Positions 1-64,000 of a DNA stretch of 64,000 bases are shown here, piece by piece. The notes beneath the pieces were generated by a model. It was not told the origin of the DNA and searched no databases. It saw only the letters and a list, made by a program, of their open reading frames with translations. A program made the translations under genes and the position numbers. Origin of the DNA: Mytilus californianus (lineage: Eukaryota); NCBI RefSeq assembly GCF_021869535.1, contig NW_026262743.1, forward strand, positions 1-64,000. The letters run 5' to 3'. Every line of letters starts with the position of its first letter. The stretch's first letter is position 1.

Positions 1-151
1 TCTTTTCGTCATCTGATTGACCAGATATAATGTTTTTTCTTAAGAAATACCCCCTCCCCCTTTTTCCTCTTTTTCACTTTTTAACCTTTTGAAGTGTAAT
101 TGTGACAGTCGTTCCCCAATTAATTTTTGCATGTTAATATTTTACATAATA

Positions 152-566
152 ATATCAGGTCAATAATTTTTAATCAATTTTGTGTACCTTACCTCGGAGA
201 TTTTAGGGGGAATGGGACTTCAATACTTAATTGAAGTGATAGGACATGCCGCTGGAATATGTCACATTTTTGGCTTGAAAATATATGTATATAGGTGGGG
301 GAAACTTTGAGAAATACATGATAGGGTCAATACCGTTTCATTGCTTGTTATATATAAAGCCATCCAACTTTCTAGGTGCTATGACTGGGTTTTTTATCCA
401 TAAAATTCACATCTTTTGACAGAGGTATACATTTTTAAAACTAATTCATATGAAAAGAATATCAGCGGCATCCCCTATCAATTAAGTATTGAAGTCCTCC
501 CCACCCCCAAAAATAATCCCCGAGGTAAGGTACACATAAATTGATTAAAAACTATTGACCGGATAT
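152..566. mobile_element. Foldback/MITE-like element with long imperfect terminal inverted repeats
   Basis: 152-197 (ATATCAGGTCAATAATTTTTAATCAATTTTGTGTACCTTACCTCGG) is the near reverse complement of 520-566. The inner arms ~217-262 (GGACTTCAATACTTAATTGA...GCCGCTG) and ~459-498 also pair. Confidence 0.7.
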
Positions 567-1378
567 AGTTACATGACTTTTTGGAATATAGATATAAACA
601 TCCAAAAATTAGTTAAGTCATCTGATATTCTCATCTTCCTAGATCATCTAATTTAATTAAAATATCATATCTATATGAATGGCATTACATCTGTCTTTTT
701 GTAAAAACTATTTATATTTACACGGTATCTATTCTGAAATCCTAATGCTTGAAATAAAAGGTATATATAATGGCTATAAGCAACTGTAACCTTTTCATCC
801 CCCCCCCCCCAAAAAAAAAGTTAAAAATAATTGCGTCCCTACTCATTACTTCTTCACGCGAACCCCAAGTCCCACTTATATTAAAAAAAACTATTCTTTA
901 AACGTTGATCGTACTAGTATCCTTTTCAAATGGAATTTATCTTTTTTATCCAAGAGAGAGAGGGAATTTGTAAAACATACTACTTTACCGAATAACTGTA
1001 ACACATGTACTTTTAGTCTGGGAATATATAAGTCAGCAGTTTATCTTGATAACATCAAATTAATAATGTCAAAACTGTTGTAACTGCATGAATCAGGTTT
1101 TCTAACCACAAAGATATCAAATGCCAAGCCTATCCTTGATGTAAAAATTCTGGCGGGATCTTTACTGGTATTCAGTAGAACAACTTGAATAATAAACTCA
1201 TGATTTTTTTTATATTAACTAATTAGTTAAAAGTAGATATTTTTGTAATGCTTTCGTACAAATTCATTCAATACGTGTGATTTTATTATTATCATAACTG
1301 ATGTGCACATATTATCTTTTTTTTTAAATTATTCTTGTGCTTTCCTTCTAATAATTTGGAAACTTACAGAACATGAGA

Positions 1379-1624
1379 AAGGGGACGACCATTTGATATT
1401 ATTTTAGGGGGAGAGGGATGGACAGTTTGACTGATCAATTATTTACATCTTTTACTAAGAATGTTTTATTTTTATTATTTTTTACAATAGTTTCGAACAT
1501 TCTGCGCTGCAGCAAAACATTTTCTGTCCATCTTGAGCAAATTCTTTATTTTCAGCTCATACCAAGCCAGATTTAACATTTTCCTAATCCTATACCCCAA
1601 CAGAAAATCAAATGGTCGTCTCTT
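1379..1624. mobile_element. Small MITE-like element
   Basis: Left end AAGGGGACGACCATTTGAT and right end ATCAAATGGTCGTCTCTT are near-complementary. No coding capacity. Confidence 0.55.
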
Positions 1625-1796
1625 TATAATTCAAAGTAAATATTATGAAAACAAAATGTCATCAAGGACAGACTTTAGATATGAATAAAAAGAAAAATGG
1701 CATGTGCATTGACAAGACAGTAACTCAATGACAAACATTTTTTTTTATATATTAGTGACTCCAGAACAATAGCTTAAAAAGTATACAAAAAAAAGT

Positions 1797-1994
1797 CATG
1801 TAAACTGAGAGGAATAAAGCCTGACATCAAACTGAAATTGCTGATTTACCCCATGGAGGCAAACGCATTCGGATAATGACTAAATCAAATATGTATACAT
1901 GTAAACTGAGAGGAATAAAGCCTGACATCAAACTGAAATTGCTGATTTACCCTATGGAGGCAAACGCTTTCGGATAATGACTAAATCAAATATG
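1797..1994. repeat. Two-copy tandem duplication, 101-bp period
   Basis: CATGTAAACTGAGAGGAATAAAGCC...CAAATATG occurs at 1797 and 1898, with two substitutions. Confidence 0.95.
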
Positions 1995-2220
1995 CTTGAA
2001 TTCATTATTTCTAAGTTCTACCACAACAGAGGTCTTTGAACATGCACTGATAAACCTTGACTCGGAATAGGATATCAGGGTTGGAGTAACCTCCCTTTGT
2101 TTAATTCTGTTTATTATTTAACTTATATTTCTCTATTGTAAACACAATCTTACTTTCGGGGAAGGTTACATGTGCCTACCGTTCTCTCTTATTTCCTATG
2201 AGTCAATAATCCCCGTCCAT

Positions 2221-2465
2221 AGAATGTGTCCATAGTACACGGATGCCCCACTCGCACTATCATTTTCTATGTTCAGTGGACCGTGGAATTAGGGTCAAAA
2301 ATCTAATTTGGTCTTTAAATGAGAAAGATCATATCATAACATGTGTACTTAGTTTCAAGTTGATTGGACTTCAAGTTCATCAAAAACTACATTGACCAAA
2401 AACAGACGAACGGACGCACATACCAGAAAACATAATGGCCTCTAATATCGTAGGTGGGGCATAAA
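2221..2465. mobile_element. Short interspersed HINE-like repeat (internally deleted)
   Basis: AGAATGTGTCCATAGTACACGGATGCCC ... GACGAACGGACG ... GGTGGGGCATAAA resembles an abundant mussel repeat as recalled. Family assignment is from memory. Confidence 0.45.
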
Positions 2466-2955
2466 CATGTTTACAAAGGAGCAGATTGCAGATTAACTAT
2501 ATAGTTAATAGGTGCAAAAAAGTGCAATGATTTGTTTTCAATTCTTACTTGATTACAAAACCATAATACTATCAATATTGTTCTTTCTACAAAAGGACAA
2601 ACAATCGTCCTGAATATGCATGAAATATTAAAACATGACGTTCAGCAACCAACAATTATTCATACACTGAGGAACATACATTTGTGTATTCCGTGTGAAC
2701 ATGACGTTGTCTCCTTTTTTTTTTTTTTTAGGGGGGGGGGGGGTCTATTATTTCTTCATAAATAGGCACAAATATTTCTCTTGCACCTTAAATTCTCCGT
2801 TTGATTAATACAAAAATGGGCACCGATATATTTCTAATTTCTAATTGACTAGATGAATTAAAGACACCTTGAGACATCTATAACACCTTTTTTTTTTTAC
2901 CTATACACGTATTTTGCTGTGTTGGTAAACGTTTTCAGAGATTCATGAAAACTTC

Positions 2956-5900
2956 TAACGAGCTTGAAACAAAGCTAGTTTATTCAAGAAAAAATACAAA
3001 TAAGGAGAATTTGTATTATTGCTAATGAGACAACCGAAGTGCATGTATGCAACTATAGTCAACACCACAGCCTTCAACATTGAGGAAAATCCATACTGTA
3101 TATATAGAGGTTTATAGAACATAAATGTATGTTTGGCGCTTTCAAACAGTATGAAACATGTACATTCATAAAAACAAAAAAAGTTTAATGAGTTTGTTAA
3201 CTAGTGGGACATAATTGTTCAATGAAAGGGTATTAATGGTTTTATATCGAGAACATGTCAATGTTTTGCACGTTTAAGTAAATATACATTTTCGAGATTC
3301 ATTTAATGCTTCAATCGGACTTAAGTACGTGTTTAAAATTGCCTAATGTCTTAAATTTCCAATTTGTGTTAATATTTTATGAATAGAAATCGATTTTCTT
3401 TACACTATTTTTTTAACAAAGTCTGCTGGACGTCTTAGGTTATAGTATCAAGTCCTTTGCTTGAGATGGACGGCTGTTTAACTGTGCGGAATGTATAAAT
3501 ACGCGGCCACGTTAGATCGGAACTTGGACGTAACATCACAAGCTTCATGTATATGGTGTCACTCTCTTTGCATGCGTAAGAACCATTGAGGGGTTGGTTG
3601 ACATGCTGGTGAACTGTTGCTAGATAAAATGTCTATCCTTATCAATACTTTAGTGCTCCAATTCTTAACATTCACACAGATCAGCCCTTTCAACATATTC
3701 AGGATATCGTATCCTTTACATGCATGACATATTTGACACTGGACATAAAACCATCAACTATCAATCCTAGTATTGCTGCAGCGAACAGATCAAGTGAAAA
3801 AAATAATGAAGGTTGGTCCTTAACGATTTCATTAGCACATACAAATTGTATATTAATCACATATACATATATCTGTATACAGTCCTCTGTTCTCGCATCT
3901 TTCTATATATCCATCACAGTAGCTCTGGTAAAAAAAAACATTTGAATTCGTGTATTCTTTTGAATGGTTTCTATTGAATTATGACAGGTTCTGGTTTATG
4001 ACAGATATCGATGACTATTTTAAAATTGAATAAATTTCCTGAAAGTGTGAAGTTTAAAATCAAATTTGTCCTTTTTAAATTTGAACATTTGTTTTTACCA
4101 GAGAACAGAAGTCGAATGAAGAAATACAAAAAGCACAGCGTTAAGATATTTTTGTATCGGAAGTTTGCTTTTACTATCTTTGCTGAACCACGATTTTATG
4201 ACGGAAAGACTCCGGAACATCTCGTAATTGGTCACATCAACAAATTGAAGTGAGGGGGATTGGGGGACTGTAAGCAAAAGCAAAGTGTTTCAAAATAGGA
4301 TATATATATACCTTCACCATCTGATAAGAATAAACATATTTTATTTTATATTTTAGTGATGTGTCTGTAAGTATAATGACAGAAGTAAACTCAATAGATA
4401 TAAGAAGATGTGGTACGAGTACCAATGAGACAACTCTCCATCCAAGTCACAATTTGTAAAAGTAAACCATAGTAAGTCAAAGTACCGTAACCGTTTTCAT
4501 ACGGAACTTTGGCCCACACCGAACAGCAAGCTATAAAAGGCCAAAAAACTAGTGTAAAATCATTCAAACGGGAAAACCAACGGTTTAATCTATATAAAAA
4601 AAAAACGAGCAACACTTATGAACCACAACAACAAACGACAACAACTGAACATTGACCGCAGGTTCCTGTTTTAGGACAGGTGCAGACAAATGAAGCGGGT
4701 TTAAATGTTTAAATAGGTACCAGCCTTCACCCTTACCTGGAACAAGCCTGTTTAATATGAATCGGGAACATATTAGTATTTGGACAACTTCTGCTTATAT
4801 ACTCATATTGCCGACGATACGTGTATGGTCCGGGTAATTAACACGATCAACGTTGATAAGGTGTACAACATAAAGTTAAGAATTTCTCAAAAATTAAATT
4901 TTGACACAATCAATCATATTGTAGCCATTGCTACATGATTAATTTAATAATGTGAATATTACTTGGAATAAATATTATAGTTAACTATATGTTAAGTGGC
5001 CATTATCAATTTTCCATAAGAATCGCAATCTGTCGACTTTGGAAAATTACATTTCATTTAGAAAAATTAAAGTTCATTCAAGAAATATCTAAATGAACTG
5101 TAAAAAAGAAAATTTTGTAACTTACTTGAACTTTGTTCTTTGAACACTACAGATTTCTCCTTTGTTTAAATTTTATTTGGTGTTTGAATTTGTTTTAAAT
5201 AAATTATCATATCTAAACGTTTTAGCTCATTTGATAATTTTTTCATGACCCCATATATTCCCATCTTACAATGACAGTAAGTTAATATTAATAGGAGCAA
5301 GAATACATCAGTTTCAAGAAAAAAAGTAGAAATAACAATTGAAAAACTAAGAAAACAGAAAAAAAACATGCCCCTCCTGCACGAGATGTCATTTAAGGGC
5401 GAAAATCGGCAGTATAAAGCAATTTATTTTAGTGACTAAGCAAATAAAAGATAACAGATACAATAACAGTCTGACAATATGTTAGACAATGATTTGTGCT
5501 GTGTGTGCCTGCAAAAGAAGCATAATTATGGTCTTGTTAAAATTGAGAATTGAAATGGGGAATATGTCACAGTGACAAACAAGCCGTCCAAAGAGCAGAC
5601 AACAGCAGATGACCATATACGCATATGGTCCTTCTACTCATATGGTCCGGACACCGTATAAGATTTCGTGAGCCCATAGCAAGAGTAAAGGGTGAACGGA
5701 ATCCCTGCTCAAATAAAGCAAACTGGCAAACGCATTGGCTAGTAGTCAAGTGAACATCTATAACAGACATTTATACATAGGTTGAGAAACTCTTCTTACA
5801 AAATATAAATGAATGGACACACAAACGCTAGAATGGGTAGTTCTTTTTTAGTAATATGATGTAGCAATGGGATGCAATCTTATCCCAACTATATATCCAG

Positions 5901-8900
5901 TAAGCAAAAATTGACTTAACCCCAATAATCGAGACATAACTTTTCATCTTTTGGTAAATGTTTGCCATAATCTAACTAATATGATATGTGTAGAGCTCTT
6001 TTTGAATTGTTATTACAAAATACTTTCCACTAAAGTTTAATGTTGTATGAAAAAGTACTTTCTTAACGAGCTTGAAACAAAGCTAGTTTATTCAAGAAAA
6101 AATACAAATAAGGAGAATTTGTATTATTGCTAATGAGACAACCGAAGTGCATGTATGCAACTATAGTCAACACCACAGCCTTCAACATTGAGGAAAATCC
6201 ATACTGTATATATAGAGGTTTATAGAATATAAATGTATGTTTGGCGCTTTCAAACAGTATGAAACATGTAGATTCATAAAAACAAAAAAGTTTAATGAGT
6301 TTGTTAACTAGTGGGACATAATTGTTCAATGAAAGGGTATTAATGGTTTTATATCGAGAACATGTCAATGTTTTGCACGTTTAAGTAAATATACATTTTC
6401 GAGATTCATTTAATGCTTCAATCGGACTTAAGTACGTGTTTAAAATTGCCTAATGTCTTAAATTTCCAATTTGTGTTAATATTTTATGAATAGAAATCGA
6501 TTTTCTTTACACTATTTTTTTAACAAAGTCTGCTGGACGTCTTATGTTCTAGTATCAAGTCCTTTGCTTGAGATGGACGGCTGTTTAACTGTGCGGAATG
6601 TATAAATACGCGGCCACGTTAGATCGGAACTTGGACGTAACATCACAAGCTTCATGTATATGGTGTCACTCTCTTTGCATGCGTAAGAACCATTGAGGGG
6701 TTGGTTGACATGCTGGTGAACTGTTGCTAGATAAAATGTCTATCCTTATCAATACTTTAGTGCTCCAATTCTTAACATTCACACAGATCAGCCCTTTCAA
6801 CATATTCAGGATATCGTATCCTTTACATGCATGACATATTTGACACTGGACATAAAACCATCAACTATCAATCCTAGTATTGCTGCAGCGAACAGATCAA
6901 GTGAAAAAAATAATGAAGGTTGGTCCTTAACGATTTCATTAGCACATACAAATTGTATATTAATCACATATACATATATCTGTATACAGTCCTCTGTTCT
7001 CGCATCTTTCTATATATCCATCACAGTAGCTCTGGTAAAAAAAAACATTTGAATTCGTGTATTCTTTTGAATGGTTTCTATTGAATTATGACAGGTTCTG
7101 GTTTATGACAGATATCGATGACTATTTTAAAATTGAATAAATTTCCTGAAAGTGTGAAGTTTAAAATCAAATTTGTCCTTTTTAAATTTGAACATTTGTT
7201 TTTACCAGAGAACAGAAGTCGAATGAAGAAATACAAAAAGCACAGCGTTAAGATATTTTTGTATCGGAAGTTTGCTTTTACTATCTTTGCTGAACCACGA
7301 TTTTATGACGGAAAGACTCCGGAACATCTCGTAATTGGTCACATCAACAAATTGAAGTGAGGGGGATTGGGGGACTGTAAGCAAAAGCAAAGTGTTTCAA
7401 AATAGAATATATATATACCTTCACCATCTGATAAGAATAAACATATTTTATTTTATATTTTAGTGATGTGTCTGTAAGTATAATGACAGAAGTAAACTCA
7501 ATAGATATAAGAAGATGTGGTACGAGTACCAATGAGACAACTCTCCATCCAAGTCACAATTTGTAAAAGTAAACCATAGTAAGTCAAAGTACCGTAACCG
7601 TTTTCATACGGAACTTTGGCCCACACCGAACAGCAAGCTATAAAAGGCCAAAAAACTAGTGTAAAATCATTCAAACGGGAAAACCAACGGTTTAATCTAT
7701 ATAAAAAAAAAACGAGCAACACTTATGAACCACAACAACAAACGACAACAACTGAACATTGACCGCAGGTTCCTGTTTTAGGACAGGTGCAGACAAATGC
7801 AGCGGGTTTAAATGTTTAAATAGGTACCAGCCTTCACCCTTACCTGGAACAAGCCTGTTTAATATGAATCGGGAACATATTAGTATTTGGACCATCTGCT
7901 TATATACTCATATTGCCGACGATACGCATGATACGTGTATGGTCCGGGTAATTAACACGATCAACGTTGATAAGGTGTACAACATAAAGTTAAGAATTTC
8001 TCAAAAATTAAATTTTGACACAATCAATCATATTGTAGCCATTGCTACATGATTAATTTAATACTGTGAATATTACTTGGAATAAATATTATAGTTAACT
8101 ATATGTTAAGTGGCCATTATCAATTTTCCATAAGAATCGCAATCTGTCGACTTTGGAAAATTACATTTCATTTAGAAAAATTAAAGTTCATTCAAGAAAT
8201 ATCTAAATGAACTGTAAAAAAGAAAATTGCGTAACTTACTTGCACTTTGTTCTTTGAACACTACAGATTTCTCCTTTGTTTTAAATTTTATTTGGTGTTT
8301 GAATTTGTTTTAAATAAATTATCATATCTAAACGTTTTAGCTCATTTGATCATTTTTTCATGACCCCATATATTCCCATCTTACAATGACAGTAAGTTAA
8401 TATTAATAGGAGCAAGAATACATCAGTTTCAAGAACAAAAGTAGAAATAACAATTGAAAAACTAAGAAAACAGAAAAAAAACATGCCCCTCCTGCACGAG
8501 ATGTCATTTAAGGGCGAAAATCGGCAGTATAAAGCAATTTATTTTAGTGACTAAGCAAATAAAAGATAACAGATACAATAACAGTCTGACAATATGTTAG
8601 ACAATGATTTGTGCTGTGTGTGCCTGCAAAAGAAGCATAATTATGGTCTTGTTAAAATTGAGAATTGAAATGGGGAATATGTCACAGTGACAAACAAGCC
8701 GTCCAAAGAGCAGACAACAGCAGATGACCATATACGCATATGGTCCTTCTACTCATATGGTCCGGACACCGTATAAGATTTCGTGAGCCCATAGCAAGAG
8801 TAAAGGGTGAACGGAATCCCTGCTCAAATAAAGCAAACTGGCAAACGCATTGGCTAGTAGTCAAGTGAACATCTATAACAGACATTTATACATAGGTTGA

Positions 8901-9179
8901 GAAACTCTTCTTACAAAATATAAACGAATGGACACACAAATGCTAGAATGGGTAGTTCTTTTTTAGTAATATGATGCAGCAATGGGATGCAATCTTATCC
9001 CAACTATATATCCAGTAAGCAAAAATTGACTTAACCCCAATAATCGAGACATAACTTTTCATCTTTTGGTAAATGTTTGCCATAATCTAACTAATATGAT
9101 ATGTGTAGAGCTCTTTTTGAATTGTTATTACAAAATACTTTCCACTAAAGTTTAATGTTGTATGAAAAAGTACTTTCTT
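2956..9179. repeat. Head-to-tail tandem duplication of ~3.11 kb (copy A 2956-6063, copy B 6064-9179)
   Basis: Identical ORF-track entries are offset by 3107-3115 bp. Only scattered substitutions and small indels differ, e.g. GATACGCATGATACG near 7921 versus GATACG near 4816. Confidence 0.97.
4399..4745 (-). mobile_element. Abundant SINE-like repeat, 3' part (duplicated at ~7506-7855; related copies ~9395-9520, ~9925-10058, ~47220-47560, ~61170-61270, ~62180-62400)
   Basis: Recurring motif AAGAAGATGTGGT..GAGT.CCAATGAGACAACTCTCCA appears in both orientations across the window. The SINE class is an inference. Confidence 0.7.
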
Positions 9180-10937
9180 GTAAAATATATATGTTGACAG
9201 ACATAAGCTTATTGTACGATGATTGTCTAACGTCCATTGGCAAATATTTCACACGTTTTGGGACGACAACACAGTGAAAACATTTTTTGGATAAATACAT
9301 TTGGAATCTCAAATTGAATTACCTAACTTGAATAAAGAAAATTGCAGTATATTGCTGGGTAAACGAATAATTCTCGCAAACTTTTAAAGATATAAATAAG
9401 AAGATATGTGGTATGAGCGGCAATAAGATAATACTTCATGCAAGTAACAAAGTATAAAATATTATTAATTATAGGTCAAAGTACGGCCTTCAACACGAAG
9501 CCTTGTCTCACACCGAACAGCAGTATACGCGTATGGTCCAAATACTCATATCCTAATATAATATAGTATAATAAATACATTGTAAATTGCCTTTCAAAGT
9601 TCCTACATAAAGTAGCTATATAGGAACCTGCTACAAGTAAATAACGACACCGTAAAAGACTTCGAGAGCCCATAGCAAGAGTATACGGCTTGTACAGAGT
9701 ATGATACGCCGTGTTATGGAATTGTAACGGAAGAGGGGTGATTACACATCTTAATTACTCAAATATTAATATGAAATTTGCCTAACATACCAAAGATTAT
9801 TTGTAAAAAAAAATAACTATATGAGGTGATTAATTGTTGTAAAAAAATAAAATCCCAGTGGAACTTTAATTCCGTTTCTGATTTGTTTAATTTATACTTT
9901 TTCTATGAACGCCAAACTTACATGCTTGTTGTTCGGTGTGAGCCAAGGCTTAATTCGTGTTGAAGGCCGTGCATTGACCTATAATGTTTTACTTTTATAA
10001 ATTGTTATTTTGATGGAGAGTTGTCTCATTGGCACTCATACCACATCTTCCTATATCTACATAAAACCTACATAAATAAACAATCTTAAGTTGATGGTTT
10101 GTTTTTGGTATATATTAGAAAAATTGCCACATGCATGTTTCTCTTTTTCGATGAATAATTGATTTTTTAAAATGAAAAACATTTCGATGAAATAAAAATA
10201 CAATGTAGGTGGTGCTTAACTTTTGGCGGACTGTATATACATAAACACGTATGAACATTTTATGTAGACAAATTGTCATTTGCACGGTATTTAGATTTCA
10301 AATAAAACCCATATGAAGCATGTTAAGCAGTTCATGTATATCTTCAAATTTTATTTCTTTTAAGTCTGTTCCTATTCCAATATAGTATATTATGATGAGT
10401 TTATTTATATACTACTATAGACCCGCAGTTAGCATGTGTCATTGGTTTTGTATACATTTTGTTAAATTATCAGAAAGTACATCACTCCCAGCAGGTGCCT
10501 ACCGATAACATTATCAACAAACACAGATGTGAACCAAAGAAAATCACATCCTAATTATCTATGTTTACATTTTGAATTATAATATGATTAATATCATATG
10601 GCTATTTCTGTACAAGTGTTTACTCCATTGTGTTGTCGAACCATAAATATGCATATGAAGAACGTATTAGATACGGATCCCTTGTGTATACGCAGTCGAC
10701 GTTTTTTGTCTTCTCCTTGGAATACTTTTCTTCAAATTGGTTTTGATTTTATCTGAAATGACTGAGCCAGATAAATTCTCTAACAAAAATTAAAATGAAT
10801 GAAATCAAAATATGAAAATCATTTTAATTTATCAAACCCGTTATCAAAGTATCTGATACAAATGATGCCATTCTCTACCTGTAATCGACAGAAAAAGACA
10901 TTCCCATCACCTCATTTCCACTCTAATGGCAGTACTT

Positions 10938-11690
10938 AAAAAGGTTGAAACGTTATTTACCATTAAAGGGTCTTATTCTTTTTTACAACAGCTATATATT
11001 ACCCATTATTGACTACTGTTGTACAGTATGGGGTCTTACCACAAACAGAAATCTGGAGAGGATACATAAGCTCCAAAAACGTGCTGCAAGATTAATTTTA
11101 TCTATTTCTTTTGATTTTCAATCAACATTAATGTTTAAAAAACTTGCATGGATGACTATATTTACGAGGATACACTATTTTTAAGCTGTGTTAATGTTTA
11201 AATGTATGAATGGTCTAGCACCTGATTATCTATCTATTACATTTACTGCTTGTGCTGATCTTTATAATTATTGTCTTAGGTCGACAACATCAGGACTTCT
11301 TCATGTACCAAGGACCTAATTATGATTTTCTAAAAAGAACATTTAAATATTCTGGTCTTATTACCTGGAATAAGTTACCAAATAATATTTAAAGAAATAG
11401 ATAATTTAGATACATTTAAGACCAACTGTTCAAACTATTTTCTAACTGAACAGAATAAAGATGCACGAAACTGATGTATTTTTCTTCTTCTATTGAATGC
11501 ATATGTACTTATTCAATATTTAAGCTGCTATATTTAACTGTATTATGTATTTTATTTTGTATGTATTTTTATTTTATTTTTCTCTTTTCTATTTGTATTA
11601 ATAGTTTTTGAAGGCCTCATGGAAGATTAACATGTCATTGTTAAATGTGTTACCTTCGTTAAATAAAGAATTTTATTATTATTTATTATT
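10938..11690 (+). mobile_element. 5'-truncated CR1/L2-type LINE remnant (reverse transcriptase C-terminus plus 3' tail)
   Basis: ORF 10945-11184 reads LFYNSYILPIIDYCCTVWG...LERIHKLQKRAARLIL. After a stop it continues AVLMFKCMNGLAPDYL. Ends with AATAAA and an (ATT)n-like tail near 11660-11690. Confidence 0.85.
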
Positions 11691-13214
11691 ACTGATTTTC
11701 TTAGATTTTTTTCTGATTTATTATGATAAATCATGAGTAGTTCTGTTACTGTAAGTAGCTTGAAATGTCAATTTTATAAAAATAATGTATTTTGCCTGAT
11801 CAGAAATCATCAATACGAGATCATGACGTAGGATTCCCCTGAAGACTGAGACATCATTCCTTATTCTTTGGTTTCAACTGATATAACTGATTTTAGTCAA
11901 TACTTTTAAGTTTTATCCTGCATTAACTTAAGAAAAAGTATAAAATCATTTTATGATTTTTTTCTTATAGAAATATCTGACAAATGTATGTAGAAATATG
12001 CACATAATAAGCTTTTAAATGTAAAAATAGTTTCCAATTTAACTGGAATGTAGTGAACAAATTTTCTCCGATCAATTTATGCTGAGTAAAGATTTTCCCA
12101 AATAACAATAGGTTATTTACAAAATGCGTTTATATCTCTATGCCATAAAAAAAATGAAATGTATAAATACTTTGTGTTGCAATTTTGACTGGCACCCATA
12201 ATTCTACAAATTTCATCTGTGAAGCATGAAATATCCGCCTCAATCGCATAGAATTGTAATGCCGATTTTTACACAGGCTATTGACAGGACGTAATAAGTA
12301 TTGTCATACTGCAGTTATCAGTTTTTGTAAAGAAATTGATTGTTAATCTCCCGTTGTTAGATTTATAACCGATTTTACAGTGTTTTTAGAAACATGTTTC
12401 TGTGAATTTGCATTATTTGCCGTCTATAATTTGTTTACAGAATTTATAAATTGAATATAAACTCGCAATTGACCTCCACGTGCATTATTGCTATGTCGTA
12501 GACTGATAAACTAGTATCAAACAAAATGATTCTTTCTTGTCAATAACATCCAACTTTAAATAATCTTCAGTCAAGTCTGATTTATATACTCAATGTGTGT
12601 AATAATACTCGTAATTCCAACCCAGGTCCATAAATTCCTACATGTAAATTTCTCGATTTTTTCCGACATGAAATAACTATTATTAATTGAACATCGGTTA
12701 TTAATTTATTTCCTGTTTAATATTCAATTTTAAAGTTCGACTTAGGCATTCGGCTTCTATGTATTCTTCCTTAAGTCACTAAGATATTTGGAGACAAATT
12801 GTTTCAGTGATTGGTGGATATTTATTACTTAATATCCAGTGGCAAATATCAAGGGTGAGGATTTAATTGTTCAAGACAAGCTACAAACTAAATAGAAACA
12901 TAATATTTCTTGGTATCATGTAAGTATATTATGTAACACTGGCAGGACGACGAAAAAGCCTATTTCAAATATACTGTAAAGATAATAATCTACATATTTA
13001 AAAAAAAAGCATGAGCTAATTAGAAAATGAAGAAACGTAAACAGCATAGGAAAATGGGAGTTTGTTATACAACTTTCTATTTTATATAACTTATTATAAT
13101 AATGAGTTGTCTTCCTTTCAACTTCGTTTAAGACAAACGTTGTTATCTCCCATGTCAGTTTTGACAAGAAGCGTCTAAGAGAGACAACTCCACTTTGATC
13201 CTATATTTCAATTA

Positions 13215-15234
13215 AATTATGAAATTTCATAATATTATGGTATTTCCTATTTGCCTCGACTGTTTAAATGTTGATATGAAAATATGTTCCGCATCTATTG
13301 CAAATAGAGTAAAGCCTTTGCTCAAACATATTATAAGTGAAAAACAGTTAGGATTTATTATAGGTAGATACATTGGGGAATGTACAAGACTTATTTTTGA
13401 CTTAATAGAAAGAACTGAAGAAGATTATATACCTGGACTTTTACTCCTTTTAGATTTTAAAAAAGCATTTGATACTCTTGAATGGTCGTTTATAAATAAA
13501 GCACTTGAATTCTTAGGCTTTGGTCCTGATTTCTGTAATTGGGTAAAATCTTTATATTTCAATATCGAAAGTTGTATCATAAATAATGGTCATTGCTCTA
13601 GTTTCTTTAATATAGAAAGAGGGGTTCGTCAAAGGAATATTTATCCCCTTACCTTTTTATACTGACTTTGGAACTGATGAACGCAGCAATGAAAAACAAC
13701 CCAGACATTAATGGTATTAAAATAGACAACTCTGAATATTTGCTTAGTCAATATGCAGATGACTCAACCTTAACTTTAGATGATGATGAAAAGTCGTTAG
13801 AACAGTCCCTATATATTTTATGAAAGTTCACTGAGTGTTCTGGTTTACGAGCAAACTTAGAAAAAACAGAAGCCATATGGATTGGGTCAAACGTACATTC
13901 AAAGGAAATAGTTCACCAAGGAGAAAGATTAAACTGGAATCAGACAGGGAAATTTAAACTTCTAGGTATAAACTATGATCTTTTTGCTGTCGACAAAACT
14001 GCCTATAATTTTGAAGAGAAAATTGAAAAGATAAAGGCATTATTAAATACTTGGATTTAACAAGATCTTTCATACCTAGGAAAAATTACAGTCATAAAGT
14101 CTTTAGCATTGCCAATTCTCATTCAGTCATCAACAGTATTGCCAAATCCCTCTTTTGAAAATTTTAAGAAAATTGAAAATATTCTTTTTAAGTTTCTGTG
14201 AAAAGAAAATCAACATTACTTGCGATAATTTAGACTATCTGAAAACAAATCAGAAATCATGCTCATATTTTTATAAATTATTTTTGTCTACTTATCATGA
14301 AAATCCCATAAAATCACAAAAGAAATGGAAAGAAATTTTGCATATGGAAATAGATCACTGGGATCATCCCTATATGCATCCTTTCAAGTGTACCTTAAGT
14401 AATAAACTGATCATTTTTTAATACAAAATTCTGCACAGAATTTTAAGCACAAATTATCTGCTGTATAAGTATAAACTTTAAGAAACACACCTATGTAGTT
14501 TTTGCAATGAAACAAAAGAGACAATAGAACATATTTTTTGGGAATGTTACATTGCAATTATGAGCTTCTGATATCAAAACAAAACATCGTCTAGGGATCA
14601 GATATTATAGATATCTCTGGAAATTTTTTCACTGTTCTCATTAAGTACTATAAATATTCGTGTAGATTGAGCTCACTGTTACCTTGTGTTAAGATTGCAC
14701 TTAAGAAAATGAAAAATTATTACATTATTGAAAAACTATCTTCCAGCTTTCACAGTTCTCCTTCAATAGGTGAAAAAATAGAAAATAAATTGGAACCATT
14801 TCAACAATTGATTTTATGAAACAAGAAAGATAACTCATACTTAACTGTAAAATAAATGTGTAACACAACTGGATGCACATCACAATTGGAAGTGGTTAGT
14901 GTGCATCCTATAGATATTATATATATGTATGTAAGACTTAAATATGTGTTACTATGTTATTATAATTGGAGTTAAAATATTGTTTTTTATATGATTTCCA
15001 GTCTTTGAAAGAAATATAAACTTATGTAAAAAATAATGTATTTTTTTGTTATATATTGGTACAGAAAATAACAAGTAAATATGTCACTACATTTTTTTTT
15101 ATGAGTACATGTACAAATAGAATAACTATGTTGCATCAATAATAATCTATTAATATCAATTTAATCATATATGAATACAATTTAATGATTTTTGTTTGTT
15201 TTGTTTTGTGTTTTTTGTGTTTTTTGTTTTTTGT

Positions 15235-15266
<32 letters not shown>

Positions 15267-15405
15267 GTTTTTTTGGGAGGGGGTGTTAATATAATATAAG
15301 CGCTGACACGTTATCAAACATGTATTGTATTATTCTTTGATAGAAAAAATGCATATAAATATTGTATGAGATGAAGAAATACAAAATAAAGAATTATAAA
15401 AAAAA
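13215..15405 (+). mobile_element. 5'-truncated Tx1/L1-clade LINE remnant (pseudogenised RT)
   Basis: ORF 13219-13665 has QLGFIIGRYIGE, LLLLDFKKAFDTLEW and RGVRQ. After a frameshift comes LSQYADDSTL (YADD at 13752-13763), then GKITVIKSLALP. Multiple stops. AATAAA at 15385 followed by an A tail. Confidence 0.9.
15190..15272. repeat. (GTTTT)n-type simple repeat
   Basis: Run of TTTTG/TTTTTG units inside the LINE 3' region. Confidence 0.9.
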
Positions 15406-16068
15406 GACAGTTTTTGACTTGTATCTCAAAAGCTAAAGTATTTAAAGCAAATCAGACAAGAAGCTAAAGTATGCATTAGGTCAAGGTCTACATGCCCTGA
15501 AATCATCAGCCAAATCCGGTATCTGATTTGTTGGTTATTACCCCTGAATTGATGATTTTAAGGAAATTTTCAGTTTTCAGTTATTATCTTGAATATTATT
15601 ATAGATAAAGATAAACTGTTTACAGCAAAAATGTTCAGCAAAGTAAGATCTACAAATAAGTTTAAATATGAAAAAAATTGTCAATTGACCCCTTAAGGAG
15701 TTATTGCCCTTTAAAGACAATTTTTCACAATTTGTTCATCTAGTTTGCTTACTTTAAAAAATCTTGTCCTTTGAAACTGCTGAATCAATTTCAGCCCAGC
15801 TTGCGCTGAATGAGTTTCAGAGTATCTAGTATAAATTTTGTATTTTATTTCCTTGTACGTCAAGAAACATAGCCACTATGGCTAAAATGGAACATAGGGG
15901 AAAAATGGATATTTTTTTTTTGAAGAAAATATGACAGATACAAAGAACATTTAAATGGCATTTTTAAGCCACTCATCAATATATATTGAAAAGCAAAAAT
16001 AATCATTGATGAAAGATTTAAGCAAAGAATTACAGGTGAGCGATTCCGGCTCTTCAGAGCCTGTTGTT
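15405..16068 (+). mobile_element. 3' half of a Helentron-associated non-autonomous element (HINE)
   Basis: Closely matches ~28540-29160. Ends with subterminal repeat CAGGTGAGCG, a hairpin GGCTCTTCAGAGCC, then TGTTGTT. Confidence 0.75.
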
Positions 16069-17104
16069 ATTGTTTGGCCCTGTATCTTTAGTCATGGTTC
16101 ATTGACTTTGAATATTTTGCATAATTTACATGTTAAAGTAATGAAATTTTAATTTCAACATTTAATAAACTTTGTAATATCAGTGCAGGAATATAGAACA
16201 ATTTGTCAGTTCAAAATATGACAATTTGTTCTACTGATTTGTTATGGAAATTGGTAATTGTCTTCTTGGTATTTAAGCTATTTTAAGCTTTCTATACATG
16301 TAGTAATGGCCATTACTAGTTAATAAAGGCAAAATGATCCTTGTTTTAATTGATGCCTGATTCCTGTGAGATGCAAAATATGCCAGCCGGTGCGACACAC
16401 TACATTTTGATAAGAAACCAATTTATAACCAAGAAATATTAACTTGGAAGGTAGCATTAGGTCTGATTCTTTAATATAAATTCATTTCTATACACCAAAT
16501 AAGGAAACAGATCACTGAAAAGTATTTTTTATCCTGAAACTAGCATTTGAGTCTCAAAATCAGCAATACCAAAATCTGAGGTTTTTTTTTGAGAAAACAG
16601 CACAGTGGACATTGGCTTCTGCTTGTTGGAAATAGATTATGGATAGGGTCCTTTCGTGCAATACATTATTTGATGATAACAGTTCTCAAAAAAGGAAATT
16701 TTGAAACTGTTACTTACCCTGATTGTTTTTCTTTGCTTCCTAACCGCCAGTATCAGCTCATGTCTATTTTGAAGGGATCATCTGACCTGGACCTCATTTT
16801 TTCATTTTTCATTTGTGAAAAAAAAACTAAAAGAAGATGTAATTTGTAAACAATAAAAAAGATAAGCTATACAAGATCAACTAAAAAGAGATTATAGTCA
16901 TGAATTATACTCTAGTCTACAATGTTGGAAAGTGTCCATTTTATGGTCAAAAGTGAGAGTTAGAGAACCAACTTCTATATTATAGAACAAGATAGATTCC
17001 TCATGAAAAAATTCAATAGAAAAGGGTATTTCAGGTCTAAGATGTTAGTGTTATAACATTTAAAAAGCAAACAAGTTCATGGATTTTTCTTTAAATCTTA
17101 ATCA

Positions 17105-17670
17105 TGTTTATAACCCCGTTTATTATGATATACTGTTGTCCGTCCGTCTGTCAATCTGTTGTCAACATGTAGGACAATAACTAAAAATTGTTTTAACCAA
17201 TTTGCATGAAACTTAGGTGAATTGTTTATATATATTGACAGAAGCTCCCTTTCAATTTTTATTAATTTCTAATAGATTTTATGTTTCTGAGTTAAAGGGT
17301 TTTATTCATCAAAAAAGGGGATTTTCCAGTTTTCTTTCAATAACTCACAAATGCTTTGAACAGTTTTCATGAAACTTTGGTGAAGTGTTTATATATCTAT
17401 TGACTTAAGTTCACTTTTGATTTTTATTGATTTTAGATCTTACGTTTTCGAGTTATGGGATTTTATTCATAAAAAAAGGTGGGATATTCCAGTTTTCGGA
17501 CAATATCTCAAAAGTCCTTGGAGCAGTTTTCATAAAAATTGGGTAACTGGTTTATATCTATTAAAATAACCTCCATAAAGTTTTTTTTATAAATTTCTGA
17601 TATGACATTGAGCAGTTATAGAACTTTATTCGTTGAAAAAGCGACAGGCGTATCATGCATTCATGGTGCA
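17105..17670 (+). mobile_element. Degenerate HINE-like element with internal repeats
   Basis: TTATAACCCCG start, a GTCC-type microsatellite (TGTCCGTCCGTCTGTC), and three diverged ~145-bp units. Confidence 0.5.
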
Positions 17671-17734
17671 GCTCTTTATTACAACCTAGATTAATTGATT
17701 AAAATTATGGCATTGAGAAAATCTATTGTAATCT

Positions 17735-17950
17735 AGTTAAAAGTAAAATAACAAAAATACCGAACTCCAAAGAAAATTTGAAATGGAAAGTCCCTTATCA
17801 AATGCCAACATCAAAAGCTCAAACACATCAAAAGAATGGAAAACAACTGTCATATTCCTGACTTGGTACTGACATTTCCTTACATAGAAAATGGTGGATT
17901 AAACCTGGTTTTATAGCTAGCTAAACCTCTCCCTTGAATGACAGTCACGT
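17735..17950 (-). mobile_element. Fragment of the 3' region of the Penelope-like element at 32464-33323
   Basis: Directly similar to 32465-32680 (AAAAATACCGAACTCC...GCTAGCTAAACCTCTC). Confidence 0.75.
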
Positions 17951-18781
17951 ACAATTTTATAGAACAATTATAGATGGACAGAAAATGGAAATTAGTCTTT
18001 TGTATATATGCAACGATAGCAGGTTAGGACTAAGGCTGTAGCCTTTTGTACTATTTATTTTTTTATTTTTTTCAGACTTGATGACAAACAACTCAACAAA
18101 ACTAAAAAGAAATTCTGTAGGAAGTTTTGCCATTATTGTAATTGTCATTGTAATGATTTAAAAAAATAAAAATAAGAAATTATTTAGGTATGTAATTTTC
18201 CTGTTTTTTCTAGAAAACATTTTTAAGTTATAAACATATTGTCAAATATTTGGCCTACTTCAAACCACAATCGTATCAATCAGTGGCTGTAATTTTTTTT
18301 ATTTTGTAAATTGTTAAAACTATTTTCCAATTGTCTGTTCAAAAGCAATGAAAGAGAAGATTCACTTATGGCAGAATGTGGCCTTGAATTTCAACTTGAT
18401 CATACAATGCATAAATGTATAAAAAGGTCACAATATTTGTTCTTAATGGATCTGTTTCAAAAGCTGTAATGCTATTAAAGTAAAATAAATCTCTTTTCTC
18501 TAATTTTTATGCTATTTTCAAATTTCTTGATTGGTGTGAGAAAAAAGTTTCTCCTCACCAGTGAAATATCTGTTCTCGGCAAATGATTGGTCGAAATTTT
18601 TTAAATTGGGACATCAATTTTCTTGGTTTCTTCTGAATTTTCCTATTGTGACGTCATGAAAAAGGTGACCATGCCTGATGACGTCGCCTAAATAGTACAC
18701 AACTTTCTTCAAATCTTTGGAAACAAACGGAAAGGGAATGAAAAAAATCATAAGGGAAACAGATTCCACCACTATAACTCA

Positions 18782-18901
18782 TGTATGACGATATTTCTCC
18801 ACTCTCAACAGTTAAACTTTAATTAATTAAAAATCTCAGCAAGCCTCGCACTTTAAATATTAGAATTTAACTGTCTCTAGTGGAAAAATATCGTAACACA
18901 C
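18782..18901. repeat. Imperfect inverted repeat (~35-bp arms, ~50-nt spacer)
   Basis: TGTATGACGATATTTCTCCACTCTCAACAGTTAAA versus TTTAACTGTCTCTAGTGGAAAAATATCGTAACACA. Confidence 0.7.
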
Positions 18902-19369
18902 TTGTTGCAGTGGAGGAATCTATATATCATAAAAATTTTTTATAGACTCCAAAGTCATTTTATTTTGAAAAATTGTTAAAATATGAGTACTTTGTTTAAT
19001 TATTTTTTTATCTAAACCTTTAGGATAACCTTGGCTGCAATCCAAGATTCAAAATGGTCTGTTAACAAAACATTTGCCAAAAGTTGTCAATGTTGACATT
19101 GAATCCTTAGACAACCAATCTTGTTACAAACATGACAAAAGTTAATTTTGCTAACAACTGTTACAAATAATTGACAAAATTGACCAAACTGATGTTGAAA
19201 CACAATTAATACATAATAAATGTGGTCATAACTTTGTAATTTTATATGTATGGTGCCAAAAAGAAGTTATTTTGTCTAATGTTTGTATTGAAAAAAAAAT
19301 ATAACTATTAATATTTCTATGTTACATTTGTAGTATTGTGACCTGATTCTTGAAATGCTACAATGTTAG

Positions 19370-20014
19370 TTATACCCCGCTTTAAAAAAGTGGGGGTATA
19401 CTGTTTTACCTCTGTCTGTCCGTCCCCCCATCCGTCAGTCTGCCCGTCCGTCTCATGAATATTTTTCGTCGCATCTCTCTCGGGAACTACATTACAAGGA
19501 TTTCTGAAATTTGGTTTCAGGGTTTATATGAGTCAGCTATACCGTGTGATGCCTTTTCAGATTCATCACTCAACAACTTCCTGTTTACCGAAAACACTTA
19601 CATCATTTTACACATGACATCCAAGTTGAAAATTGTCGTCACATTTTTCTCAGGAACTACACTACAAGGATTTCTGAAATTTGGTTTCATGGTTTATATA
19701 AGTCAGTTATACCGTGTGATGCGTTTTAAGATTCATCACTCAACAACTTCCTGTTTACCGAACTCTTACATCATTTTACACATGACATCCAAGTTGAAAA
19801 TTTTCATCGCATTTTTCTCAGGAACTACATTACAAGGATTTCTGAAATTTGGTTTCATGGTTTATATAAGTCAGTTATACCGTGTGATGCGTTTTCAGAT
19901 TCATCACTCAACAACTTCCTGTTTACCGAACACTTACATATTTTTACAGTATTAAAATTATCCACTTGCAGCTGGGGTATCATAATTGAGCAGTAGCTCG
20001 CAGTTTCACTTGTT
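19370..20014 (+). mobile_element. Complete HINE with ~169-bp internal tandem array (about 3 units)
   Basis: 5' hairpin TATACCCCGC-TTTAAAAAA-GTGGGGGTATA and a GTCC microsatellite. Units start near 19483, 19653 and 19821. 3' subterminal repeat GCTGGGGTAT, hairpin GAGCAGTAGCTC, end CACTTGTT. Confidence 0.85.
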
Positions 20015-21169
20015 TTCTTTAACCATCATGTATGAACATAAAACAATTAACAAAATTATCAAAATTAATGTAGATAAATACATTATTAAGACAGTAATAG
20101 AACGACGAAAAAAAAAACATCTGAGAAGCATATGTAAATAAATAACTTTAGACATGACGTTTTTATATAACGGCAGGAGTTGATATTTAATACCTTTTTT
20201 CTGAACTGCTTTCATCAGTATTTTTTTTTCAAGATAGTATAGTAAAAATGACTTTTTAATTCGTTTCATGCATCATAATTCCTCCTTTAAATGAGAAAAA
20301 AAAGAAGCTATGATATGTTCGGTTTTAAGAATGAAATATTGTCTTGTCTGAGATAGATTGCATTATCAGGCAGTAGTGGTGACATATTTGCTGAAGAAGC
20401 ATAATAGGTCATCATTGGTTCAGGATACATAATATTTAATAGAATGTGTAAATAGGAAACCTGTTCAGAAAAATATCCGTCTGTGCGTCCATCTGTCCGA
20501 ACAATTCTTGCCAGATATTTATGAAACTTATATCATAGGTTTATACATGTATCAGCAATGTCTTGGACAAGTTCGAAAATTAGTGCCGATCAATTATTTT
20601 TAAAAGAGTTATGCCCCTTTGAAACATTAATTATATGGAAAATTGCATTGTCCGCACTCTCATGTGTACAATTCTTGCCAGAATTTTATGAAACTTATAT
20701 CACAGGTTAATATCAGCAATGTCTTTGACACTTTCGAAAATAAGCGCTGATCAAATATTTTTAACGAGTTATGCCCCTTGGGTAAATTGATTATAACAGA
20801 AATCGCATTACATTTGCTCTGAAGCCTTTATTTCTCTTAAGATGTTTATAAATTGTTTTAAAGAAACAAAACAAAAAACAATTAGTCATTGCCCTGGTAC
20901 CTTTGCAAAAAAAATATGTGCAACACTGAGGACATTGGAGCTCTGTTCTTTTATTCCATTTATTTTGATTTACATGTTTTGTGACAGTACAGATTGTACT
21001 AGGATATGTATGTTCATTATGAAGGTTTATGTTTTGATATAAAAATATTTATATTTATATATAAATTTTGGTTTTGATTTATTTGTTATACGGGTTTAAT
21101 AAGATAGTCATTGTTTCTTGGTGTTCATTATAAAGATTTATTCTTGTAATCAATATACATAATATTATA

Positions 21170-22150
21170 CATATTTGCCAACCTCTGACAATTACAAATC
21201 ATGTCATGCCATGAAATGACATGTCAAAAAGCGTGTAAAAACGTGTGACGTAGATGCGGACTTTTTAATATGAACATTATACAAATTTCTCAATATAAAA
21301 AACAATATTCTACTGTAAACTTTTATTGTATTCAACATTGGCCTGTTTTGCTGCTTTCAAAACAACACAACTAGGCACATATTCAAAACAACTGCCAGTT
21401 TGGTTAAATTTACATGATACATGTCACAATGTATCATTGTTGAGTTCTGTTCAGAATTCAGTGTAAATCTTCTTTATATTTGAAAATGCTCTCTCACAGT
21501 CAGAATTACTATTTGGCAGAACTAAAATGGCTTTAGCAAGCTTTGAAAGAATGTAAAAACGTTTTTTGTCATTAAAAAATGTCATCTATGTCTGCCATTG
21601 CTCCCCAGAATGTTGCTATTTCCTGGTTAAAACTAGGTAGTTCATCAGGAGAAGACAGCTGGTACTCTGAGAACTGATCCAACAGTTCTTTTATGTTCCC
21701 ATCCCCTATGGCCTGTGGAAATCTATTGGCTAGAGCCTAGATTTGAAACTGAAAAAGAAAAATAATTTTATAATTTGAATACCATTTAATGCTTTATCAA
21801 ATAGCTAGTACTCCTCTCACACATGTTGTTATGATTGCAAATGATTGATAATGTTTAAGATGCATAATACTTTGTTATTAATATGACTTTGATCCATTTA
21901 AACTCGGACTCTCAACTTTTTTGGTACGTACACACGTATACTTTTCGCTTAGCACTCGGAACTTTAGACGACGGTACAGCTCCAAAAAGCAACATCTTTC
22001 TGCTGGACATTTCCCCAAAGTGAATTTGAAAGAAAGAAAGTAACAAAACCTTAAAAACTACTTACAAACTTACCTGAAGGGCTTTTGTAGTTCGTCCATA
22101 TAATAAAACAAACAATGGCGACCCAACGAATACTTCGAAATTTTGGTTAC
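21170..22150 (-). mobile_element. Internally deleted hAT DNA transposon remnant
   Basis: A TIR-like CATATTTGCCAAC at 21170 lies next to a hAT dimerisation-domain remnant. There is a putative first exon ATG GAC GAA CTA CAA AAG CCC TTC AG|gtaagt (22099-22074). The second TIR was not found. Confidence 0.6.
21345..21745 (-). pseudogene. hAT transposase C-terminal dimerisation domain remnant
   Basis: Minus-strand translation: LLDQFSEYQL...ATFWGAMADI/DKKRFYILSKLAKAILVLPNSNSDCERAFSNIKKIYTEF*TELNNDTL. One frameshift and in-frame stops. Acceptor TTTTTCTTTTTCAG upstream. Confidence 0.85.
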
Positions 22151-22327
22151 TTATCGTCTATATATGAAAAAACCCGAGAATTGCAATATCACTAACGACC
22201 AAAAAATCAAAAAGTATATATATATATATTTCTATGTAAATACTTTGTTAGCCATTGTCAATTTATCTCATTCATTGTATTTGTTATATTTTTAAGCTAT
22301 TTCGACATCTAAACACATGTCATCATC

Positions 22328-24420
22328 TTTTTTAGCTCACCGGGCCCGAAGCGTCCCATGTGAGCTTATGCCATCACTTGGCGTCCATCGTCGTCTGTCG
22401 TCGTCGTCGTAAACTATTTCAAGAATCTTCTCCTCTGAAACTACATGGCCAAATACCTTCAAACTTTAACTGAATGTTCCTTAGGGTTATTTATTTAAAA
22501 ATTGCATCCGAAGTTTTGATTCATCAACAAACATGGCCGCCATGGCTAAAAATAGAACATAAGGGTCAAATGCAGTTTTTGGCTTATATCTCAAAAACTA
22601 AAGCATTTAGAGCAAATCTGACATGGAGTCAAATAGTTCAATAGGTCAACATCTATCAGCCCTGAAATTTTCAGACGAAACGAACAACCCATTGTTGGGT
22701 TGCTGCCACTAAATTGGTAATTTTAAGGAAATTTTGCAGTTTTTGGTTATCATCTTGAATATTATTGAAGATAAAGATAAACTGTAAACAACAATATAAT
22801 AGATAGAGAGAAAGTGTAAACGGCAATAATATTCAGCAAAGTAAGATCTTCAAAAAAAGATACTATGACCAAAAATGTCAATTGAGCCTTTAAGGAGTTA
22901 TTGCCCTTTAAAGACAATTTTACACAATTTGTTCATCATGTTTGCTTACATTTAAACATCTTCTCCTCTAAAACTACTGGGCCTAATTCTTCTAAACTTT
23001 AACTGAATGTTTCTTAGGGTAACTGGTTTATAAATTGCATCCGAAGTTTTGTTCCATTAACAAACATGGCCGCCATGGCTAAAAATAAAACATAAGGGTC
23101 AAATGTAGTTTTTGGCTTTTATCTCAAAAACTAAAGCAGTTAGAGCAAAAGTGACATGGGGTTAAAGTGATGAATAAGTCAAAATCTATCTGCTATGAAA
23201 TTTTTAGACCAATTGGACCACCCTATGTAGGGTAACTGTCCGAAATAATTTATTTTTATGAAATTTTACTGTTTTTGGTTATTATCTTTAATATTATAAT
23301 AGATAGAGAAAGTGTAAATGGCAAAAATGTTCAGCTAAGTAGTATTTTCGAATAAGTCAAATGATCAAAATAGTCGATTGACTCCTTAAGGAGTTATTGC
23401 CCTTGAAACGTTTATTTTTTACACTTTTTCGTGCAAGTCTTTTTCTTTTTCAACAATCTTCTTCTCTGAAACTACTGGGCAAATACTTCCAAACTTTAAC
23501 TAAATGATTCTTAGGGTATCTAGTTTGTAAATTATATCAAAAGTTTTGATCCATCAACAAACATGGCCGCCATGGCTAAAAATAGAACATAGGGGAGAAA
23601 AGCAGTTTTTGGCTTATATCTCAAAAACTACAGCAGTTAGAGCAAAAGTGAAAGGGAGTTTAAGTGATAAATGGGTCATGATCTATCTAGTATGAACTTT
23701 TCAGACAAATTAGACAACCCATTGTTGGGTTACTGTTGGAAATACTTTATTTGTATTAAATTTTACTGTTTTGGGATATTTTCTTTAATATCATAATAGA
23801 TAGAGAGAAAGTATAAATGCAATAAAGGTTCAGCTAAGTAAGATCTACAAATAGGTCAACATGAACAAAATAGTCAATTGACTCCTAAAGGTGTTATTGC
23901 CCTTAAAACGTTTTTTTTTACATTTTTTGTGAAAGTTTAATTACTTTTCAAAAATATTCTTCTCTAAAACTACATGGCCAAATACTTAAAAACTTTAACT
24001 GAATGTTCCTTAGGGTATCTAGTTTATAGATTGTATTCGGGGATTTGATCCATTAAAAGACATGGCGGCAGCTTTTAATAATAAAACAAAGGGGTCAAAT
24101 GAAGGTTTTTGGCTTTCATCTCAAAAACTAAAGCAGTAAGAGCAAAACTGACATATGTGAAAGTGTTAAACAGTTTTAGATCTACTTGTCATATAATCTT
24201 CAGACCAATAGGACAATTTATTGTTGGGTTACTGTCCAGAAATAGTTATTTTTTAGGAAATTTTACAGTTTTGGGTTATATATTATCTTTAATATTATTA
24301 TAAAAAGAAAGAAAGTGTAAATGACAAAATTGTTCAGCAAAGTAAGATCTACAAATAAGTCAAATGCCTGAAACTGAAATTACAGGTGAGTGATATCAGG
24401 CTCTCAAGAGCCTCTTGTTT
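22328..24420 (+). mobile_element. Complete HINE with four ~500-530-bp internal tandem units
   Basis: 5' TTTTTTAGCTCACC...GTGAGCT and a (GTC)n tract. Units start near 22426, 22959, 23457 and 23957. 3' CAGGTGAGTG, hairpin AGGCTCTCAAGAGCCT, end CTTGTTT. Confidence 0.88.
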
Positions 24421-24461
24421 TTCAGATCTCTCATTAATAAGACAATAAATTATTTTCACCT

Positions 24462-25409
24462 CAAATATCTGAAGTTCACAGTTTACACTTCTGTCAAAGG
24501 TTGATGAACTTAAAGTGTTTTCCATGTCAGAAGTTGGATTCCATAACGCATGGATATACCTTTACAAAAAGAAAATAAGTAGTTTATTTTTTGTTACAAT
24601 TTGAGTTTGTGGAGAAAAGATTCCTATAGGTGACACCATCTGACACGGAGAAATAAAGAAGACTTAATTACGGCCAAAGGTCCTGGCACATTATCAGTCA
24701 AACAAACTTTATTAAATCAACTCATAAAGGAAAGATCGTTGTCGTTGGTAAATTCAAACTTTTCAAATGTGTAAATTTCATTTCAATATTTTGTGCACAA
24801 GACTTTCATCTTAGATTTTTTTGCTTTAATAACAAAGGCTCAATTTGTTTTTCACAGAGAAATATTGAATCAACTTCTTCCTCTCAAATAATTCTGGATT
24901 AATCCTGTGGACATTTTCTATCTGTTCATAAAGTTACATCAACATCTGTTTGCCTTGAGACAAAATTATGAAATATGAATAAAAGTACTCCATGATGTTG
25001 GGTAGACATATATGAGTCAGTTATCAACAATAAAAAAACAACATATAGATATGGCCCAATTTATGTACTCAGGTTTGTGAAATGAATTGTTCCGAATTCA
25101 TTTTCTGTCATCAGTATATCACATCCACCTCCTTGAACCCCCCCCCCCCCCCCTTCTCTAAAATAAGGCGAACAAAAAAGACTCGGTTTTTGGCAGCATT
25201 TAGTTCCCATCCTCTCTTTAAATGTGCTAAACCCCTTACAATATTTTGTGAAATTTTTGTATTCTTGAAAATAATCCCCTTCTGATGCGTTAAGTACAGA
25301 AAGAAAGGCGAAAGATACCAAAGGGCCATTCAAAAGTTGAAAATAAACTGACAACGCCGTGGCAAAAAAAAACACAAAGACGAAAAGACAAACAACAGTA
25401 CACAAAACA
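24462..25409. repeat. ~0.95-kb segment duplicated at 29278-29580 plus 30489-31122
   Basis: Colinear similarity from CAAATATCTGAAGTTCACA to ACAAACAACAGTACACAAAAC. The second copy is split by an insertion at ~29581-30488. Confidence 0.9.
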
Positions 25410-27784
25410 TGAAATTTATATTATAGGTTTATATTATCAATGTGTAGGACACATTCAAAAATCAGTGCCGATCAATTATCTATAAAAAAGTTATGTTCCT
25501 TAGATATATTGAATTTATTGAAAATTGTTAACGCTCTCATGTGTATAATTCGCGTCAGAGTTTTATGAAACTTATATTGTAGGTTTATATCAGCAGTGTT
25601 TTAACACTTAAGAAATATAAGTGGTGATCAAAGTGTTTTTATTTTTTAGTTTTTGTGCTTGTACATCGGATAGATAAAATATGTGCAACATGGGCGACAT
25701 TGGAACTCTGTTATTTTATTTGATTAAAGGATGTTTGCTTATCTTTTTACTTTTTGTCAGATATCTGGAACCCTCTGGTTTTATCTATCTTTATAACATG
25801 TAGTTCAAAAGGCCATTTTTAAAAGTTTGATAAAATTCCTTTTCTTTTTTCCTAGTTTTTGAAAGAATAATGGTGCCTATGTTTAATATAAGAAAAGTCT
25901 AGAGAGAATTATTTGCTGCCAAATTGTCAATGCCTATATCTCAAAAACAATAACACATGACCTTTCTTTTTTTTCTGCTTTTTAAATTCTGATATTTTTA
26001 TACTTTCAATTTATGAGTCTTTTCATAAGCTTCTTATTTTGAAACAGATCAGCGAACATCATTAAATATATTTATTTTTTTATCAAGTGTCAGTGATTCT
26101 TGTAGCTTATTCCATAATGTCAGAGTATGGTGAGGATTGGTAAAACATGATGTAATATTTAATCGTCAAGATCGATTACTGTGATATTTTACTTAAATTG
26201 TTAAGTCATTTTACGATAGAGTACATACATTGTAGATATATTTTGTTGCTTGTTAGAAATCATGTATGCATATCATTTCTGATATGGCCTTCTTGTGTTT
26301 TACTTGATCTGAACTTTGTGCATCCATTTTATTGAAAAAAAAATTTTAATTGACCATTATAGGTAATCTTAGGTTTGCAGTAAGTAAACATCAGTTTTAG
26401 AAGTAAATATAGCTTATCAGTCGGTTTTGTTCTTTTGCTTTCATTTAATTTTATCATTTATTATTGAAAATACATAAAAAACACCTTATTGTTTGGTGCA
26501 TGGATTTTGTTGATGAAGAGTTAAAACCCTTGTTTGATTGAAAATAGAATTATATATCTAAATTCTTTTCCAGACTACTAGTATAACTCGAGAGAGATTA
26601 ATCCAAAGCTTTTTAGGAGAAGGTGTGCAATATTTTTATATATTTAGAATTGCTAAAATGGAATTCTTTCTCACTGGTCAAAACCTAATTGATATATGAT
26701 TAAAGGCCAATCCTGAAATATCCCCATGGTACATGTGTGAATCATATTGAAGTAAATGAGGTTCAAGTAGGATAATCCTTATTTATTTAATTATGACATA
26801 TACATTTTTATCATGAAAATGTAGTTTTAAATGAAATCAGCTCCTAGATGGGTGCCCATATATGCCTGATGTTAGTTCATGTTCTTCCCTAATATAACCA
26901 GTAATTATCTTCAAAACTTCTCAAATTTCCAAAATCATCGCAATAGAACAAATTTTATACGAATTGAATTAAGTGATTTCTTATGAATTAAGGTTGCAAA
27001 CTTAATTGAAGGCTTTTTAGAGAATGAAATACAATATGAAAAATCTGAGACACAGTTTTGGAGGTCAAACTGTGTAACACGAGAATCTATCAAAAATTTT
27101 GGGATGCTAAGAATAATAAAGAAGCTAACTTCATTCAAAGGTGGACATCACAGTCTAGCATACAATTACATAATAATCAATTATGTAATAACTATGTAAT
27201 AATGATATTATCACAATTAATCTGCCTTCTTTCTTTTGGTTCCTCATTTATAAATTTTAGAGCTGGATGAAAAACATTACATCAGTTAAAGTTGTCGGAT
27301 TGGGGGGGTATTGTACTACCTTAAACTAACACTTACATACAGTCAAAGGTTAAAGATTTTCTGTTATCAATAAATTTGACAAAATTAGGACATTTCATGA
27401 AATTTGTACAGAATATTTTTTTTGACCTAAAGACATCATTCAGAGCAAGGTAATGAACATGTTTTTTACTTTGTATTTTGTAGTTAAAAAGTAAATACAG
27501 CCTAGGGTTAACGTTTGTTTCATATCAAGTACTTTGTCAAATCTGAAGCACAATTTGAAAAAATAATGATTTATGTTATTTTTTCAAAGTTTTACTGATA
27601 GTTTGACTTAGTTTTTTGCAGTAAACATTTACAGACCATTCTAGTCTAAAAAAAGAATAAAATTTTGTTGATATAGTTTTCTTTCAATTCTATAATTTAC
27701 TCGTAAATGAACTCCCTTTTTACAGTCAAACTTACACTTTTAGACTGACAGCAGCAGTCGCAGTCGAGACTCTTGGTTCCGTGC

Positions 27785-29160
27785 TTTTTAGCTCACCTTT
27801 CCAAAGGAAATGTGAGCTTTTGCCATCACTTGGCGTCCGTCGTCGTCTGTCGTCGTCGTCGTCGTCGTCGTCCGTCTGGTGTAAACTATTTGAAACATCT
27901 TCTCCTCTGAAACTACTGAACAATTCCAACCAAACTTAAGCTGAATGATCCTTAGGGTATCTCAAATAAAGTTTGTGTTTTATTTTCTGTTTCTTCAAAA
28001 ACATGGCCACCATGGCTAAAAATAGAACATAGGGGTAAAATGCAGCTTTTGGCTTATATCTCAAAAACTAAAGCATTTAGAGCAAATCTGACATGGGGTA
28101 AAAATGTTCATTAGGTCAGGTTCTATAAGATCTGAAATTTTCAGATGAATCTAACAACCCATTGTTGGGTTTGCTGCCACTAAATTGGTAATTGTAAGGA
28201 AATTTTGCAGTTTTTAGTTATTATCTTGAATATTATTATAGATAAAGATAAACTTTAAACAGCAAAAATTTTCAGAAAAGTTAGATCTGCAAATATATGA
28301 CAAAAATTGTCAATTGACCTCTTAAGGAGTTATTACCCTTTAAGGACAATTTTACACAATTTGTTTATCATGTTTTCTAACTTTAAAAATTCTTCTCCTC
28401 TGAAACTACTGAACCAAACTAAACCAAACTTAAGCTGAATGATTCTTAGGTTATCTAGAACAAAGTGTTTTATTTTCTGTTTCCTCAGAAACCATGGCCA
28501 CTATGGCTAAAAATAGAACATAGGGTAAAATGCAGGTTTTGACTTATATCTCAAAAACAAGCATTTAGAGCCATTCAGACAAGAAATTAAAGTATTTATT
28601 AGGTCAAGATCTACAAGCCCTGAAATTATCAGCCAAATCGGGTATCTGATTTTTAGGTTATTGCCCCTGAATTGATGATTTGAAGGAATTTTTGCTGTTT
28701 TCGGTTATTATCTTGAATATTATTATAGATAAAGATAAACTGTTTACAGCAACAATGTTCAGCAAAGTAAGATCTACAAATAAGTTTATATGACCAAAAT
28801 TGTCAATTGACCCCTTAAGGAGTTTTTGCCCTTTAAAGACAATTTTCACAATTTGTTCATCTAGTTTGCTTACTTTAAAAAACCTTCTCTTTTGAAACTG
28901 CTTAATCAATTTCAGCCAAACTTGGGCTGATTGAGTTTCAGAGTATCTAGTACAAATTTTGTATTTTATTTCCTTGTACGTCAAGAAACATAACCACAAT
29001 GGCTAAAATGGAACATAGGGGTAAAATGCATTTTTTTGCTTTTGAAGAAAATATGACAGATACAAAAAACATTTAAATGGCATTTTAAAGCCACTCATTA
29101 ATATATTTTAAAAAGCAAAAATAATCATTGATGAAAGATTGAAGCAAAAAAATTCAGGTG
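27785..29160 (+). mobile_element. HINE with three ~490-bp internal units, truncated at the 3' subterminal repeat
   Basis: TTTTTAGCTCACCTTTCCAAAGGAAATGTGAGCT, a long (GTC)n tract, units near 27898, 28391 and 28884. Ends abruptly at CAGGTG (29160) with no 3' hairpin. Confidence 0.85.
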
Positions 29161-29667
29161 CTGCTGTAGTTAAGTACAAGAATTTTTTTATTGATATTGC
29201 TACTGCTATTATTTTTATGATTATAATAATATCTCTTATTACACATGTATTAATAAGAAATTATATTAAATAGAGCACAAATGTCTGAAGTTCACACCTT
29301 TTCAAAGGTTTATGAACTTAAAGTGTTTTCCATGTCAGAAGTTGGATCCCTTAACGCATGGATATACCTTTTTAAAAAGAAAATAAGTAGTTTATTTTTT
29401 GTTACAATTTGAGTTTTTGGAGAAAAGATTCCCATGGGTTGATAAAAAACATTGAGAAAATAAAAAGATTTAAATACGGCCAATCTTAAGAAAAGATCCT
29501 GCGACATTATCAGTCAAACAAACTTTATTAGATCAACTCATGAAGGAAAGATCGTAGTCTTTTGTCAATTCAAACCTTTTACCTTAAGTAATCTTACCAA
29601 GCCCAGCCAAAAAACACCTGCGAAAACATCTAAAAATACTATAAACGATCAAACATTGATGGCAATA

Positions 29668-30488
29668 CAACGAGTACTCGAGTACTCGAGTATTGCTTGG
29701 TAGTAACGAGTATCGAATACCAAAATGATACTCGACTTATCGGTTTCCTGTTAGAATGGCGTTGCCTTCTTAAAGAAACAAATATCTTTATTAAGATCGC
29801 CTCCCAGGACATTAAATATATAAATCGAAATTAATCAAAATTAAAATACGTTTCGAATGTTTGCATTTAATTGTCATTTAAAATTCCTCAAAACAGAGGT
29901 AGGCTATGAAAAAGAGCACCTTTCCGAGGTTTACACTTTTAGCTAATTGTGTCTTAGTCATTCCAGCACCTCTTTATCGTCAGAGCAAATATTTTTTTCA
30001 CCAAGACTGTTAGTTACGTAACAAAGTTGAGAAATCGAATCGTCCCAGAAAAAGTTGACAAGATAATATTTCTAATTTAGAACAAATTCGTTGCATCCTG
30101 TGTCGACCCTCAGAAAATGGCTAAAGGCATCAGTAAGTTCTAATCATCAACCCTTTATTGATCATTAAATGTGTTTCTTTTCGATTCCCAAATACTGTTG
30201 TTTGATTAATAATGTTCTATAGATGTTAATTAATTAATTGATTAGATTATTGCCAGTCTACATAATTAGTTCATGTAGTAAATTAGCTATTAATTATCGT
30301 ATTAAATACCTGGGACTATTATCTAGTCATATGTCATAATGTCCATAAGACAACGACCAACAATACGTAAAATAGGTATAATTTTGTGTTTTCATTTTGC
30401 AGATGTTGTTCCGAGCGAGTACTCAAGTATCGCTCGGTAAATCCAACGAGTACTCGATTGGTAAATGTTCACCGAGTTGACATCCCTA
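29668..30488. mobile_element. hAT-like MITE remnant (TAGGGATG-type end)
   Basis: Right end GTTGACATCCCTA (reverse complement TAGGGATGTCAAC). GAGTACTC subterminal repeats cluster at both ends. Left end is degenerate. Interrupts the duplicated segment. Confidence 0.65.
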
Positions 30489-32069
30489 GTAAATTTCATT
30501 TTAAATATTTTGTGCACAAGGCCTTCGTCCTAAATTTTCTAACTTGATAACAAACGCTCATTTTTTTCACAGCGAAATATTGAATCAACTTCCTCCTCTA
30601 AAATAATTTTTAATTAACCCTGTGGAAATTTTCTATCTGTCAAATAAAATACATCAAAATATGTTAATATTTAGACAAAATTATGAAATATAACTAAAAG
30701 GACTCCATGATGTTGGGTAGACGTATATGAGTCAGTTATCAACAATCAAAAAACAACATATAGATATGGCACAATTTTGTTGTAGTTAGGTTTGTGAAAT
30801 GAATTGTTCCAAATTCATTTTTTGTCATCAGTATATCACATCCACATCCTCGAACCCCTCCCCCCCCTTCTCTAAAAAATGGTGAAGAAAAAAGACTCGG
30901 TTTTGGCATCATTTCATTCCCATCCTCTCTTTAGATGTGATAAACCCCTTACAATATTTTGAGAAATATTTTTTTTTATTCTTGAAATAATCCCCTTCTG
31001 ATGCGTTAAGTACAGAAAGAAAGGCGAAAGATACCAAAGGGCCATTCAAAACTTGAAAATAAACTGACAACGCCGTGGCAAAAAAGACGAAGACCAGAAG
31101 ACAAACAACAGTACACAAAACACAACATAGAAAACACGAACTCCACCAAAACAGGGAGTGATTACAGGTGCTCCGGAAGGAGTAAACAGATCCTGCTCCA
31201 CATGTGGCAATTGTCGTGTTGCTCATGTACAACTGTAAGTAAAGTAGAAATATTTCTCATAACCTTAAACTAGGCTTGATATTACTTAACCGTTCTGTTA
31301 TCATGAAACTATATAATATACTAATGATTAAGACAAAAAGGTAACCCCATGACCATTATAAATGACAACTTAAATTTACATCGAGGCATATCCAGTTACT
31401 TTTAGCTGTTGGATAGTTGTCTCATTGGCAATCCAGTTGTTACTCAGTCTTTAGTTTTCTATGTTGTGTTTTGTGTACTATTGTTTGTCTGTTGGTCTTT
31501 TTCTTTTTTAGCCATGGCGTTGTCCGTTTTTTTTCTACATATGTGTTTGAATGTCCCTTTTGTATCTTTCGTCTCTCTTTTTAAAAGCGGAAGAACTTGT
31601 GGTTCAACTTGGAATAGATGAGGTTTTATTATAATCAATACTTGAGTTTGAACAAAAAGAAGAATCCAATGAAAGGTGGGTTTCTACCAGTACCTTTCCT
31701 CTGAATCCCCTTCTGCATAAGTTTCAAATTTTGTTTTGATAATAGTATTATTTGTACATTATTGACAACAGCAGATCAATTTTATTGATGAAGGTAATAA
31801 CAACATCGGGGTATAATTAGTGCCCTTAGTTTTTAAAGAAAATATTTTTTAAATATTTAATGTTCAGTCATGATCAATTATGCATCTTTTTTTGTCGTCC
31901 GCATTGCGTCCGTCCACCGGTCTGTCTGGTTTTATTAGCGCTCTCACGTGTACACTTCTCGCCATATTTTTAAGAAAGTTATAACAAAGGTTTATATCAG
32001 CGCTGTATTGAACAAATTCGAAAATCAGTGCCGATTTGAGTACATGGGTTCCTTGCAACGTCTACATGT

Positions 32070-33600
32070 CAGTACATGACCTGACCCTAATTTCATCAGT
32101 GATCAAAATTGAAGTTACATCATGAGATCTGTTTCTCAGATACTATAAGCAGTACCTCAACTATGTAAAATGGTTGTAAGGGGTAAACATCAGTTTGGCA
32201 ATTTTTATTTGACTTTGACCTTATGTTCAAGGTTCAGTGGACAATCGTAAGTTTTTGTCTTTTGATCTGTTTTTCAAGTACTATAAGCAGCAGTTCAACT
32301 ATATTTTGGGCATGGAATATTTGTTAAGTGTACATGTCCGTCTGACAGGTATCATCTGACCTTGACCCCATTTTTATGGTTTATTGGTCAATGCTAGATT
32401 CTTGTATTTTGGTCTGTTCTTTAATACTTTAATCAGTAGGTCAACTGTGTTTGGTGTATGGAAAAAAGTAAAATCACAAAAATACTGAACTCCGACGAAA
32501 ACTCAAAAAGGAAAGTCCCTAATGAAATGGCAAAATCAAAAGCTCAAACTCATCAAACGAATGGATATCAACTGTCATATTCCTGACTTAGTATAGGCAT
32601 TTTCTTATGTAGAAAATGGTGGAGTGAACCTGGTTTTATAGCTAGCTAAACCTCTCACTTGTATGACAGTCGCATCAAATTTCATTATATTGACAACGAT
32701 GCGTGAACAAAACAAACAGACACAATAGGTAAAAATGTCAAAAATAGGGGTACAGCAGTCAACATTGTGTTATCATCTTAATCACTATAAAAACAAACAA
32801 AGAAGCACAAAAAGGCATACATCAAATTTAACATCCTCATTTTGCTTTTTTATTATACGATTTTATTTATCTATGTAAACTCCACCCACAAAGGATGGAA
32901 GGTTTTTAGTACTGGCGTAGAATCGCGCGTTTGACGTCACACAGGAAGATATAAAATAATTTTTTCGTTCAAAGTATGACGGGATACATAAGTACAGAGT
33001 CACGTCAAATGGATATCACAAAAAACAGACTTCAACAGTAAAATTTATATTAATAAAGACAAATAAAAGAATACTATAATACGTAATTAAGATGATAAAC
33101 AACATCAGTACGCAGAATATATACTTCAAGACCATCGTGTATTATTTGTGAAGTTGATACGGAATATTAATCAACAAAGTCTTGGTACCTTCCGATGAAC
33201 TTTTTTTAGAAAAAGGACGAGACGTTCATTGACATACCCCTTGTAAATCAACTTTCTGCTCAGACACTGGTGACATTTTACAAAGTCTGAGTAGGAGCTG
33301 CAAGCTCTTGAATACCGAATAAGTTGGAGCAGGATCTGCTTACCCTTCCGGAGCACCTGAGATCACCCCCAGTTTTTTGGTGGGGTTCGTGTTGCTTAGT
33401 CTTTAGTTTTCTATGTATGTGTCATCTGTACTATTATTTGTCTGTTTGTCTTTTTATTTTTGGCCATGGCGTTGTCAGTTTGTTTTCGATCTATGAGTTT
33501 GACTGTCCCTCTGGTATCTTTCGACCCTCTTTTGGAATTATTGTAAGGTGTATATGTCTGTCTGGCAGGTATAATCTGACCTTGACCTCAATATCATGGA
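32070..33600 (+). mobile_element. HINE-type tandem repeat (TGACCTTGACC units) interrupted by a Penelope-like insertion
   Basis: The unit TTTGGTGTATGGAA|..ATTGTAAGGTGTA is split at 32463/33533 and resumes in register. Confidence 0.65.
32464..33532 (-). mobile_element. Penelope-like retroelement composite: minus-strand RT C-terminus plus 3' region, joined to an oppositely oriented terminal segment
   Basis: Minus strand from 33324 reads QLIRYSRACSSYSDFVKCHQCLSRKLIYKGYVNERLVLFLKK/FIGRYQDFVD*YSVSTSQIIHDGL. 33325-33532 is the GGAGCAGGATCTGCTTACCCTTCCGGAGCACCTG repeat on the plus strand. Flanked by TGGAA at 32459-32463 and 33533-33537. Confidence 0.75.
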
Positions 33601-35366
33601 TCTTTAAAAATGTTAAGTTTATAAGATACTTGTAGTTAACCATTTAAGACTTTCAACATAAAATTAATGGCCAGTAAAGCAGGCGACACAATTCAGCGTG
33701 TTCACTGTTGTTTGTTTGTTTGGTTTTTTTTATTTGCTTATTATAATAGATAGAAAGATCTTTAATTAGGAAAAGTGATAAGCAAGACCAAATCTAATAA
33801 TAAGTCAACAGAGATGAAATCATCAGACGACTCCTTTTGGGAGTTATTGTTCTTTAACGACGAAATTTGCTATTTGATTGCGCTTTAGTCTCATATCTTA
33901 AAAAACCGAAAAAATAGATACAAACTTCTAATAACCAAAATGATCAACAAGACAAACTTTAAATATTAGCCAAAATGATCAAAAAACAAGATATACAAAT
34001 AAACCACCATGACTGAAATCTTCAGTCGAGTTATGATTGGACTTATTGCCCTTTAAAGATCATTTTTACGATTTTTCTAATTTTTTACCTATTATCTGTC
34101 TTACAGTGAGAATGTCTCCAACATCTTATTGATGTTTGAACAATGCTTTTAAAATGCTTTATGTTTTAAAACAATATATCATGCAAGTTCATCTCTTTGG
34201 AGAAGATATTCCTATCCCCGTTTTTTGTTGGGTTTTTTTGGGGGTTTTTTTGGCGGGGGTCGTGTTTTCAGTATTTGGTTTTCTATGTAGTGTCGTCTTG
34301 GCATTGTCGGTTTATCTCGACTCATCAGTGCGATTAGAATGTCTGCTTGGTATCTTTCGCCTCTTATTGAAAAACAATCTTAACTTGAAGTAACCCCCTT
34401 TCATTTCATCCCAGTTTTTTTTTTTTTTTTTGGCAGGGATCCTGTTTTTCAGTCTTTGTTTTTCTATGTAGTGTCGTTTCTAATTATTAAGTGTCATGGC
34501 ATTGTCAGTTTATCTCTACTTATCAGTGCGTTTAGAATATCTGCATTGTATCTTCCGCCTCTTATTAAAAAACACATTCTTGTATTTTGTTATTTCAGGT
34601 AGGGAGAAGTATGAATCTTTTGTGTGCCCATTTAATTGCAGGCGTCAACCTTTATTGTTATGGATCACAGTTTATGGCTACACTCAGTTAAGACTCGTCT
34701 AAATTCCATTTAAATGATAAATTCAACATCACTTACCGTTATTTTGATGATATGTTGTCGTTAAATAACCAAAAGTTCTCTAAATATACTGCCGACATTT
34801 ATCCAAAGGAACTTAGTTTAAATAAAGGAAGTACACAACTAATTCATGGCCCCATTGCTTTCTATGTTAAATTCCTCAATTTCAAGCAGGCACAGCTCTT
34901 TTGTCTTAAGTTAAAAAAAAGTGACAATCATTGCATGTCAAAGCAACACCTTATGGTGTATTGTACTGAAAAAATCAACATACCTTTAATGGCATATAAG
35001 AGAGAACTGGTTCCTGGAACTTCGGATGTACCAAAACAGGTACTTCAGATCTGACAAACAGGCAAAATGTACGTTCCTTTTTAAATTTCTTGCAATTATT
35101 TTATTATTTAAAATTATAAGTCAAAAAGTGTTCTACAATGATCACCAGCCATTCAGCTTTCATCTGATACAAAAATTACCCAAATATTCTACATATTTTG
35201 ACCCACGCGTAGAACTATTTTGTGTTAAATATGTAATACTTTCGGGTATGTGCTTTCTGACCGGGCCCTGATTAGTGGTTTATTTATGGCTTAGGCATCC
35301 GAAAACCTTACTTCATTTCAAACGTTCACATTCGATCAAGTTCATGATAATATACATGTACCAATA

Positions 35367-35545
35367 CACCTTATCGCTATTTGGTAATCTGCGCCGGTTG
35401 ACCAGAGAATCTGCACCGCTTGAACTATTGACGTCATACAGTCATCACTTTCCCATTGTTGCGTCAGATATTTTGTATTATGACGTCAAAATTTTACGGG
35501 AACCTTTGTGATGTCTAGTAATGGCGGACAAATAGCGATAAGATG
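35367..35545. mobile_element. Tc1/mariner-type MITE, 179 bp
   Basis: TA|CACCTTATCGCTATTTG ... CAAATAGCGATAAGATG|TA. 17-bp TIR with one mismatch and a TA duplication. Confidence 0.8.
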
Positions 35546-36184
35546 TATGGGTTTAAAATGTTTTAAATTTTGTGATTCTAAGGGTTAGAAAAGAGACATG
35601 TATAAATCCACTATTATATGATATATGCCTAATTACTGGATATGACTCATCAATCTATTTAAACAAGTGCACCTAGGTAGGTGTCACTTTTGGAACAAGA
35701 ACTGCGTACCCTTTTCTAGCATCTGAGATCATCGGCGGATTTCAGTGGGGTTGCAATTGGCTTTGCTCAATTTTTAGATTTTTGTGTAGTGATTTGTGTT
35801 AGCATTTCTATGCTTTTATTTATCCATGTTTTATCTGGTTTTGTCCTACTAATGATTTTTGAGTGCCTAAGTATCTTCTCCGTCGTTATATCATCTATAA
35901 TTCAGCATGGTCTTAGTCTAACTTGGCAACTTTGTCATAGCCTTTTGATTTGAAACATGTGTTAGCACTGTTTTTGCGTTTTTTTTTATCCATGTTATCC
36001 GGGTGCAGGATTTTCTTGCTGTGTTAAAAACCCGTTGGTGGCTTTCGGCTGTTTTATGCTCTTTGGTCGGGTTGTTGCCTTTATGACACATTCCCCATTT
36101 CCATTCTCGATTTTATCTTATCTGGTTTTGTTTTACTAATGATTTTTGAGTGCGTAGTTATCTTCTCCATCGTTATATCATCCA

Positions 36185-38470
36185 TATTTAAGCAAGAACA
36201 ACAGCATATTTCACAGCAATTTTCAAATGTTTCTTATTGACACTCCATTTAGTGTTTGCCCCACTGCCAATAACATTTTAAGCAGGACCATACATAACAT
36301 CATTGTACTCGGCATTTTCCTCTTCCATGACATCTGTTTCACAGCTGTCATCCACATTTTATTACCTCATTACAAAATGCTGATACCTCTGTGATAAATG
36401 TCAAACAGCGTATATGCCATCCGAATTCACTAGAAGTAGCACTCTGGATAAAAGGCCGAAACATTTCCCCACCTGAAGCTTTCACATGCTTTAAGAATGT
36501 TGTGTTTTCGCTTTTAAACCATTCCCGGTGTACAGCATTATGTGGATACCATGATCACGTTGATAATTACTAAGGCCATTTCGAGACAAAACACTTTTAA
36601 ATGCTTTAGTTGTGCGATATTGATAGTCAAACTGATTTCCCCACCTTCTCCTTTTACATGTGTGTAATTCTACTGTTGGGCTTGATCTACATTTTCATTT
36701 TCAATTTACGTTTGCAACACTTAAACTGCATAGTTGAATTGCATTATATAGCGCAGGGGTACTGAAAGCCATAAGTTGGATGGTAAAATGCAAAGAACCA
36801 ATGAATAAGCAGTATAATTGAATCCTTGTCCACCTAGAAGGAACATTCTCTTAATGATCTCACATCAAAAAGTCCAGTTCAATTTTTAATGTTGCAGACC
36901 AGTTACGGGGACTTTAAATTTCCCTCTCATTACTTCATTCTTTGAATCTTACATAGTTCTCACTAGGGTCTCGTTCTTCAGTAATAAAAATGTCAGGATC
37001 TTTACATAAGAATGAAAAGAACACTTACTGAAACCTCACGGAAATATTTTGTTCATGATGCATGAGAGCTTCTATATTAAGTACTATGTTTCCTTGATCG
37101 AACACTTGTTCCACCACTGTTTTCTAAGCAATAACACAAGGTTCTCAACGATACCATTTCTATATAAAGACCTTAAACAAAACTATTCATTATTCTGCTC
37201 GAAATATGTTTGGCCAGTTCTACTATACCGATTTTGCAAAAGCAAAAAACAATTGATCACAGGCGATAATTGATACATGTCTCGGAAAATTTAACACATT
37301 AGTGGATTATATTCATGGAATGTCGAATCGTTGTGACATGTTTCATCTCTTCCTGTAACATTGGTCAATGCGGACTGATATATAAAGGCGGACGACAGTT
37401 TGTATTGCCTCCACATGCATGGAATGCTGTCCAGACATATTTAATGTTTTCATTATCATCTGCTTCAAGCCATCTGGGTTGCCATTTTGTTAACTTATTT
37501 ATACCATGCAAGGATAGTATTGCACAATTTAGTAATTATACCAGGTTGGAATATATGTATTTCTGGTAAGACATTTGACAGAGAGCATGTCCATAAAACG
37601 ATTATTATTAGATGTAAGTATGAAACGCATTCATATATTTCAAATCAAACGGTTATTACATGTATTACGAATTTGCCAAGTTAGACTAAGAAAGTGCTAA
37701 CATATTGAAAAGTCATACGATGGAATGATTTTTAGCCGTAGTTGAACTCTAGTGGTTGTCAATATTGTCCACGGCTGCTATTGTAAAAGCACCAGGTTTC
37801 GCGGAAGGAACCACATATTCAATGTTGAATTTTTCATAAATCTAGTACTGTAGATAAATGGATATTTTGATCATTCATAAACGACGAACGTGAACTGTAC
37901 ATTTTGTCATTTCCCGTTCCTATCATCCAGTAAAAGGCCTATATACATTATGAGATGGTTTTAAATCAGATGAATATAATGTTAAAGAATAATAGAAAAA
38001 TAAAACAGACGTAACTTTGAAATGGATAATGTCATATTTAACTCAATGGAATAACTTGACTGCATCTGAATATTATCAATATTAGATTATCAACTAATGT
38101 TTTTAATGACTGTTGAAAAGACTTTTGCGTTCATTATGTCTTCTTGAACTTCCTGCATGTGCAGCTTTTTCAAGTATCTTTGTCATACTAACAGATTGTT
38201 GCGGGTGCTTGTTTAATTGAAAACCAAAATAACAACTAAACAGAAGAAGCAAGCACATGCCTTGTTAATGGCATGGCAAGCCTGATATTACTGCAATTGT
38301 TAGATCATTACTATGTCCTCTTCCAGTTGATCACAGAGAAAACTGTTCGACTCGAGAAGTATACATTAGAGTTAAGCCTAGCTTAGATATTCAATTAACG
38401 CCAGTATCTATAGGTGACTACTCTTTGTAGACTACTGTTCTGCAAAAATGGTACCGTACTTACGATTTTC
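36185..38470 (-). pseudogene. Heavily decayed Academ-type DNA transposase
   Basis: Ordered minus-strand motifs: YIGLLL (~37945); GAFTIAAVDNIDNH*SSTTAK (37741-37800); WTAFHA...PML...IRHSMNII (37300-37440); IIACDQLFFAFAK..NWP (37210-37272); HWFFAFYH (36781-36803); DQAQQ*NYTHVKGEGGEISLT (36630-36690). These match the recalled Academ order AVDNIDHNPSSTT / DQPLY / WFFALDH / DQAHEQNN. Confidence 0.75.
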
Positions 38471-39299
38471 TATACATTCCTCTCAAATCTGTATATGTTT
38501 GACTTTAGTAAAAGAGGTGCGAAAGATACCAGAGTGACATCCAAACTCATAAGTCGAAAATAAACTGACATAAACAAATGTGGCATACACTTGCATTGGT
38601 GTAATAGAGCACTTAGCTTTACTGAAGGTACGTCAACACATAACACTTTATAAACCTTCTATAATAGAATTTTGTCGATTTTGATATCTTGGAAAAAGCC
38701 GACATATTGTAATTTCAAGAGTAGTCCATATCTCATATCATTCGAAGCACCCTGCACTACTAACATGCCTAATTTGAACTAAGATAAGGAGAAATTTGTT
38801 GATTTTGATATTTTGTGGCGGCCATCTTGAAAAGGCCGCCATATTGAATTCCATGGTGGGTTCATAGCTAATAATTTTTGAAACAAAACATTACAAAATT
38901 ATATATAGTAATTAACTAGGACCGCTAGGCATGAAGACTTAGAAACATTAGTGTTGATGTATCAATGAGTACAGTTTCCACAAGTATCAGTTCATGTGTT
39001 TACAGGTGTGTTTTTCTTACCTTTTAAAGTTAATTCATCAATAGAGCGAATAATCTTATTTGCTAAGCAATGGTTCACGATAGAAAATAAAACTGAAATA
39101 AGGACGTGTTTTTGAATAACGACATACAAAAGTGTATAATTCAAAACTAGTAAAATCAGGTCAGTTAAATGTATTCTGATGTTTAATTCAAACATGTGTT
39201 TTTATTGAAAATAGAGATAATATAAATTGCAGATATACAAGTATACTTGGTGGTCAAATATTTGATTCAGAAACAAGAGTTCATTTTCATAAAAACTTA

Positions 39300-42200
39300 T
39301 TAAGATACTAGGTTTATAATTAGGTATGCCAGATGCTCGTTTTGATTTAAAAAAACTCATTAGTGGCGCTGTAATTAAGTGCAGTATGTGGGTTTTTTAA
39401 TGTTGAAAAAAAATACACAAACTTTTAGAAAAAATAGTTCATAGAATAATATGTGCATATATAAAAATTTAAACAAAAAGGGTATGGAAAAATAGAAGTG
39501 TTTAAGAAATTCAACTGTAAGACAAAAAACATATACATTACAAATAAATTGAACAATCGAGTTTCCACTGACAATTCATATCTTTACAGGATTGTTCAGT
39601 TGAACCAAAATAAGTGTCACTCACATACAACTATAGATTGTGTGTGGAAACAAAATTGTATATACGACAGTGACCAACCTGATTGTGTCGATTGCATTTA
39701 GCTGAAGGTCTTCGTAAAATCACCTGTCAAACCCTTACAATTCTATGATTTATCGCATTTGTAAAGAAAAAAAAAGTTGATATGTTTATCAAAACTGATG
39801 ATCTTAAACTACACAAATGAGGTCAGTTGAAAATATTTTTATTAATTTTATATTAGGTAGATTACTGTACACCGCCATCTTGTATTATAAAATAGCAGTA
39901 CACACTCGATCTAGTTCATGTAGTCCTTTGATTAAATCTGCAAATTTCGAGACAGATTGGCAATAAGTGTGTTGAAAATTCGAAATGAAATCATATGTAT
40001 TAACTTTAAAGCATAAAGAAGGATGTTGAAAATCTATGTATTCATGATAAGCAATTTTACAACTACATTAACAACTTGTACAACAAATGAAAATAACATT
40101 TTATCCTTTTGGATTGTGCATTCCTCATGAACGCTCAAAACTTAAAAAATGTAAAAACTAAGGAGGTGTAAGCCTAAAAAGGTAATAATGTATATGAGCA
40201 ATAGGGACCTACAACAAATAGTCGAATTCGTCTAAGGTCAATGTGTCCTGGCAGAATTACCAATAGAGTATCAGCTATCTTCTCATTAAAAGCGTGTCCT
40301 TACCTGTTCGGTCAAAATCAGTGAGCAAATCTCTGCTATAACAACAAATTATTCTATGTTACAAATAAAGCTTGAAGTAAAATACACAAAACTGTGTTTA
40401 ATTAGAACCAATTGAATAGGATAATATGAATATTTATTAGAAATTGAAAAAAAACAGGGATATGGGAAAATAAAAGTCATTAAATTAATATACAGTTGGA
40501 CACAAAATCTATACAATACAAAAAAATTCAACAATATAATATGCTTTGCATAGAAGATTCTTTACAACATAGATGACCATGATTAGCTTAGCGTAAGTCT
40601 CCCTCGCATCGTTTACATGAAAAGTTAGGTCTTCGACAACACTGTTTCGTTTGTTATTTCATTTGTAGATCAAGGACACAAAAATTATAGACATTTATAT
40701 CATCACTGATGATATAAAAGTACAAAAATGAGGTTAGTTGAATTCATTTTTTATCAATTTTCTTTAGGTACTATTTGTTTGATTAAAAAAAAATAATAGA
40801 GTCTGATAAGAACTGCTATACTTGGTGATCAAATATGGGGTTAAATATTCCAATGTTTTTTTTTTTAAACTAATCAAGGATACTAGTCTTATAACTTGGT
40901 AAACCAGACGCAAGACTCATCTGTGGCAGGCCAATTACATAAGTTGGTAACCCAGTTTATATGGAGATAAAGATTAACAAAATTGTTCTAAATACGAATA
41001 ACTGTGGATAAAAAAAGACTTGTAGTGTTCTGAATAATTTAATATTTTATAAAACGTAAATCTACAGAAAATAAATGTCTCAATGATATAATTCTTGTCA
41101 ACATACAAGTTTTGACTACTTGTCTTGTGATGCAATCGGGGATGATTTGTCCAGCAGCAGTGGTATAAATCTGTTATAAAATTTGCATTAGCCGTTTATT
41201 AACAAATTACGCCAATGCTATGGTTAGATAATGTTATAATACTAGGTAGGCGTCTACAAGATTTAACTTACAAATATAGGTGTTTGTACAACTCATCTTT
41301 TAAACAAAGAAATGTGAACATTTTTAAAGATACTAGTTATCTAAAACTTCAAAATCAAGTCAGTTCAATTTTTGTGATTAAATTTTGAAAAGCTGTTACA
41401 ATAATGCACTCGATGCGCATTTCGACAATAAAATATGAAAAAAATGAAGTAATGCTCGGGGTGAAAATATTTGAAAATCAATGCGTTATAAAATTTGGAG
41501 CGATATGTTTATATTACGAATATTAAGCATACTAAATTTCAAAGTAAAGTTAAAAAATATCCCACAAAACTCTGTTTATACATGATTAATTTCAGGATGT
41601 TCGCTACTCTTGTTTTTGACCTTTTGTCAGATAGTAGAAATCCTCCTGATTTACCCAGTGCTAACAAAATTTGCTAACTAACCCCTACTTTTCTTTTCAT
41701 AATTTTATTAAATTTTGTTTTAAAAACCATTTTTGAAAATCTTATTAAATTCTTGTTATTTTCTCATAGCTTTTGAATGAAAAGGTGCTAATGTTAAATG
41801 TAGGCAAATTCAAGAGAGAAACATTTCCTGCCAAATTCTTATCTCGATTATCGAAGAATACATTTTGAAAGCAAAGACGAGAAACTTTCATTTTATCTGC
41901 TTTTCAAGTTCCGTAATTTATCAAATTTACTATCAATTGAAACCAGTCTTATAAACACCTTGTTATTTTGAAACAGCGAACATGTGCATATATCAAAGTT
42001 AAAACAAAACAGATATGGATAGAAGTGTTCAAGATATTGTACTATACAGTTTGATCACATTCCTATACAATGCAAACAAATTCAACAATCAAGTATCCAC
42101 TGTCAATTTATATCTTGTACATGTTAAAGGAGTCCCTTACCTGTGCACTTAAATCAAATTAGTGATACATACATAAGATTATCAGCAGTTAAACAATAAC

Positions 42201-42720
42201 GCTTTATGTTTTATCTTAAACTACAAAAATGAGGTTAGTTGAAATTATCTTTTGATTACTTTATGTATATCTAAACAAATTTTGTATAAGAAAGAAGATA
42301 AAATTAATTGCAGAAGTCAAAGTAAAACTCGTAAGTCCAATATTGATTCGATTACAAGTTTTATTAAAATTCATCAAAGATACCAGGTTAAATAATGTGG
42401 TACGCCTGCGCGTTTCGTCTATAAAATTATCGTCAGCGGCGCTAGATTTAAACTAGAATACGAAATTGAAGAGCATTTCAAAGCGAAAATTCCTAAAAGT
42501 TGTTCCAAGTACAGTAAAGGCTATCTATACATTGGGTAGAATAAAAATCTGTTAGTAATTCAACATTTAATAAATAGTCAACTAACAGAAAAGTAAAAAT
42601 GTCAAAGATATTTCATGTCAACAACAAAAAATACTACTAGGCTGGTGATAACCGCAGGGGTTTAACGTCAACAAGGAGTGGGATCGACACTGTGTGGATA
42701 AATCTGTTATAGAATTTGGA
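39300..42720 (-). repeat. Old, highly diverged repeat region with several inactivated hammerhead/retrozyme remnants
   Basis: Hammerhead-like remnants at ~39325-39370, ~40879-40928, ~41406-41430 and 42401-42442. Recurring blocks ATGAGGT(C/T)AGTTGAA at ~39818, 40727, 42229, and GGCTGGTGATA..GGGG-like blocks at ~41120 and ~42640. Confidence 0.6.
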
Positions 42721-43085
42721 GCAATGTATTTCCATCAGCTTCTTATTGTAAGTTACAGTATACTATGGTCAAGTTTTGCTTTGCGACTGGGTTGTCGGTT
42801 CAAATTTATTAATTATGCTTTACCATTGAGTATCGTCTGTTTTTAATGAACAGTGTACCTTAGGGGTATAAAGAGAGATATAAAGAGATCAAGACTGCAG
42901 TACAATTGTGTAATGTATTGTTATGTATCGTCGTGCGAATCTTATGGTATTATATGTTCACCTTTAATATGTATATGTATATATATATATATATATATAG
43001 AAGTCTATAAAAAGGACCAACCAGCAAATTTACTATGTACCGGATCGTCTAGAATAGACGATACTGTGCAGATAAGGAAAAAAAT

Positions 43086-43291
43086 TATATAAGTCTAGAG
43101 ATTTGCACAACGATACTAATATAAGATGGTATTATACGAAGATGTTGTTAATAAATCGTGTTGACAATGTTAAAATAATTGACACCGAAGAAGGCTATTT
43201 GTTAAGCCGAAATATTTGTCAACACGATTTATTAACAACATCTTCGTATAATACCATCTTATATTAGTATCGTTGTGCAAATCTCTAGACT

Positions 43292-43297
<6 letters not shown>
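43086..43297. mobile_element. Perfect palindrome/MITE: 82-bp arms, 48-nt spacer, TA-flanked
   Basis: 43086-43167 is the exact reverse complement of 43216-43297 (TATATAAGTCTAGAGATTTGCACAACG...GTTGACAA). Confidence 0.92.
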
Positions 43298-43323
<26 letters not shown>

Positions 43324-43658
43324 CCCCTCTACCCTCTATGATTGCATTGGATAAAAACCGCAATTTGTATACGTGTGCATGCAAAACAAATTTCTTGTTA
43401 GAGGGGTCTAAATACAGCACAAACAACATTTTCCAAAAGACCAAAAAAGTGAAAAGGTATATTTTAACAAAACGCATTTGACTAACATGTCGAACAACAA
43501 ATGTTCTTAAATCCTGTTGACTGCCATTGGCGATTGCCAAATAAACGGATCACAAGGTGTAATAAATGATCTTAACTATCAATTTAATACCAATAAGAAA
43601 ACAATAAACTTGCGGCGAAGATGGTATACCGCAAACAAAGGTGCAAAGATTTTTTGTT

Positions 43659-43700
43659 ACCATATCCGGATTTCGACAATTAATGTCTCTTCAGTGATGT
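43659..43700 (-). ncRNA. Type I hammerhead ribozyme, unit 1 (core intact, stem I shortened)
   Basis: Minus strand: ACAUCA CUGAAGA GACA UUAAU UGUC GAAA U CCGG A UA / UGGUAAC. Predicted cut between 43663 and 43662. Confidence 0.8.
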
Positions 43701-44713
43701 TAGGAATCGAAACGGTTATTGGAAGGCCACATAATTTACCTCAATTTAGGATAGACTCTTGAATTTTGAGGAGTCAAAATATGATGAACGGATCATATAA
43801 ACCCGAAGGCGAATATAATACAAGCTCAAACGAAAAAATATAAACAAGTCTAAATTAAACAACGTTCAAACCTATGATTGCGTTGGATAAAAACCGCAAT
43901 TTTTATACGTGTGCATGCAAAACAAATTTCTTGTTACAGGGGTCTAAATACAGCACAAACAACATTTCCAAAAGACCAAAAAAGTGAAAAAGTATAGTTT
44001 AACGAAACGCATTTGACTTACAGGTCGAACAACAAATGTTCTTAAATCCTGCTGACTGCCATTGGCGATTGCCAAATAAACGGATCACAAGGTGTAATAA
44101 ATGGATCTTAACTATAAATTTAATACCAAAAAGAAAACAATAAACTTGCGTCGAAGATGGTATACCGCAAACAAAGGTGCAAAGATTTGTTGTACACCAT
44201 ATCGGGATTCAATGATGTTAGGAATCGAAACGGTTATTGGAAGGCCACTTAATTTACCTCAATTCAGGATAGACTCTTGAATTTTGAGGAGTTAAAATAG
44301 GATGAACGGATCATATAAACCCGAAGGCAAATATAATACAATCCCAAACGAAAAAATATAAACAAGTCTAAATTGAAAACAACGTTCAAACCTATGATTG
44401 CGTTGGATAAAAACCACAATTTTTATACGTGTGCATGCAAAACAAATTTCTTGTTAGAGGGGTCTAAATACAGCACAAACAACATTTCCAAAAGACCGAA
44501 AAAGTGAAAAAGTATATTTTAACAAAACGCATTTGACTAACAGGTCGAACATCAAATGTTCTTAAATCCTGCTGACTGCTATTGGCGATTGCCAAATAAA
44601 TGGATCACAAGGTGTAATAAATGGATCTTAATTACAAATTTAATACCAAAAAGAAAACAATAAACTTGCGGCGAAGATGGTATACCGCAAACAAAGGTGC
44701 AAAGATTTTTTGT

Positions 44714-44757
44714 ACACCATATCTCGATTTCGACAATTAATGTCTCTTCAGTGATGT
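44714..44757 (-). ncRNA. Type I hammerhead ribozyme, unit 3 (non-palindromic loop III variant)
   Basis: Minus strand: ACAUCA CUGAAGA GACA UUAAU UGUC GAAA U CGAG A UA / UGGUGU. Predicted cut between 44720 and 44719. Confidence 0.85.
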
Positions 44758-45159
44758 TAGGAATCGAAACGGTTATTGGAAGGCCACATAATTTACCTCA
44801 ATATAGAATAGACTCTTGAATTTTGAGGAGTCAAAATAGGATGAACGGATCATATAAACCCGAAGGCAAATATAATACAAGCCCAATAGAAAAAATTTAA
44901 ACAAGTCTAAATTGAAAACAACGTTCAAAGCTATGATTGCGTTGGATAAAAACCGCAATTTTTTATACGTGTGCATGCAAAACTATTTTTTTGTTAGAGA
45001 GGTCTAAATACAGCACAAACAACATTTTCCAAAAGACCAAAAAAGTGAAAAAGTATATTTTAACAAAACGCATTTGACTAACAGGTCGAACAACAAATGT
45101 TCTTAAATCCTGCTGACTGCCATTGGCGATTGCCAAATAAAGGTGCAAAGATTTTTTGT

Positions 45160-45203
45160 ACACCATATCCGGATTTCGACAATTAATGTCTCTTCAGTGA
45201 TGT
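45160..45203 (-). ncRNA. Type I hammerhead ribozyme, unit 4 (fully intact)
   Basis: Minus strand: ACAUCA CUGAAGA GACA UUAAU UGUC GAAA U CCGG A UA / UGGUGU. All core nucleotides present; stem I is 6 bp with one G-U. Predicted cut between 45166 and 45165. Confidence 0.9.
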
Positions 45204-45253
45204 TAGGAATCTAAACGGTTATTGGAAGGCCACATAATTTACCTCAATTTAGG

Positions 45254-45280
<27 letters not shown>
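45254..45280. repeat. (TA)n microsatellite (others at ~42975-42999 and ~43292-43317)
   Basis: Direct inspection. Confidence 0.95.
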
Positions 45281-45285
<5 letters not shown>

Positions 45286-48200
45286 ACTGAATAATAGACA
45301 ACGATATATCTTACGGGGCTATGGATCATAAAATTATGATACAGCACACTACAAAATATAATATATAACAAGTCTAAAAGGGTACAACATCACCAAAAAA
45401 TAATAAAATCATGAACAAATTTTAGATATTTCGGATATCTAATATCCTTTATCAGTAGATTTAAAATGAATCTATCTTGACATGTGGTAGTCAAACTGAA
45501 ATAAAAATCGTGAACGCTATACAAATAATCAATTACCAATACGCTGGAATTTTTTTTTCAATATTGATGTTTGGGAGGAGGAATAAATTTCTTAAAACTG
45601 TAAAAGTCCAAAACGGAAGCCTGAGTTACTGGAAACAAGTGATGGTAGGGAAAATGAATGACACATTCTATCTATGACTCTTACAGTTTTAAGAAATTTA
45701 CAAGGCATATTGACTGGTCTAGTTAACTTAGGACAAGTTTATATCACTCGGGTCGTCCCAGGACACAAGTCTAGCTAATATAAAAAATAGTCTTGATCCT
45801 AAGACTGTTTTTATGACTTCCGAATAAGATATCTTTTGAACAGGTTCTCTTTTGAAATAAATAAGGGGAAAGTTAATTTGGAAAGAAGTTAACTTTGAAA
45901 TAAGTCTTTCACACTTTATTAGTGTTTTAATGACCTAACCGATTGATGCAGACCCGTTAATTAGTTAACTTTTGGTCTTGTCTAATCCATTTTTAGTATC
46001 TCAGTGTATATAGATAGACTTCCATTCTCAATTTTATTTTGCGAACTAGAAATTGAAGTATGTGTCTATCAAGGCATACCATATCCACTAGCAGTCTTTG
46101 TGTTTATCTTTGTATATTTAGTTACTTTTTTAGGTTATATCATTGCAACAGCGAACAATCTGAATAGCTTAGTGAAATTTCAATATAGCAGATTAAACTT
46201 TAAAAATGTAGGTGTTCGTGTACATCAGCTGTTAAACAAGGATATACAATGTGTTGACATTTAAAGACAAACTGGTAATCGAAAACAACAAAAATCACTT
46301 TAGTTTTGAAAACTCTTTTAAATACATTAAAAAGATATAACATTCAGAGTGATATATATTTATACACATCAATGATTGTAACATTGTGAAAAAAATAGAT
46401 GTGTTTGTGTAATAATACAAGTAAATGTACATTAAAGATCTAAAAAGTTACCTAATTATGACAAAAATGGGCTTTTTTCAGATTTCTTGTTTGGCTATTA
46501 TTTGTGTGTGTATTACATACAGAGAACGTTGCGTTATTGAGGAATACACAGAGTAATCAAAGTAAACATAGTAAGTAACGAATTTGTGCAATTTATATCA
46601 AAAACAGGTTTGAATACTTGACTGAAAAAAAATAAACTGGTTCTTCTCAAACCACAATAAAACATAATGGTAAAATGATGATAAAATGTCTCGATGATGA
46701 CGTTGTATGATAAGTTTTTTGTCGTTTTGGTTTGTATTGTGTACAATAGAAAGTGTCTAATTTGGTGAAATTTATTCCAGATTGTTCCTCTACAGAACTG
46801 ATTTTAGTAACTTATGAATAACTTATAGAAATTGTTCAACTATTCGACTTGTTCCAAAGAGGAATTCTATTTTTTTATGTTCCAAATGCATTTAAATATC
46901 TTGCATAATTACAGTCAGCAAGTATTTTTAATCTGTGTGCCCAATTGAAATCCAATTCCGGGAGAATCTTATATTTCTACTAAGTGAATCAGTTTCCCCC
47001 TGTATAATTCAGTATCCTTTATCCCAAAGAAATCAATCTGGTCGTTTCCGAGTGTAATCAAAACAATCCCTGTAGAAAACAAAATTGAGTGTGCTGAAAT
47101 GGACCAGCTATGTGTTACTTTTTACCTCTTTGTTACACAGGGAACATCTCATCGTTTGTTTTTTTTTTTTTTTGCCCTATACGGAACCAATTTGAAACTA
47201 CGACTTTATATTAAAAATAATAAGAAGATGTGGAATGAGTGTCATAAAACAATTCTCCATCCAAGTCACAATTTATAAAAAGTTATCAATTATAGGTCAA
47301 AGCACGGCTTTCAACACCGAGCCTTGGCTCACACCGACCAGGAAGCTAAAAAGAGTCCCAAAATGACTAGTGTAAAACAATTCAAACAGGAAAACCAACA
47401 ATCTAATCTATATAAAAACGAGAAACACCTATAAGCCACACCAACAAACGACAACCACTGAACAATAGACTCCTGACTTACGACACGTGCATACAAATGC
47501 AGTGGGTTTAAACGTTCCAACAGGTGCAAACTTTCAACCGAACCTGAGACAGTAGTGTAATATTGCAACATAAAAAGACACACTAGAGAATATCAATTGA
47601 AATGGCTTTAACTCGATCAAAAAGACATTTAAACAAAATCAAGTAAACATACAACGAACGAATAGGTTTGATCTATGACACAATATAAATATAATATTAA
47701 AACGTAGGTACCTATTTAATATAGATGTTACAGGTAGTAATAAAAAAGATGTAAAAAGAGTGTCAATAAGACAACTTTTACCTGGGACGAAATGGCGTTA
47801 AAAAAAACAACGTTCTACACGGTTTAATTTTAATATAATAATTTTGTTGTTAGGAGTACGGAAGTAAACACTTTTTACAACATTAATAAATTTGATGTTC
47901 AGAGTACGAGTACAACTTTTTGCTCGACCAAATTCATAACGATAATTAAGTTTAAAGTCCAAACGACAACCGATCATTTGGCCATTAAAAAATATGCAGG
48001 GACTATATACCCTTGCTCCCGCGTATAAGGTATTTTTAAATTCATGGAAGACCCCAGGCTTATAATTTGATACGCCAGTGGCGGGTTTTGTTCATATAAG
48101 ACTAACCCCATATTAGGTATATAGAATATATGAGTAAATTGAACTACAACTTTTCCCCTTGTTCTTAACTAAGAAATATGGAGTTGTGAGATGATATTCA

Positions 48201-49021
48201 TTAAAAACAAAGAAAACTAAGATGTGAACAAGGTCAGGGCATCGCAAACATCAGCCTAACCCATTCAATATATTTAGCAAATGAAACTAACTCTTTCAAT
48301 ATTTGGTGCGTCCAAATCGCATTTCCGGCTTCACTTTCACTATAACGGCTCACATACGTCAATTTTAAAAGCAAGAATATATGAATACTTGACGAGCTAT
48401 CGGACCAATGATGCCCTAAAATAAATAACCAAACTCATCTACGGTGTGAGAGAGTTGGGTTGGAACCTTGTTTTAAATAATGACTTTATTCATTAACGAA
48501 TCTTTTTTTAGAAATGGTGTTCAAAAGCTTTGATCACCCTGAGGGTCGCACACAGTCGGTTATAAATCATAATAGTGACGATCGAATGCTTGTTTTGCTA
48601 ATGATACCCGCATAGACTTACATTTCACAAACAGTGGATTCCCGTTTGAAATCAATATTTTTGTTCCCTTAAGAATCAAATATATTTTTTACGTAATAAA
48701 AAAAAAACCAAAGTTTTCATTTGGACTTATACCATTGTCTCTTGAGTCCAATATTTTCGTTCCAAAGTTTATTCAACAAATTCAAGTCACATAGAAACTC
48801 AAACTATAGGTCCCCAGAATAATCAAAAAATAATTCGTGTGCTCATTTGAACTTTATATATAAATGTCCCTGCAACCAACATTTTCGTTCATGAGAAATT
48901 CAATAGCGTTATGCTATAAAAGGAATCCTATGTATGGGTGCCCATGTGAATTGTCGCACTGAGCACACAGATTTGTAATACCTCACGCTCAAAGAATTTA
49001 TCTGTGGTCCCCAAGGAACTT

Positions 49022-49312
49022 AGGTAAATGATTCCACTCGACAACAGAGATATTCGGTTGATTGAGAAATTGAAGTTGAGCTCCATTGAACAAGATTTTG
49101 AAGTATTCGGTGGAACAATTGTTTTGAGATATTCTTGGGACATAATATACTTTGGGAATGGATATCATTCCCCTTGACGAAACGATATATGGCAAAACTT
49201 GGCCATCACATTTAATGATTTCCCAAGGAAAAATGTCTTGGATGTGCATCGAGCTCTTAATCAAGGATTTATAGGATTTCACAAGGTTAGGACGGATTTT
49301 AATTCCCATAGG
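49022..49312 (-). repeat. ~290-bp segment with an inverted second copy at 52476-52748
   Basis: The reverse complement of 49022-49310 aligns with 52476-52748 (TATGGGAATT..AAATCCGTCCTAACC...GAGTGGAATCATTT). About a dozen substitutions and one ~10-nt deletion. Confidence 0.9.
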
Positions 49313-50299
49313 GCAAACATATATTTAAAAAAACGGAGTATTTGATTTTCCTCTAAATTTAACTTTCATTGCGCACAAAGATTAAAAATACATCTGCACA
49401 AACAATAATAAATTAAGGAACACATGCATTAAATTTCTAAAGATGAACACTGTATTTGAATCCGGTGAGCATACACATACTTGATTCTCTAGGTAACACA
49501 TTTGTAAAATTCCCAAAATATTAGAGGATTACGGATCCTCCAGGAACAATAAATTGGATTCCTTTTAAAAAAATTGTAGTTGAGTTCGATTTGATAAAAT
49601 GATTTTAATTATTTCATCTACGTTATCAATGTTTTTGGTTCCCCTTATTAGTATACTCTTATCATTTAAGGATTGATTTGTTGTTTGTGAAATTCGTGAA
49701 AGCGAAATATTCCGTTATCACGACTTATAAAATCACGAATTTTGAAATCACGCTTTACAAAAAAACAGTGATAACCAAATCAACAAAATCATCATGAGTT
49801 ATACAATTTGTTATAACAACTTAAAACGTAATCACGAATTACAAAAATATGTGATAACGAATTTAATAAGTAATCACGAATATTACAAAAGAAAACTGTG
49901 ATAACAAATTACGCACATTCGTGATAAGGAATTAAATCTGAAATAACGAATTATACAAGTCGTTTTCACATTTCAATCCGCTATCACGAATAACAAAACA
50001 TTGTGATAACGACTTTAATCCATCATTATGAAATACAAAAACTTTTATTACTTATTCCATAAGTTAATGATAACGAATTTAAATTGTGATAACGAATTCT
50101 ACAATTCATGATAACGATTTTGATTAATGAAAACTTTGTCTATAACATTTTATGATACGTCAAGTCGTAAATTTTTGTTTTGTCAAATGTAACTCGAATC
50201 GCTTAACTCGGTTTTTAATCGAACCGGTCCATTTTTAAATTCAAATCGGTTGTTTATGACACCTTGATCAGTGTATATGTTGTGTACAAGTTATCATTT

Positions 50300-50398
50300 T
50301 GTACAAATTTTAATTTGTATTTTGACTTTGTACAAATTATAATTTGTATTTTGACTTTGAACAAATTATAATTTGTATTTTGACTTTGTACAAATTTT
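50300..50398. repeat. 29-bp minisatellite, about 3.4 copies
   Basis: AATTTGTATTTTGACTTTGTACAAATTAT at 50312, 50341 and 50370. Confidence 0.9.
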
Positions 50399-53324
50399 AT
50401 TTGTTCAAAAGGTGCTTTGTAAAAATTATAATTTGTACAAAACTTGACTAAAATTCTCTTATAACTTTTACAGTACAATGATAAATAATATGAACTTGGT
50501 TAAAATACATTAATGTACATTTTTATAGAATTTTTATTTAACGACCACATAATAAATCTTATTACAAAAATAAAAAAAAAGTTCTCTATCATTTGGTTGA
50601 GCCCGTGAGTGAACTATTGCATCGAAAATCGGAAACTCCACAAGTATAAATGTTGATCATTCTCTTCAAAACAGTTTTGGCATATTTCACATCAGCTATA
50701 AGCCCATTAGCATATTCTTGGTGAGCATATGGTTGTGCTTTGGTGTATTGTTCTTTACTAGTTTCAGAACTTCATGATAAATTTACCCTACTGATCAACA
50801 ATGCTGGTCATGTGGACACTGTTACATCAACTGATTAAATGACCAAAAGAGTGTTCACAAACACCTGGGATATATATCGTTGGTAACTTGATAAAACAAT
50901 TCACCCAAAAAGGATGAACAATTTAAAATGTATCACTGTTAAAAATATATAAAAGGACATCATTTCTTTCGTGATAAATTATCATATATTCATGTAAACA
51001 AATTTGTACAAGCATTTGTGGACAAACTACAATTTGTACAAAGTTAACATACAATTTATACAAAACGATAACTTGCTCAATAAGGGATGATGGGGAAAAC
51101 TGTGTTTGTTTACGTTTAGAAAATAAAAAAGAAAATGATTTAATTGTATGTTGTATACAATTGAATATTGACTTAATAATGTACACTCACAGTAATAAAA
51201 TCCACAAACGTGTTATTAAAGCAACTTAAAATACACCTGTGACGTATGTCTTTTGTTTAAACTCTCCATTATTTTTCAGGAATTAAGAGTTATTTTCTAT
51301 TGTTTATCTTCATTCATCTGGACGTTTTGCCCTTTGGATACTTCCATGGGCAATTTCTTGAAAAGTTTGCACCCATGGAAATAATTCTAAAGGACATAAA
51401 GCAATATTGAATGAAAATGAAAACTTACTTAAACGGCTGATACTTGACTTTTTTTAGGATGGATCGTAGTAATACAATGAACACTAAATATCTCATTATT
51501 AAAAACATCTTTAATTTGCGAGTCGTGATTCCATCGTATAAGATACAGTATAGTATCGAATTCACTAAAATTAAACAGCAATATCCGCATTTTGTTTTCC
51601 GATGCAAATTTTGGCTGAATTTCTGTCACAGATAGTATCCAAGCGGGTAAAAACGAATATTATTCATTGCGTGTCATTCCTCTTCTGTGCATCTACAAAA
51701 TATCAAGTAACTCAGTTGAATTATTTTGTAATATTGAACACATTAACTTATCCATTAATGAAAATTAGAGAAAAACTATATTTGAATTGTATCGTTTAAA
51801 TCCATTTACTTGAAATTTAAGGCTTCTGTGATATTTGGGCGTGGTTTTTATTCAATTTTTAACAGGAACGTAACATAATCAAATTCTTTCGGTGTTGTTG
51901 TGGTATGTCCAGTGGAAAATATTACAGTTATATCGGCAGTGCAAATGCCGTCGTTTATCACTTTAGTTAAAGACATACAAGACTAAAGTGTTACATACCT
52001 GGAAATTTATTCTAGTTGTACCATTTCATTCTCTTAGACGATTCTACAGCCAATATGGTATTTATCAAATGAAAAACACACATAATCCATTAACATATAC
52101 ATATACTGTTAAAGATTCACATGACATGTCAACTATCCATAGTCATTCAAGCGTGTAATGTAAGTCAAATTTTGTGTGTGAAGTTTTTAGGTCCATGATA
52201 CACGCACTAGCTGATGAAGTTGCATCGATACGTAATGTATAGCACCTTATATATCAACTCAAACTTAACCAGTCACTCAAACATGAAATGAAGGTCGTTG
52301 TGGGAACGCTCCTTATTATCAAAGATATATCAACCAATGACGTTTCATTTTTAAGTGATGTATAGTACCCTATGTGTAGACCGAAACCGAAACCTTAATG
52401 AGAATTTTCGGTTGCCGTGGATGTGTTACCTGTCCAAGATGTAATGATAAAATGGCATTGGAATGGATAAATTATATGGGAATTCAAATCCGTCCTAACC
52501 TTGTGAAATCCTATAAATCCTTGATTAAGAGCTCGAGACAAATCCAAGACATTTTCCTTTGGGAAATCATTAAATGTGTTTGCCATATATCGTTTCGTCA
52601 ATGGGAATGGTATCCATTCCAAAAGTATATTATATCCCAAGAAAATGTCAAAACAATTGTTCCACCGAATACTTCAAAATCTTGTTCAATGAAGCTCAAC
52701 TTCAATTTCTCAATCAACCGAATATCTCTGTTGTGGAGTGGAATCATTTTTTTTTTTTTTGTTTTTGTAAATAAAACGGTACTGCTGCTTTTAAATCTCC
52801 TGTTTGTGAAATTATTTTATATTAACCTATTTGTGTATCAATGTCACACCTGGATGGCTGTATGCGCGATATAAACTCATCTGCATCTCTTACCTGTATC
52901 ATATATGTATCTAAACAATACATTTGATATATAATGTTTTATTTTATTAACAAATCATAAAGTATTTTGTTTGTTTATTTATCATTCCACATTTTTGATA
53001 CAGATACAGAAAAAAATGGTACTTCAGGATTCGCACGTTGTATACACAGCTTATCATTACTATGACCCAATTCAATTTTAAAATGTTTGTGTATGTTTGC
53101 AGTGTAATTGTGAAAGATAATTGACTCATTTTGATGTTTGATTTAAAAAATTACTGAATAATTAATGAGAGCTTCTTTTAAAATCATAAGATTATTATGG
53201 AAATCTGAAAAACAAGACCCTTCAAATGTATTCTTCTCTGAATATTTCAATGATTTATTTCTATAAATTGTGAGATATAATGTAAGCAATATAATTCCCT
53301 GTAAACTGGAGTCGTGAGTTTTAA

Positions 53325-54001
53325 AGGGGCATAAGCTACGAGATATAAAGATAAAATTAGAAATGATTTTTTTTGTTTAATCATTAATGAAAGTGAAAAA
53401 GTGAAATAATTATTTGCTTTAAGCAGCCAGTTTGGTTCAATTTTGTCAAAACAAGTTTAGAAACTCATTTGCTAGCTAAGAAACATCGCTGATGAATTAT
53501 TCACATCATTGAATCCGTATTCATGTGACCTTAGTTAGAGATGGGTTACGCATGAATTAGACTTGTTAATTTTTAAGAGGAAAATAATATCAACATTGAA
53601 GGTGTAACAAGGGTAAACCATTTGATTGACTGATTCGATCCACAAAAACTCATTCTTATACAGGTGAAAATGATGATTAACATATGTTTGAACCTAAAAT
53701 ATGAAATCGAACAAACCTAGAAAAATCCAATTGTACGAGTTCGCTATCTATTTATTTTCATATTTATGTTTATAATATATGTATTATAATATGACAGTCT
53801 TCGGAGGTCACCTCGTTGGTTAATGGAGTCACATCTAGACTAAAATACACACGAAATGCTGATACACATTATGGAGCCATGCATTGTAATTTGTTTATTT
53901 TATACTTTTTATAATTTAGATATACATTGTAGTATGTTATAAATCAAATATGAGAATGTTAGTCAAATTGGTGAACATGAATTTGACAGCTAATGCCCCT
54001 T
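53325..54001. mobile_element. Kolobok-type non-autonomous DNA transposon (~0.68 kb)
   Basis: TTAA|AGGGGCATAAGCT ... AGCTAATGCCCCT(T)|TTAA. TTAA duplication with purine-purine termini, as established for Kolobok (piggyBac would begin CC). Confidence 0.7.
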
Positions 54002-54099
54002 TTAACTTATTTTGTCATATTTTTCATATGATATTTTTTTTTAGAAAAGCCATTTATCTTTAATCATATTAAGTGTACATGTAAATTACCCTTTTTCAG

Positions 54100-54393
54100 A
54101 ATTGCACCTTACTCTAGAAACAGCCATTACTATTAACAATTCTGTTATATTGAGATGCATGGGTGATGAAAGCAACGAATCTTGGTATCTTTGGAAAGGA
54201 GATACTCTTTTGATTGACGATGGATCTGTGAATAGTGAATACAGCCATGACGGAATCCAAACAAACCACACAATGCACAACATGTATATAGAATTTAGAT
54301 CATTTAGTCAAGTCTATTTGGATGTTTATAGATGTGCACGTGAGACAGGAGCTACCTCAAACAGTCTTGACGTCAATGATATATTCAATAGAG
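54100..54393 (+). CDS. Exon: Ig-like domain 1
   Basis: CTTTTTCAG|AA TTG ... AGA G|GTAAG, 294 nt, phase 1-1. Reads SVILRC...SWYLWKG...LDVYRCA (Cys-Trp-Tyr-x-Cys Ig pattern). Confidence 0.85.
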
Positions 54394-57300
54394 GTAAGAT
54401 GAAGATTGTTTTCGTCATATTGTATGTAATCTTAGGTAAGCAGACATCGGTATCGTATTTATCTTTTTCAATCATTCTTTGCTGTGAATTTTAACTTCCC
54501 ATTTCAATATTCTCAAACTTTGCATACTATAATTTTTAAAAATATTATTAAACGTTTGAATTTTCAGAGTGCATTGATGCTGTCGAAATATTATTTCAGA
54601 GAACGTTTACTCCAGGTGTTTGTTTTATAACACTTTGCTATCTAAATTGAAAACGTGTTTACTTTCGTGAAATAGACAGATATGAAAACACAAAGCTATT
54701 TTCCATTTGACCGCATGAGTGAAAAAATAATACTTGTGCAAAATTTTTAAGCCAACTGAACCGCAGCATTTATATTTTTCTTCAATCTTGCAACATCCAA
54801 TCACTAGCCTCTTGTTTACATAGTAGAGCATATATGGTGAAATTAAGGTCTTTGTTAGTTTGATCAGATCTTCAGAGTTTGTATGATTTTGGTACTGTAA
54901 ATTCAGAAATTAATGCGAGGTTTTTATTAATGCGAATAATGCGACTGAAAGAGTATCGCATTAATAAGAACTCGCATTCTTATATCTGATACATATAACT
55001 GTATGTACATTTTTCTGAAATCGCAATAATTAATCTCGCATTTTAGTCCTTTCAACAAAATTCGCAATAATAAATGCACGCAATAATTTCTGAATTTACA
55101 GTATTCAAACATTTTGGTTTCGAGAATGCCTGCATATACATTTATTGTCGGAATCTATTATCTGGTGTAATAAAATTGCTAACGCTAATGTTATTAAATA
55201 CAATCATAACTTCTACAGACTTGCCACAATAAAGAGCTTGACATATTGTTAAGACATTTGTCTATTGATGAATATTGGACGTTGCCCTCTAGATGTCTGT
55301 TTCTTATTTTTGTGTAAGGGTTTCTGGCTACTCGACGCATACATATTTTTCTTTATATTCATTTTTTTTTTTAAACTTTTATCGAGATTGATTTTTCTGT
55401 CCTTTAATACCTGATCATCTCTGTATAAGAAGAATAAGAGTTGATGTTACCAAAGCTTTGGACAGATTTAACGTATCAGATAGATGAGAACAGGGCGACA
55501 ATCTTAAGCTTTTCATTGATGCGAATACATTTGGGGTTGGGCTGTGTAAGAATTCTCAACCTTACGTTTAAAGCTCGGGAATCTATTGGTTACCAGTTGC
55601 AATGTTGTGTCCGTAGCATGCATATAATTGAATTGACTAATGCTTAATACTTCAGTTTAATTAAATTTGTCTTGATCATTTTAGAACCAGAAATAAAATG
55701 TAAAAATGTCAGTGCTGCTATAGGAGCAAAAAATGTTAGTTTGCAATGCACTTTCGAGTTCCCTGGAATAACATGTGGAAGTAACATCTTTTGGGAAAAT
55801 GGAATCACAGGAGAAACGATTAACACAACTGAAGGATTTTATGAAGTAGTTTGTAAGGTACGTGTGTTTAAGCTTTATAATTGTAGATAAACAAAGGACA
55901 CGTAATACAAATGATACTACAACAACAGACATTATAATATTTTCATTAGTATAAGAATATCAGCTGTAAATACAACTATCCTTTAAACAAAAAGTAACAC
56001 AGTTTTCCTAAACCTACATTACATCATCATGTCGTTCAAAGAAGAACAGGACAACACCGAAAAATCATTTGCACTTAACTCACAAATTCCATTATCCGAA
56101 ATATGACCTTTGCTGGTAGGCGACAATAATATCAAGCATCTTCAAATAGTTTAATACCTTTCAATTTACATTTCAGATTCGGTTACGACTTTGCATATTC
56201 ACTATATCTAAATACCCAGCAAAACATGTTAAGTCTAGATAGCATCTATCATCTGTGTTCACACTGTCTATATCAACTTTGTAAATATGGAAATCTTTCA
56301 ACAGCAACGGATACAGGCATGATAGACTCAATAACTCTGTAAATTGAAGATGTCTCTTAAGGTCAGGCGATTGTACCGATATGTACCGTTTATTTGTTCC
56401 GTTTTTTTTTTTAGTTACACGACAATTGACCTAGATAATAGATTAAAGGGGGGTAATGTGCGCATGTTAATTAAGGTTCCAACTCCCTTAGACAAAGTAA
56501 TTCTCAGATGAATTTGGCAATTTTGCAGTTCCTATTGATCGTATAGGTTTCTATGTTTTACTGTTTTAGTTCTATACATCATCGACTTTCAACTGTTTGT
56601 GTTTTAGCATTCAAGGTAAAGGAAAGTAAACCAAGAAATGGACAGGTTTAAAAGCAAATTAGATATTATTGTTATATACATATGCACATGTATGGATCTA
56701 CAATCTGTCGATACCTGTATCTTGGCATTACACAAGGTCATGTTTTTCTCTGACTGTTTATGACGTCTTTACACTAATTATATAAATCCATTGGATGTGG
56801 GATGAGTACTGATTGATAAGTTAGTCTTAGATGCATGATTTTTTTTTATTAGTTGTTAGTGGCTTTGAACTAGCTGTCAGTAATTCCGAGTACTCTCAGA
56901 TCTCTTCTTAGTGTCTTTTTGTTGTTGGGATGTACAAGTACCCGGCCACGTCCACTCTGTGTTTTTGTTAGATGTATTTCTATTTGTATCCATCTGATGA
57001 CTTAAGCCTTTTTCAACTGGTTTTTATAGTTCGTTCTTATGTTGTACTGTTACACCACTGTCCCAGGTTAGGGGAGGGTTAGAATCCCGCTAACATGTTT
57101 AGCCCGCCACATTCTGTATGTATGTGCCTGTCCCAAGTCAGGAGCCTGTAACTCAGTGTTTGTCGTTTGTTGCTGTGTTACATATTTGTTTTTCGTTCAT
57201 TTTTTGTACATAAATTAGGTCGTTAGTTTTCTCGTTTGAATTGTTTTACATTCATTTCGGGGCCTTTTATAGCTGACTATTCGGTATGGGCTTTGCTCAT

Positions 57301-60300
57301 TGTTGAAGGCCATAGGGTGACCTATAGTTCTTACTTCCTGTGTCATTTGGTCTCTTGTGAAGAGTTGTCTCATTGGCAATCATATCACATCTTCTTTTTT
57401 TATAATTATTTACCATGTGTGCATCACATTCTTCATGTGGCAAGTCATACTATCCACACCGTGTGTTGTTCGTTTTTCCATTTGTCAGGTCTTTGCTGAT
57501 CAAAACTCAATTATTGCATTTAATTTTCTTGTTTCCTCTGATATTGCTATTGTGACGACAAAAACAAAGTTGCCATGTCTAATAATATCTGAATTGAAGA
57601 TTATTTAAAACGAACGTATTGCAACACATCTTCTTTAAATCACGAGAAAAACAAAACAGATAAAACTTCTAAGTTTTGCACAATAAATTTGTCGCCATTC
57701 CTGAACAATAAGCCCCAAACGCGATCTCGCGTTTCATTTTATAAAAACCAACTGTCTAGAAAGGAAATTTATGGTATCACACTAGATGATGCAGTGGTAA
57801 AATACATATATAGCACCACATAACACACACACAGACACACACACACACATCTATTCGAGTGTGGATTAATCAGTACAAATATTAATTCAATTATTCAGAT
57901 ACAATTTTGAATTGCCTACCAATGTAATTGTTACACACTCATGACACTGTCTAGGATGTGAATGAATTTTGAATTATTATGAATATTTACTATGCGATAT
58001 AAAAAAAAACGCAACATTTCGGTGGGCAAATTATCTTCATCGTGATTACATCTATCCAGGTTAAATCGGATGCAAACAAATGTTTGCTGCTCATTGACAT
58101 TGTGGTCGAAATAATTTAGTTTTGCTGTGTAAAATATGAATGACCTCCAGGTTCTTAAGTATGGATCTAATAGATCTAGACAATTTATCTTTTCCTTCTC
58201 TACGTGATGTCCAACTCAGTGTTCACTTCTTTAATTTGTACAGTAACTTTATCAAATGTATGTTTCTCTGAGCAAACATGTTTTGTGAGGGATAGTTTTT
58301 GCTAGATATATACATACATAATACTAGACACTATGACTGTTATGTCTTACATTTACAATTATTATATTTTTTATATCCCCCTTTGGCCTCATTTACTCCT
58401 GGGTAAATGTTTGGATTTCCACTTTAATGTCTGAGTTAGAGCAGACAATTACTCATTTTATCATAAAATAGTTTTCTTCTTAAACATCTTTCTAATTATT
58501 TTTTCAACAGGCTGGTGTAAATGATTCCTTCGTTACAGTTTCTTTGAATATTAAAACAGTTACCGATGAAGTTTTAAAAACAGAATATGTTATAGTATAT
58601 GTCAACAGACACCAGACGATTAAATGTTACCGGGTTTTTTTAAATCAAGGTAGAGAATAAATACTGTTGTACTATACATGTAGAACTTAATATTTACTGT
58701 ATACATCTTTGCAAAATCATAAGTTAAACTTCAAATATATATTTGATCAATCTTTGACACAGTGCCTTTAATCAATGAAAAGTAACAGGCAACAACAAAA
58801 GATGTGTTTACTTTGCAATTACTATAAAATTTAAAAACGCACTGAAGTAATGTAAGTAAACTTGAAGGAATAGGAAATACAAATAGTCCATTATGATTTG
58901 TCTTTTTATGTTAATGCTTAAACATCATATTGAACTGTTAAAGCAATATAATAGATATAGGTACAATACAAAATGGTATTGCACGAAAATTAGACAATCA
59001 ATTTGTAATTTTGTTCAAAATTATATCATTATCGGTCACAAGCACAATCATGTCCTCTTTTCTTCGATATTGAAATCAACAAATACGATGTATTACTACA
59101 CTTTACCTATACATATAGGTGAACGACGCATGCCACTACAGTTACTGCTTACCATTCTTAACCATAATCCCTGTTTTGGTGAACTCGCTTTGTCCACCTT
59201 TAGTTTTTTTTTATGAAGTGTATATTGGTTTATTGTCTTTATATTGTTTTGAGCTCAATTGCCCTTTCAGAGCTATGTGAGCTTTTGACATCACGTGGCG
59301 TCCTTCGACGTCATTTGCTTTTTGTAATCAATTTTCTGTTACATATGTGAAACCATACGACTTGTATTGACTAAAGCTGCCAAATATGTTGTAGTGGGTG
59401 GCTATTTCACAAGTTTTGTTGATTATGCAATCAGTACAAAAATGACCCCCTTGTGCTTTGGTACAGAAAACATTATCAAGGTAACATGCAAGTTATTGTT
59501 TGATATTTTGGAAACTTTTTTACATAAAACTGGGAGATTCAAAGTGTCAAGACCAACGTTTTTTATATAAAATTGTCAAAAACTCCTTATTGGTATAATA
59601 CCTCTTATATGACGATTTTCGCCATTTTTGCAATACTGCCGATTGTCTTGAAAACTAAATCTGTTTATAGTCAACATGACCTTAATTGTCAGTTAATTCC
59701 TACTTGGACCTTTTTGACCTTCAATTACATTGTATATTGATTACCCTTTATACTACTTACTGGGAAAAAACATTTTCAGAAATTCTATTCTTTGAAACCA
59801 CAACACTGAATTACTTGAAAGCTGGCAATACTGGTGTATGGGATATCTCCTACAAACAATCCTCAAAATAATTTCGTTCTTATGAGAGAGAAAAAACTTG
59901 GCTGCGAAAAGAAAATACTGTCGTTATTGGATTATTTAAAACCTAAAGCAATTAAACTAATTGGGTAACACTGATACATATTGACCTTTATACCTTAAAA
60001 TTTAGAAAAACAATTTCCAACTCATTTTGGAAGTATATTTCCTAAATGACAATAGTTTTTAGCAAATATTGCAGTTTTTAAACTATAATATTAAACACAA
60101 TTATAAAAACATGTAACTTCTTAGAAAGAATGAAAGGAAGAAAACACTATCTTTAAACATCACGTTCTTTTGGATAAATGATGTTCGTTCACTAAATTAA
60201 TCAAAATTTTGTGGCTTTGATGAACGCATCTATTCCATAGAATTTGACGAAATTGATTCAACAGATACAGTCATCCTTCCGGAGCACCTGATATCTCTCC

Positions 60301-63239
60301 CTTGTTGATATGTCGTTAGTTTTGTATGGTGTGTTTTATAGTCTGTTGTTTGTCGATTTCCCCTTCTTTTGTCATGGGTTGTCAGTTTGTCGTCGACTTA
60401 TTAGTTTGAATTTCTCTTTCGTATCTCCTGCCTTTATTCTATATATTGACAGAAACCGTAAAATTATTGCCTTTTTTGTTTTGCTGAAAATATAGCCATG
60501 GATATAATGACTTCTTCGAGTTTCTATTTTATACCATTTTGTACTTTTTTCAGATTATTCAAGGAACAATTCAGACGTCTCTGAATTGCTGATCACTATA
60601 GGAATCATTGCAGGATTTTTCATACCTATCGCCATATTAGTAATGATCATGTCAATTATGAAAAAAGTTGGAATTTTAAAATGTACAGGTAAGCTTTATT
60701 AAAACATGTTAAAATACCACGTTTGGGATCGCAGCATACTGTTATACAATGGTGTCTTCGAATCAGTATCGGCGATGTTTCATGACCACTAACGTCTGCC
60801 TGTCTTTTAGGTTAAAGTTTTGGTTTAATCTAGTTAACTATGGTAACATCCTCTTGAAAATGTTACACATGTTCATTGTCCAACTTTCTTTAATTAAATA
60901 TATTATTATATTAGCAGTCATTGTCATTTTCTACCTTCACCTTCACAAGAAACTGAAAACCAATCTAAGTTCACATTTTATTAGATAGATGATGTTAATT
61001 CACTAAATTAATCAAAGTTTGGTGGCTATGATAAACCCAATCATTCCATCGAACTTTAAACAATGGGACAACAGATACAGTTATGCTTCCGGAGCACCTG
61101 GGATATATCCCTTTTTTTAGTGGGGTTCTTGTTGATAATTTTTTATTTTTCTTTGTAGTGTTTTGTAAACTGTTGATGGCCATACGGTGACCTATCGTTC
61201 TTAACTTCTATGCCATGTGGTCTCTGGTAGAGAGTTGTCTTATTTGCAATTCCACCAAATATTCTTATTTTTATATTTACGACAAATTGTCGTTCTCTAT
61301 TGTTAATTTTCCATGTTCTGAACAATTTTATTCTTATGTTGACAAAACGCACGTCCGGCGTACTAAATTTAAAGTCTGGTATCTTTGATGAGTTGATATT
61401 CCTTTGACCACTTCTTGCGGTGAGTAATGTTCGCAACTTGTTCGCTCTGTTCGTGTTTGTAATGACGTTTTAGATTTAAATGTACGTATGATCTATGTAT
61501 GACTGGTACATTATTTAGCAAGAGATTTTGTATCTACAAATTACTAACAATTGTTCTTAAATTCTTACATTGACACATAGATTTGTTTTCAAAATTTTGT
61601 TGTACCTTTAAAATTATAATTCCCAACGGTGTATCACATCCTCATTTTAATGGTAATATTCTTTATAACGAACGCACATGTGTGTACGATCCATGTACAC
61701 TCATAGATCTTAATTATAATTTTTTTTTCATAAAGAATATTTATAACGTAGCCATCCCTTTTGATATTGATTTAATCAGTACTGTTATTGAAAAACAACA
61801 TAACTAAATATATAAAGCAATACGATTATGAATATGTAGGGTTTTACGTCTTGTTTATATAATGTGCCCATTTTATAAGGTCTTGCTTTTCTCAGTCTTG
61901 CTATGACGTTCTTGCACTAAATCCGTTGGATTAATACTAATTGATACTTAAGCCTAGAATAACATGATCTATGTATAAGTTATTATGGGCCTATTATGTA
62001 TAATTTATCATACCACATCTTCTTATATTTATTTGAATTAGCTTACAAATAACGTGAGTGGATCTAAGTATTTTGTTTCATTTGTATGTATGTTAGTTGA
62101 TGATGTGCCTCGTTCGGAGCTTAAGAATTTTAGAATTGGTTCTGATGTTGTAAAGTTGCATCACTGTTCTAGTTAGGGAAGGGTTGAGTCTGTCTCGAAT
62201 AAGAAGCCTATAATTCAGTGGTTGTCGTTGATTGCTGTCTACCATATTTGTTTTTCGTTTATTGTTTTGTCATAAGTAAGATCTTTTGTTTTCGTTTTCG
62301 TTTGAAATGTGTCGCATTTCGTCGCTTTGGAGCCTTATATAGCTGGGTACACAAAAGGGGTTTCGCTCTTCGTTGAAGGCTGTACGGTGACCGCTTTATG
62401 CCAAAATCAACATCATTTAGACTTTGGTGGATAGGTATTTCAATTGGAAGCATACTACGATTATATGGCTCATTGATCAATTTAAAGTTTTGGTTTACGG
62501 CAGTTCAGCAAGAAGTTGTTGTCACACCATCATGAAAGTTAGTCCATATGCAGAACGTTTTAAGATTGAAAAATCATCATAATATGTAGGTGAATCCGAA
62601 AAAGTGCTTCAGATGAACAGGAAAGTGTTATTTCCCTCTTGTAGCACTGAACCAAAACTACTAATAGTATACTACTGGTTCCGGAGATTACCATTCAGTC
62701 ATTAGTTGCAAATCTCTGACATGATTAATACCATACCTTTCTTAAATTCTCCGTTGTTAAAATTAAGAATAATTTTGAAACTCCCCCAATCAAAATTGAC
62801 CTTGAATAGATTATACTGTACTTTAAATTGCTACAATGTATCACCTAAAGAAATAATGTATGTTTACCTTCTTGGCCTAAATAATAAACAAAATGCGCTA
62901 TGGGTGCACTAACTTAATATTTTCATATCTGCCTGTCTGACAACAGTCACTTGATCTTCCATCAATAACTAAATTAATTTAAGATATGTTGTGTTTCACA
63001 GGGTTTTCAAAGCCTTGTTTCTTAGTTCTAATTTGATCTCTGACTTTCTACAATAAATATTATATGAATGTGTTCATTCATGGTTCTATTATGAGTTTAA
63101 CAGTAAGATTGTTTTCTGTTTAATTGGCAAAATGCATACAACTGGATACTCGTTTTTTAAGCAGCTTAGTTTTTACTTATTTTGTATGATTTTAGGTAAA
63201 ATAGATTTCTCACCAGATAACTCGAGACCATTCCTTTAA
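54100..63239 (+). CDS. Spliced gene (5' end missing): single-pass membrane protein with two Ig-like domains and a short cytoplasmic tail
   Basis: Five exons with canonical AG/GT sites and matching phases (1-1, 1-0, 0-1, 1-1, 1-stop) splice into a stop-free ~260-aa frame. Eight N-x-S/T sequons precede one hydrophobic helix. Confidence 0.8.
54895..55101. mobile_element. Tc1/mariner-type MITE, 207 bp, intronic
   Basis: TA|CTGTAAATTCAGAAATTAATGCG ... CGCAATAATTTCTGAATTTACAG|TA. 23-bp TIR with one mismatch. Confidence 0.85.
55685..55857 (+). CDS. Exon: first half of Ig-like domain 2
   Basis: ATTTTAG|AA CCA ... TGT AAG|GTACGT, 173 nt. Reads EPEIKCKNVSAAIGAKNVSLQCTF...NIFWENG...VVCK. Confidence 0.8.
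56750..57400 (+). mobile_element. Longest copy of the abundant SINE-like repeat family, intronic
   Basis: Contains CCCAAGTCAGGAGCCTGTAA...GTTGAAGGCC...GAGTTGTCTCATTGGCAATCATATCACATCTTCTTTTTTT, the reverse complement of the 4399-4745 type. Confidence 0.7.
57822..57850. repeat. (CA)n-type microsatellite
   Basis: ACACACACACAGACACACACACACACA. Confidence 0.9.
58511..58649 (+). CDS. Exon: second half of Ig-like domain 2
   Basis: TTTTCAACAG|GCT ... CAA G|GTAGAG, 139 nt, phase 0-1. Reads AGVNDSFVTVSLNIKTVTDEVLKTEYVIVYVNRHQTIKCYRVFLNQ. Confidence 0.75.
60554..60688 (+). CDS. Exon: transmembrane helix
   Basis: CTTTTTTCAG|AT TAT ... ACA G|GTAAG, 135 nt, phase 1-1. Reads DYSRNNSDVSELLITIGIIAGFFIPIAILVMIMSIMKKVGILKCT (hydrophobic run followed by KK). 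Confidence 0.85.
63196..63239 (+). CDS. Probable last coding exon: short cytoplasmic tail
   Basis: GATTTTAG|GT AAA ATA GAT TTC TCA CCA GAT AAC TCG AGA CCA TTC CTT TAA CAT|GTAAGT. Reads GKIDFSPDNSRPFL*. Confidence 0.55.
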
Positions 63240-63456
63240 CATGTAAGTAATGGTATAATTTTATGAAGAAAAAATGGTAAAACATATGAAAATTTGACAA
63301 ATCATGATCAAACAAGCAATTGTATTTAAAAGGAAATCAGTATAACATCTTTGGTGACTTTCACATAACAAAACGTCACTTACAAATAATAGCCATATAA
63401 GCAACTGTGGCAACTTTGATAATATGTATATAACATTAACGGTAACTTATGTTCTG

Positions 63457-63730
63457 CACTAGATGTGCATTTCGACAGTACATGTCCCTTTAGTGAATCT
63501 CGAGGGCAAAATATTTGAAAATTCAAAGCAAATTAAAAAGATGAAGAGCTATAAACCAAAAAGGACAAAAAGATCAAAGTCGTGCAAGGAATCAGAGCTT
63601 TGCATGACATCAAATTGTATAAACACAACATCCGTATTCTTGTGCTAGTACCGAAGTACTGGCTACTGGGCTGGTGATGCCCTCAGGGACGAACAGTTCT
63701 TCAGCAGAGGCATCGACCCAGTGGTAGTAA
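63457..63730 (-). mobile_element. Solitary decayed retrozyme monomer with mutated hammerhead
   Basis: Minus strand 63499-63457: GAUUCA CUAAAGG GACA UGUAC UGUC GAAA U GCAC A UC UAGUG. Same stem II arms as the 43-45 kb ribozymes, but the core reads CUAAAGG. Body includes GGCTGGTGATGCCCTCAGGG, like 42640. Confidence 0.7.
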
Positions 63731-64000
63731 TAATATTAACAGTTTAATTTTTTCTTCGGTGGATGTATTTTTTCTATGTTATCAAATTAAATCACTCGTT
63801 TTAACCAAATTATATGAGTTATAACAAGGATATTTAAAGATCAAATGTATCATTTGAATCACCTTATTAACAACGCAATGGTCACTGAGTGAATGGTAAT
63901 ATCGAGACCGAAAGAAAAAAGGAAACAATTATTCATTAATTGACTGTTTTTGTTTTCAGTTTTTCAAACAAATTTATCAGATCAAATTCAATTATGTCGA

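What the first reader, a model, noticed from the sequence alone, without database searches (positions are those of the whole stretch)
43336..45254. Young tandem array of ~539-bp monomers encoding self-cleaving Type I hammerhead ribozymes (retrozyme-like, possibly an undescribed long-monomer family)
Seen in sequence: the minus strand of units 1, 3 and 4 contains the complete hammerhead core CUGAAGA / stem II GACA(UUAAU)UGUC / GAAA, a 2-bp stem III, an AUA triplet, and stem I ACAUCA:UGGUGU. Stem I can extend across a CCUA/ACAAAA internal loop into GAUU:AAUC, a geometry suited to loop I-loop II tertiary contact. There is no ORF. Established knowledge: tandem Type I hammerhead repeats in animals, including mussels, are non-LTR retrozymes that are transcribed, self-cleave to monomers and circularise. 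As I recall, described metazoan monomers are about 170-400 nt. Inference: this monomer is longer (~539 nt), uses AUA rather than GUC/AUC, and apart from the ribozyme its body shows little resemblance to the other retrozyme remnants here (42380-42720, 63457-63730). It may be a distinct family.
Basis: partly seen in the sequence, partly recalled or inferred. Interest (0 to 1): 0.9.

Follow-up and report, generated by a model that had tools for sequence, protein, structure and literature searches.

The report
Decayed hammerhead retrozyme array in mussel
This is a worn copy of a very abundant, non-coding mussel jumping element whose ~539-base repeats each carry a self-cutting hammerhead RNA motif; its insertion scars point to copying by a Penelope-like retrotransposon enzyme, so it is a new family of a known class, not a new kind of element.

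Summary
Window 43336-45254 is a head-to-tail array of 3.6 units (535, 520, 539 and 324 bp). Its minus strand carries a complete type I hammerhead core in units 1, 3 and 4; unit 2 has lost the core.

The array is not young. Its units are 92.5% alike, against 98-99.4% in other arrays of the family, and only unit 4 keeps the family's consensus ribozyme.

The family is large: the genome holds 12,244 exact copies of the 25-nt core and 3,047 exact 3' ends. It is distinct from the published Mytilus retrozyme Mg353, which is also here (10,262 hits). The two ribozymes share one architecture and differ by five compensatory pair changes.

Copies have a fixed 3' end (…TTTAGACTTGTWTATAT) followed by (TA)n, variable 5' truncations, and a 35-nt partial-unit tail. 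This is a Penelope-like insertion pattern. A resident Penelope-like element with a 911-aa ORF shares the terminal motif, and fragments of it lie next to this array.

Self-cleavage and circular RNA remain inferred. Rfam scores the motif below threshold, and RNA-seq shows only low, two-strand coverage.

The monomer length lies inside the published range of 51-972 bp. Verdict: a new member of a known kind. This scan reached the same reading for this family on other windows.

The parts
43336..45254 (-). Whole array: 3.6 units of the ~539-nt hammerhead repeat. The sense (RNA) strand is the window's minus strand.
43336..43871 (-). Unit 1 (535 bp), 94.8% identical to the family consensus.
43872..44391 (-). 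Unit 2 (520 bp). A 19-nt deletion removed the hammerhead core; the relic lies around 44195-44220.
44392..44930 (-). Unit 3 (539 bp), used as the query for the family searches.
44931..45254 (-). Unit 4. It is 5'-truncated at unit position ~121, where it abuts (TA)n, and has a ~95-nt internal deletion at 45141.
43657..43700 (-). Hammerhead of unit 1. The core is intact, but stem I is cut to 4 bp (3' strand UGGUAA). Predicted cleavage 43663|43662.
44714..44757 (-). Hammerhead of unit 3. The core is intact, but the helix III loop is CGAG instead of the palindromic CCGG, so the dimer helix is broken. Predicted cleavage 44720|44719.
45160..45203 (-). Hammerhead of unit 4, identical to the family consensus. 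Rfam RF00163 scores it 22.4 bits (gathering score 34) over the full model. Predicted cleavage 45166|45165.
45254..45280 (.). (TA)n flanking the 5'-truncated end of the element.
43292..43323 (.). (TA)n on the 3' side of the array, shared with the neighbouring Penelope-like element fragment.
43324..43335 (+). Filler between the (TA)n and the array. It contains ACCCCTCTACC, an 11-nt inverted snippet of the same family (unit positions 467-477). The canonical 35-nt tail of the family is missing here.
42991..43302 (.). Inverted pair of 3'-end fragments of the Penelope-like element with the 911-aa ORF. The arms (43086-43167 and 43216-43297) are 100% complementary. Each fragment ends in TAGACTT + (TA)n.

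Best explanation
The array is a middle-aged, partly broken genomic copy of a high-copy, non-coding, non-autonomous retroelement of a Mytilus-type mussel. It belongs to the metazoan non-LTR retrozyme kind.

Each ~539-nt unit encodes, on the window's minus strand, a type I hammerhead. It has a 6-bp stem I and a 4-bp stem II with a 5-nt loop. Helix III is only 2 bp and is capped by a palindromic CCGG loop, so efficient cutting should need two ribozymes paired through an 8-bp AUCCGGAU duplex.

Shown here: the family spreads through an RNA of hammerhead polarity. Copies have one fixed 3' end inside the unit (…GUUUUCAAUUUAGACUUGUWUAUAU) followed by (TA)n, randomly truncated 5' ends that often join (TA)n through TA microhomology, and a 35-nt partial unit as a tail.

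Inferred: array transcripts self-cleave after GAUA, the 539-nt monomers are ligated into circles, and a Penelope-like RT/GIY-YIG endonuclease nicks (TA)n. The enzyme primes on the UAUAU site and copies a circular or uncleaved multimeric template, giving n+ unit arrays in a fixed phase.

The most likely enzyme donor is the resident Penelope-like element with a 911-aa ORF. It shares the terminal module CGTTGT-N8-9-TAGACTT-R-(TA)n.
For: Ribozyme:
- All core nucleotides are present (C3-A9, G12-A14, A15.1:U16.1, H17 = A).
- Rfam Hammerhead_1 aligns end to end: 22.4 bits, E = 0.0012 on 101 nt.
- Against a genomic Mg353-type ribozyme, whose family is reported to self-cleave (PMC7229834), 5 of 12 pairs change on both sides and none is broken. 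None of 500 shuffles reaches this.
- A cofold of two copies forms the intermolecular AUCCGGAU helix: -36.3 against 2 x -12.2 kcal/mol.

Family size:
- 12,244 exact cores and 3,047 exact 3' ends with a TA tail; controls give 0.

Insertion anatomy:
- 19 of 19 ends inspected stop at unit position 36 followed by a TA-rich tail, in most cases a (TA)n run.
- 5' ends are scattered over the unit in 19 + 40 insertions. About half abut TA repeats, and most inserts are shorter than one unit.
- Sense polarity equals hammerhead polarity.
- Multi-unit arrays read through the cleavage site, so their templates were uncleaved or religated.

Candidate partner:
- RVT_1 plus a C-terminal GIY-YIG domain, with a CX2-5CxxC-type linker. 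At least six loci carry the intact 911-aa frame.
- Its 3' end is …CGTTGTGCAAATCTCTAGACTT(A/G)TATA(TA)n.
- The only similarity to the unit is the priming site: 21 nt at 86%.
- On contig C1, 5 of 9 of its 3' ends lie within 2.1 kb of a listed retrozyme 3' end, against 0.07 expected. Fragments of it abut this array.

Literature:
- (TA)n targeting and 30-40-bp tail extensions are described for Penelope-like elements (PMC8557442).
- Retrozyme origin from Penelope-like elements has been proposed (PMC7229834; bioRxiv 2026).
Against: - No direct evidence of cleavage or circles.
- In three RNA-seq runs, reads at 90% identity or more cover the array at depth ~10-360 in both orientations. They make up only 0.01-0.02% of reads, below the family's ~0.4% share of the genome.
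- No pile of read ends is listed at 44720/19 or 45166/65. Two of the three libraries are oligo-dT, which disfavours circles.
- Rfam is below the gathering score, and nothing appears in a window-wide scan.
- The hammerhead is only slightly better conserved than the body: 0.977 against 0.955, rank 42 of 497 windows. Purifying selection on it is therefore not shown.
- The predicted circle is not strongly self-paired: z = -1.2, 56% paired.
- The single-molecule hammerhead fold (-2.1 kcal/mol) is less stable than an alternative fold (-8.1).
- The 911-aa element has no hammerhead core of its own, and its similarity to the unit is limited to ~21-30 nt.
- About 40% of 5' flanks have no TA repeat, so (TA)n may not always be a pre-existing target.
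- This window's copy lacks the canonical tail.
Confidence: 0.8

Rival explanations
1. An ordinary dispersed satellite or minisatellite. The hammerhead-like motif is an inert relic, and arrays grow and move by DNA-level processes (unequal crossing-over, segmental duplication), not through RNA.
For: - The hammerhead is barely better conserved than the rest of the unit.
- Rfam is below threshold.
- RNA coverage is low and on both strands.
- High intra-array identity (98-99.4%) is also what unequal crossing-over gives.
Against: - Thousands of separate insertions share one exact 3' end and tail while their 5' ends are truncated at random. This is a reverse-transcription signature, not a recombination one.
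- Five compensatory changes relative to a ribozyme family reported to self-cleave keep every helix intact.
Confidence: 0.1
2. The repeats are the pseudo-LTR or terminal region of an autonomous, hammerhead-bearing Penelope-like element, not an independent non-autonomous element.
For: - Penelope-like elements carry type I hammerheads with a short helix III in their terminal repeats and form tandem and inverted insertions (PMC8557442).
- A resident 755-aa element has a minimal hammerhead ~90 nt before its (TA)n.
- Fragments of a Penelope-like element adjoin this array.
Against: - The unit has no similarity to the 755-, 855-, 862- or 911-aa elements beyond ~21 nt at the priming site.
- None of 40 randomly sampled insertions continues into an RT ORF.
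- There is no ORF in or next to the array.
- Retrozyme 3' ends outnumber the 911-aa element's 3' ends about 10 to 1 (3,047 against 284).
Confidence: 0.05
3. Tandem repeats carried inside a DNA transposon (a non-autonomous Helentron/Helitron or a MITE), as is common for bivalve satellite-like arrays.
For: - Bivalve genomes hold many Helentron-borne arrays (PMC7492417, seen).
- The AT-rich target and flanking TA repeats are compatible with Helitron-like or TA-targeting transposons.
Against: - No conserved non-repeat termini flank the arrays.
- The repeat itself ends at a fixed internal position on one side and at random positions on the other.
- There are no terminal inverted repeats belonging to the array. 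The nearby perfect inverted repeat is a pair of Penelope-like 3' ends.
Confidence: 0.02

Closest known systems
Metazoan non-LTR retrozymes, in particular the Mytilus galloprovincialis Mg353 family (Cervera & de la Peña 2020, PMC7229834)
   Same: - Tandem, AT-rich (34% GC), non-coding repeats, each with one type I hammerhead.
- Identical ribozyme architecture: 6-bp stem I, 4-bp stem II with a 5-nt loop, 2-bp helix III with a 4-nt palindromic loop.
- The same host genome holds both families.
   Different: - The unit is 539 nt, against 350-390 nt.
- The body is unrelated.
- The ribozyme differs at 5 pairs, in loops 2 and 3, at N7 (A instead of U) and at H17 (A instead of C).
- The predicted circle is not highly self-paired.
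- Circular RNA and self-cleavage are shown for Mg353 but not for this family.
Penelope-like elements with (TA)n target preference (Neptune, Naiad and Hydra clades; Craig et al. 2021, PMC8557442)
   Same: - Insertion at (TA)n.
- 5' truncation.
- A 30-40-bp tail extension at one end.
- Tandem and inverted composite insertions.
- The terminal TAGACTT-N-(TA)n module is shared with the resident 911-aa element.
   Different: - No RT/EN ORF, so the family is non-autonomous.
- The repeat unit is not a pseudo-LTR of any element found here.
- It carries a hammerhead, while its candidate partner has no CUGANGA core at all.
Vertebrate non-LTR retrozymes derived from Penelope-like pseudo-LTRs (Li, Clavereau & Pollet 2026, bioRxiv 10.64898/2026.07.22.740005)
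   Same: - Tandem hammerhead repeats, consensus length 51-972 bp.
- They co-occur with Penelope-like elements and are proposed to be their non-autonomous derivatives.
   Different: There, similarity extends over the pseudo-LTR. Here it is limited to the ~21-30-nt 3' priming module, and the host is a mollusc.
Dimeric (double) hammerheads of newt satellite 2 and of Penelope-like elements
   Same: Helix III is very short and capped by a palindromic loop, so two ribozymes can pair to form the active structure.
   Different: Helices I and II are of normal size, unlike the minimal variants of Penelope-like elements. Dimer dependence was not tested.

Membership tests
Hammerhead ribozyme, type I (Rfam RF00163) | Conserved catalytic core: CUGANGA, GAAA, A15.1:U16.1 and a cleavage triplet NUH. 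| tested here: met
   The core is present in units 1, 3 and 4 and aligns to model positions 1-45.
Hammerhead ribozyme, type I (Rfam RF00163) | Score at or above Rfam's gathering threshold (34 bits). | tested here: not met
   22.4 bits. There is no hit in the window-wide or 4-kb scans.
Hammerhead ribozyme, type I (Rfam RF00163) | Three helices supported by covariation. | tested here: met
   Against a genomic Mg353-type ribozyme, 5 of 12 pairs change on both sides and 95.8% of cells are paired. None of 500 shuffles reaches this. Only two lineages were compared. Within the family there are only single substitutions.
Hammerhead ribozyme, type I (Rfam RF00163) | Self-cleavage at the predicted site. 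| not testable with these tools
   RNA-seq shows no pile of read ends at 44720/19 or 45166/65, but this is a weak test.
Metazoan non-LTR retrozyme | Short tandem repeats of low GC content, each with a type I hammerhead, with no LTRs and no ORF. | tested here: met
   (34% GC). The genome holds arrays of up to at least 24 listed cores in phase.
Metazoan non-LTR retrozyme | Monomer size within the described range. | tested here: met
   539 nt is outside the 170-400 nt of PMC7229834 but inside the 51-972 bp of the 2026 preprint.
Metazoan non-LTR retrozyme | Expressed as abundant unit-length circular RNA. | tested here: inconclusive
   Low two-strand RNA-seq coverage, mainly from oligo-dT libraries. 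A tandem reference cannot reveal circle junctions.
Metazoan non-LTR retrozyme | Highly self-paired predicted circular RNA. | tested here: not met
   Circular MFE -107 kcal/mol, z = -1.2 against shuffles, 56% paired.
Penelope-like-element-mobilised (non-autonomous) insertion | Fixed 3' end, 5' truncation, a 30-40-bp tail, and microsatellite (TA)n target bias. | tested here: met
   This window's own copy lacks the tail.
Penelope-like-element-mobilised (non-autonomous) insertion | Shares a 3' recognition sequence with an intact autonomous element in the same genome. | tested here: met
   The 911-aa RT + GIY-YIG element ends in …CGTTGT-N9-TAGACTT(A/G)TATA(TA)n. Actual mobilisation was not tested.

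The most novel reading that the evidence does not exclude
The retrozyme is a hammerhead-bearing parasite of a Penelope-like element that has no hammerhead of its own. The enzyme primes at a fixed internal UAUAU site on a circular 539-nt RNA and copies it by rolling circle. Like its telomerase relatives, it also lays down the (TA)n tail itself by reiterative copying. Each insertion would then seed a new TA microsatellite that becomes the next target. This would explain the tail-to-tail clustering of retrozyme and Penelope-like 3' ends, and the ~40% of insertions with TA repeats on the 3' side only.
Probability: 0.15. Interest if true: 0.6.

Novelty: new member of a known kind. Interest (0 to 1): 0.4.

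Why it matters
The retrozyme class, its mussel representatives and the proposed link to Penelope-like elements are all published, so the kind is known.

This family adds three things:
- A second, equally abundant mussel retrozyme family with an unrelated body and a ribozyme that covaries with the known one. This gives comparative support for the fold.
- Unusually clear insertion scars: a fixed internal priming site, a (TA)n tail, 5' truncation and a 35-nt tail.
- A concrete candidate autonomous partner with intact ORFs.

Together these make the long-standing hypothesis that Penelope-like elements mobilise animal retrozymes directly testable in one genome. This window's copy is a decayed example and is unlikely to be a source of active RNA.

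Tried and rejected
- Rfam at gathering thresholds over the window: no hit. At E <= 10 over 4 kb: no hammerhead. The motif surfaced only on a 101-nt stretch, at 22.4 bits.
- Rfam on the two Penelope-like loci: nothing, not even the visible hammerhead of the 755-aa element, so these negatives say little.
- Tandem Repeats Finder cannot see a 539-bp period.
- Single-strand folding of the ribozyme region: z = -0.65, with the hammerhead fold not the MFE.
- Circular fold of the unit: not distinctive.
- BLAST of the unit against four Penelope-like elements and the Mg353-type remnants: only the priming site and the ribozyme match.
- Enrichment of 5' ends at the cleavage site was looked for. Two of ~59 ends (unit positions 209 and 214) fall there, but that site is also a TA-microhomology site like the other hot spots (~246, ~536, ~121), so nothing can be concluded.
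- Read ends near 43664-43667 are explained by unit 1's own indel, not by cleavage.
Intra-array identity was computed from loci already held.
- An exact-string search of the literature for the core found nothing.
- The supplement of PMC7229834 gave the Mg353 sequence but no ribozyme like this one.
- Repbase and Dfam could not be searched, so 'undescribed' is not proven.
Full report
**Observation**

The stretch 43336-45254 is a head-to-tail array. Direct-repeat families with spacings of 518-541 bp cover it. The four units (535, 520, 539 and 324 bp) align on the minus strand with 87% mean column identity. Tandem Repeats Finder did not report the array because its longest period is 500.

A pattern scan finds the full type I hammerhead core on the minus strand in units 1, 3 and 4. 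The sequence reads ACAUCA-CUGAAGA-G-ACA-UUAAU-UGU-C-GAAA-UCCGGAU-A|UGGUGU. Cleavage is predicted at 43663|43662, 44720|44719 and 45166|45165.

Unit 2 has a 19-nt deletion that removes the core, and unit 4 has a ~95-nt internal deletion. No meaningful ORF and no tRNA is present. GC content is about 33%.

**Is the motif a hammerhead?**

Rfam gives nothing at gathering thresholds over the window, and nothing at E <= 10 over 4 kb. On a 101-nt stretch, Hammerhead_1 (RF00163) aligns over its whole model at 22.4 bits, E = 0.0012. This is below the gathering score of 34.

Stronger support comes from comparison. The supplement of Cervera & de la Peña 2020 prints the M. galloprovincialis retrozyme Mg353, which is reported there to self-cleave. 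Its ribozyme has the same architecture: a 6-bp stem I, a 4-bp stem II with a 5-nt loop, and a 2-bp helix III with a 4-nt palindromic loop.

I aligned the window's ribozymes with a genomic Mg353-type copy (L061). All core positions are invariant, and 5 of 12 pairs differ on both sides with none broken by that difference. None of 500 shuffles reaches this. Only two lineages are compared. Within the 539-nt family there are only single substitutions.

Helix III is just A:U and U:A, capped by CCGG. AUCCGGAU is an 8-nt palindrome, and a cofold of two copies forms that intermolecular helix (-36.3 against 2 x -12.2 kcal/mol). The single-molecule hammerhead fold is weak, at -2.1 kcal/mol. This fits the dimeric hammerheads known from newt satellite 2 and from Penelope-like elements.

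**The family**

The genome (1.65 Gb, 175 contigs) holds 12,244 exact copies of the 25-nt core, typically ~539 bp apart in arrays. The reversed control gives 0. That is at least 6.6 Mb, or about 0.4% of the genome.

The published Mg353 ribozyme 32-mer occurs 10,262 times with up to 2 mismatches, at ~362-369-bp spacing. The host is therefore a Mytilus-type mussel that carries both families.

The two 'other remnants' in the window, 42380-42720(-) and 63457-63730(+), are decayed Mg353-type copies. The 539-nt unit shares nothing with them except the ribozyme.

**Insertion anatomy**

This is the main new information. In the orientation of the hammerhead strand, every array or fragment inspected ends at unit position 36, …GTTTTCAATTTAGACTTGTWTATAT, followed by a TA-rich tail, in most cases a (TA)n run (19 of 19 ends). 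The exact 31-mer of end plus tail occurs 3,047 times, against 0 for the control.

The 5' ends are scattered over the whole unit in 19 and then 40 randomly chosen insertions. Most inserts are shorter than one unit, and a few have three or more units. About half of the 5' junctions abut TA repeats. The recurrent 5' positions (~121, ~209-214, ~246, ~460, ~536) are TA-containing sites, which suggests microhomology joining.

A fixed 3' end, 5' truncation, a 35-nt partial unit as a tail and a (TA)n context together make the pattern described for Penelope-like elements (PMC8557442). Two things follow:
- The transposing RNA has hammerhead polarity.
- Multi-unit inserts read through the cleavage site, so their templates were uncleaved multimers or religated circles.

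**Candidate autonomous partner**

A GIY-YIG search of the genome finds many Penelope-like ORFs. One family has a 911-aa frame that is intact at six or more loci. It has RVT_1 plus a C-terminal GIY-YIG domain, preceded by a CX2-5CxxC-type motif.

Its 3' end is …CGTTGTGCAAATCTCTAGACTT(A/G)TATA(TA)n, with an optional ~90-nt extension ending in TTTTATAGACTTC(TA)n. The retrozyme ends in …CGTTGTTTTCAATTTAGACTTGTWTATAT(TA)n. The only BLAST similarity between the unit and this element is that site, 21 nt at 86%.

The element's 3' ends number 284 exact 28-mers. They sit beside retrozyme 3' ends far more often than chance. On contig C1 up to 52.9 Mb, 5 of 9 lie within 2.1 kb of one of the 100 listed retrozyme ends, where 0.07 is expected.

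The same holds in this window. The stretch 42991-43302 is an inverted pair of this element's 3' ends, with 82-nt arms that are 100% complementary. It shares the (TA)n at 43292-43323 with the array.

This element has no CUGANGA on either strand. A different, 755-aa element carries a minimal hammerhead near its (TA)n.

**Age of this copy**

Units 1-3 are 92.5% alike. Arrays on C121, C154 and C102 are 98-99.4% alike internally. The window units are 94.6-96.3% identical to the family consensus, against a sample median of 96.5%.

Only unit 4's ribozyme equals the consensus. Unit 1 has a shortened stem I, unit 3 has lost the loop palindrome (G207 is kept in 36 of 40 sampled copies), and unit 2 has no core.

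The copy also lacks the canonical 35-nt tail. Instead, a 12-nt filler at 43324-43335 contains an 11-nt inverted snippet of the family. 'Young' is therefore not supported.

**RNA**

No indexed RNA run is on record as holding the stretch. I laid three raw RNA-seq runs on 42800-45800 at 90% identity or more. The unique flanks have zero depth and the array has depth ~10-360, in both mate orientations. Only 0.01-0.02% of the reads map.

The listed read-end pile-ups are at the window copy's own indels (45141, and 43664-43667), not at 44720/19 or 45166/65. Two of the three libraries are oligo-dT, and a tandem reference cannot reveal circle junctions. The result is neutral: the family is transcribed at some level, and neither cleavage nor circles are shown.

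The predicted 538-nt circle is not unusually structured: z = -1.2, 56% paired. The hammerhead is only slightly better conserved than the body: 0.977 against 0.955, rank 42 of 497 windows.

**Comparison with what is known, and novelty**

Metazoan non-LTR retrozymes were defined in 2020, with mussel repeats of 350-390 bp and Penelope-like elements as the suggested mobilisers (PMC7229834). A 2026 preprint reports consensus lengths of 51-972 bp and homology to Penelope-like pseudo-LTRs in Xenopus.

The 539-nt length is therefore not outside the known range. The core string appears in no searchable paper, but Repbase and Dfam could not be consulted.

Other windows of this scan already hold follow-up reports on the same family with the same reading (s1-302474, s1-318079). 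I reached mine before reading them.

**Verdict**

This is a genuine hammerhead retrozyme array and a new family of a known kind. This particular copy is old and damaged. The family-level insertion signature and the named candidate partner are the useful results. Interest is moderate.

Noticed in passing
window 42380-42720 (-) and 63457-63730 (+): These are decayed copies of the published M. galloprovincialis retrozyme Mg353. The hammerhead relic at 42401-42436(-) reads CTGACGA…CGAAACGCGCAGGCGTA. The intact Mg353 ribozyme 32-mer occurs 10,262 times in this genome (up to 2 mismatches) at ~365-bp spacing.
   Followed up: partly
L045 (G000:C2:37739000-37748000), ORF 1900-4632 +; also L046 and L047: A Penelope-like element with an intact 911-aa RT + C-terminal GIY-YIG ORF has no CUGANGA hammerhead core on either strand. 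Craig et al. 2021 report canonical hammerheads as universal in Penelope-like elements with a C-terminal endonuclease. Its clade was not determined.
   Followed up: partly
L044 (G000:C1:54235000-54244000), 5060-5200; tandem copies at G000:C110:55838761-55861102: A second Penelope-like family (755-aa ORF, in 3,927-bp tandem copies) carries a minimal hammerhead, CCUGAUGACGGUGCCCUAGGCACCGAAACAUGUC, about 90 nt before a (TA)n. Its 3' end also contains AGACTT.
   Followed up: no
window 43086-43297: A perfect 82-nt inverted repeat with a 48-nt spacer scored as a microRNA precursor (MIR8643, 40.6 bits, below threshold). It is in fact a head-to-head pair of 3' ends of the 911-aa Penelope-like element.
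   Followed up: yes
window 45281-45340; L008 1312-1380 and 1400-1465: A ~55-nt mini-element (…ATGATCCATMGCCCYGTAAGAT…TTCAGTCATTTTA) recurs flanked by (TA)n on both sides and in both orientations. It is probably a heavily 5'-truncated copy of another (TA)n-targeting element.
   Followed up: no
window 45330-45400 (-), and the 5' flanks in L006, L008 and L011: Several unrelated sequences end in TTTAGAC(TT)… directly before (TA)n. A UAGACUU-(UA)n terminal module therefore seems to be shared by multiple element families in this genome.
   Followed up: partly
window 43324-43335: The array's 3' side lacks the family's canonical 35-nt tail. It has a filler that contains an 11-nt inverted snippet of the same family (unit positions 467-477). 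This is unexplained and may be a template switch.
   Followed up: partly
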